Both the position numbers and the translations under genes were made by a program. This document shows, in pieces, positions 1 through 32,000 of a stretch of DNA of 32,000 nucleotides. Location of the stretch: contig PWLL01000051.1 in NCBI GenBank assembly GCA_003559395.1, forward strand, positions 15,019 to 47,018, given 5' to 3'. How positions within the stretch are numbered: position 1 is the first letter of the stretch; every line of letters starts with the position of its first letter. This stretch comes from Candidatus Iainarchaeum sp. (GTDB lineage: Archaea; Iainarchaeota; Iainarchaeia; Iainarchaeales; CSSED10-239). The notes beneath the pieces are model-generated. The model made no database searches and had not been told where the DNA came from. It was given only the letters and a program-made list of their open reading frames with translations.

Positions 1-432
1 AATAACATCCCTTTTCTAATATTGTCTTCAGGAATAGGAGATTTTATTGAACAAATTCTTAAAAATAAAGAATGTCTTTTAAATAATATTTTTATCATTT
101 CTAATTTTTATGATTATGATGAAAATGGTTTGGTTAAAGGATATAAAGAAAATGTTATTCATTTATTAAATAAAAATGAATATGGTGTCAAAGAAACAAA
201 ATATTACGAAAAAGTAAAAAATAAAAAAAATATTTTGCTTTTTGGAGACTCTTTAAGTGATGTCAATATGTCTGATGGTTTTGATTATAAAGAGATTATT
301 ACGGTTGGTTTTTTAAACGAAAATAAAGAAAAATTGTTAGATATCTATTTAGATAATTTTGATATTGTTATAACTAATGACGGCTCATTTGAACAAGTAT
401 ATAAACTTTTAAAAGAAATTGTTGGTTATTAA
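1..432 (+). CDS. Pyrimidine 5'-nucleotidase-like HAD hydrolase (UMPH-1 / NT5C3 family), C-terminal part; 5' end lies outside the window
   Basis: The frame is open from nt 1 (NNIPFLILSSGIGDFIEQIL...), so the real start is upstream of the track's Met at 22. Collinear with my recollection of the C-terminal half of eukaryotic cytosolic 5'-nucleotidase 3: FSAGIGD, SNF.D.DENG.VKG.K...IH..NK, LFGDS..D..M.DG, FD.V...D.S. Confidence 0.7.
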   Translation, partial: NNIPFLILSSGIGDFIEQILKNKECLLNNIFIISNFYDYDENGLVKGYKENVIHLLNKNEYGVKETKYYEKVKNKKNILLFGDSLSDVNMSDGFDYKEIITVGFLNENKEKLLDIYLDNFDIVITNDGSFEQVYKLLKEIVGY

Positions 433-547
433 GTTTTTAATTTTATAAAAAATTAATTAAAAATTTAAAAAAATAAGAAAAAAAGATTTTTTGTAAATAA
501 AAAACCTTTAATAAAAAATCTAAATTATACTATTAAAAGAAATAAGT

Positions 548-706
548 TTAATATTTTCTTTTCTTTGCATAACAGTCTCTACAAAAAACAGGCTTGCCTT
601 CGATTGGTTTGAAAGGAACTTCACATTCTTTTCCACACTCTGAGCAAGTAGCCTTATGCATTTCACGAGGCCCATAATTTCTATTGCCTCTATTAAAGTC
701 GCTCAC
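548..706 (-). CDS. Small zinc-ribbon protein (52 aa) with an exact CxxC-x17-CxxC motif; absent from the supplied ORF track
   Basis: Hand translation of the minus strand: VSDFNRGNRNYGPREMHKATCSECGKECEVPFKPIEGKPVFCRDCYAKKRKY*. GTG start at 706 lies 9 nt after GGAGG (rc of 716-720). Stop is TAA (rc of 548-550). Spacing between the Cys pairs is exactly 17 residues. Confidence 0.7.
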   Translation of the reverse strand: MSDFNRGNRNYGPREMHKATCSECGKECEVPFKPIEGKPVFCRDCYAKKRKY

Positions 707-922
707 TTTATCTTTCCTCCATACAATGTATTTGTTTTATACAAAAACAAAGTATATTCTTTTTATATAATATACTAATATAATTAAGGTTAGATGACTT
801 TATAAATGCATCTTTTTTTGTAAATTTTTGTTATTTGGGTGTAAACCTAAATATAACCATAGTTATAAATATATTTTGAATATTAATATATATATAAAAG
901 AAAGTTAAAGGAGGAAAAAAAG

Positions 923-1246
923 ATGAAAACCATAAATTATGTGTTAATAGGCGTACTAGTTATTTTTGTAGTAATGATTTTTGCATTACAACCAAAATAT
1001 GAAGAAACAATTCCTGAAGACGCAGAATTAATGTTTTGTGAAGTAGATGCAGATTGTGTGCCTTTTCCTGCAGAATGTCATACAAAAACGTGTATAAATC
1101 AAGAATATGCACACTTATATGAAGAACCAGAGGCTTGTACTATGATATTTGATTCAGAAGCAGCATATACTCCTGAATGTTGTGTATGTATAAATAATGT
1201 TTGTCTAAATCAAAATCTTGGTCGAGATATAGAAGATATAGAATAA
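923..1246 (+). CDS. Membrane-anchored or secreted cysteine-rich small protein (hypothetical)
   Basis: AAGGAGG sits 8 nt upstream of the ATG. N-terminal hydrophobic helix (INYVLIGVLVIFVVMIFAL), then an acidic ~80-aa domain with 9 Cys (CEVDADC, CHTKTC, ECCVCINNVC). No family recognised. Confidence 0.6.
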   Translation: MKTINYVLIGVLVIFVVMIFALQPKYEETIPEDAELMFCEVDADCVPFPAECHTKTCINQEYAHLYEEPEACTMIFDSEAAYTPECCVCINNVCLNQNLGRDIEDIE

Positions 1247-1270
1247 CCATTGGTTATTCTTTCTTTTTTC
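1241..1270 (+). terminator. Hairpin plus T-tract overlapping the stop codon of the 923-1246 gene
   Basis: GAATAACCA-T-TGGTTATTC inverted repeat (1241-1259), followed directly by TTTCTTTTTTC. Confidence 0.4.
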
Positions 1271-1347
1271 TTAAAAATATGATTTTTTAAAATAAATTAT
1301 ATTTATAAAGTGTTTTTAACATAATATATATATAATATTCTTTTTTT

Positions 1348-1429
1348 GCTGGAGTTCCCGAGCGGTCAAAGGGGCCAGACTCAAGATCTGGTGCTTAGTG
1401 CTTCACAGGTTCGAATCCTGTCTCCAGCA
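1348..1429 (+). tRNA. tRNA-Leu (anticodon CAA), class II with a long variable arm
   Basis: Acceptor GCTGGAG/CTCCAGC. Anticodon stem CCAGA/TCTGG with loop CT-CAA-GA. Long variable arm GCTTAGTGCTTCAC. T arm ACAGG-TTCGAAT-CCTGT. GC-rich island in AT-rich sequence. No encoded CCA. Confidence 0.9.
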
Positions 1430-1454
1430 TTTATAAAAAAAAGAGATTAAATTA

Positions 1455-2012
1455 ATGAAAAACAAATTTAAGAAAAAAACCTTTATTTTTTGGTTATTGT
1501 TAGTAATTGTTGTAGGTCTACTATTTTTAATAAAAAGAGATTTGTTTAATCTTGGTTTTTTAAATGTTTTTCTTGCAGAGTATAAACTTCTTGCAGTTAT
1601 TATATATATTTTTATACTTGCATTAACTGGACTTTTTTTAACACCATCTACTCCTTTTACAATAGCTTCTCTTTTATTTTTTTCTCCCTTTGAAGCTTTT
1701 GTTTATAATCTTATAGGAATTGTTTTTTCTTTAACCATTGCATATTATTTTTTACAATTTCTTGGATTTGATAAATTTTTAAAAAACAAATATCCAAAAA
1801 AGATACCATATATAAAAGAAAGACTTAAAAAAAAAGAATTTCCAATAATTGTTGTTTGGAGTTTTACTCCTTTTTTTCCTACAGATCTTATAATTTATGC
1901 ATCTAGTTCTTTAAGAATTTCTTATATTAAATGTTTGTTTGGTGTGTTGATTGGCGAAGGTGCCTTAAATGCAATTTATCTTTTCTCTTTAGGTGCTTTG
2001 TTTGTGCTTTGA
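1455..2012 (+). CDS. Polytopic membrane protein, TVP38/TMEM64 (DedA-like VTT domain) family candidate
   Basis: 5-6 hydrophobic helices. Basic N-terminus and a basic cytoplasmic loop (KNKYPKKIPYIKERLKKKE). The FTPFFPTDLIIYASS region resembles the VTT-domain re-entrant loop. Family call is from memory only. Confidence 0.5.
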   Translation: MKNKFKKKTFIFWLLLVIVVGLLFLIKRDLFNLGFLNVFLAEYKLLAVIIYIFILALTGLFLTPSTPFTIASLLFFSPFEAFVYNLIGIVFSLTIAYYFLQFLGFDKFLKNKYPKKIPYIKERLKKKEFPIIVVWSFTPFFPTDLIIYASSSLRISYIKCLFGVLIGEGALNAIYLFSLGALFVL

Positions 2013-2020
2013 TTTTGTTT

Positions 2021-2080
2021 AGTTTCTTTTTTTTGTAACCTTTAAAAAACATGACAAAAAGAGTTTCTTTTTTTTGTAAC
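2021..2080 (+). repeat. Two perfect 19-nt direct repeats AGTTTCTTTTTTTTGTAAC (2021-2039 and 2062-2080), 41 nt start to start
   Basis: Read directly from the sequence. They lie between the stop at 2012 and the start of the wHTH gene at 2100/2136. Confidence 0.8.
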
Positions 2081-2099
2081 TCTAGATTTCACAAAAAAT

Positions 2100-2594
2100 A
2101 TGTTTAAAAACATTTTGTTTGTTATATATTTTATTATGGATAAAAAATTAGTGCTATTGATATCTTTTATTTCATTTGTTTGTTTGATGATTTTATTTAA
2201 TTTGTTAATATATGACCAATTATCAGGAAATGCTTGTACATGTCCAAAAGTTGTTTCTCAAAACATGGTCCTTTTTTTTATAACTTTATCAATAATTTTT
2301 ACTGCTTCTTTATTTTATTATCTTTATTCTATATCATTAAGTAAAAAAGAAAAAATAATAGTTCATAATCAAAAAACAATTTTCTCTGTATTAAATGAAG
2401 ATGAAAAAAAAATATTAAAAGAAATAATAAAAAATAACAACGTAATAGAACAAAAAAAACTATCCAAAAAATTTGGCAAAATAAAAACACACAGAATTAT
2501 TAAAAAACTCAAAGAAAAAAACATCGTTGTTATAGAAAAAAAAGGACAGGAAAATATTATTAAACTAATAGAAGGATTTAAGGTGAAAATATGA
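2100..2594 (+). CDS. Membrane-anchored winged-helix (MarR/ArsR-like) transcription regulator with a CxC motif between two TM helices
   Basis: Two TM helices (LVLLISFISFVCLMILFNLLIY; MVLFFITLSIIFTASLFYYLY) flank SGNACTCPK. The C-terminal LNEDEKKILKEIIKNNNVIEQKKLSKKFGKIKTHRIIKKLKEKNIVVIEKKG is wHTH-like. Alternative start ATG at 2136. The stop overlaps the next start (ATATGA). Confidence 0.6.
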   Translation: MFKNILFVIYFIMDKKLVLLISFISFVCLMILFNLLIYDQLSGNACTCPKVVSQNMVLFFITLSIIFTASLFYYLYSISLSKKEKIIVHNQKTIFSVLNEDEKKILKEIIKNNNVIEQKKLSKKFGKIKTHRIIKKLKEKNIVVIEKKGQENIIKLIEGFKVKI

Positions 2595-3772
2595 ATAAAA
2601 AATATCTAATAGTTTTAGTTTTGTGTTTTTTATCTTTATTTATGTTAAGTAACATAACAAACATAAATGCACAAACAACCATAGACCAATCAAAAGAACA
2701 AGTAGAAATAAATTATTTTTATTCGCCTGGTTGTTCAGCATGTGCTCAAATGGAACTTTTTCTTGATAATTTAAAAGAAAAATATGACGATGTAATTTTG
2801 AATAAATATAATCTGCAAAGAGAAAGAAAATTATTTGAAGATTTAATAAAAGAATATAAGGTTCCAGAAGATAGAGTGGGTTATATACCAACAGTATTTA
2901 TAGAAGAAGATTATTTTGTAGGATATGAAAGACAAATAACTAATTATATAGAATATATTGTTGCAACAAAATTAGGAATAGATTTTGATCCAGAAGGACC
3001 TCAAAAACCAGAAGATTTTGAAGAACTAGAAAAAACAAGAGTACAAACAAGTATCTTAGGGATTTGGGACGTAGATGTTGGATTTGAAGATAAATCAATC
3101 TTTTTTGCAACTATTATCTTAGGATTTTTAGATAGTCTGAATGTTTGTTCAATAACTGTTTTATTATTTTTAATAATATATATGTTGTCGATAGGTTCCT
3201 TTAAAAAAACACTTAAAATAGGACTTGTCTTTGTTGCAGTCATCTATATTTTTTACTTTTTAGCTGTTCTTATGCTAACTTCATTATTAAGTATTTTTGT
3301 TTTAAGATATGGATTAATGATTAGAATAATATTATCCATAATTGCAGGACTTGTAGGATTGATACTAATTAAAGACTTTTTCTTTTATGGAAAAGGAATA
3401 TCACTAGAGATACCAAAGTTTGCAAAACCAATTTTAGAAAAATATCTTAAAAAAGCAACAATTGTTTCTACAATAATGTTTGCACTATTAGCATCTTTAG
3501 TAGAACTGCCCTGTACAGCAATATTTCCTTTAATTTTTTCAACTATACTTGCAGAATCAGGAATTGTTGGAGTTTCAAGATTATTGTGGATTGCTCTATA
3601 TAACCTAGTGTATGTTATACCATTACTTGTAATTATTTTTGGAGTTTATTTTTCATGGTTAAAAATAGAACACCTAAACAAAAATATAAACAAATACAAA
3701 AAATGGATGAAATTAATTGCAGGAGCAATGCTTATATTAATTGCATTATATTTTATAATACCTATTATATAA
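2591..3772 (+). CDS. Exported thioredoxin-fold domain fused to a six-TM CcdA/DsbD-type thiol:disulfide transporter core
   Basis: SD AAGGTG. Signal peptide ends in NINAQ. Trx-like FYSPGCSACAQME (CxxC). Six TM helices with single Cys residues in TM1 (LDSLNVCSITV) and TM4 (VELPCTAIFP), the CcdA/DsbD-core arrangement. Confidence 0.75.
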   Translation: MNKKYLIVLVLCFLSLFMLSNITNINAQTTIDQSKEQVEINYFYSPGCSACAQMELFLDNLKEKYDDVILNKYNLQRERKLFEDLIKEYKVPEDRVGYIPTVFIEEDYFVGYERQITNYIEYIVATKLGIDFDPEGPQKPEDFEELEKTRVQTSILGIWDVDVGFEDKSIFFATIILGFLDSLNVCSITVLLFLIIYMLSIGSFKKTLKIGLVFVAVIYIFYFLAVLMLTSLLSIFVLRYGLMIRIILSIIAGLVGLILIKDFFFYGKGISLEIPKFAKPILEKYLKKATIVSTIMFALLASLVELPCTAIFPLIFSTILAESGIVGVSRLLWIALYNLVYVIPLLVIIFGVYFSWLKIEHLNKNINKYKKWMKLIAGAMLILIALYFIIPII

Positions 3773-3794
3773 TGTATTATTTAAGGTGTGACCT

Positions 3795-4526
3795 ATGGGA
3801 CTAATAAAATCAATAAAAAATCTTGGAAAAAATACTCTGTATTATCCAGGATGTTTAACAAAGTTTGTTTTAAAAGACATTAACGATAACTATAAAAAAA
3901 TACTAACAAAGATAGATATAGAATACATTACACTTAAAGACCTAGAAGTCTGTTGCGGAAGTCCAATACTAAACTGTGGACACGAAGAAGAAGCAATTGA
4001 ACTTATTAAAAAAAACTATAAGATTTTTAAAGAACACAGTGTAAATAAAATTATCACCTCTTGTCCAGCATGCTATCATACTTTCAAAAATACATATCCT
4101 AAATTTTTAGAAAAATGGGATCTACAAGTAGAACATATTACTCAAACTATCGATAAAGCAATAAAAGAAAAAAAAATAAATATAGAATCACTAGACATAG
4201 ATCTTACATATCATGACCCATGTCATCTAGGAAGATACTGTGAAATATATCAGGAACCTAGAAATATTCTTAAAAAAATAGGAAATATAAAAGAAATGAA
4301 ACTTACAGAAAACTATTCTTTTTGTTGTGGAGGAGGATCAGGAGTAAAATCAAACTATACACCACTTGCAAACTCAATAGCCAAAGAAAGAATAGAAATG
4401 GCAAAAGAAACAAAAGCAAAATGTTTAACAACAACCTGCCCTATGTGCTATCTAAACTTAAAAGAAAACTCAAAAGATCTAAAAGTAAAAGAAATAAGTC
4501 AACTTATAATAGGTGAAGAAGAATGA
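3795..4526 (+). CDS. lutA: (Fe-S)-binding protein with two CCG cysteine-rich domains (LutA / HdrB / GlpC-like)
   Basis: CCG domain 1: YYPGC...VCCGSP...SCPACYH. CCG domain 2: YHDPCHLGR...FCCGGGSG...TTCPMCY. SD AAGGTG. Size (~243 aa) fits LutA/YkgE-type proteins. The symbol is tentative. Confidence 0.75.
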   Translation: MGLIKSIKNLGKNTLYYPGCLTKFVLKDINDNYKKILTKIDIEYITLKDLEVCCGSPILNCGHEEEAIELIKKNYKIFKEHSVNKIITSCPACYHTFKNTYPKFLEKWDLQVEHITQTIDKAIKEKKINIESLDIDLTYHDPCHLGRYCEIYQEPRNILKKIGNIKEMKLTENYSFCCGGGSGVKSNYTPLANSIAKERIEMAKETKAKCLTTTCPMCYLNLKENSKDLKVKEISQLIIGEEE

Positions 4527-5788
4527 ACTTAGAAAAAGATATTGAAAAATGTCAAATAACTCAAAAATTGATTTTGCCTATAATGTACGACTATAAAAGA
4601 AAAAGAGATCTACTTATAGATGAAAATCAAAAAGAACAAATGAGAACTGAATTGCGAAAAATAAAAGAAAAAGCAATTGATAATATAGAAGAACTTAAAA
4701 AAAAAGCAATAAAAAACTTAGAAGAAAACGGAATAAACGTTATTGAAGTAAAAGATAAACAAGAATTTGAAAATGCAATTAAAAAAATAATTGGTTCTGA
4801 AAAATTAATTACTAAATCAAAATCAAATGTTATAAAAGAAATAGAAATAGAAAAAATGTTAAAAGATAAAGAAATATTAGAAACAGACCTTGGAGATTTT
4901 ATTGTTCAAATAAGTGATGAAAAAAGTTTGCATCCTGTGACTCCAGGAATGCATCTTACACCAGAAAACATTGTAAAAACTATTAAAGAAAAATTTGATA
5001 AAGAAGTTCAACCAACACCAGAAGCAATCGCAGCCTTTGCAAGACAATTTTTAAGAGATAAAATATATAAAGCCAAAGTTGGGTTGACAGGCGCAAACGT
5101 CATTTCTGCTGATGGAAGTATTTTTATTTTAGAAAATGAAGGTAATATTTCTTTAATATCTAGAATCGTTGATAAACATATAGTAGTAACCGGATGGGAT
5201 AAAATAGTAGAAAATAGAGAAGAAGCACAAAAAATTGTTCAAGCGTCAAGCATCTTTGCCTCTGGTCAAAATTATCCTGTATATGTTAGTATAATTTCAG
5301 GACCAAGTAAAACAGCAGATATTCAAAAAAAACTAATCATTGGTGCTCAAGGAGCAAAAGAAGTTCATTTAATATTATTAGATAATAAAAGAAGTGATTT
5401 ACTAAAAACGGAATTTGAAGAACTATTATATTGTATTAACTGCGGAGCTTGTGTAAATCTTTGTCCTGTATATCATCAAATATTTACCAAATATGGAAGT
5501 AAAGACTTTTCAGGACCAAAAGGAGTCATCACATCTTCATTTAGAGAAGATAAACAAAATGCCTATGAAAATGGAGCTTTCTTTTGTACATCCTGTAAAC
5601 TATGTAAAGAAAACTGTCCTGTAAAAATAGATCTATCAGAACTTATAAAAAAACTAAGAAAAAAACTAGCAAAAGAAAAAATAGAACCAGAAAATATTAA
5701 AGAAATGATAGAAAACACAAAAAAATATGGAAATCCTTTTGGAGAAATTGATGAGAAAAAAACACCTGATAAATTTTATTGTTGTTAA
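4523..5788 (+). CDS. lutB: LutB-like iron-sulfur protein (LUD domain plus 2x[4Fe-4S] ferredoxin motifs)
   Basis: The ATGA start overlaps the upstream stop. LUD-type segments: ETDLGDFIVQISDEKSLHPVTPGMH and GLTGANVISADGSIFILENEGN. Cluster motifs: CINCGACVNLCPV and CTSCKLCKENCPV. The symbol is tentative. Confidence 0.75.
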   Translation: MNLEKDIEKCQITQKLILPIMYDYKRKRDLLIDENQKEQMRTELRKIKEKAIDNIEELKKKAIKNLEENGINVIEVKDKQEFENAIKKIIGSEKLITKSKSNVIKEIEIEKMLKDKEILETDLGDFIVQISDEKSLHPVTPGMHLTPENIVKTIKEKFDKEVQPTPEAIAAFARQFLRDKIYKAKVGLTGANVISADGSIFILENEGNISLISRIVDKHIVVTGWDKIVENREEAQKIVQASSIFASGQNYPVYVSIISGPSKTADIQKKLIIGAQGAKEVHLILLDNKRSDLLKTEFEELLYCINCGACVNLCPVYHQIFTKYGSKDFSGPKGVITSSFREDKQNAYENGAFFCTSCKLCKENCPVKIDLSELIKKLRKKLAKEKIEPENIKEMIENTKKYGNPFGEIDEKKTPDKFYCC

Positions 5789-7689
5789 TTTCTTTTTTCT
5801 TCTATTTCTTTTTTAAGATCCTCTATAAAACCTAGTAACTTTTTTTCTCCTAATATTTTATTATCTCTTGTTCTTATGTTTATTGTGTTGTTTTCTTGTT
5901 CCTTATTACCAACAACTAAAATATAGTTTATTTTTCTTAACTCTGCATTTCTTATTTTTTTGTTCATTGTTTGTTGTTTAGGATCTATATCTGTTCTTAT
6001 TCCTTTTTCCTTTAAAGAAGAACAAACTTTGTTTGCATAATCAATATGTCTATCAGCAATAGGAAGAACAATAACCTGAACAGGAGCTAACCATAAAGGA
6101 AACTTTCCAGCAAAATGTTCAATCAAAACACCCATGAATCTTTCAACACTTCCTAAGATTGCACGATGTATCATAACTGGTCTTTTTTTTTCATTATTTG
6201 GCCCTTCATAAGTTAAATCAAATTTTTCAGGCATTTGAAAATCTAATTGTATAGTTCCGCACTGCCATGTTCTTTTAATAGCATCAGTCATATGAACATC
6301 TATCTTAGGACCATAAAACGCTCCGTCTCCTTCATTTATTTTATATTCTTTTTTAGTTTTATCAAGAACATTTTTTAGTTTTTTCTCAGCTAAATCCCAA
6401 AGTTGGTTATCACCCATTGCGTTTGCAGGTTTTGTAGATAACTCCATATGGTATTTAAAACCAAAAGTAGAATATATTTCATCAACAAAATCAATAAGTT
6501 TTTCAATCTCTTCTTCAATTTGTTCTTCAGTACAAAAAACATGCGCATCATCTTGTGTCATAAATCTAACTCTAAACAAACCAGATAAAACACCAGAAAG
6601 CTCATGTCTATGAACTAATCCAAACTCTCCTGCTTTTATTGGAAGATCTTTATAAGAATATTGATGTGCTTTATAGATTAAAAGATTTCCAGGACAATTC
6701 ATTGGTTTTACAGCCTGTATACAATCGTCAATCTTTGTAAAATACATGTTGTCTTTATAATGATTCCAGTGACCAGACTGATGCCAAAGTTTTTCATGTA
6801 AAATCAGAGGAGTCATATTTATTTCATAACCCTCTCTTATCATTATTTTTCTTACAAAACTAACTAACTCATTAAAAATAATCGTACCATTATTATGGAA
6901 AAAAGGCATACCTGGCGCTTCTTCATGAAAACTAAATAAATCAAGTTCTTTGCCAATTTTTCTATGATCTCTTTTTTTTGCTTCCTCTATCTTAAAAACA
7001 AAATCTTGAAGATCTTGTTTGCTTGGAAAAGACACACCGTAAATTCTTTGTAATTGTTTGTTTTTAGAATCACCCTTCCAATAAGCACCAGAAGCACGCA
7101 ATAACTTTACTGATTTTATCTTACCTGTGTCTTTTACATGTGGCCCTCTACAAATATCCTGCAGCTCACCTAACTTGTAGATTGTAACTTGTTTTTCTTC
7201 AATATCTTCAAGAAGTTCAAGTTTGTATGGTTCCTCTTTAAACATTTCTTTTGCTTTATCATAATCAACAACTAATTTTTCAAAAACAAGTTTCTCTTTA
7301 ATAATTTTTTTAATCTCTTTTTCTATTTTTAATAAATCTTCTTCAGTAAAAGGATCTTTATCAAAATCATAATAAAACCCACTATCAATAGCAGGACCAA
7401 AACCAATCTTAACTATAGGAAACAATCTTTTTACAGCTAAAGCTAAGATGTGAGAAGAGCTATGCCAATAAACTTCTTTTCCTTTATCGTGATTAAAAGA
7501 AATGACCTCTATTGTTGAATCTTTATCAACAGTTGTTTTAATATCAGAAAGAATATTATTTATTTTTACAACAACAGCATCTTTTAGTAAACTGTTATCT
7601 ACTTCATTTATAATATCTTGTGCAGATAAGTTTTCTTTAACACTTATTTTTTTTTCTTCTTTGTTGTTTATTATTTTTATGTTTATCAT
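5785..7689 (-). CDS. thrS: Threonyl-tRNA synthetase, bacterial/eukaryotic-type architecture (TGS + HxxxH/CxxxH editing domain + class II core + anticodon-binding domain)
   Basis: HSSSHILALAV and CRGPHV editing motifs. Class II core: VHRHELSGVLSGLFRVRFMTQDDAHVF and HRAILGSVERF. 634 aa. SD-like GTGAT lies upstream of the ATG at 7689. Confidence 0.95.
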   Translation of the reverse strand: MINIKIINNKEEKKISVKENLSAQDIINEVDNSLLKDAVVVKINNILSDIKTTVDKDSTIEVISFNHDKGKEVYWHSSSHILALAVKRLFPIVKIGFGPAIDSGFYYDFDKDPFTEEDLLKIEKEIKKIIKEKLVFEKLVVDYDKAKEMFKEEPYKLELLEDIEEKQVTIYKLGELQDICRGPHVKDTGKIKSVKLLRASGAYWKGDSKNKQLQRIYGVSFPSKQDLQDFVFKIEEAKKRDHRKIGKELDLFSFHEEAPGMPFFHNNGTIIFNELVSFVRKIMIREGYEINMTPLILHEKLWHQSGHWNHYKDNMYFTKIDDCIQAVKPMNCPGNLLIYKAHQYSYKDLPIKAGEFGLVHRHELSGVLSGLFRVRFMTQDDAHVFCTEEQIEEEIEKLIDFVDEIYSTFGFKYHMELSTKPANAMGDNQLWDLAEKKLKNVLDKTKKEYKINEGDGAFYGPKIDVHMTDAIKRTWQCGTIQLDFQMPEKFDLTYEGPNNEKKRPVMIHRAILGSVERFMGVLIEHFAGKFPLWLAPVQVIVLPIADRHIDYANKVCSSLKEKGIRTDIDPKQQTMNKKIRNAELRKINYILVVGNKEQENNTINIRTRDNKILGEKKLLGFIEDLKKEIEEKRN

Positions 7690-7982
7690 ATATTATCACA
7701 AATATTTATATTATATAAATAATAGAGTAGTAATGTTTTTTTATTATATGTTTTTTTGTAAAATGCCTGTTTTGTTAAAAATGTGATTATTTTTGTTTTT
7801 AAAAAGTCTTTTTTTTGTTTTTGTGTATTTTTTGCCTCTTTTTTTTAAAAATAAAGGTTTTAAACGCTTTTTTTTGTTTTTAGTTCGTTATTTACTCTTT
7901 ATTTTTGTTTTTTAAAATAATTTTTATAAATACGTCACGTATTTTTATTTTTTTAAAAAGAAAAAGTAAACTCTAAAAAAAT

Positions 7983-8249
7983 GTGAACACCAAAGCTTCG
8001 AAAAACAGGGTTGCTGACTATCAACCTCCGCATAATCTCGAACCCGCACTCCAAAAAGCAACAACCGGCTAACATACTGCTGCTCCTTTCCAGGCCTGGC
8101 AGGGTTAGATAGCGCGATCGTTCTCCTTGGACGAGTCGTCAGCAACTATGCAGAGAATAATCAAACATCTTATTTTCCTCAGCTTTAGTATAACTCCAGC
8201 ATATGCGGATTTCTGGTACAGGAGACCGCAAACTTCCCAGTCTGTTCAC
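7983..8249 (-). ncRNA. ffs: Signal recognition particle RNA (archaeal 7S-type), ~267 nt
   Basis: GC-rich island. The minus strand contains GCCAGGCCUGGAAAGGAGCAGCA (helix 8 GGAA loop and the SRP54-binding motif, as in the 4.5S core). 5' GUGAACA pairs with 3' UGUUCAC. GUUGCUGAC pairs with GUCAGCAAC (helix 5). Loop GCGG/CCGC complementarity in the Alu domain. TATA-like TTTTTAAACA ~26 nt upstream and a T-run downstream. Confidence 0.85.
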
Positions 8250-8406
8250 AATATAATTAATAAACGATATGTTTAAAAACCCTTTCGTAGATAATATTTA
8301 AAGAGAAAAAAATGTATTTTTTGAGTTATTATTTAAAATAAGCGTTTTTTAGGCTTCTTTTTATATAAACGCAGAAAAATACTTAAAAAAATTGAGGTGG
8401 TTTAAT

Positions 8407-9504
8407 TTGAAATCTATAGTACAAAAAGCAATTCATACTGAAAAAACATCCTCTTCTTTAGACTATGATACAAAAGAAGAAGGAGAATTTGCGGTACCAA
8501 AAATAATGGTAATAGGAATTGGTGGTGCAGGAAACAACTCTGTAAACAGAATCTGTGCAATGGGAGCTGCAGGAGCAGAACTAGTTGCAATAAATACTGA
8601 TAGACAACACTTAGGGATAATTTCAGACGATATAACAAAACTATTAATAGGAAAATCAGTAACTAATGGTTTAGGAGCTGGAGCATATCCAGAAATAGGA
8701 GCAAAAGCAGCAGAAGTATCTAAAGCAGCTTTAGAAGAAGTTTTAGATGGAGTAGACATGTTATTTATTACTGCTGGAATGGGTGGCGGAACAGGAACAG
8801 GAGCCTCACCAGTAATTGCACAAATAGCTAAACAACAAGGAGCAATCGTTGTTGCAATTGTTACATATCCTTTTGCTTTAGAAAGAGCAAGATTAATAAA
8901 AGCAGAAGAAGGAATTGATTTATTAAAAGATATTTGTGATACTGTTGTTGTTTTAGATAATAACAGACTAGTAGAATTAGTTCCAAACCTACCAATGCAA
9001 GACGCATTTAGAGTAGCTGACGAAGTAATTGCAAGAACTGTAAGAGGAATTACAGAAACAATTACAATTCCAAGTTTAATTAATCTAGACTATGCAGATA
9101 TTAGAACAGTCATGGGTGGAAAAGGACTAAGTGTTATTGCTGTTGGAGAATCTCAATCAGTAAACAAAATAGAAGAAGTTGTAGATGACACTTTGAAAAA
9201 CGCATTACTTGATGTTGATATAACAGGAGCAACAGGATGTTTAGTACACATAACAGGTGGAACAGAACTTACTTTAGGAGAAGCAAACGCTGTTGGTGAA
9301 ATGTTAACAGAACAAGTAGATTCTAACGCAGCAGTTATTTGGGCTGCAAGAATTGATCCTACCTTTGAAAACAAAATAGAAGTAATTGCTATTTTTACAG
9401 GAGTAAAATCTCCATTTATCAAAGGAAGTAAAAAGTTTACAGGTGGAAACAACCAAACCTTTTCTAAACAATATGATGACGACTTTGGTTTAGATGTATT
9501 ATAG
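8407..9504 (+). CDS. ftsZ: Cell division protein FtsZ
   Basis: GIGGAGNNSVNR and the tubulin signature AGMGGGTGTGASPVIA. Acidic C-terminal peptide DDDFGLDVL. Start chosen as TTG 8407, 6 nt after GAGGTGG. The track's upstream in-frame TTG at 8392 overlaps that SD. Confidence 0.93.
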   Translation: MKSIVQKAIHTEKTSSSLDYDTKEEGEFAVPKIMVIGIGGAGNNSVNRICAMGAAGAELVAINTDRQHLGIISDDITKLLIGKSVTNGLGAGAYPEIGAKAAEVSKAALEEVLDGVDMLFITAGMGGGTGTGASPVIAQIAKQQGAIVVAIVTYPFALERARLIKAEEGIDLLKDICDTVVVLDNNRLVELVPNLPMQDAFRVADEVIARTVRGITETITIPSLINLDYADIRTVMGGKGLSVIAVGESQSVNKIEEVVDDTLKNALLDVDITGATGCLVHITGGTELTLGEANAVGEMLTEQVDSNAAVIWAARIDPTFENKIEVIAIFTGVKSPFIKGSKKFTGGNNQTFSKQYDDDFGLDVL

Positions 9505-9578
9505 ATAAGAAGAAGAGTTTATGAAAATAAACCACCTTCTTTTTTTCTCTTTTTTTTTAAAATTATTCGTGAAAGATA

Positions 9579-10514
9579 ATGGTATTTACAAAAGACTTTT
9601 TATGGAAAAAAGACCTAAAAGTAAAAGAACTTGTAAATAATTATGAATCTGTTGGCTTTCAATCACATGAACTTTATAGAGCATCAGAACTTGTAAAAAA
9701 GATGAAAAAAAACGGAGCCAAGATCTACTTAAGCTTTACTTCAAATCTTGTAACAACAGGACTAAGAGGTTTTTTTGCACAAACTATAAAATATGGGTTG
9801 TGTGATGTTATTTGTACAACTGTTGGGTCAATAGAAGAAGATATAATGAAAGCTATAGGAGAAAAATTTACACTCGCATCATTTTATTCAGACGATCAAG
9901 AACTTTATGAAAAAGGAGAAAATAGAGTTGGAAATATTCTTGTTAAAAACGAAAGTTATCAAAATCTTGAAAGTTACATGCAAGAGATGTTAACAGAAAT
10001 ATATAAGATTAAGAAAAAATGGTCTGTATGTGAATTGTTAAAAGAAATCGGATTGAAGATAGATGATGAAAACTCATTCTTATATCAAGCAGCAAAAAAA
10101 GGAATTCCTGTTTTTTGTCCAGCAATAACAGATGGTTCCTTTGGGTTTGATCTTTATCTTTTTAAAAAAGAAAATCCTGAGTTTGAAATTGATGTTATAA
10201 AAGATTTTGAAGAAATAATATTTACTACTACACACGACGAAAAAAAAGGAATCATTGCTTTGGGTGGAGGAGTATCAAAACATCATGTGATATTAACAAC
10301 CCTTATAAATGGGGGTGCAGACTATGTTCTGTATATGACAACCGCAAGTCCACAATCAGGAAGCCTTTCAGGAGCAACCACACAAGAAGCAAAGTCTTGG
10401 GGAAAGATAAAAGATAATGCTGATGCTGTTAATGTTTTTGGAGATGTAACTATCACCTATCCGTTGATGATGATAAAAGTTTTAGAAGATCTTACAGAAG
10501 AAAAAACGATTTAG
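9579..10514 (+). CDS. dys: Deoxyhypusine synthase
   Basis: 311 aa. SFTSNLVTTGLRG, the GGGVSKHH motif and TTASPQSGSLSGA..QEAKSWGKI match the archaeal/eukaryotic DHS family as I recall it. Confidence 0.9.
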   Translation: MVFTKDFLWKKDLKVKELVNNYESVGFQSHELYRASELVKKMKKNGAKIYLSFTSNLVTTGLRGFFAQTIKYGLCDVICTTVGSIEEDIMKAIGEKFTLASFYSDDQELYEKGENRVGNILVKNESYQNLESYMQEMLTEIYKIKKKWSVCELLKEIGLKIDDENSFLYQAAKKGIPVFCPAITDGSFGFDLYLFKKENPEFEIDVIKDFEEIIFTTTHDEKKGIIALGGGVSKHHVILTTLINGGADYVLYMTTASPQSGSLSGATTQEAKSWGKIKDNADAVNVFGDVTITYPLMMIKVLEDLTEEKTI

Positions 10515-10611
10515 TTTTTGTTTGATTTGTTGGACAAATGAAAAACAAACTACCCAAAAATATATAAAATGATTGTAACATATAATTGTTTATAACTATT
10601 TACTTTTTTGT

Positions 10612-10685
10612 GCCTCGGTAGCTTAGTGGTCTAAAGCGCTAGACTCATAATCTAGAGATCGAGAGTTCAAATCTCTCTCGAGGCA
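10612..10685 (+). tRNA. tRNA with anticodon CAT (elongator Met, or Ile2 if C34 is modified); not initiator-like
   Basis: Acceptor GCCTCGG/TCGAGGC. D arm GCTT-AGTGGTCTA-AAGC. Anticodon stem CTAGA/TCTAG with loop CT-CAT-AA. T arm GAGAG-TTCAAAT-CTCTC. Lacks the three G-C pairs of an initiator anticodon stem. Confidence 0.9.
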
Positions 10686-10731
10686 TTCTATTTTTAAACA
10701 TAATCAATAGTAAATATATTAGGTGAAATAT

Positions 10732-10941
10732 ATGAAATTATCTGCAATAATAACAAAAGAAGATAAGATTTATGTTGCATATTGTCTAGAACTTAATGTC
10801 GTTAGTCAAGGTACTAATGAAAAAAGAGCACTTGCAAATCTTAAAGAAGCAGTGGAACTATTTTTAGAAGATGAAGATGTAAAAAAAGTAATTAAAAATA
10901 TATTTCCTGCAAAAATGTATTCATTAGAAATTCCTGCATAG
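10732..10941 (+). CDS. hicB: HicB-like antitoxin (short UPF0150-type)
   Basis: MKLSAIITKEDKIYVAYCLELNVVSQGTNEKRALANLKEAVELFLED is typical of short HicB proteins. AGGTGA lies 5 nt before ATG 10732; the track's GTG at 10723 sits inside that SD. Directly precedes hicA. Confidence 0.7.
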   Translation: MKLSAIITKEDKIYVAYCLELNVVSQGTNEKRALANLKEAVELFLEDEDVKKVIKNIFPAKMYSLEIPA

Positions 10942-10952
10942 GAGATTTATAA

Positions 10953-11174
10953 ATGAGTAAATTTCCAATTCTTTCTGGTAAAGAACTAATAAAAATATTA
11001 GAAAAGAAAAACTTTAAGGTTGTTGGAAAAAAAGGAAGTCATGTTAGATTAAAAAAAATAACTAAAGATAGAATATATATTACTGTAGTACCATTACATC
11101 AAAGAATATCTCCTGGTACTTTATTAGCTATTTTAAAGCAAACAAACTTAAGTAAAGATGAGTTATTTGATTAA
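10953..11174 (+). CDS. hicA: HicA-family mRNA interferase toxin
   Basis: LSGKELIKILEKKNFKVVGKKGSHVRLKK matches the HicA/YcfA signature (G.E..K.L...GF......GSH). GGAG SD. 73 aa. Confidence 0.8.
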   Translation: MSKFPILSGKELIKILEKKNFKVVGKKGSHVRLKKITKDRIYITVVPLHQRISPGTLLAILKQTNLSKDELFD

Positions 11175-11175
11175 T

Positions 11176-11937
11176 ATGGATAAAGAAGTTGAAACATTCT
11201 ATAATAAGATTGCAGATAGTTACTCTGATCATGATGATAGGGTGTGTGATAAGATTATAGAACATTTTATGTTAAAAAACATTCCTAAAAAAAAACTAAA
11301 CATATTAGATGCTGGTGCAGGAATTGGCAGATTTTCAAAACCATTATTAAAACTAGGTCATAAAGTTGTTTTGTCAGATATATCTTTAAAAATGCTAAAT
11401 AAAGCAAAAAATAATCTTAAAGAATATTCAAATGCAGAGTTTATTAAAAATTCAGTTGTTGATATGTCTCAATTTAAAGATAATTCTTTTGATGTTGTAA
11501 TTATGATGAATGCAATCTTAGATTACTGTTAAGATTATAAAAAAGCTATGAAAGAAACATACAAAGTTCTTAAAAAAAACGGTATATTTATAGGTACTGT
11601 AAATAATAGGTTAATTTATTGTAAAAATCATGAACTAATAGAAGAAAATTATGAACTTTTCTTAAAAAATATGAAGACAGGAAATAGATATATTGTATGG
11701 AAAGGTCAAAAGAAAGGACACACAAGCCATGAGTTTACTTTAGAAGAATTAAAAAAATCTCTTTTAAGTAAAAAATTCAAAATTAAAAAGATTTTAGGAA
11801 TATATAATCTTTTAGGAAAATATGAAATGAACGATCTAAAAGATAAACAAAAATTTATTCAATTACAAATAAAGTTTGCAGAAAAAAAAGAATATTTAAA
11901 CAATTCTCAAGATTTCTTTTTTATTGCTCAAAAATAA
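11176..11937 (+). pseudogene. Class I SAM-dependent methyltransferase interrupted by one in-frame TAA (11530-11532)
   Basis: Track ORFs 11158-11532 and 11548-11937 are in the same frame. Motif I is ILDAGAGIGRF. The stop falls inside the conserved block FDVVIMMNAILDYC*DYKKAMKETYKVLKKNGIF. Confidence 0.7.
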
Positions 11938-11972
11938 TAATTTTATAAAGTATTTATTTATTATGGCATATC

Positions 11973-12022
11973 CATAATATGGAGATCGAGAGTTCAAATC
12001 TCTCTCGATGCATTCTATTTTT
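11973..12022 (+). repeat. Direct repeat: copy of the tRNA-CAT 3' half plus ~10 nt of downstream flank
   Basis: CATAATatgGAGATCGAGAGTTCAAATCTCTCTCGAtGCATTCTATTTTT versus 10646-10695 CATAATctaGAGATCGAGAGTTCAAATCTCTCTCGAgGCATTCTATTTTT. Four mismatches. Confidence 0.9.
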
Positions 12023-12117
12023 TATAAATAAATAGTTTATTAATACAAACGTATTAAATAATCTAATAAAGTGTTATTTTATAAATTTATTGAGACTAAT
12101 ATATATTTGTGATAAAT

Positions 12118-12312
12118 ATGAATGTAAAAGAATCTTTAATAAAAGAAATTAATAAAGCTCCTGAGCCAATACTTGAAGAAATATTAAATTATACCATGTA
12201 TCTAAAAATTAAAGTTAATCTACTTAATACAAATAAACCAAACACTTACGAATCTGCTTTTGCAAAAGATTGGCTTACAAAAGAGGAAGATGAAGCATGG
12301 AAAAATTTATAG
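12118..12312 (+). CDS. Putative antitoxin (DUF2281-like) paired with the downstream MazF/PemK toxin
   Basis: Small acidic protein. KESLIKEINKAPEPILEEILNYTMYLK resembles DUF2281 antitoxins. It overlaps the toxin gene by 16 nt. ATG 12118 is preferred over the track's GTG 12109. Confidence 0.55.
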   Translation: MNVKESLIKEINKAPEPILEEILNYTMYLKIKVNLLNTNKPNTYESAFAKDWLTKEEDEAWKNL

Positions 12313-12599
12313 AAGGAGACATTGTTGTTGTTCCTTTTCCTTTTTCTGATTTAAAAAACTTTAAAAAAAGACCTGCTTTAGTTCTTTCAACCTTAGATGG
12401 AGAAGATGTAATTATACTTCAAATAACTTCTCAAAACAGATTAGATAAATATACAATAACTATTAAAAAAGAAGATTTTGAAGAAGGCAAATTAGATATA
12501 GATAGTTTTGTTAGATGTGATAGAATATATACAATTGATAAAAATGTTGTAATATATAAGATAGGCACATTAAAAAATATAAAATTTAATATTATTTAA
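12297..12599 (+). CDS. PemK/MazF-family type II toxin (endoribonuclease)
   Basis: GDIVVVPFPFSDLKNFKKRPALVLS...DVIILQITSQ is the canonical MazF/PemK N-terminal signature. 100 aa. Confidence 0.8.
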   Translation: MEKFIEGDIVVVPFPFSDLKNFKKRPALVLSTLDGEDVIILQITSQNRLDKYTITIKKEDFEEGKLDIDSFVRCDRIYTIDKNVVIYKIGTLKNIKFNII

Positions 12600-12647
12600 A
12601 ATAAAGTATTAGACATATTAAAATAAAAATTTATTTAGAAATTATTT

Positions 12648-12678
12648 GTTCAAATCTCTCTCGAGGCATTTTATTTTT
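12648..12678 (+). repeat. Direct repeat: copy of the last ~19 nt of tRNA-CAT plus downstream flank
   Basis: GTTCAAATCTCTCTCGAGGCATTtTATTTTT versus tRNA locus GTTCAAATCTCTCTCGAGGCATTcTATTTTT. One mismatch in 31 nt. Confidence 0.9.
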
Positions 12679-12706
12679 AGTAATATTTTTATGATATTAT
12701 TTAAAA

Positions 12707-13312
12707 TCAGATAAGATGTTTACTACAATTAAATATATGCATTTTATGATTTTTATCTTTATCAATTTCAAATATACTTATACTTGCATTATCTAATCTA
12801 GGCTCAGGAATTATAATTGTAGAATCTTTATAATTTGTTTTTTCTTTTATTACAAAATGAATAACTTGATTTATACCATAATGCCCAATTATTAAAATTG
12901 TGTCTGAAGATTTATGTTTTTTAATTATTTTTTTAATAAACTTATTTGCTCTATTATAAAGTTCTTTTAGTGGTTCTCCATTAACCATATCTTCTTTAAT
13001 TATTGATGTGCTTTCTAAAAGATTAAGTTGTTTTTTTGTTTTTCTTTGCCAAATCCCTAAATTTCTTTCTCTAAGTTCTTTAGTAATCTCTATAGGTGTG
13101 TTTATGTGATATTTTGAAATTTCCCTTGTGGTATCTGATGCTCTTTTAAGATCACTAGAATAAATATAATCTATTTTTTCATATTTTAATCTTTCTGAAA
13201 GTTTTATTGCTTGATTAATTCCTAATTCTGAAAGATTTCCTTGTAATTGCCCTTGCATAATTTTTTTCTTGTTTTCTATGGTTTGTCCATGTCTAGTAAT
13301 TATTATTTTCAT
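12707..13312 (-). CDS. Histidine phosphatase family protein (phosphoglycerate mutase-like)
   Basis: N-terminal IIITRHGQT (RHG catalytic motif), SSDLKRASDT, and a second His in LIIGHYGIN. Confidence 0.8.
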   Translation of the reverse strand: MKIIITRHGQTIENKKKIMQGQLQGNLSELGINQAIKLSERLKYEKIDYIYSSDLKRASDTTREISKYHINTPIEITKELRERNLGIWQRKTKKQLNLLESTSIIKEDMVNGEPLKELYNRANKFIKKIIKKHKSSDTILIIGHYGINQVIHFVIKEKTNYKDSTIIIPEPRLDNASISIFEIDKDKNHKMHIFNCSKHLI

Positions 13313-13568
13313 AAATAACTTAAGAATAAACTATAATAAATAATTAATGTTTTTAATAACATTTTTTCATTAATAATAATTTTTAAATAAGCTATATATT
13401 ATCTATTTAATATTTATGAAAAAGAAGAAAACAAATAAGAAAAAAACAAAGAAATAATTTCCTTTTTCTCTTTTATTTTCTGTTTATAAACTATTTGTTA
13501 CTATATATTATATATTAATATACAAATATGGTATATCAAAAACAACTTACAAAAAGGAAAAGATAAAT

Positions 13569-14852
13569 ATGACTAATTCTAATAATAGCTTTACTAGCTT
13601 AATTAATGATGAAAAAGTTTTGTCTGCTATAAGAGACATAGGAATAGACACACCAACAGAAATACAAATAAAAACAATGCCTTTAATAATAAAAGGCCAA
13701 AACATTATTGCACAATCAGCAACTGGCACAGGAAAAACAATTGCTTTTTTATCTGCAATCTTGTCTATGATGAACAAACAAAAAAAAGTGCAATTTTTAA
13801 TAATTGTACCAACAAGAGAACTTGCAAATCAAGTATTTTTAGAAACAAAAAAACTTCTAAAATATAAGGATTTTAGCGCTTGTGTTATATTTGGTGGTAC
13901 CTCTATAGGTCTTCAAGCAAAACAATTAAGAAATGCTGATGTGGTTATAGGAACGCCTGGAAGACTAATAGATCAATTTGAAAGAAACAATTTAAAATTA
14001 GACTCTGTTAAATATTTAGTACTTGACGAAGCCGATAGAATGTGTGATATGGGGTTTTTTAAAGAAATGGTGAAAATTATAGACAAAACACCTAAATCAA
14101 GACAAACCCTATTATATTCAGCAACAATTAATAAAGATGTTTCAGCACTTGAAAAAAAATATTTGTCCTCAGCAAAAAAGATTATCATAGAAACAAAAGT
14201 GGACCCGAATAATCTTCTACAAGAATATTATGTAGTTAAAAAAAAACAAAAATTTGCTTTGCTTTTACATCTTCTTAAAAAAAACTCTCAAAAGTCAATT
14301 GTATTTAGTAATACTAAAAGTTTTGTTGATTTAATATATGATAATCTAAAAATTAAAAACGTTGATTGTTATAAACTACATGGTGGACTAGAACAAAGAA
14401 AAAGAACAAACACTATTGCAAAATATCATACACACAAAGATGCAGTCTTGATATCAAGTGATGTTTCTTCAAGAGGAATTCATGTTGATGATCTTGATTG
14501 TATTTATAATTATGATATCCCTAGAGAAGAACTACAATACGTACACAGAATAGGAAGAACAGCAAGAGCAGGTAAAAAAGGAAAAGCAATTGCAATAATT
14601 TCAGAAAAAGAAGAAGAAAAATTTAAAAGAATGTGTAAAAGATTAAAATATGTTGTTGTAAAAAAAACAACGCCTGAAATAAATTTGGTAAGTATGGAAA
14701 AAATAGAAAAACCAGATTTGTTTAGCAATAATAAAAAAAAGTGTTCTAATCAAAGAACTTCTAAAAGGTTTTCTAATCAAAGAACTTCTGATTTTATAAA
14801 AAATAGAACCAATAGAAGATCTAGAAATAAAAATAGACCTAGAAAAAAGTAA
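13569..14852 (+). CDS. DEAD-box ATP-dependent RNA helicase with a basic C-terminal tail
   Basis: Motifs AQSATGTGKT (I), PTRELA (Ia), TPGRL, VLDEADRM (II), SAT (III), HRIGRTARAG (VI). Arg/Lys/Asn-rich C-terminus. Confidence 0.95.
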   Translation: MTNSNNSFTSLINDEKVLSAIRDIGIDTPTEIQIKTMPLIIKGQNIIAQSATGTGKTIAFLSAILSMMNKQKKVQFLIIVPTRELANQVFLETKKLLKYKDFSACVIFGGTSIGLQAKQLRNADVVIGTPGRLIDQFERNNLKLDSVKYLVLDEADRMCDMGFFKEMVKIIDKTPKSRQTLLYSATINKDVSALEKKYLSSAKKIIIETKVDPNNLLQEYYVVKKKQKFALLLHLLKKNSQKSIVFSNTKSFVDLIYDNLKIKNVDCYKLHGGLEQRKRTNTIAKYHTHKDAVLISSDVSSRGIHVDDLDCIYNYDIPREELQYVHRIGRTARAGKKGKAIAIISEKEEEKFKRMCKRLKYVVVKKTTPEINLVSMEKIEKPDLFSNNKKKCSNQRTSKRFSNQRTSDFIKNRTNRRSRNKNRPRKK

Positions 14853-14891
14853 GATTGAGTTATTTATTATCTAACAAAAAGCCTTTTTTCA

Positions 14892-15653
14892 TTAATCTAA
14901 TAAAAAGTTTTTCTTTAACAATCTAACAAACTCATACTTTGCTTGAACATATTCTTCCAAAAGATCATAAAGATATTTTTTACTAACTTCATAATTAGGA
15001 TATAAAAAACTTTTGACTTTATATTGATGTGCTCTAAAAGGAAGATAATAAAGCCCACCTAAAAAAATGTTTTTAAAAACATTTCTTTTAGATGCGTGAA
15101 CATAACTTGTAAAAACAGTTTTTCTAAATAAAGTGTTACATACAAATTTAAAAAATATTTTTCTTAATCTTGTAACTTTATATTTTATTTTATATTTTTT
15201 CTGATCTTTAAAATAATATCTTTCAATTACTCTATCAATTAGTGTGTTTTGTTGTTTTCCAACAATTATTTTTTCTTGAACTGAAGTTTTTGCTTGTAAA
15301 TAAAATTCTAAGACCATATGTTCTACTTGATCATACATTTTATATTTTTTAAGATAGCCGTGAATGTATTTATCTAAAACAAAATGAGAAATAAAACCAA
15401 TGGCAAAAGATTTTTCTTTGTTGTTTACTGCATTCTTTAATAATTGTTTTCCAAAAACAATTCCAAAATTAAGATCATAAAGACCATGAAGATACCAAGA
15501 AAGGTTGTTTTTGTTTGGAAAAATATTTACATAAAAAATGTCTGGATATACAGCCCCATAACAAAGCTGTTCTAGATCTAAACCTTTAAAATGTTTTTGA
15601 TTTTCTAAATATATTTCTTTTATAAAACTTATATGATTTTGTTGTGTTGCCAT
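14892..15653 (-). CDS. Hypothetical protein, possibly zinc-dependent phospholipase C-like fold
   Basis: Pattern NHISF...YGAVYPDIFY...WYLHG...AIGFISHFVLDKYIHGY resembles the H...G..PD...H...G..sH..lD..H layout of Zn-dependent PLC-family proteins. From memory only. Confidence 0.4.
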   Translation of the reverse strand: MATQQNHISFIKEIYLENQKHFKGLDLEQLCYGAVYPDIFYVNIFPNKNNLSWYLHGLYDLNFGIVFGKQLLKNAVNNKEKSFAIGFISHFVLDKYIHGYLKKYKMYDQVEHMVLEFYLQAKTSVQEKIIVGKQQNTLIDRVIERYYFKDQKKYKIKYKVTRLRKIFFKFVCNTLFRKTVFTSYVHASKRNVFKNIFLGGLYYLPFRAHQYKVKSFLYPNYEVSKKYLYDLLEEYVQAKYEFVRLLKKNFLLD

Positions 15654-15749
15654 ATTTTATCTTGTTTTTATGTTTTTTATTAATAATATATATGGATTAA
15701 TCATTTTATAAATCTTCCTTTTTTTAAACAATAAAAAAATTGCTTGTTT

Positions 15750-16385
15750 TTATTTTTTGTTCATTTCTAAAAGTCTATGTACGTCCCACACAGTGATGTT
15801 TGGAAAACGTCTTTGTAGTTCTTTTAAAGATTGATTTTTTGTGTTTATTTCAGAAATTTTTTGATGAGGATTTTTTCTAATTCTTCTTTCTGATATCACT
15901 TTTCTTTTTTTAATATCTTTTAGTAGATTTTTTATTTCATTATTTAAAAGTGTATTTTTATCAAATTTAGATTGTGGTTTTTTTCTTTTATTATATAACT
16001 GTTCTAATGTTATAATTTCTGCAATCTCTTTTTGTGGTAAATCTTTAAATCTAAAATTAGGGCCATATTTTTTAATAAATCTATCTTTTACTTTTTGAAA
16101 TTTTTTTCTATCTGTTAATTGTAAAAAAGTCATTACTTCTCTAACACTTATATTTGGTCTTTCTTTTACAAGACCTACAAGTTTTGAAAATTGATAAGAA
16201 GGATTTTGAATAAATGTTTTCATTAATTGTATGTGTGTTAGTTCTCCTTTTTTATAAGATTCATAAAGATGTGGGTTTTCTTTTTTTATGTGTTTTTCAA
16301 AAGAACTAGGCAGTTCTTTGTTTGCAACTTTTTTTTTTTGAGAAGGTGTTAATCTTCTTTTTAGTTCTGATGGTAGTTTTGGCAT
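15750..16385 (-). CDS. Highly basic hypothetical protein with two related HTH-like segments (putative nucleic-acid binding)
   Basis: Lys/Arg-rich, 211 aa. ERPNISVREVMTFLQL (mid-protein) and RRFPNITVWDVHRLLEM (C-terminus) are related and resemble HTH recognition helices. No family recognised. Confidence 0.5.
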   Translation of the reverse strand: MPKLPSELKRRLTPSQKKKVANKELPSSFEKHIKKENPHLYESYKKGELTHIQLMKTFIQNPSYQFSKLVGLVKERPNISVREVMTFLQLTDRKKFQKVKDRFIKKYGPNFRFKDLPQKEIAEIITLEQLYNKRKKPQSKFDKNTLLNNEIKNLLKDIKKRKVISERRIRKNPHQKISEINTKNQSLKELQRRFPNITVWDVHRLLEMNKK

Positions 16386-16519
16386 AAAAAATCATTTTTG
16401 TCCTAAGTATATATATGTTTAAAACCTTTAAAAATATATTCTTTAAAAAATAAAGAGTTGTTTTATAAAACTTTTCTAAGATAATATATATATAATAAAA
16501 ATTATTCTTTGTGATATAT

Positions 16520-18217
16520 ATGATGACCATGTTTTTTGAACTAGCACTTATTGTAGGAATTGCAACATTATTAGGTTTGTTAATGAAATTGCTAAGACAA
16601 CCAATAATTATTGGCTACATAATAGCAGGATTAGTAACAGGTCCTTATCTTTTAAACTTAGTCACATCCCCGCAAACTATAGAAATATTTTCTAGTATTG
16701 GTGTTGCTTTGTTGTTGTTTGTTGTAGGTCTTAATCTAAACCCAAAAACAATAAAAGAAGTAGGAAAAATATCATTAATAACAGGTCTTGGACAAGTTAT
16801 CTTTACATCAACTATTGGTTTTTTAATTTCTTTGGCTTTTGGATTTAATATTATTACGTCTTTATATATATCAATTGCATTAACCTTTAGTAGTACAATA
16901 ATAATAATGAAATTAATAACAGACAAAGGAGATGCAGACAGACTATATGGAAAAATATCTATTGGTTTTTTAATAGTTCAAGATATTGTTGCTATCTTAA
17001 TCTTGATGATGATATCATCTATGCAACAAGGGTCTTTATTTTCAATGGCTTTGTTAATAAAATTTGTTGTTGGCATGGGCTTAGTGTTATTAATATTCTT
17101 TTTAGGAATAACTCTACTTCCAAAAGTAACAAACTTTTTTGCAAAATCACAAGAACTATTGATGTTGTTTGCGATCAGTTGGGCGTTAATTCTTGCAGGC
17201 TTATTTTTTAAATTAGATTTTTCTATGGAAGTTGGTGCTTTTTTAGCAGGAATGACCTTATCAATGTCTTCTTATAGATTTGAGATTAGTTCAAAGATGA
17301 GACCATTAAGAGATTTCTTTATTGTTTTGTTTTTTATATTTTTAGGATATCAAATGGTTTTTGCAAATATTTTAAATTATATTTGGATTATTATTATTTA
17401 TTCTTTGTTTGTATTAATAGGAAATCCATTAATTGTTATGATATTAATGGGTAGATTTGGATATTCAAAGAAAGTAGGTTTTCAATCAGGACTTACTGTT
17501 GCACAGATTAGTGAGTTTTCTTTAATCTTAGTTGCTTTAGGAGTTAGAACAGGACACGTAACTATAGATGTTTTGTCATTAGTGACTGCCGTTGGTCTAA
17601 TTACAATGGCTGGGTCAAGTTACATGATTGTTTTTTCAGAAAAAATATATCCTAAGATACAAAAACAACTAAGTATTTTTGAAAAACCAAATAAAAAAGA
17701 AGAAATAGACGAATCCAAGCTAAAAGGAATCGAAGTTATTTTGTTTGGTTATGATAGAGCAGGATCTGATTTAGTAAAATATATGAAAGAAAAAAACATA
17801 AACTATCTTGTTGTTGACTACGATCCTACATTAATAAAAAGACTAGAAGAAAGAAACATAAACTGTATATATGGAGATGTTAACAATCAAGAATTTTTAG
17901 ATGAAATAAATTTTAATAAATGTAAAATGATTATATCAACAATAACAAGCTTTGATGCAAACATGTTGATATTAAGAAAAATAAAAAAAGTAAATTCAAA
18001 AATTGTGGCAATCGCAGTATCACACACAGTAGAATATACCTTTGAGCTTTATAAAGCAGGTGCGACCTATGTTGTTATGCCTCATCTTGTTGGAGGAAGA
18101 TATATTTCTAAACTGTTAGACAAACATAAATTTAATAGAAACAAATATATTGAAGAAAAATTTAATAACATAAGCGATTTAAGCTATAGAGAAGAAATAA
18201 GACACAAGTCTTATTGA
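16520..18217 (+). CDS. Monovalent cation:proton antiporter (CPA2/Kef-type) with a C-terminal RCK/TrkA-N domain
   Basis: ~12 TM helices of Na+/H+ exchanger type, then Rossmann-like VILFGYDRAGSDLVKYMKEKNINYLVVDYDP. ATG 16520 follows GTGAT; the track's GTG 16511 and ATGs at 16523/16529 are alternatives. Confidence 0.85.
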   Translation: MMTMFFELALIVGIATLLGLLMKLLRQPIIIGYIIAGLVTGPYLLNLVTSPQTIEIFSSIGVALLLFVVGLNLNPKTIKEVGKISLITGLGQVIFTSTIGFLISLAFGFNIITSLYISIALTFSSTIIIMKLITDKGDADRLYGKISIGFLIVQDIVAILILMMISSMQQGSLFSMALLIKFVVGMGLVLLIFFLGITLLPKVTNFFAKSQELLMLFAISWALILAGLFFKLDFSMEVGAFLAGMTLSMSSYRFEISSKMRPLRDFFIVLFFIFLGYQMVFANILNYIWIIIIYSLFVLIGNPLIVMILMGRFGYSKKVGFQSGLTVAQISEFSLILVALGVRTGHVTIDVLSLVTAVGLITMAGSSYMIVFSEKIYPKIQKQLSIFEKPNKKEEIDESKLKGIEVILFGYDRAGSDLVKYMKEKNINYLVVDYDPTLIKRLEERNINCIYGDVNNQEFLDEINFNKCKMIISTITSFDANMLILRKIKKVNSKIVAIAVSHTVEYTFELYKAGATYVVMPHLVGGRYISKLLDKHKFNRNKYIEEKFNNISDLSYREEIRHKSY

Positions 18218-18258
18218 TAGTATTTATATTTTTTTCTATATTTATATATTATTACAAA

Positions 18259-18332
18259 GCTCGAATAGTGTAGCCCGGTAATCACGTCAGACTCTCACTC
18301 TGATAACGGGGGTTCAAATCCCCCTTCGAGCA
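18259..18332 (+). tRNA. tRNA-Glu (anticodon CTC)
   Basis: Acceptor GCTCGAA/TTCGAGC. Anticodon stem TCAGA/TCTGA with loop CT-CTC-AC. T arm GGGGG-TTCAAAT-CCCCC. 74 nt. No encoded CCA. Confidence 0.9.
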
Positions 18333-18353
18333 AATACAAAAAAAGAGAACATA

Positions 18354-19790
18354 ATGAGTTTTAGAAGAACACAAAAACAGCAAAAAAAAGATCAACGATA
18401 TAATGTTATAGAAGGTGTTTATTGGGCTATAATGTTTTATCTTCTAACCTTGTTTTTAGTACCTTATGCTTTATATTTTGGTGCAACTCCATTTCAGATT
18501 GGTTTGTTAGAGTCTTTGCCTTTGTTTGTTGGTTCTTTATTTGGTTTATTATCATACAGTGTTTTGAAACATTTTAGATCTAAAAAACAGTTGTGTGTTA
18601 TTTTTTCTATATATCAAGTAATTCTTTGTGTTTTATTAGGTGTTTTTTATTTTTTTATAAGTCAAAATAAAGTTTTTGTAATTATTTTTCTATTTATTTT
18701 ATTTAATGTTTTTGATGTGATTACAAGAATAATTCATACAGACTGGATTGGAAAATTATTTGTTCTAAAAAGAATTGGTGCATATACTGCACAAAAACAA
18801 ATACTTTTACAAATGATTTCTATTATTCCAATTTTGTTATCAGGATATTTGTTAGATACGTTATTTGTTGGACAAAATGTGTTGATTGGATTTACGATCT
18901 TATTTATAATAGCTGCTTTATCTAGATTAATAGGTGCTCATTATCTTAACAAGATAAATGCTACAGAAACAAGAGAAGATATTAAAGAAGAAATAAAAGA
19001 ACATAAAATTTCATTAATAAAAGTTATTAAAAAAGATGTTTTACAAAATAAAGAATATAAGTTTTTTTTAATAGTTATTTTAATACTTTATTTTAGTATC
19101 TTTATGGCTTCACCATATTTTAAATATTATTTTTTAGAGTCTTTGGGTTTAAGTTATTTTTCTTTTGTTTTTTTACATGTTATTACTGTTGTTAGTACTG
19201 TTTTAAGTTTAAGATATTGGGGACAAATAAACGACAAATACGGTGCATCTAAAATATTAAAAGCAACAACTCTTTTCTTTCCATTATATACTTTGTTATT
19301 AATATTTTTTCACAGAAGTTTTTTACTTTTATGCTTGTTAAATTTTTTTGATGGTATGTTGGTTGGTGGCTTTGTAATTGCAATTAGAACCTATTTTTAT
19401 CAAAATACAAGAAAAGATTTAATCACTCATTTTTCTTTGTTTTCATTTGTTCAGGCATTAGGTGTTATTTTGGGTACTTTATTTGGGGGATATATTATTG
19501 TTAAAGCAAGTAATTTTTTTCTTCAAGAAATACATGCTCTTTGGTTTGTTTTTGCAATAGCTACTTTATTTAGAATTGTTGCTTTCTTTTATGTTCTAAA
19601 TATTAAAGAAAAATATCATAAAGATAAAAAAGCAAACTTAGCAAAAGATATTTTATTTTATGTACCAGTTAGAAAAGGGTTTAATAGATTTGGTAGATTG
19701 TTTATTAATTATGATAAATATTTGTTTTATAGAATGACAGCATTTAAAAAAAAAAATCTTACAAAAAACCAAAAAAATCAAGAAAAATAA
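18354..19790 (+). CDS. MFS-type transporter (about 12 TM helices)
   Basis: Two six-helix halves separated by a charged central loop (NATETREDIKEEIKEHK). Basic N- and C-termini. Substrate unknown. Confidence 0.65.
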   Translation: MSFRRTQKQQKKDQRYNVIEGVYWAIMFYLLTLFLVPYALYFGATPFQIGLLESLPLFVGSLFGLLSYSVLKHFRSKKQLCVIFSIYQVILCVLLGVFYFFISQNKVFVIIFLFILFNVFDVITRIIHTDWIGKLFVLKRIGAYTAQKQILLQMISIIPILLSGYLLDTLFVGQNVLIGFTILFIIAALSRLIGAHYLNKINATETREDIKEEIKEHKISLIKVIKKDVLQNKEYKFFLIVILILYFSIFMASPYFKYYFLESLGLSYFSFVFLHVITVVSTVLSLRYWGQINDKYGASKILKATTLFFPLYTLLLIFFHRSFLLLCLLNFFDGMLVGGFVIAIRTYFYQNTRKDLITHFSLFSFVQALGVILGTLFGGYIIVKASNFFLQEIHALWFVFAIATLFRIVAFFYVLNIKEKYHKDKKANLAKDILFYVPVRKGFNRFGRLFINYDKYLFYRMTAFKKKNLTKNQKNQEK

Positions 19791-19821
19791 TCAAAAACCA
19801 TGAAATTTAGGACAAAAAACA

Positions 19822-19862
19822 CACAAAAAAAGAAACCTTTATAAAGTTTTCTTATATTATAT
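19822..19862 (+). promoter_or_regulatory. Putative archaeal BRE/TATA promoter upstream of the RNA polymerase operon
   Basis: CAC-A7-GAAACCTTTATA, then TTATATTATAT 8 nt downstream. The same composite element occurs at 31800-31848. Purine-rich BRE-like stretch abutting TTTATA. Confidence 0.45.
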
Positions 19863-20068
19863 ATAGTTATATGCTCCTACTAATCTCTGCACAGATATGG
19901 TTCGTTTCTGTTATTTTTTATTTTTTATATCAAATAAGTAGTCATGAATCTGCAATTTTTTTATTTAAAAATAATATTTTAATTTGTGAGCATGATAATT
20001 AATCTAAAAATCTAAAAAAATATCTTCTTAAGATATAAAATATTTAAATAATAAATTAGGTGTTTATC

Positions 20069-20464
20069 TTGGTAAAAAAGAAATCTATAAAAGATCAAAA
20101 AAAATTAGAAGAATTAAAATCAAAGATAGAAAAACAACTTCCAGAAAAAAAAGAAATAGAAATAGAAAAACCAAAAAAGAAAACCAAAAAAGACAAATTA
20201 GAAAAATCAAAAGTTCGGAAAAAAAGAGATAGAAAAATAAAAGAGGAAATTATACACGAGTTTGTTCCAAAACACTCTTTACTAACAGAAGAAGAAAAAG
20301 AAGAACTATCTCAAAAACTAAATGTTGATAACTTAACACACATTCTAATTTCTGATCCAGGCATAAGACATCTAGAAGTAAAACCAGGATCAATAATAAA
20401 AATAAATAGAACTAATCCAAAAATTGGAGACGTTTTATATTATAGATTAGTTGTAAAAGGCTAA
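20069..20464 (+). CDS. rpoH: DNA-directed RNA polymerase subunit H (Rpo5) with a ~64-aa Lys/Glu-rich N-terminal extension
   Basis: The C-terminal 68 aa HEFVPKHSLLTEEEKEELSQKL...PGSIIKINRTNPKIGDVLYYRLVV match archaeal RpoH. No ATG lies in frame upstream of the domain. Start is TTG 20069 (6 nt after AGGTG) or the track's GTG 20060. Confidence 0.85.
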   Translation: MVKKKSIKDQKKLEELKSKIEKQLPEKKEIEIEKPKKKTKKDKLEKSKVRKKRDRKIKEEIIHEFVPKHSLLTEEEKEELSQKLNVDNLTHILISDPGIRHLEVKPGSIIKINRTNPKIGDVLYYRLVVKG

Positions 20465-20490
20465 TCATAAACAGAACAAAAGTGATTTTT

Positions 20491-21957
20491 ATGAAAAGTT
20501 TTGATAAATGGCCATTAGTTAAATCTTATTTTGAAATGGATTCTCCTATTCAACAACAAATAAACTCATTTGATCAGTTTATTTATGAAAAAATTCCAGA
20601 AATTGTAAAAGAATACGAAAAAATACAATGTAGTAATGATATTACTGTAGAACTATCAAATATAGAAATAACAAATCCACAAATAACAGAATCAGATAGA
20701 ACAACAAAACAAAAATTGTTGCCAATGGAAGCAAGATGTAGAGATTTAAGTTATTCAGGATCAATGCATCTTGATATTAAATTATATAGAAAAGGAATTT
20801 TGCAAGATGAAAAAAAAGCATATATAGGAGAAATACCAATATTAGTAAAATCAAAAAAATGTAACCTTTATAGACTTTCAGAAGAAGAACTTATAGATGT
20901 TGGAGAAGATCCAATGGATTTTGGAGGTTATTTGATTGTTAATGGTTCAGAAAAAATGCTAGTTACTCAAGAAGTATTATCTGTAGATAGAATACTAGTA
21001 CACGAAACAGATGCAAAAGTAGTTTCTTCAGAAGTATCATCTGTAAAAGGAGCCTTTAGAGGAAGAGTAAAAGTAACTGTAAATCCAGATGGTTTGTTTA
21101 CTGTTTTGTTTCCTGCATCTCCTAAAAAATTTTATTTGATTGAACTTTTAAACGCCCTAGGAATGACAAAAGAAAAAGATGTTCTAGAACAGTTTGAAGA
21201 TGAAAAAGTTATTCAAAACGAAGTTTTATTAAATCTAGAAAAAGTGCCATGTGTAAAAGAAGAAGAAGCACTAGATAAACTAGGAAGATCAGTTGCTCCA
21301 AGCCAAACAGATATCTATAGATTAAAAAGAGCAAGAGAAGTTTTAGATTCTTTCTTGTTACCACACATTGGACAGGATGAAAAAGATAGAAAGAAAAAAG
21401 CCTATTATCTTATAACAATGACAGAAAAAGCAATAGAAAAAGTATATAACTTAAGAAAAACTGCAGACAAAGACCACTATGCAAACAAAAGACTAGAACT
21501 AAGTGGAAGATTAATGGAAAATCTATTTAGATCTGCATTTAAAGCCTTTACTAAAGATTTAAAATTCCAAGTAGATAGAGCAATTTCAAGACACAGAAAA
21601 CTAAACATAAACACAATAATAAGACCAAACGCGATTACAGAAAAAATAATGTATTCAGTAAACACTGGTACCTGGGTTGGACAAGTAACAGGTGTTGCAA
21701 AATATATGACCCCCAGTAATTATTTGACAGGACTAACAGAACCAAGAAGAGTAAAATCTGCACTAGATAACTCAAGAGAACTTTATGAAGCACGAGATGT
21801 TCATGGAACACACTTTGGAAGACTATGTCCTATTGAGACACCAGATGGACCAAACTGTGGGTTAACTAGAAATCTTGCATTAATGGCAAGAATAACAACA
21901 GAAACAGATGCTGATTCTGTTATCGAGTTTTTAGAAAAAACTGATGTGAAGATATAG
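20491..21957 (+). CDS. rpoB2: DNA-directed RNA polymerase subunit B'' (N-terminal half of a split B subunit)
   Basis: Typical Rpo2 N-terminal blocks (LVKSKKCNL, GGYLIVNGSEKMLV, DKDHYANKRLELSG, HGTHFGRLCPIETPDGPNCGL). Ends where B' begins. ATG 20491 is preferred over the track's GTG 20482. Confidence 0.95.
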   Translation: MKSFDKWPLVKSYFEMDSPIQQQINSFDQFIYEKIPEIVKEYEKIQCSNDITVELSNIEITNPQITESDRTTKQKLLPMEARCRDLSYSGSMHLDIKLYRKGILQDEKKAYIGEIPILVKSKKCNLYRLSEEELIDVGEDPMDFGGYLIVNGSEKMLVTQEVLSVDRILVHETDAKVVSSEVSSVKGAFRGRVKVTVNPDGLFTVLFPASPKKFYLIELLNALGMTKEKDVLEQFEDEKVIQNEVLLNLEKVPCVKEEEALDKLGRSVAPSQTDIYRLKRAREVLDSFLLPHIGQDEKDRKKKAYYLITMTEKAIEKVYNLRKTADKDHYANKRLELSGRLMENLFRSAFKAFTKDLKFQVDRAISRHRKLNINTIIRPNAITEKIMYSVNTGTWVGQVTGVAKYMTPSNYLTGLTEPRRVKSALDNSRELYEARDVHGTHFGRLCPIETPDGPNCGLTRNLALMARITTETDADSVIEFLEKTDVKI

Positions 21958-21969
21958 ATGTGATTATTT

Positions 21970-23796
21970 ATGACTAAAAATACAAAAAAAACAAAAGTTT
22001 ATGTAAACGGTAGTCTTATTGGTTTTCATGATGATCCAGAAAAACTAAAAAAAGAATTTATGATAAAAAGAAGAGATGGAACTATTGATCCACAAATAAA
22101 TTTTTCATATTTTAAAGATACAAAAGAAATATTTATTAACACAGATAGTGGAAGAATACAAAGACCATTAATAATTGTAGAAAATGGAAAACCAAAACTA
22201 ACAGAAGAAAACATTGCCCAAATAAAAGAAGGAAAAATTGATTGGCATGATCTTATTGTTAAAGGAATTGTGGAATATATAGATGCAGAAGAAGAAGAAA
22301 ACATATATGTTGCTTTAGAAGAAGCAGATCTTACGCCAGAACATACACATCTTGAGATTTCTGGAACAGCAATTTTTAGCTTTGTTACAGCAATGATACC
22401 TTTTATAGAACACAACCTTGCAGGAAAAGCACTTCACGGAGCAAAACAATATAAGCAAGGAATTGGTTTGCCAGTTGCAAATTATAACCTTAGAATGGAT
22501 ACAGAACTACATGTTCTTTATTATCCACAAATACCACTTGTGAAAACAAGAGTAGACGATATAATAAAAATAGAAAAAAGACCACTTGTTCAAAATGCAG
22601 TGGTTGCAATTATGCCTTATGAAGGATTTAACATAATTGATGCGTATGTTTTTAATAAAGGAAGCGTTGATAGAGCCTTTGGAAGAAGTTCATACTATAG
22701 AGCATATAAAACTTTAGAAAGAAGATATCCTTCAGGACAAACAGACAAATTTACAATACCTACAGAAGACTGTATAGGACATAAAGGAGAAGAAGATTAT
22801 AAAAATCTTGATGAAACAGGAATAGTTAATATTGAAAGCTTTATTGATAAAGGCGGAGTAATTGTTGGAAAAACATCACCTCCAAGATTTGTTGAAGAAG
22901 TATCTGATTTTGGTGTTGTTTCTGAAGAAAGAAGAGATACGTCAGAGTGTATAAAAAAACACCTACATGGATATGTTGATAGACTTTTTATAACAGAAAT
23001 GACAGATGGAACCAAACTTGCAAAAATAAAAATCAGAACTCCTTTGATTCCAGAAACAGGAGACAAATTTTCTTCACATCATGCACAGAAAGGAGTGATT
23101 GGTGCAGTTGTTCCAGAAGAAGATATGCCGTTTACTTCAAGTGGAATGAAACCTGATATTATTTTAGGACCACACTCAATTCCATCCAGAATGACTCTTG
23201 GACAACTATTAGAAAGCGTAGCAGGAAAAGCTGTATCTTTAACAGGAGAACAAATAGACGGAACTGCATACTATAACGATAAAGAATATGTTTTTAAACA
23301 ATTAGAAGAATTTGGATTTAGATATGATGGAAAAGAAGTATTTTATTCAGGAAAAACAGGAGAAAAAATAGAAATGCCAATCTTTGTTGGACCTTTGGCT
23401 TATCAGAGACTAAACACACACCTTGCTATAAACAAAATACAAGCAAGAGATAAAGGACCTGTTCAATTATTAACCAGACAACCAACAGAAGGAAAACAAA
23501 AAGAAGGCGGACAAAAGTTTGGAGAGATGGAAGGTGAAGCCCTTGTCTCACATGGAACCGCAATGACACTTTATGAAAAACTGATGGATAGTTCAGATGA
23601 AATTTTCTTACTATTTTGTGAAGATTGTGGAATTCCTGCAACAAACGATAAAATAAGAAACAAGAAATTTTGTCCAATATGTAAAGGAGAAAACATAAGC
23701 TATATTAAAACAAGTTATGGATTTAAAGTTTTACTTTATGAACTAATCTCCATGGGAATATTCCCAAAGATACTAATTGGAGATAAGATAGATTAA
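21970..23796 (+). CDS. rpoB1: DNA-directed RNA polymerase subunit B' (C-terminal half of a split B subunit)
   Basis: GDKFSSHHAQKGV, PSRMTLGQLLE, RLNTHLAINKIQARDKGP, FGEMEGEAL, and a C-terminal zinc ribbon CEDCG...CPICK. Confidence 0.95.
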   Translation: MTKNTKKTKVYVNGSLIGFHDDPEKLKKEFMIKRRDGTIDPQINFSYFKDTKEIFINTDSGRIQRPLIIVENGKPKLTEENIAQIKEGKIDWHDLIVKGIVEYIDAEEEENIYVALEEADLTPEHTHLEISGTAIFSFVTAMIPFIEHNLAGKALHGAKQYKQGIGLPVANYNLRMDTELHVLYYPQIPLVKTRVDDIIKIEKRPLVQNAVVAIMPYEGFNIIDAYVFNKGSVDRAFGRSSYYRAYKTLERRYPSGQTDKFTIPTEDCIGHKGEEDYKNLDETGIVNIESFIDKGGVIVGKTSPPRFVEEVSDFGVVSEERRDTSECIKKHLHGYVDRLFITEMTDGTKLAKIKIRTPLIPETGDKFSSHHAQKGVIGAVVPEEDMPFTSSGMKPDIILGPHSIPSRMTLGQLLESVAGKAVSLTGEQIDGTAYYNDKEYVFKQLEEFGFRYDGKEVFYSGKTGEKIEMPIFVGPLAYQRLNTHLAINKIQARDKGPVQLLTRQPTEGKQKEGGQKFGEMEGEALVSHGTAMTLYEKLMDSSDEIFLLFCEDCGIPATNDKIRNKKFCPICKGENISYIKTSYGFKVLLYELISMGIFPKILIGDKID

Positions 23797-23809
23797 AAAG
23801 ATGGTTTTT

Positions 23810-26404
23810 ATGATAAGTAATACAAAAAAAATAAGAGGAATTGATTTTTCTGTACTAAGTCCAGAAATGATTAGGAAAATGTCTGCTGTAGAAATTGTTA
23901 GACCAGAAACCTATGATAAAGACGGATATCCTTTAGAAAGAGGGCTGATGGACCCACACCTTGGAACAATATCTCCAGGACTAAGATGTAAAACCTGTGG
24001 CCAAAACATGAAAAATTGTCCAGGTCATTTTGGAAGCTTAGAACTTGTAAGACCTGTAATTTATCCAAAATATAGTGATAAATTACTATTAATATTACAA
24101 ACAACATGTAAAGAATGTGGACGATTGATAGCAAACGATCTAGAAATAAAAGACCTTATGAAGATATCAGACGATCAAGCAAGATGCCAAAAAGAAATAA
24201 AAAACGTTTTAAAAAAATATAAAGAATGTCCACACTGTCAAGCACCAGTAAGAAAAGTAGTCTTAGACAAACCAACTAATTTTTATATAGACCAAGAAAG
24301 AATCTATCCTTCAGAAATATTAGAATGGGTACTTAAGATACCAGATGAAGAAAAATTTATATTTGGATATTCAGAAGATATAAAACCTGAATGGTTTATC
24401 GTCACTGTTTTACCTATATCTCCAGTTGCAATAAGACCATCTTTGTCTTTAGAAAATGTAATTACGTCTGAAGATGATCTAACCTATAAACTTTTAGATA
24501 TAGTTAGAATAAATTTAAGACTTTTAGAAAATATAAATGCAGGAGCACCACAAATAATTATAGAAGATCTATGGGATTTGTTACAATATAATATTACAAC
24601 ATATATAGACAACGAAACAGCAGGAGTACCACCAACAAAACAAAGAAGCGGAAAACCACTAAAATCAATATCAGAAAGACTAAAATCCAAAAAAGGAAGA
24701 TTTAGATTAAATCTTATTGGAAAAAGAGTAAACTCTTCTGCAAGAGCAACAATAACACCATCCTTAGATATAAAAATAAATGAACTTGGTGTGCCACAAG
24801 AAGTTGCAGATACACTATTAATTTCAGAAAAAGTTACTTTTTGGAATATGAAAAGATTAAAAAAATCAATTTTAGAAGGCTCTGCAAAATATGCAATAAC
24901 AGAAAGAAACTTAAGAAAAATGGTTACTGAAGAAAATAAAAAAGAAATTGCAGAAAGTGTAGAAGAAGGAATGACAGTAAGAAGAAAACTTAAAGACGGA
25001 GACCTTGTTATATTTAATCGACAACCAACACTACATAGAACCTCAGTAATGGGACATTATGTGAAAGTTGTTCCTGGAAAAGCCTTTAGAATAAATCCAA
25101 TTATTGTAGGACCTTATAACGCTGACTTTGACGGAGATGAAATGAACATGCACTGTCCACAGTCAGAAGAAACATACGCAGAAATTAAAGAACTAATGTC
25201 TTTAGAAAAACACATGATCAGTATTAGACACGGAAACCCTGCACTTACACCAGATGATTATTTAGTAACAGGAAGTTATCTTTTTACAAAAAAAGATACA
25301 GAATTTACAAAAAAAGAAGTTATGGAAATGCTTTACTCAGTAGGAATAACAGAACTACCAACAGCAGATAGAGGAAGAGGAAACTATTCAGGAAAATTGA
25401 TTTTTAGTCAAGTGCTTCCAAAAACATTAAATATAGAATATAAAACAAAGCTATGTAAGATAATAACTCAAAATAATCTATGTAAAAAATGTACAAAAGA
25501 AAAATGTAAATACGACGCTTATTTTAAAATAGAAAACGGACTTTTAATTTCAGGACATCTAGACTCAGAAGCAGCAGGACATAAAAACCTTTTTGAAACT
25601 ATCTATAAACATTATGGTCCAGAAAGTATAGTGGACGTATATTATAAATATGCTAAATTTGTTTTGTTTGGTTTGCAAAAAAAAGGACTTACAATGTCTT
25701 TAGACGAATATAATGCATCTCCTGAACTAAAAAAAGAAATAACTCAATATGCAAGAAAAACTATAACCTCATCAAATGCTTTTGTTAAGAAATATGAAAA
25801 CAAAACCCTACCTTTGATTCCAGGAAAAAATCTTGATGAAACTTTTGAAAGCGAAATAATAAAACTTACAGGTGAAATAAAAGCAGAACTTTCAGAAAGA
25901 ATTATGAAAGAAAAACTAGGCTCAATATTGTCCAAAACTAAAAATTTAAACAACAATTCTACATTAGTTGCTTCTATTGGAGGCTCTCGTGGAAAAATAT
26001 TAAATGTTGTAAATATGATGGCTTTTTGGGGACAACACACTATAAGAACAGGAAGACCAAAAACTGGTTTTTCAGGCAGAGTTTTAAGCCATAGTCAAAA
26101 AGGAAGTAACCAAATAGGCGACTTTGGATTTGTTGACTGTAACTTTTTTAATGGATTTCCACCTAAAGAATACTTCTTTCACGCAATAGGTGGAAGACAA
26201 GGAGAAGTGGATACTGGTGTTGCAACAAAAGTATCTGGATATCTATATAGAAGACTTTCAAATGCATTAAAAGACCTTATTGTAGGAGATGATTTGAAAG
26301 TTGTCGGAGCTGATGGAAAAATTATTCAGTTTACCTATGGAGATGATGGATTATCTCCAGACAAAGCATATCTTGGAAAAAATATAAATTTCTTTGATGA
26401 ATAA
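23810..26404 (+). CDS. rpoA1: DNA-directed RNA polymerase subunit A'
   Basis: Zinc motifs CKTCGQ..CPGHFG. Catalytic YNADFDGDEMNMH. FNRQPTLHRTSVM. The track start ATG 23801 is possible; ATG 23810 has the better spacing from GATGGT. Confidence 0.95.
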   Translation: MISNTKKIRGIDFSVLSPEMIRKMSAVEIVRPETYDKDGYPLERGLMDPHLGTISPGLRCKTCGQNMKNCPGHFGSLELVRPVIYPKYSDKLLLILQTTCKECGRLIANDLEIKDLMKISDDQARCQKEIKNVLKKYKECPHCQAPVRKVVLDKPTNFYIDQERIYPSEILEWVLKIPDEEKFIFGYSEDIKPEWFIVTVLPISPVAIRPSLSLENVITSEDDLTYKLLDIVRINLRLLENINAGAPQIIIEDLWDLLQYNITTYIDNETAGVPPTKQRSGKPLKSISERLKSKKGRFRLNLIGKRVNSSARATITPSLDIKINELGVPQEVADTLLISEKVTFWNMKRLKKSILEGSAKYAITERNLRKMVTEENKKEIAESVEEGMTVRRKLKDGDLVIFNRQPTLHRTSVMGHYVKVVPGKAFRINPIIVGPYNADFDGDEMNMHCPQSEETYAEIKELMSLEKHMISIRHGNPALTPDDYLVTGSYLFTKKDTEFTKKEVMEMLYSVGITELPTADRGRGNYSGKLIFSQVLPKTLNIEYKTKLCKIITQNNLCKKCTKEKCKYDAYFKIENGLLISGHLDSEAAGHKNLFETIYKHYGPESIVDVYYKYAKFVLFGLQKKGLTMSLDEYNASPELKKEITQYARKTITSSNAFVKKYENKTLPLIPGKNLDETFESEIIKLTGEIKAELSERIMKEKLGSILSKTKNLNNNSTLVASIGGSRGKILNVVNMMAFWGQHTIRTGRPKTGFSGRVLSHSQKGSNQIGDFGFVDCNFFNGFPPKEYFFHAIGGRQGEVDTGVATKVSGYLYRRLSNALKDLIVGDDLKVVGADGKIIQFTYGDDGLSPDKAYLGKNINFFDE

Positions 26405-26425
26405 AAATATTTAAGGTGTATGAAG

Positions 26426-27595
26426 ATGAAAGAACTTCCAGAAAAAATATTAGAAAAAGTAGGAAAATATGCTGAAAGTAAAAAATTTTCAGACTATAAA
26501 AAACAAAAACTAATAGATGTTGTTACACAAGGATATAATCAAGGGTTAGTCTGTAAAGGAGACGCCATGGGATTAATTGCAGCACAATCTATAGGAGAAC
26601 CAGGAACACAGCTAACCTTAAGAACAAAACACTATGCGGGTTCTCAAGAAGTTTCTGTTGGATCAGGAATACAGAGACTTTCAGAAATCGTAGATGCAAG
26701 ATCTTTTTCAAAACATCCACAGATGACTGTTTATTTAAACAAAGAAATTATTAAAACAAAAAAAGATGCACAAAAATTTTGTAATAATCTTGTTTATGTT
26801 ACAGCAGATGATATAGGTGAGTTTCAAGAAGATTTTTATAATAGAAATGTTGTATATAAGATAGATGAACAAAAAGTAGAAGATCTTTTCTTAGATAAAG
26901 AAGAAATAATTACTTTGATTTTTGATAGTATAGATGGATTATACACCTCAAAAAGATTTTCTGGAAAAAAAACACAAATAAACTTTCTTTTTGATAAAAA
27001 CACTCCGTTATATGATATAAGAAAAGCAATCATAAAATGGAAAAAAATACCAGTCTCAGGATGTAAAAAAATAGAAGAAACAATTTTGTCTGAAAAAGAA
27101 AATGAATATGTGATATTAACTAAAGGATCAAATCTTAAAGAAGTTTTAAAATACGAAGAAATTGATAGTTATAGAACAGTAACTAACGATTTGGCAGAAA
27201 CGTATAAAATCTTAGGAGTAGAAGCAGCAAGACATGCAGTTGTTAAATATTTTTTACAAGTTTTTGAAGAAAATGGAATTGCAATAGATAATAGACACGC
27301 TTATTTATTAGCTGATCTTATGACATCAAACGGATTGTTACAAGGAGTTGTAAGAACAGGAATAACTGGTGCTAAAAAAAGTCCGTTTGCAAGAGCTTCT
27401 TTTGAAGAAACAACTAAACATTTGTTAAACGCTGCACTAAACAGAGAAAGAGAAGAACTTAACGGAATTGTAGAAAATATAATCGTTGGACAACCAATAA
27501 ACTCAGGAACAGGAATAGTAAAACTTACTCTTGATCCAAAAGGTTTTGAAAAAATGGTTAAAGCAAAAAAGAAAATGGAGGAAAAAAACAAATAA
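26426..27595 (+). CDS. rpoA2: DNA-directed RNA polymerase subunit A''
   Basis: IGEPGTQLTLRTKHYAG (trigger-loop region) and C-terminal FEETTKHLLNAA...ENIIVGQ. ATG 26426 is 7 nt after AAGGTG; the track's ATG 26420 is only 1 nt after it. Confidence 0.95.
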   Translation: MKELPEKILEKVGKYAESKKFSDYKKQKLIDVVTQGYNQGLVCKGDAMGLIAAQSIGEPGTQLTLRTKHYAGSQEVSVGSGIQRLSEIVDARSFSKHPQMTVYLNKEIIKTKKDAQKFCNNLVYVTADDIGEFQEDFYNRNVVYKIDEQKVEDLFLDKEEIITLIFDSIDGLYTSKRFSGKKTQINFLFDKNTPLYDIRKAIIKWKKIPVSGCKKIEETILSEKENEYVILTKGSNLKEVLKYEEIDSYRTVTNDLAETYKILGVEAARHAVVKYFLQVFEENGIAIDNRHAYLLADLMTSNGLLQGVVRTGITGAKKSPFARASFEETTKHLLNAALNREREELNGIVENIIVGQPINSGTGIVKLTLDPKGFEKMVKAKKKMEEKNK

Positions 27596-27757
27596 ATTTG
27601 TGAAAAATATAATTTTTCTAAAAAATGTTTGTTTTTAAAAGCTTTTGTATCTTAAGATATATTATATATAATAAAATTATATACCTTATTATACAAAATA
27701 CGAAAAAAGAAAAAGAAAAATAATTTCTTTTTTTATAAAATAATAAAGTGATTTTTT

Positions 27758-28240
27758 ATGGATTGGAGTTTAATTGAACAAGAACTAAAAAACGTTATAG
27801 ATACAGGAAAAATAATTTATGGAACAAACAATGTAGAAAAAGAAATGTTGATTGGAGAACCAAAATTGTTAATCATAAGTGATACTATAGAAAAAAGATA
27901 TGAACAATTATTTTTATACTATGCAGATATTTTAGATATAAGAGTTGTTAAATATCCAGACAGATCAAAAGAACTAGGCTCTGTTTGTGGAAAACCCTTT
28001 GGCGTGTCTGCTTTAGTTGTAAATGATTTTGGAAGATCAAATCTTTTAGAATCTTTAGATAAAAAGAAAACAGAAAATAAAGAAAATAAAAAAGCAAAAA
28101 AGAAACAAATAAAAAAAGAAGAAAAAAATAAACAAAAAATAAAAAAAATAAAAGCAAAAGAAGAAATTGAAAAAAAAGAAGAAACACCTATAGAAGAAGA
28201 TGAATTCTTTAAAGATGTTGTAAAGATTAAAAAAAAATGA
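27758..28240 (+). CDS. rpl30e: Ribosomal protein L30e (eL30) with a ~60-aa Lys/Glu-rich C-terminal extension
   Basis: The first ~100 aa (VIDTGKIIYGTNNVEKEML.GEPKLLIIS......GSVCGKPFGVSALVVNDFG) match L30e. Canonical position after rpoA''. The tail is KKKTENKENKKAKKKQIKKEEKNKQKIKKIK... Confidence 0.85.
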   Translation: MDWSLIEQELKNVIDTGKIIYGTNNVEKEMLIGEPKLLIISDTIEKRYEQLFLYYADILDIRVVKYPDRSKELGSVCGKPFGVSALVVNDFGRSNLLESLDKKKTENKENKKAKKKQIKKEEKNKQKIKKIKAKEEIEKKEETPIEEDEFFKDVVKIKKK

Positions 28241-28254
28241 TATGGTGACGAAAT

Positions 28255-28680
28255 ATGGCTAATGGAGAATTTTCTGCAAGAAAACTTATAAAAGATAGAA
28301 AGAAATGGAAAAAGAAAAATCCACACGAAAAAAGAAAAATCAAAGTAAGACTGAAAAAAGGACTGCTTAAAGGAGCACCACAAGCAAAAGGAATTGTTCT
28401 TGAAAAGAAAGGAATTACTGCAAGACAGCCTAACTCAGGTATAAGAAAATGTGTTAGAGTGCAGTTGATTAAAAATGGAAAAGAACTTACAGCTTTTGCA
28501 CCAAAAGATCAAGCAATAAAGTTTATTGATGCTCACGATCAAGTTACTGTTGAAGGTATCGGTGGTCGTAAAGGGGCGTCTATTGGTGATCTTTGGGGTG
28601 TTAGATATAAAGTTATTAAAGTAAATGATATTTCTTTAGAACAACTAAGAAAAGGAAAAAAAGAAAAAGTAAAGCGATAA
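28255..28680 (+). CDS. rps12: Ribosomal protein S12 (uS12)
   Basis: [44 protein letters not shown]....IDAHDQV.VEGIGG is the conserved uS12 core. SD GGTGA. Confidence 0.95.
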
Positions 28681-28700
28681 AATAAGAAGGTGTAGTAATT

Positions 28701-29300
28701 ATGAAGTTATTTAATAAATGGGATACTACAAAAATAGACTTTAAAGATCTTGGACTTAAAAAATATGTTTGTCTTGAGTTAAGGATACTTCCTCAATCTT
28801 TTGGAAACACAAACAAAGAAAGTTCAAGAAAAAGTAAAATAAATGTAGTAGAAAGACTAATAAATAAAATGATGAGATCAGGACAAGGAAAAAAGAAACT
28901 TTCTGGAAAATATATAAGACATAGACTAGGTACAGGAAAAAAAGAACAAATTATTAAATTTGTTGACGAATCTTTTGATTATATTCATAAAGTAACTAAA
29001 GAAAATCCAGTACAAATTTTTATTAGAGCAATAGAAAATAGTGCTCCAAGAGAAGATATAACAAAACTGCAAAAAGGTGGAATCACATATACACAAGCAG
29101 TAGATGTTGCGCCAGTTAAAAGACTGGACGAATCTTTAAAAAACATAGCTTTGGCAACATATAAAAATACATACAATTCAAAAACAGAACCATACAAAGC
29201 ACTTTCAGAAGAAATTATTGCAGCATCAAAAAACGATTCAAAAAGTTACGCAGTAAAAAGAAAAGACGAGATTGAAAGAATCGCACAAGGTTCTAGATAA
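28701..29300 (+). CDS. rps7: Ribosomal protein S7 (uS7)
   Basis: KLFNKWD....DF.D.GLKKY N-terminus, AIENSAPREDIT, and a YAVKRKDEIERIA C-terminus typical of archaeal uS7. SD AAGGTG. Confidence 0.95.
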   Translation: MKLFNKWDTTKIDFKDLGLKKYVCLELRILPQSFGNTNKESSRKSKINVVERLINKMMRSGQGKKKLSGKYIRHRLGTGKKEQIIKFVDESFDYIHKVTKENPVQIFIRAIENSAPREDITKLQKGGITYTQAVDVAPVKRLDESLKNIALATYKNTYNSKTEPYKALSEEIIAASKNDSKSYAVKRKDEIERIAQGSR

Positions 29301-29359
29301 ATCGTTTCTCTTTTTTTTTATTTTAATCTTTTTTTTATAACAAATATAAAGGTGAATTT

Positions 29360-31558
29360 ATGGGAAGAAAAGAACAAGTTGCAGAACTTGCACAAAAATT
29401 AATGTCAAATATAAAAAATATAAGAAATATTGCAATAATTGCACATATTGATCACGGAAAATCTACATTAACAGATAATCTTGTTGCAACAGCAGGACTA
29501 ATTTCAAAAGATCTTGCTGGACAACAAGTTTTTATGGACTCTTATGTTCTAGAACAACAAAGAGGAATCACGATTAACTCCTCAAACGTATCTGTTCCAT
29601 GTGAACATAAAGGAGAAAAATGGTTGATAAATATTATTGATACTCCAGGACACGTAGACTTTGGAGGAGATGTAATAAGAGCTATGAGAGCAGTTGATGG
29701 AGCTGTTTTAGTTGTTGATGCTGTGGAAGGATGTATGCCACAAACAGAAACAGTTTTAAGACAAGCTTTAAAAGAAAAAGTAAAACCTGTTTTGTTTATA
29801 AATAAAGTAGACAGACTAATAACAGAAATGAACGTAACACCAGAAGATATGCAAAAAAGATTTGTTAATATTATTATGGAAATAAATAACCTTATTTCTA
29901 AAAATGCACCCAAAGAATTTGTAAAAGACTGGTTAGTAAACATAAAAGATGGGTCTGTTGTTTTTGGGTCAGGTTTTCATAATTGGGCTTTATCAGTTCC
30001 AGCAATGCAAGAATTTAATTTAAAATTTGATGATGTAATAAATTATTGTAAAGAAGACAAACAAAAAGAACTTTCAGAAAAAATACCAATAAGTCACGTG
30101 TTTATTGAAATGGTCGTTAATCATTTACCAAACCCAAGACAATCACAAGAATACAGAATACCAACAATTTGGGGAGGAGACTTACAAACAGAAGAAGGAA
30201 AAGCAATGGTTAATTGTAACAGTGATAAAGAAAATATAGCGATGATGGTTACAGACGTTGTTTTAGATAAACATGCAGGAGATATTGCATCAGGAAGAAT
30301 CTATGCAGGAACTATAAAAAAAGGAGATGAACTTTTAATACTAGGAAAAGACAAACTAACAAAAATACAACAAGTAGGAATATATCTTGGACCAGAAAAA
30401 ATTATCTTAGATGAAGTTAGTGCAGGAAACATTGCGTGTATTGTTGGTATGAAAGAAGTTTATGCTGGAGAAACAATAACAAACAAAAACATGCACGGTT
30501 TTGAAAACTTTTTATCAGATGTAGAACCTGTTATGACTGTTTCTGTAGAAGCAAAAGATTCAAAAGACTTACCAAAATTAATAGAAGTTATTCATAATAT
30601 TACAAAAGAAGACCCTAATATAAGAGCAGAAATAAATCAAGAAACAGGAGAACATCTAATCTCAGGGATGGGTGAACTTCATCTTGAAATTACACAATAT
30701 AAGATTGAAAAAGATAATAACATACCAATAACAGTAAGTCCACCAATAATCCTTTACTATGAAACTATACAAAAAGAATCTCCAACTATAGAAGGAAAAA
30801 CACCAAACAAACATAATAAATTTAAGATCAACGTAGAACCAATAGAAGGAGAAATGCTAGAAATAATTAAATCAACAAAATTTGATGGTAAAATAAGACA
30901 AAACAAAGACCTTGATGTAATTGAAAAACTACAAAAAGCAGGATTTACAAGAGATGAAGCAAAAAGTGTTTGGGCAATACATAATCATTGTTTGTTAATA
31001 AATAGAACAAAAGGAATACAAAATCTGTTTGAAACCAAAGAACTTGTAATTGATGCTTTTGTGAATGCAACAAATGAAGGACCTGTTGCAAAAGAAAAAA
31101 TCACAGGAATGATTGTAAATTTAGAAGATGCAACCTTACACGAAGACGCAATACACAGAGGACCAGCACAAGTCTTACCTGCTGTAACAAGAGCAATCTA
31201 TGCTTGTGTTTTATCATCTGACTATACTTTGTTAGAACCAAAACAAAAATTATCAATCACTGTTCCACAAGACTTTATGGGTGCTGTATCAAAAGTACTT
31301 TCATCTAAAAGAACACAGATAGAAAAAATGGATGTGGAAGGAGATACTAGTGTTGTTATTGGAAACGTGCCTGTTAAATCAATGATTGGATTTAGTCAAT
31401 TGTTGAGAGGAGAAACACAAGGACGAGCACTTTGGACTGCAGAATATTCTGGTTATGAAAGATTGCCAAAATCTTTATTGGTTGAAACAATTACTGATAT
31501 CAGAAAAAGAAAAGGCATGGACCCAGAACCAAAACCTCCTGAATTTTTTATTGACTAA
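29360..31558 (+). CDS. fusA: Translation elongation factor 2 (aEF-2)
   Basis: G1 AHIDHGKSTLTD, G3 DTPGHVDF, G4 NKVDR. Diphthamide-site loop LHEDAIHRGPAQ. 732 aa. Confidence 0.97.
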   Translation: MGRKEQVAELAQKLMSNIKNIRNIAIIAHIDHGKSTLTDNLVATAGLISKDLAGQQVFMDSYVLEQQRGITINSSNVSVPCEHKGEKWLINIIDTPGHVDFGGDVIRAMRAVDGAVLVVDAVEGCMPQTETVLRQALKEKVKPVLFINKVDRLITEMNVTPEDMQKRFVNIIMEINNLISKNAPKEFVKDWLVNIKDGSVVFGSGFHNWALSVPAMQEFNLKFDDVINYCKEDKQKELSEKIPISHVFIEMVVNHLPNPRQSQEYRIPTIWGGDLQTEEGKAMVNCNSDKENIAMMVTDVVLDKHAGDIASGRIYAGTIKKGDELLILGKDKLTKIQQVGIYLGPEKIILDEVSAGNIACIVGMKEVYAGETITNKNMHGFENFLSDVEPVMTVSVEAKDSKDLPKLIEVIHNITKEDPNIRAEINQETGEHLISGMGELHLEITQYKIEKDNNIPITVSPPIILYYETIQKESPTIEGKTPNKHNKFKINVEPIEGEMLEIIKSTKFDGKIRQNKDLDVIEKLQKAGFTRDEAKSVWAIHNHCLLINRTKGIQNLFETKELVIDAFVNATNEGPVAKEKITGMIVNLEDATLHEDAIHRGPAQVLPAVTRAIYACVLSSDYTLLEPKQKLSITVPQDFMGAVSKVLSSKRTQIEKMDVEGDTSVVIGNVPVKSMIGFSQLLRGETQGRALWTAEYSGYERLPKSLLVETITDIRKRKGMDPEPKPPEFFID

Positions 31559-31799
31559 ATGTTAAAGACACAAAAACCTGGACAAAAGCGCACGGTTTTT
31601 TGGACAAAAATCCTGTGTTTTTTCTTATTCTTTTTTTTTATTTTTTTAAATGTTTTTTTGTAATTTTTACGTGTCACTTATTTTTGTCATTGATTTTTAT
31701 TATTTTGTTACGTAGGGCCTATTTTTTAAAAGGCTTTTTTTGTTTTTTGTTTGTTTGTTTTTTAGGACGCAAAAAATAAAGCGATTTTTAAGAAAAACC

Positions 31800-31848
31800 C
31801 ACAAAAAGAAACCTTTATATTTGTTTCCGTAATCCTTTTATATTATAT
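31800..31848 (+). promoter_or_regulatory. Putative BRE/TATA promoter for the Lys-rich protein gene; second copy of the composite element at 19822-19862
   Basis: CAC-A5-GAAACCTTTATA, then TTATATTATAT 18 nt downstream. The gene's SD (GGAGG, 31883) and ATG (31900) follow. Confidence 0.45.
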
Positions 31849-31899
31849 GTTATTATTTTAAAACATATTTCAAATAACTATTGGAGGTTGACAAAAACA

Positions 31900-32000
31900 A
31901 TGGTTACAAAAAAAAAGACAACAAAAAAGGTTGTTAGAAAAGCACCTGTAAAAAAGAAAACAGTTGCAAAAAAAGCACCTGTAAAAAAGAAAGCAGTTGT
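31900..32000 (+). CDS. Lys/Ala/Pro/Val-rich tandem-repeat protein (histone H1-tail-like), N-terminal part; 3' end lies outside the window
   Basis: GGAGG lies 12 nt upstream of the ATG. MVTKKKTTKKVVRKAPVKKKTVAKKAPVKKKAV... A 33-nt unit (31942-31974) repeats from 31975 with one mismatch. Confidence 0.6.
   Translation, partial: MVTKKKTTKKVVRKAPVKKKTVAKKAPVKKKAV

Follow-up and report, generated by a model that had tools for sequence, protein, structure and literature searches.

A conserved four-gene operon of DPANN archaea and CPR bacteria joins a Trx-CcdA-like membrane protein to HdrB/LutA-like and LutB-like Fe-S proteins

Which electron donor or acceptor serves a CcdA-like membrane protein of a tiny-genome archaeon when its gene is packed against genes for Fe-S proteins of the HdrB/LutA and LutB types? 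The question is raised by positions 2100-5788 of the window (the whole 32-kb stretch of DNA analyzed), where the ORF list gives four co-directional genes on the plus strand, here termed g1 to g4. Read from the letters, g1 and g2 share an ATGA overlap at 2591, g3 and g4 share another at 4523, and g2 and g3 are separated by 22 nt (3773-3794), exactly the tight packing claimed in a preliminary description of this DNA. A Shine-Dalgarno-like GGTG motif lies 6 to 9 nt upstream of each of g2, g3, and g4, unlike g1, which has none. An archaeal SRP RNA, a GC content of ~26%, and best protein matches labeled Pacearchaeota or Woesearchaeota are consistent with a DPANN host; electron-transport chains are reportedly missing from DPANN archaea and Patescibacteria (PMC7507113). 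A cysteine-rich exported protein is encoded nearby, at 923-1246.

The product of g2 (2591..3772, plus strand) comprises a signal peptide (residues 1-27), a Trx-fold domain (residues ~35-130) with the motif C48-S-A-C51 (nt 2732-2743), and a CcdA-like domain of six TM helices (residues ~165-393, nt 3083-3769) bearing lone cysteines in TM1 (C186, nt 3146-3148) and TM4 (C308, nt 3512-3514). The Trx domain scored below the Pfam threshold (17.7 versus 23.5 bits), and the Pfam search returned no match for the TM part. The architecture was recovered from an AF2 model (pLDDT 83) containing a Trx fold and a helical membrane bundle, from Foldseek, which retrieved the Trx fold, and from relatives, which match the DsbD-clan Pfam models SfLAP, DsbD_2, and DsbD_TM. 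CcdA (5VKV) was the best PDB match of a model of the TM part alone, with weak scores for CcdA/DsbD membership (E 0.34, TM 0.41). Conservation of the two TM cysteines had been set beforehand as a test, and both are invariant in 33 homologues, as are D181, N184, and E305; in the family, they occur in NPC and ELPCT motifs. The protein shares with CcdA, DsbD, and ScsB the six-TM core with one essential cysteine each in TM1 and TM4, the Pro-Cys motifs, the N-out/C-out topology, and an external CxxC Trx-fold partner, which is fused here and adjacent in split loci, one or the other holding in all arrangements. Fusions of family members to surface domains occur at both ends, which supports the N-out/C-out topology. 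It differs from those proteins in being very divergent (no gathering-threshold match to PF02683 or PF13386), in having a cytoplasmic loop between TM3 and TM4 that is long and highly conserved (KDFFFYGKG..SLEIP), and in its genetically linked cytoplasmic partner, with thioredoxin or thioredoxin reductase replaced by an Fe-S module of the HdrBC type that has a dehydrogenase head.

The TM domain might instead be a thiol-lined metal or metalloid permease of the DsbD/LysE clan, which includes ArsG, CadD, and NicO, in a detoxification or uptake cluster whose Fe-S proteins reduce the transported species. Its weak full-length NCBIfam match to ArsG (E 0.0018) points this way, as do ArsR-type regulators adjoining g2 in four loci, an LMWP/ArsC-like gene within one cassette, and metal ABC or cation-efflux genes near some unlinked loci. 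We regard this reading as very improbable: metal-related neighbors are only sporadic, CcdA is the best fold match, an external CxxC Trx domain together with a single invariant cysteine in the PC motif of each of TM1 and TM4 is the CcdA signature, and metalloid handling would give no reason for the two distinct 2-hydroxyacid-dehydrogenase heads described below.

The domains of the cytoplasmic Fe-S proteins, like those of g2, are as the preliminary description had proposed. The g3 product (3795..4526, plus strand) is HdrB/LutA-like (PF02754, 6e-34) and has two complete CCG motifs, C20-X32-C53C54-X35-C90xxC93 and C143-X33-C177C178-X36-C215xxC218, whose 10 HdrB-type cluster cysteines are all invariant in 33 orthologues. 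The g4 product (4523..5788, plus strand; 1186 homologues at E<=1e-10) is LutB-like, with a LUD domain (residues 60-286, nt 4700-5380; PF02589, 1e-39) followed by an HdrC-like 2x[4Fe-4S] domain (residues ~300-370, nt 5420-5632; Fer4_8, 3e-12) that matches HdrC chains. In LutABC/LldEFG (YkgEFG), LutA corresponds to g3 (two CCG domains) and LutB to g4 (LUD and two [4Fe-4S] motifs), and the genes are likewise adjacent, A then B. The cassette departs from these systems in that g4 lacks the DUF3390 tail and falls under the LutB equivalog cut-off (285 versus 444.8 bits for TIGR00273), LutC is absent from the window and from every related locus, and, in hosts without quinones, the gene linked to the pair encodes a CcdA-like membrane protein instead of a lactate permease or regulator.

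Among the CCG-type disulfide reductases (HdrBC/HdrD and DsrK), HdrB resembles g3 in that both of its CX(n)CCX(n)CXXC motifs are complete (10 Cys), and g3 likewise has an HdrC-like 2x[4Fe-4S] domain next door. Unlike HdrBC/HdrD, the present system lacks HdrA, any flavin-bifurcating partner, and CoM/CoB metabolism, and g3 scores far under the HdrB equivalog cut-offs; its best NCBIfam match is TfrB. DsrK provides a precedent, being a CCG subunit whose substrate at the membrane is a disulfide carried by a protein (DsrC). The substrate proposed here for g3 would differ from those of HdrBC, HdrD, and DsrK in being an intramembrane cysteine pair. The protein aligns over its full length with HdrB and with the CCG region of EtfD, and mycobacterial EtfD (PDB 9ojn) is its closest solved relative by sequence (140 bits with the ortholog profile). 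As proposed for g3 and g4, a Fer4+CCG module there carries electrons from a dehydrogenase system that is soluble to an acceptor in the membrane, but the acceptor is heme b/menaquinone in EtfD's own TM domain, the cluster is a shielded linear [3Fe-4S] relay, and the first CCG motif lacks the second cysteine of the CC pair, which g3 keeps as in HdrB. Judged from sequence, a catalytically competent g3 is favored, since its 10 HdrB-type cysteines include the CC pair missing from the relay-only EtfD (PMC13083937). Still, a CCG domain can do no more than pass electrons to the membrane, as that of EtfD does, and the true acceptor of LutA is unknown.

The four-gene operon shows wide conservation among DPANN archaea and CPR bacteria. 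Among 80 loci found via the CcdA-like gene, a CCG gene adjoins that gene in 41, spanning DPANN, CPR, and other lineages, and usually lies <100 nt downstream of it; gaps of 3 to 100 nt across the linked loci suggest translational coupling. When 7 LutB-like homologues of g4 were drawn without regard to the cassette, 6 lay in the same cassette, with unrelated flanks each time. The linkage of CcdA-like and CCG genes is therefore not due to chance, in agreement with the conserved adjacency that the preliminary description had called for; the contrary possibility, that the LutA/LutB-like pair travels with lutC or lactate permease genes, was borne out in no locus examined, as neither gene was found. 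Neighbor clustering identified only the CCG gene, the Fer or LUD-Fer gene, and g1 as widely conserved neighbors. The head is LutB-like (LUD-Fer) in 27 loci; in the other 14, a GlcD-type FAD protein and a 114-125-aa HdrC-like ferredoxin take its place, reproducing with the CCG protein, as three genes, the domain set of Dld-II, a 2-hydroxyacid dehydrogenase of the Dld-II/GlcDEF/LdhAB (FAD + Fer4 + CCG) type. This alternative is not in the window; where it occurs, the gene next to the CcdA-like gene is again a CCG ortholog of g3. The CcdA-like protein, CCG protein, and di-cluster ferredoxin thus form a constant core, and no CCG gene occurs without a dehydrogenase head. In a split arrangement, the CcdA gene stands between LUD-Fer and CCG, and so is embedded in the unit. 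One cassette (L019) contains an AEC-family organic-acid carrier, a hint at the substrate.

This linkage does not by itself require electrons to pass between the two halves. The Fe-S proteins (g3/g4, or g3 with GlcD-like protein and ferredoxin) could be a plain Lut/Dld-II-type dehydrogenase and g1-g2 an ordinary thioredoxin-fed Trx-CcdA system, brought together by co-regulation (e.g., in thiol or oxidative stress), by horizontal transfer, or because the membrane protein serves the dehydrogenase only as an anchor. Neither partner strictly needs the other nearby: g3/g4 are absent within 10 kb of g2 in 39/80 loci, including the three closest relatives (L001-L003), and one locus (L089) has the g3-g4 pair without g2. 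The top 150 family representatives, of which ten long members were domain-scanned, yielded no CcdA-CCG fusion protein, the correlation of g2 and g3 pairwise distances is modest (Mantel r=0.33, p=0.001), and CCG domains may be noncatalytic relays or anchors (SdhE, PMC2754724; EtfD, PMC13083937). We nevertheless consider independence of the halves unlikely, because the linkage persists where gene order is shuffled, where Trx and CcdA are encoded separately, where the entire head is exchanged, and where genes have passed between archaea and bacteria, yet flanks are never conserved; the short g2-g3 gaps and the CcdA gene lying between two Fe-S genes argue likewise, and a quinone-less cell leaves a Lut/Dld-II-type enzyme without another obvious acceptor. 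Co-variation also counts in favor of exchange between the halves: besides the g2/g3 distance correlation, residues F263 and E283 in the cytoplasmic loop of g2 are better conserved in linked loci.

We therefore favor, with a probability of roughly one-half, the interpretation that the cassette is a thiol-redox module that spans the membrane, is supplied with electrons by Fe-S proteins of its own, and is encoded by a single autoregulated operon. The operon probably provides a route for transmembrane electron transfer that is independent of thioredoxin reductase and quinone. The LUD domain of g4 would oxidize a cytoplasmic 2-hydroxyacid, most likely lactate, and pass single electrons through its two HdrC-like [4Fe-4S] clusters to g3, whose two noncubane HdrB-type clusters would reduce the C186-C308 disulfide of g2 while it faces the cytoplasm; g2 would then relay them outward, as reducing equivalents, to the Trx domain fused to it and on to extracytoplasmic disulfides. 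If so, the module would replace NADPH/thioredoxin reductase/thioredoxin as the donor of CcdA and, in cells without an electron-transport chain, would take over from quinone the role of accepting electrons from a Lut- or Dld-II-type dehydrogenase. Ferredoxin:thioredoxin reductase, in which an Fe-S cluster takes up electrons singly and reduces a protein disulfide by two electrons, with neither flavin nor NADPH, is a conceptual precedent, although its fold is unrelated and it is a soluble enzyme with a soluble thioredoxin substrate. The conserved linkage, the exchangeable heads, and the full HdrB ligand set support the earlier suggestion that the CCG/LutB pair is an electron donor or sink for CcdA; contact between g3 and g2, direct transfer, its direction, and the substrate are inferred, without biochemical data or a model of the complex. 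The two heads parallel the Fe-S lactate dehydrogenases known so far, of which there are two, LldEFG/LutABC and Dld-II, both with a Fer4+CCG output (PMC3949148, PMC3924224). Because LutC, needed in characterized LutABC, is missing, it is unproven that g4 alone oxidizes lactate. No description of a cassette of this composition was found in the searchable literature.

The same complex could also run inward. The measured cysteine pairs of DsbD-type proteins are more reducing than lactate/pyruvate (about -190 mV), and a lactate-fed relay would have to operate at higher potentials than its E. coli counterpart. The external motif is CSAC here and CPHC in most relatives; the latter dipeptide is DsbA-like (oxidizing), fitting an acceptor role but also the reverse direction. 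A DsbA-like Trx domain would then oxidize exported thiols, sending electrons via the CcdA-like pair and CCG protein to a 2-oxoacid (pyruvate to lactate) at the LUD/FAD head, as a quinone-independent substitute for DsbB/VKOR. DSBA/TraF Pfam matches among g2 relatives, fusions of the module to large Cys-containing surface proteins, and the cysteine-rich exported protein at 923-1246 suit this scheme, as does the top match of g3 to the thiol-oxidizing TfrB; TfrB and the Hdr-like systems of sulfur oxidizers are precedents for thiol oxidation by CCG proteins. The reported lack of electron-transport chains in the hosts (PMC7507113) makes DsbB/VKOR chemistry problematic, which we count in the same direction. 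Pyruvate/lactate is, however, less oxidizing than a DsbA-type couple, which would make re-oxidation uphill, and DsbD maintains DsbC/DsbG in the reduced state even though their CxxC motifs also have high potentials, which deprives the motif of diagnostic value. Characterized LutABC and GlcD/Dld-II enzymes operate toward oxidation of their substrates, and all characterized CcdA/DsbD/ScsB proteins are, as far as is known, reductant exporters (Cho & Collet review, cited in PMC8238504). CPR genomes, moreover, often carry MdbA-like oxidoreductases and VKOR for oxidation (PMC6744442). Inward flow is accordingly held to be doubtful, and outward, lactate-fed reduction is preferred.

Control of the operon would fall to g1 (2100..2594, plus strand), a membrane-anchored, DUF7343-like winged-HTH regulator. 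As previously described, two hydrophobic helices flank an extracytoplasmic ACTCP loop (C46-T-C48, nt 2235-2243) ahead of the wHTH; the latter scores below threshold here (DUF7343, 19 versus 27.6 bits; HTH_24 is also weak), and the orthologues are recorded as DUF7343. The CxC is kept in most of ~18 aligned orthologues, all adjacent to g2, and a g1 neighbor is present in 19 loci. Ortholog alignment suggests that the true start is M13 (ATG at 2136). Upstream, a motif scan located two operator-like palindromes on the plus strand, GTTTC-N8-GTAAC at 2022..2039, 5′ of a TATA-like box, and a second at 2063..2080, at the expected transcription start position; the box between them, TTTAAAAAA (2041..2049, plus strand), was read from the letters, and its promoter function is inferred. 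The pattern GTTTCN8GWAAC has only these two matches in 32 kb, versus 0.13 expected. The placement of the second palindrome relative to the box suggests repression; by inference, g1 probably senses the external thiol state and would control the operon via these palindromes. The region upstream of g1 holds the sole conserved cis-element of the cassette, which, with the gene overlaps, the 22-nt gap, and the Shine-Dalgarno-like motifs, speaks for one operon. GTTTC-N8-GWAAC also lies 5′ of the g1 orthologues in L001-L004, the equivalent TATA-like position in L001-L003 reads CTTTATAAA, and in L085 the palindrome adjoins a DUF7343 gene.

The four genes occupy the plus strand of the window as g1 (2100-2594), a membrane winged helix-turn-helix (wHTH) protein with a CxC loop; g2 (2591-3772), an exported thioredoxin (Trx) domain fused to a six-helix CcdA-like domain; g3 (3795-4526), an HdrB/LutA-like protein with two CCG domains; and g4 (4523-5788), a LutB-like LUD protein with two [4Fe-4S] motifs. 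The coordinates assigned to the four open reading frames in the preliminary description agreed exactly with those in the window, and the tight packing it reported could be read directly from the sequence: an ATGA overlap of g1 and g2 at 2591, a 22-nt gap between g2 and g3, and an ATGA overlap of g3 and g4 at 4523. The motif GGTG is located 6 to 9 nt 5′ of the start codons of g2, g3, and g4, and none precedes g1. At their stop codons, g4 and the ThrRS gene, which converges on it, share 4 nt (5785-5788), leaving no space for an intergenic terminator. The window (GC, ∼26%) also carries an archaeal SRP RNA at 7980-8252 (−) and archaeal housekeeping operons encoding FtsZ, deoxyhypusine synthase, RNAP H/B″/B′/A′/A″, and L30e-S12-S7-EF2; its top protein matches are labeled Pacearchaeota/Woesearchaeota. 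A MazF/PemK-like toxin gene lies amid the housekeeping genes at 12297-12599 (+), preceded by small open reading frames that could encode an antitoxin. Directly 5′ of g1 is a gene for a VTT/DedA-family membrane protein (1455-2012, +), and VTT genes are likewise found close to the cassette in two related loci, L087 and, weakly, L032. The Cys-rich exported protein encoded at 923-1246 (+), ∼850 bp 5′ of the operon, is a possible extracytoplasmic thiol client.

One genome per species was scanned with the g2 family; 584 relatives were found, and the best 80 were analyzed by tblastn with the window proteins. The proposed link between g2 and the Fe-S proteins would have failed had the adjacency not been conserved, but a g3 ortholog lies beside g2 in 41 of these best 80 (of 584) loci, downstream on the same strand and in most cases at a distance below 100 nt. 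A LutB-like LUD-Fer gene is present in 27 of the 41 linked loci. In the other 14, it is replaced by a GlcD-type flavoprotein (FAD_binding_4 and FAD-oxidase_C domains, with GlcD as the best NCBIfam match) and an HdrC-like ferredoxin of 114 to 125 aa. No CCG gene lacking such a dehydrogenase head was found among the best 80 g2 loci. The observed gene orders are g1-g2-g3-g4, LUD-Fer/Trx/CcdA/CCG with a divergent g1, g2-g3-FAD-Fer, and g2-g3-Fer-FAD; in the split arrangement, Trx is encoded by its own gene, as a membrane-anchored CPHC/CxAC protein. The loci derive from Pace-, Woese-, Aenigmat-, Nanohalo-, Parv-, and Altiarchaeota, a Heimdallarchaeota metagenome-assembled genome (MAG), and several CPR phyla, with some from MAGs carrying unverified Gammaproteobacteria or Methanosarcinales labels. 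By all-against-all clustering, the widely conserved neighbors of g2 are limited to CCG, Fer/LUD-Fer, and g1. When g4 homologs were instead sampled without regard to g2, selected solely by the length of their contigs, a g2-like gene and g3 preceded g4 in six of seven cases, with unrelated housekeeping flanks in each; the bacterial contig L089 carries g3-g4 without g2. Homologs of g4 number more than 1,000 at an E value of ≤1e-10, and the cassette is widespread. It was also possible that the LutA/LutB-like pair simply travels with lutC and lactate transport genes. No second LUD gene was found in the window, the 80 tblastn loci, or the Pfam-annotated genes of seven further loci, and no lactate permease was found in the window or any locus examined.

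Counting against the linkage, g2 occurs without the module in 39 of the best 80 loci, and the three closest relatives (L001 to L003) contain g1-g2 only, without g3 or g4 nearby. No alternative dedicated partner was apparent in the 39 unlinked loci, whose neighbors (DUF134, DUF5320, NifX-like, and MinD-Fer4 proteins, cysteine desulfurase, and ArsR) are only sporadic. A metal or metalloid function of the cluster is a minor possibility. A fusion of CcdA and CCG domains was absent from the top 150 g2-family representatives, in which every extension examined is extracellular. Pairwise distances of g2 and g3 lend weak support to their association (Mantel r = 0.33; P = 0.001), and F263 and E283, in the long conserved cytoplasmic loop between TM3 and TM4 of g2, are more conserved in linked loci, again a weak signal. 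We consider it improbable that g2 and the Fe-S module are co-localized without direct electron exchange.

Searches with domain models upheld the assignment of two CCG domains to g3 and of a LUD domain plus a di-cluster ferredoxin to g4; the domains ascribed to g2 fared less well, the Trx domain being subthreshold and the transmembrane domain having no Pfam hit. PF02754 matches g3 in two stretches (6e-34), corresponding to two CX(31-39)CCX(35-37)CXXC motifs that provide ten cluster ligands and include a CC pair in both. All ten cysteines are invariant in 33/33 orthologs, covering both head types. Profile alignment over the full length of g3 gave 140 bits with mycobacterial EtfD (9ojn) and ∼80 bits with HdrB. 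EtfD, however, has C-T in the first CCG motif, where HdrB and g3 have C-C. The C-T site of EtfD binds a shielded linear [3Fe-4S] relay cluster, whereas Hdr contains two solvent-accessible, disulfide-cleaving noncubane [4Fe-4S] clusters (PMC13083937). By this comparison, the cluster ligands of g3 are those of a catalytic HdrB-type site, a feature that disulfide chemistry requires but that is insufficient as proof of it. The HdrB equivalog cutoffs were not reached by g3 (TIGR03288, 51.8 versus 345; NF041780, 23.9 versus 450). Unlike in Hdr, no HdrA accompanies g3, and an HdrC-like domain is present solely as the C-terminal part of g4, the Fe-S domain of which matches HdrC chains.

Comparison with LutABC/LldEFG was similarly partial. 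The two CCG domains of g3 satisfy the LutA-type criterion, and g4 has the LUD and Fer4_8 domains of LutB but no DUF3390 match; TIGR00273 scored 285 bits on g4 against a cutoff of 444.8, over model positions 18 to 383 of 432. LutC, the LUD-only subunit, is encoded with A and B in the known systems and is missing from the window cassette. The two alternative heads of the cassette are counterparts of the two known types of Fe-S lactate dehydrogenase, LldEFG/LutABC and Dld-II. A Fer4+CCG output module is common to both types, and thiol/disulfide acceptors have been proposed for these enzymes (PMC3949148); putative heterodisulfide reductase is one annotation given to LutA (PMC3924224).

An AF2 model of g2 (pLDDT, 83) has a signal peptide followed by a Trx fold and a bundle of membrane helices. 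In the N-terminal domain, helix 1 begins with the CxxC and a cis-Pro loop is present, as expected of a Trx fold, and Foldseek matched this domain to many thioredoxins with a probability of 1.0 (TM-score normalized to target, 0.58 to 0.69), although its Pfam Thioredoxin score was 17.7 versus a threshold of 23.5. Among 33 g2 homologs, the CxxC is conserved and the cis-Pro position, P100, is nearly invariant. The lone cysteines noted in TM1 and TM4, C186 and C308, proved invariant in 33/33 diverse homologs, in the settings D-x-x-N-P-C and E-L-P-C-T, respectively. The corresponding motifs D[GS]xNPC and E[LI]PC[TA] surround the membrane cysteines in ∼75/86 loci; the TM1 motif of the window g2 itself is NVC, not NPC. 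In the AF2 models, six helices form a bundle, with breaks where the Cys residues lie.

The membrane domain of the window g2 did not match PF02683 (DsbD_TM) or PF13386 (DsbD_2) at curated thresholds, and sequence-profile searches of the PDB for this domain gave nothing or Trx matches only. Its relatives matched models of the DsbD clan (SfLAP, 14/33; DsbD_2, 4; DsbD_TM, 1). Foldseek searches with the full g2 model were swamped by thioredoxins, so a membrane-only model built from natural CcdA-only homologs was used. The CcdA NMR structure 5VKV ranked first of 350,542 PDB chains, in a full-length alignment with 22% identity and a probability of 0.80 that was nonetheless weak (TM-score, 0.41; E value, 0.34). 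The CcdA/DsbD criterion of six transmembrane helices with both termini extracytoplasmic is met by g2, which has a signal peptide and a Trx domain at its N terminus and family members with surface fusions at both ends. The family comprises 3,136 clusters at 50% identity. In many members, long extensions that contain no domains other than surface-type ones (cohesin, MopE, subtilase, LamG, fn3 arrays, and NosD/β-helix) adjoin the module at one end or the other. These fusions at both ends independently support an N-out/C-out topology and indicate that the module is used as the membrane base of large surface proteins. We treat g2 as CcdA-like in its working; formal membership in CcdA/DsbD is only partly met, and electron transfer to the external Trx domain is inferred. 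The model of the ArsG permease also matches the g2 membrane domain, weakly but at full length. The largest fusion proteins in the family reach 2,987 aa; examples with cohesin+MopE, subtilase S8, LamG+SBBP, fn3 arrays, or NosD/β-helix are P0286, P0315, P0316, P0324, P0262, P0341, and P0364. In these, the module perhaps acts in cis as a redox chaperone for proteins resembling adhesins or proteases.

In the model that we prefer, the head would oxidize a 2-hydroxyacid, probably lactate, an activity that is itself inferred, and electrons would go from the HdrC-like clusters to g3. On the cytoplasmic side, the noncubane clusters of g3 would then reduce the cysteine pair of the CcdA-like domain, C186-C308, and g2 would pass the reducing equivalents on to its external Trx domain. 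The module would be both a dedicated donor for the relay and an acceptor for Lut/Dld-II-type enzymes in organisms that have been reported to lack electron-transport chains (PMC7507113). We assign this outward, lactate-type model a probability of roughly 0.5, and the direction of flow remains unsettled. The dominant CPHC motif of the Trx domain is DsbA-like and would equally suit oxidative folding, in which electrons would flow in reverse and end on a 2-oxoacid sink. The same motif also suits a high-potential acceptor downstream of lactate. High-potential CxxC proteins such as DsbC are nonetheless kept reduced by DsbD, so CPHC is not diagnostic of direction. We judge reverse flow unlikely as an explanation of the cassette. 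A more far-reaching interpretation, which we hold only tentatively and as rather doubtful, is that the cassette performs a previously unrecognized, cysteine-only electron exchange with the outside in cells without an electron-transport chain or quinones. It would be either a lactate:extracellular-disulfide oxidoreductase, with which episymbiotic DPANN/CPR cells use host or environmental lactate and dump electrons on external disulfides or oxidants, or, reversed, the first quinone-independent machine for de novo disulfide generation, with a 2-oxoacid as terminal acceptor. In both forms, an HdrB-type noncubane Fe-S site would act directly on an intramembrane protein cysteine pair.

Family models match g1 only weakly (DUF7343, 19.2 versus 27.6; HTH_24, 14.2 versus 21.9); a PF24034 match was recorded for its orthologs in the related loci L082/L083. 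Orthologs of g1 are found with g2 in 19 loci, and the CxC in the loop between the transmembrane helices is kept in most of the ∼18 aligned g2-adjacent orthologs. From the positive-inside rule and a wHTH in the cytoplasm, this loop is assigned to the outside of the cell. Two GTTTC-N8-GTAAC palindromes upstream of g1, at 2022-2039 and 2063-2080, are the sole matches in the window (expected, 0.13) and flank a TATA-like element, TTTAAAAAA, at 2041-2049. The form GTTTC-N8-GWAAC occurs in one to three copies upstream of g1 in L001 to L004, as well as beside a DUF7343 gene in L085. This conservation speaks for autoregulation driven from one promoter region, as inferred from sequence alone, and a single region is consistent with a cluster that has no intergenic space. 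The operon also yields a candidate for a membrane-bound, redox-sensing regulator in archaea, along with its putative operator.

No description of a CcdA-CCG-LutB/GlcD cassette was found in the full-text literature searched, which included papers on LUD/Lut systems, extracytosolic redox with DsbD, and CPR/DPANN protein families and disulfide-bond formation; the corpus is incomplete, and this absence is not proof. Every part is of a known kind, and the combination and its implied chemistry are new. A large part of microbial diversity belongs to DPANN archaea and CPR bacteria, which reportedly have no respiratory chains, raising the questions of what powers their extracytoplasmic thiol chemistry, e.g., in giant Cys-containing surface proteins for host attachment, and which electron acceptor serves the Fe-S dehydrogenases of the Lut and GlcD types in these organisms. 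A conserved cassette joining a thiol relay to a dehydrogenase is one testable answer to both. If true, the CcdA/DsbD paradigm would gain a new electron input, from a 2-hydroxyacid to an HdrBC-like module; HdrB-type chemistry would extend to the disulfide of a membrane protein; and LutA/LutB-like proteins, whose acceptor was never established, would acquire a defined partner.

Several other genes were observed near the cassettes. In the Shapirobacteria locus L019, a split AEC-family carrier (Mem_trans, PF03547; 6620-7560), possibly an organic-acid (substrate) transporter, lies between Trx-CcdA and CCG. A small secreted β-rich protein without a Pfam match, with a conserved CxxC near its C terminus (CYGC/CSSC), was seen only in CCG-linked cassettes (L047:9490-9942, L064:3914-4351, L008:6857-7264 [−], and L014, ∼4937-5335 [−]); it could be a partner or a client outside the cell. 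Genes for DUF134 (HTH), DUF5320, NifX-like (PF02579), and ferredoxin-containing MinD-type ATPases, in which the ferredoxin is an insert, recur at g2 loci, especially unlinked ones (L002:6478-6753 [−], L003:9053-9289 [−], L029:1403-1741, L008:8672-9535 [−], L088:1-562, and L090:2138-2422), and NifU or cysteine desulfurase genes are near other g2 loci (L082, L084, and L023); these neighbors may hint at a connection with Fe-S or metal-cofactor handling. ArsR-family HTH genes adjoin g2 in four loci (L011:8086-8376 and equivalents in L019, L041, and L061), and an LMW-phosphatase/ArsC-like gene is found within the cassette at L073:10048-10461. In the Pacearchaeota locus L082, a GNAT acetyltransferase gene (7442-7999) is located between CCG and LUD-Fer.

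Follow-up and report, generated by a model that had tools for sequence, protein, structure and literature searches.

What does it mean that a tRNA gene is followed by shortened copies of its own 3′ end, with small toxin–antitoxin units between them: a gene-capture array, or the traces of successive integrations? We addressed this for a tiny, symbiotic DPANN archaeon (Iainarchaeota/Diapherotrites-like) by analysing a stretch of 32 kb, hereafter the window. The locus probably consists of two tRNA-integrating elements in tandem, both reduced to remnants without an integrase, at an integration hot spot of the chromosome.

The target gene was called as tRNA-Met(cat) at 10611–10686 by ARAGORN and matched by the Rfam tRNA model at 10612–10685 (73.9 bits); its G1–C72 pair suggests an elongator-like tRNA, for which Met and Ile2 would both be possible identities. 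A repeat search recovered its 3′ part as a family, D1, of three copies, all on the plus strand, at 10646–10695 (reference), 11973–12022 and 12629–12678, the match of the third being confined to 12648–12678. The elements of the repeat are as follows.

10612–10685, plus strand: intact tRNA, anticodon CAT (ARAGORN, Rfam); integration target, acting as the regenerated attL
10646–10695, plus strand: att identity block from the anticodon loop to position +10; reference copy of family D1
11973–12022, plus strand: copy A, a displaced former tRNA 3′ part, 94% identical to the tRNA block (3 mismatches in 50 nt); attR of cassette A and earlier attL end of cassette B
12648–12678, plus strand: copy B, the oldest displaced tRNA 3′ end with native flank, truncated at the T-loop (1 mismatch in 31 nt)

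A first-pass annotation, made from the letters of the sequence, had described an intact tRNA followed by two displaced copies of its 3′ part with about 10 nt of flank, and ARAGORN, Rfam and the repeat search all agree with it. Its copy B (31 nt, 1 mismatch, 12648–12678) was recovered exactly, as were the length and position of copy A, for which its count of four mismatches has to be corrected to three. The 21-nt core GTTCAAATCTCTCTCGAGGCA occurs three times in these copies (at most one mismatch; 0 occurrences expected from 100 shuffles) and is absent from the rest of the 32-kb window. The flank TTCTATTTTTA, which is native at the empty site of the related locus L091, is kept in all three copies, and the sequence 3′ of copy B is similar to the native continuation at that empty site.

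The edges of the copies coincide with known integration sites. Both identity blocks end at +10, that of copy A beginning in the anticodon loop and that of copy B at the T-loop; the anticodon loop, the T-loop and the 3′ end are the recognised integration sublocations (PMC8371274), and island ends are marked by a regenerated target together with its displaced fragment (PMC4383910). An origin of copy A from a whole diverged tRNA gene was considered and rejected, as nothing tRNA-like lies 5′ of the anticodon region and Rfam detects the 3′ part only. Furthermore, copy A retains the ancestral G42 (TATGG; TCTGG in relatives), whereas the live tRNA carries A42 and an anticodon-stem pair T28:A42 in place of the C28:G42 of relatives, as expected if an incoming element had supplied the live 3′ part.

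If the repeats delimit inserted DNA, relatives should include sites that lack it. Three genes frame the comparison.

9579–10514, plus strand: deoxyhypusine synthase gene (dys), conserved left neighbour (Pfam DS, 5e-102)
12707–13312, minus strand: histidine-phosphatase gene (Pfam His_Phos_1, 2e-37)
13569–14852, plus strand: DEAD-box helicase gene, conserved right neighbour at the empty site (Pfam DEAD/Helicase_C)

The empty site was found in L091, L092 and L094 as dys, tRNA and a helicase gene 240 nt after the tRNA, the gene of L091 being 88.8% identical to that of the window. By blastn, L091 8701–11133 corresponds to window 8302–10692 and L091 11242–12066 to window 13440–14269, with 108 nt between these conserved blocks in L091 and 2747 nt in the window. 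The dys gene is syntenic with the tRNA in L090 (89% amino-acid identity) and L091 (85.5%), and the tRNA is missing after dys in L097–L103 (dys 77–78% identical) and in L104 and L105 (85–86%). Among 80 GTDB representative genomes the closest dys is 73% identical and tRNA-CAT follows dys in none. The histidine-phosphatase gene lies within the DNA that the empty site lacks, with no tRNA copy bounding it; it is missing between tRNA and helicase in L091 and after the scar of L106, an exact look-up of its protein returned no record, and its membership in the array is uncertain.

The DNA between the tRNA copies comprises two small units with the following contents.

10696–11972, plus strand: cassette A, the younger insertion (Pfam; missing from L106)
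10732–10941, plus strand: hicB-like open reading frame of 69 aa (position upstream of hicA)
10953–11174, plus strand: hicA (Pfam HicA, 2.7e-17)
11176–11937, plus strand: methyltransferase pseudogene (SAM-methyltransferase N-terminal half, 6e-15)
11530–11532, plus strand: in-frame TAA (GAA to TAA) breaking the methyltransferase (homologue comparison)
12023–12647, plus strand: cassette B, the older insertion (Pfam; 87.7% nucleotide identity to L106 1–713)
12118–12312, plus strand: DUF2281-like antitoxin (weak DUF2281 match, 1.8e-3, under the curated cut-off)
12297–12599, originally to 12626, plus strand: MazF/PemK (PemK_toxin, 3.4e-14)
12597–12599, plus strand: premature TAA in MazF (AAA to TAA; alignment with homologues of 109–113 aa)

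Cassette A had been read as hicB–hicA with a broken methyltransferase. The hicA gene and the broken methyltransferase stand; the reading frame upstream of hicA found no HicB profile, with nothing significant in NCBIfam or PDB either and a weak DUF7387 match (4e-4) as its only profile match, such that its HicB label is putative and positional, taken from its place 5′ of hicA. The two halves of the methyltransferase share one frame with a single TAA between them, at a codon where the intact homologues (254 aa) encode Glu or Gly and where L115 has GAA. These homologues (70–72% amino-acid and 78% nucleotide identity) are surrounded by housekeeping genes (phosphomannomutase, MTase, HD protein), with no hicAB, att or integrase beside them, and no DNA homologue of cassette A adjoining a tRNA or an integrase was found in the fetched loci.

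For cassette B, the proposed DUF2281-like antitoxin and MazF/PemK toxin were upheld unequally, the toxin match being strong and the DUF2281 match weak. The two genes overlap by 16 nt and the pair is conserved in L106–L109; a PemK/MazF fold with a small overlapping antitoxin gene upstream fits a predicted type II pair, MazEF/PemIK-like. The premature TAA costs MazF its last 9 residues, 8 more codons following in frame to the stop at 12624–12626. In L108 and L109 the toxin–antitoxin operon alone is shared, at 80% nucleotide identity: the common segment is the operon with its promoter (window 12055–12628), with an IntN stump beside it and a PF16795 integrase 2 kb away. Because the flanks differ there and the att belongs to another tRNA, the operon is an exchanged module rather than an att-bounded cassette.

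Comparison of relatives orders the insertions. In L106, cassette B begins straight from the tRNA 3′ end and cassette A is missing, and thus A was inserted after B. The aligned segment, L106 1–713, runs from the position of copy A through that of copy B, where 38 nt of L106 are collinear but have drifted to A/T. A closer relative, L090, holds a different one-gene unit of ~0.5 kb that ends in the same kind of scar. The comparison of the dys/tRNA-CAT locus among relatives that the first-pass annotation had called for yielded both an empty site (L091) and another cassette (L090). We also considered the scars of L106 and L090 as orthologous through the proteins to their right (852 and 636 aa), and rejected this as the proteins are dissimilar.

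In principle, such a pattern could be produced during single-cell or metagenome assembly, if a repeated tRNA end led to collapsed or chimeric joins, and the repeat does trouble assemblers: the related contigs L083, L087 and L106 break exactly at the tRNA core. Nevertheless, an artefact is almost certainly not the explanation. The same structure and order recur in a second assembly (Logan SRR490128, L001), although its library is possibly the same; the independent sample L106 spans copy A, cassette B and the scar in one contig; point mutations distinguish the three copies, which are hence not collapsed repeats; and tRNA and scar lie together inside a 193-kb contig in L090. The empty site, the other cassette in L090, cassette B alone in L106, and the SSV-type integrases that pass through the same part of the tRNA in relatives (below) support the earlier proposal that elements integrated site-specifically into the tRNA gene one after another and left the repeats as att scars.

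We then turned to the more speculative proposal of an integron-style array that uses a tRNA-derived hairpin, kept at every boundary, as its recombination site. Folding forms the T-arm hairpin in the tRNA and in copy A, and the left edge of copy A is crossed by a further symmetrical element.

11959–11979, plus strand: perfect 8-bp dyad TATTATGG-CATAT-CCATAATA across the left edge of copy A (folding)

The folded segment 11955–12022 reaches −11.5 kcal/mol (z −4.2; 0 of 200 shuffles as good), and the dyad may be a candidate integrase core-type site. Copy B, however, begins G-TTCAAAT and lacks GAGAG, the 5′ strand of the T-stem; no T-arm hairpin forms there (MFE −1.2 kcal/mol, z about 0), nor does one form in the L090 scar. 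The hairpin is therefore not kept at every boundary, and with a hairpin-less last boundary and neither integron-like platform nor integrase, the integron-style reading falls as well. Copy B and the L090 scar share an identical left edge and the identical 8 upstream nucleotides ATTATTTG, with different cargo. A shared ATAAAGTATT upstream of both copies was examined as a site and rejected, since in cassette B it is the in-frame MazF tail.

The likeness to integron arrays with toxin–antitoxin cassettes (PMC13108822) lies in small units, several toxin–antitoxin pairs, a repeated site and a fixed platform, and in toxin–antitoxin modules that plausibly guard the array against loss. Unlike integrons, the locus has no IntI-type integrase, attI or attC, and no tyrosine recombinase in 32 kb; its units are bounded by tRNA 3′ fragments that differ in length, the last without a hairpin, they have promoters of their own, and there are only two of them. 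It is a familiar kind of genomic scar, not a new gene-capture system or an integron-like array.

Which enzyme could have left it? Profile searches detected no recombinase or integrase domain in the cassettes or elsewhere in the 32-kb window, in agreement with their earlier description as integrase-less. SSV-type integrases split their own gene upon integration (PMC7253208). An element of this type would be recognised by int(C) directly after attL and int(N) directly before attR, in one frame through att; this feature is not present in the window. Neither IntC, sought after the tRNA and copy A, nor IntN, sought before copies A and B, has left a trace: tblastn matches only the 16 aa that the tRNA block itself encodes, and reading frames past att close within 9–17 codons.

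The feature is present, by contrast, in related metagenome contigs (L083 with L087, L086 and L108). Joined at their shared tRNA core, L083 and L087 give one open frame of 337 aa through att, which matches PF16795 ‘Archaeal phage integrase’ (8e-29) and the SSV1 integrase structures 3vcf, 4dks and 3uxu (~1e-11); an SSV1-family catalytic domain is thus predicted, in the related-contig integrase only. L086 has an intact tRNA-CAT and then a broken IntC (57% identity) in the same contig, and L108 has IntN and att repeats, with a mid-array integrase frameshifted at att. These matches indicate that SSV-type, ‘suicidal’ integrases would target tRNA-CAT in Iainarchaeota-like DPANN archaea, a host group absent from PMC7253208 and PMC8371274.

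A route without any integrase would be homologous (Campbell-type) recombination of circles that carry a 31–50-nt tRNA 3′ segment, with looped-out circles re-entering related cells. Here too the entire homology block, with ~10 nt of native flank, would end up as direct repeats, as observed, and the route would account for the missing integrase stumps and for the fact that all three window copies continue into the host-like flank TTCTATTTTT and not into integrase-coding sequence. The flank is not an argument against an integrase, however, because in the SSV-type attP of L087 the tRNA end is likewise followed by host-like sequence (TATTTTCTATTT). We consider this route highly unlikely: 31–50 nt is short homology, copy A begins in the anticodon loop, where tyrosine integrases classically cross over (PMC8371274), and integrase-bearing elements use the same site in relatives.

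The more serious alternative takes A and B as integrase-less mini-cassettes that are still mobile in trans through an integrase from elsewhere, such as an incoming SSV-type element, with the tRNA locus as a cassette array comparable to integron or CIME accretion. Several observations fit it. The units are compact, with cargo tight on the att blocks and no integrase stumps; three different small units occupy the same tRNA in two related genomes; in L109 and L108, att copies form arrays in which the units between them are very small, the shortest measuring 42 nt; copy A keeps the T-arm and has the perfect dyad on its left edge; and the lineage has integrases that use the same att. The same facts count against decay. 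At four junctions cargo lies within ~21–36 nt of an att block, or within ~60 nt of conserved operon sequence; three tiny units (A, B and the ~0.5-kb unit of L090) at one tRNA form a suspicious regularity; the edge and 8 upstream nucleotides common to copy B and the L090 scar with different cargo, which also fit mobile units, are not predicted by independent decay; and random decay of kilobase-sized elements should have left integrase pseudogenes more often, as in L086, so that the stump-free window weighs against it.

Mobile units nonetheless remain a doubtful reading, if one that keeps some weight. Copy B lacks the anticodon arm, the T-stem 5′ strand and the hairpin, while characterised archaeal integrases require the loop and proximal stem (PMC8371274). 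L108 and L109 share the operon only, A and B each contain a nonsense mutation, the L106 scar is degraded, the window has no integrase, and the att core has 0 matches in 2.9 million viral contigs, where the integrase and MazF have no relatives either. The wider conjecture, that DPANN tRNA 3′ ends hit by SSV-type integrases accumulate integrase-less mini-cassettes of 0.5–1.3 kb (mostly toxin–antitoxin or other single modules) moved in trans by incoming integrases or by repeat recombination, as an archaeal tRNA-anchored analogue of cassette arrays, is unlikely, and mobilisation in trans as such is not supported by anything at the locus. Were it true, it would be a new gene-exchange route for minimal-genome organisms.

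Decay of larger elements, which the first-pass annotation had kept as its conservative alternative, is the better supported reading. It is favoured by the GAA-to-TAA change in the methyltransferase and the AAA-to-TAA change in MazF, by the truncated, hairpin-less copy B and the drifted L106 scar, and by the sharing of the bare operon with L108 and L109. Briefly, the decay reading would run as follows. An element carrying DUF2281–MazF would have entered the 3′ part of tRNA-CAT by tyrosine-integrase recombination, supplying a new tRNA 3′ end and displacing the old one downstream as copy B. A second element, with the hicB-like gene, hicA and the methyltransferase, would then have entered the regenerated tRNA over an identity block from the anticodon loop to +10 and displaced the then-current 3′ end as copy A. 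Integration was probably catalysed by the SSV (‘suicidal’) type of integrase that acts on the same tRNA in relatives, whose gene is split and inactivated on integration, and integrase stumps and the remainder of the elements may subsequently have been deleted in a streamlined genome. The toxin–antitoxin operons would have lasted longest, their loss being counter-selected (addiction), and would now be in decay themselves. Archaeal elements are documented to integrate in tandem and to lose their integrase after integration (PMC8371274).

The decay reading places the locus among known systems. As in tRNA-gene islands (PMC4383910; Williams 2002, as far as it is reported in PMC8371274), there is an intact tRNA with same-strand 3′ copies, cargo between them and an empty site in a relative; identity blocks extend from a tRNA loop to beyond the 3′ end, and the newest unit lies beside the live tRNA. 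Unlike such islands, the units measure 0.6–1.3 kb, have no integrase and reside in a DPANN host; with no integrase on board, they are remnants rather than active islands. CIMEs, which have lost integration and transfer genes and kept attL and attR, stack in tandem with elements that arrive later at the same tRNA 3′ end in Firmicutes (PMC5704250, PMC6323972); similarly, A is bounded by the complete tRNA block on one side and by the 50-nt, hairpin-retaining copy A on the other, and B by copy A and the truncated copy B. CIMEs were, however, moved experimentally with a helper ICE, whereas the present units are known from sequence alone, their outermost att (copy B) is truncated, and they occur in an archaeon, outside any conjugation context. 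SSV-type (type I) elements (PMC7253208, PMC8371274) are matched by the tRNA att inside a PF16795/SSV1-like frame in L083 with L087 and in L086, and the frameshifted mid-array integrase of L108 resembles the hybrid integrases of the published model; the window differs in having neither int(N) nor int(C), and the hosts in those two papers are mainly hyperthermophiles, with no DPANN host among them.

The locus thus represents an ordinary process, serial integration into a tRNA gene followed by decay, in unusually reduced form, and documents a variable DPANN integration hot spot with an empty site, two occupancy states and full integrase-bearing elements in relatives. Toxin–antitoxin operons would be the last surviving cargo of such elements, consistent with the addiction idea. 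Because Islander-type searches drop candidates that are below 2 kb or have no integrase (PMC4383910), integrase-less units of less than 2 kb are systematically missed, and island finders with these demands will overlook such scars. Among the 48 distinct tRNAs in all fetched loci, 3′-end copies occur only at the tRNA-CAT locus (window, L084/L090), at a tRNA-Gln (L060) and in a paralog-rich tRNA cluster (L082); since so few of the scanned tRNAs show copies, tRNA 3′-end scars are not ubiquitous.

This locus is best interpreted as two tandem, reduced remnants of elements that integrate into tRNA genes. ARAGORN placed a single tRNA with anticodon CAT at 10611–10686 (Rfam tRNA match at 10612–10685, 73.9 bits), and a repeat search returned one direct-repeat family of three copies: 10646–10695, within the tRNA and slightly beyond its end; 11973–12022 (copy A), 94% identical to the tRNA block; and 12629–12678, where the match is confined to the last 31 nt (12648–12678, copy B; 1 mismatch). 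This confirmed the tRNA followed by two copies of its 3′ end described in the first-pass annotation, with 3 mismatches per 50 nt in copy A in place of the 4 reported there. The 21-nt core GTTCAAATCTCTCTCGAGGCA occurs three times at ≤1 mismatch (0 expected, 100 shuffles), with no further matches in the 32-kb window, and ~10 nt past the tRNA end (TTCTATTTTT) are common to all three copies. The same arrangement is present in a second assembly (Logan SRR490128, L001). Cassettes A (10696–11972) and B (12023–12647) carry the following genes.

Genes of cassettes A and B
10732–10941: ORF labelled HicB
10953–11174: HicA (profile match 2.7e-17)
11176–11937: SAM-methyltransferase, interrupted by one in-frame TAA
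upstream of and overlapping the next gene: small ORF, weak DUF2281 match
12297–12599: PemK/MazF (profile match 3.4e-14)

HicA and PemK/MazF were thus recovered as originally named, the DUF2281-like assignment of the antitoxin is weak, and the label HicB found no significant match in profile or structure searches. As first noted for the cassettes, recombinases are missing: profile searches detected no recombinase domain in the whole 32 kb, and tblastn of the SSV-type integrase of a related contig against the window aligned just 16 residues, encoded by the tRNA-identical stretch.

The cassettes had also been likened to an integron-style array, on the premise that a T-arm hairpin is kept at every boundary. 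Upon folding, the hairpin forms in the tRNA block and copy A; copy B begins at G-TTCAAAT, without the GAGAG strand of the T-stem, and forms none (MFE −1.2 kcal/mol, z about 0). The premise fails at this last boundary, integrase, attI and attC are absent, and the integron-like reading was rejected. Separately, a perfect 8-bp inverted repeat at 11959–11979 (TATTATGG-CATAT-CCATAATA) crosses into copy A from the left, with the anticodon region as its right arm. Either a core-type dyad for an integrase or coincidence in AT-rich sequence could explain it; the 68-nt stretch comprising this repeat plus the T-arm folds with z = −4.2.

None of the 80 reference loci, all too distant, has the tRNA after the deoxyhypusine synthase gene (dys); closer relatives were obtained in two ways, by scanning metagenomes with the att core and as dys homologues at 85–89% identity. 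Comparison of the dys/tRNA-CAT locus in these relatives revealed both an empty site and different cargo. In three contigs (L091, L092 and L094; dys 85.5%, FtsZ 92%), dys and tRNA-CAT are followed by a helicase gene 240 nt past the tRNA; blastn aligned L091 8701–11133 with window 8302–10692 and L091 11242–12066 with window 13440–14269, leaving 108 nt in L091 where the window has 2747 nt. The native flank at this empty site, ttcaaTTCTATTTTTAataatg, is kept in all three window copies, and the DNA after copy B resembles its continuation. Another relative, L090 (NPIE01002285.1; dys 89%, FtsZ 95%), carries dys, the tRNA, a GC-rich 40 nt, a single 114-aa DUF6122/YdjM-like ORF and a scar (attatttgTCAAAATCTCTCTCGAGGCAtaattcttattttagtaa). 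Its homology to the window restarts only at 14884, indicating that the DNA right of the scar is variable too.

A contig from an independent sample, L106, starts within the tRNA 3′ part and matches window 11976–12688 at 87.7% identity over 718 nt, spanning all of cassette B, with an intact MazF and no cassette A; B thus once lay directly against the live tRNA, and the insertion of A came later. Together with the empty site in L091 and the other cargo in L090, this upholds the earlier view of the repeats as att scars of serial integration. Furthermore, copy A has the ancestral G42 (TATGG; TCTGG in all relatives), whereas the live tRNA (10612–10685) has a compensated anticodon-stem pair, T28:A42, against C28:G42 in all close relatives (L090/L091 11053–11127). 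This fits the rule that integration displaces the old 3′ part and replaces it with one from the incoming element (PMC4383910), and suggests that A42 was brought in by cassette A, position 28 being altered later.

Decay of two larger elements, originally the conservative alternative, is the better-supported reading, with nonsense mutations and the relatives' loci in its favour. The methyltransferase, correctly called broken, can be aligned over its full length with intact homologues of 254 aa, its stop being GAA→TAA; those homologues lie in housekeeping contexts, without hicAB or att. In MazF (homologues 109–113 aa), AAA→TAA at 12597 removes the last 9 residues, and 8 more in-frame codons continue up to the original stop at 12624–12626. 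At the position corresponding to copy B, the collinear 38 nt of L106 have drifted to A/T, with GGCATT alone remaining. At 11167–11176, a 9-nt stretch (TTGATTAAT-ATG) overlaps both the final hicA codons (TTTGATTAA) and the ATG of the methyltransferase; it is also found upstream of an intact chromosomal methyltransferase homologue in L115, which makes the join of TA pair and methyltransferase seamless.

Related contigs carry integrase genes at the same tRNA. L083 ends in a partial tRNA copy (anticodon stem to 3′ end) preceded by non-tRNA DNA, and L087, of the same assembly, starts in the same core; joined there, they give one open 337-aa frame through att (...GQTHNLEIESSNLSRG...), whose C-terminal part has matches to Pfam PF16795 "Archaeal phage integrase" (8e-29) and, with values of about 1e-11, to the SSV1 integrase structures 3vcf, 4dks and 3uxu. 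We infer this join across two contigs from the open frame, L086 and L108. On the single contig L086, a broken homologous int(C) with 57% identity and ORFs of 85 and 95 aa comes in frame after an intact tRNA-CAT. Both correspond to the type I "suicidal" architecture, in which attP lies inside the integrase gene and int(N) and int(C) are the fragments left by integration (PMC7253208, PMC8371274); an integrase of this family probably inserted cassettes A and B. On the best-supported reading, B integrated first and A second; the integrase parts would then have disappeared, leaving the addiction modules as the last surviving cargo. Tandem integration and integrase loss have archaeal precedents (PMC8371274), and the nearest defined category is that of CIMEs, which are bacterial and stacked by accretion (PMC5704250).

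Trans-mobilisation of the small units, which we consider rather unlikely, keeps some probability through three oddities: integrase stumps are wholly absent though cargo lies within tens of nt of each att block (in contrast to ordinary integrase decay in L086), three different tiny units occupy a single tRNA, and copy B and the L090 scar share an identical left edge and the 8 nt upstream (ATTATTTG) with different cargo. These features could alternatively reflect strong deletion pressure halting only at selected features (tRNA, TA operons), deletions by an integrase with the core as anchor point, or a scar of shared ancestry.

Besides remnant formation at tRNA-CAT, the cassette B TA operon (12055–12628) recurs at 80% nucleotide identity in contigs L108 and L109, adjoining a stump that consists of int(N) and the att of another tRNA. 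The L108 operon is situated within an array of three IntN+att repeats, 2 kb away from a PF16795 integrase. Only operon and promoter are common, spacers and att sites differing, so the exchanged unit is the operon rather than an att-bounded cassette. The repeats (L108 1–8196/L109 1–1615; 413–688, 3308–3583, 6967–7086) separate cargo modules (M78 peptidase-DUF4411, CDPS, Fic, DUF2281-MazF), and a mid-array SSV-type integrase, frameshifted at att, resembles hybrid integrases modelled in PMC7253208. In L109, a full att and a 19-nt att copy enclose a "unit" of 42 nt. A GC-rich ~35-nt unit lies directly 3′ of the att cores of two different tRNAs (L090 11130–11165; L109 142–178 and 1174–1210; L108 about 6214 and 7786) and is absent from the window; it forms a hairpin with a covarying stem (AACCG/CGGTT, AGCTG/CAGCT, AACTG/CAGTT) and loop GTTTYGSY. 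Candidate identities are a site on the element side, a terminator and what is left of the int(C) start.

The surroundings are core chromosome (ThrRS, FtsZ, deoxyhypusine synthase, DEAD-box helicase, Na+/H+ exchanger, RNA polymerase subunits, ribosomal proteins), the nearest reference genomes by deoxyhypusine synthase being Iainarchaeota/Diapherotrites-type DPANN MAGs at ≤73% identity. Right of the L090 scar (11869–17427), ~5.8 kb of unrelated genes, encoding coiled-coil repeat proteins (636 and 259 aa), TspO and a thioredoxin-like protein (529 aa), replace the window's helicase region; everything between tRNA-CAT and tRNA-Glu appears to be variable. The more distant contigs L089/L088 and L085 share the tRNA-CAT 3′ end but have tRNA-Glu(ctc) only 0.9–1.5 kb downstream, where the window has 7.6 kb and L090 has 9 kb between the two, and genes past it in L089 are syntenic with window 18354–21957. 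A histidine-phosphatase gene (12707–13312, minus strand), with 13313–13439, falls within the 2.75 kb absent at the L091 empty site and is also missing after the L106 scar; it has no bounding tRNA-derived copy and was either inserted by another route or lost from the relatives. At 13384–13423, 40 nt match, at 87.5% identity, the promoter plus the first codons of the 852-aa ORF that comes after the L106 scar; with only a 13-codon stub (ATGAAAAAGAAG...) remaining in the window, this looks like the stump of a large deleted gene. Elsewhere, in a Woesearchaeota MAG (L060 3409–3563), the last 19 nt of tRNA-Gln(ctg) are repeated with 2 mismatches from ~63 nt past the gene, a further candidate mini-scar. 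A metagenome contig (L082 586–1716) packs twelve tRNA-Leu and tRNA-Ser genes tightly, one having the 21-nt T-arm/acceptor core of the window tRNA-CAT by convergence or ancestry; this cluster is unrelated to the tRNA-CAT scars.
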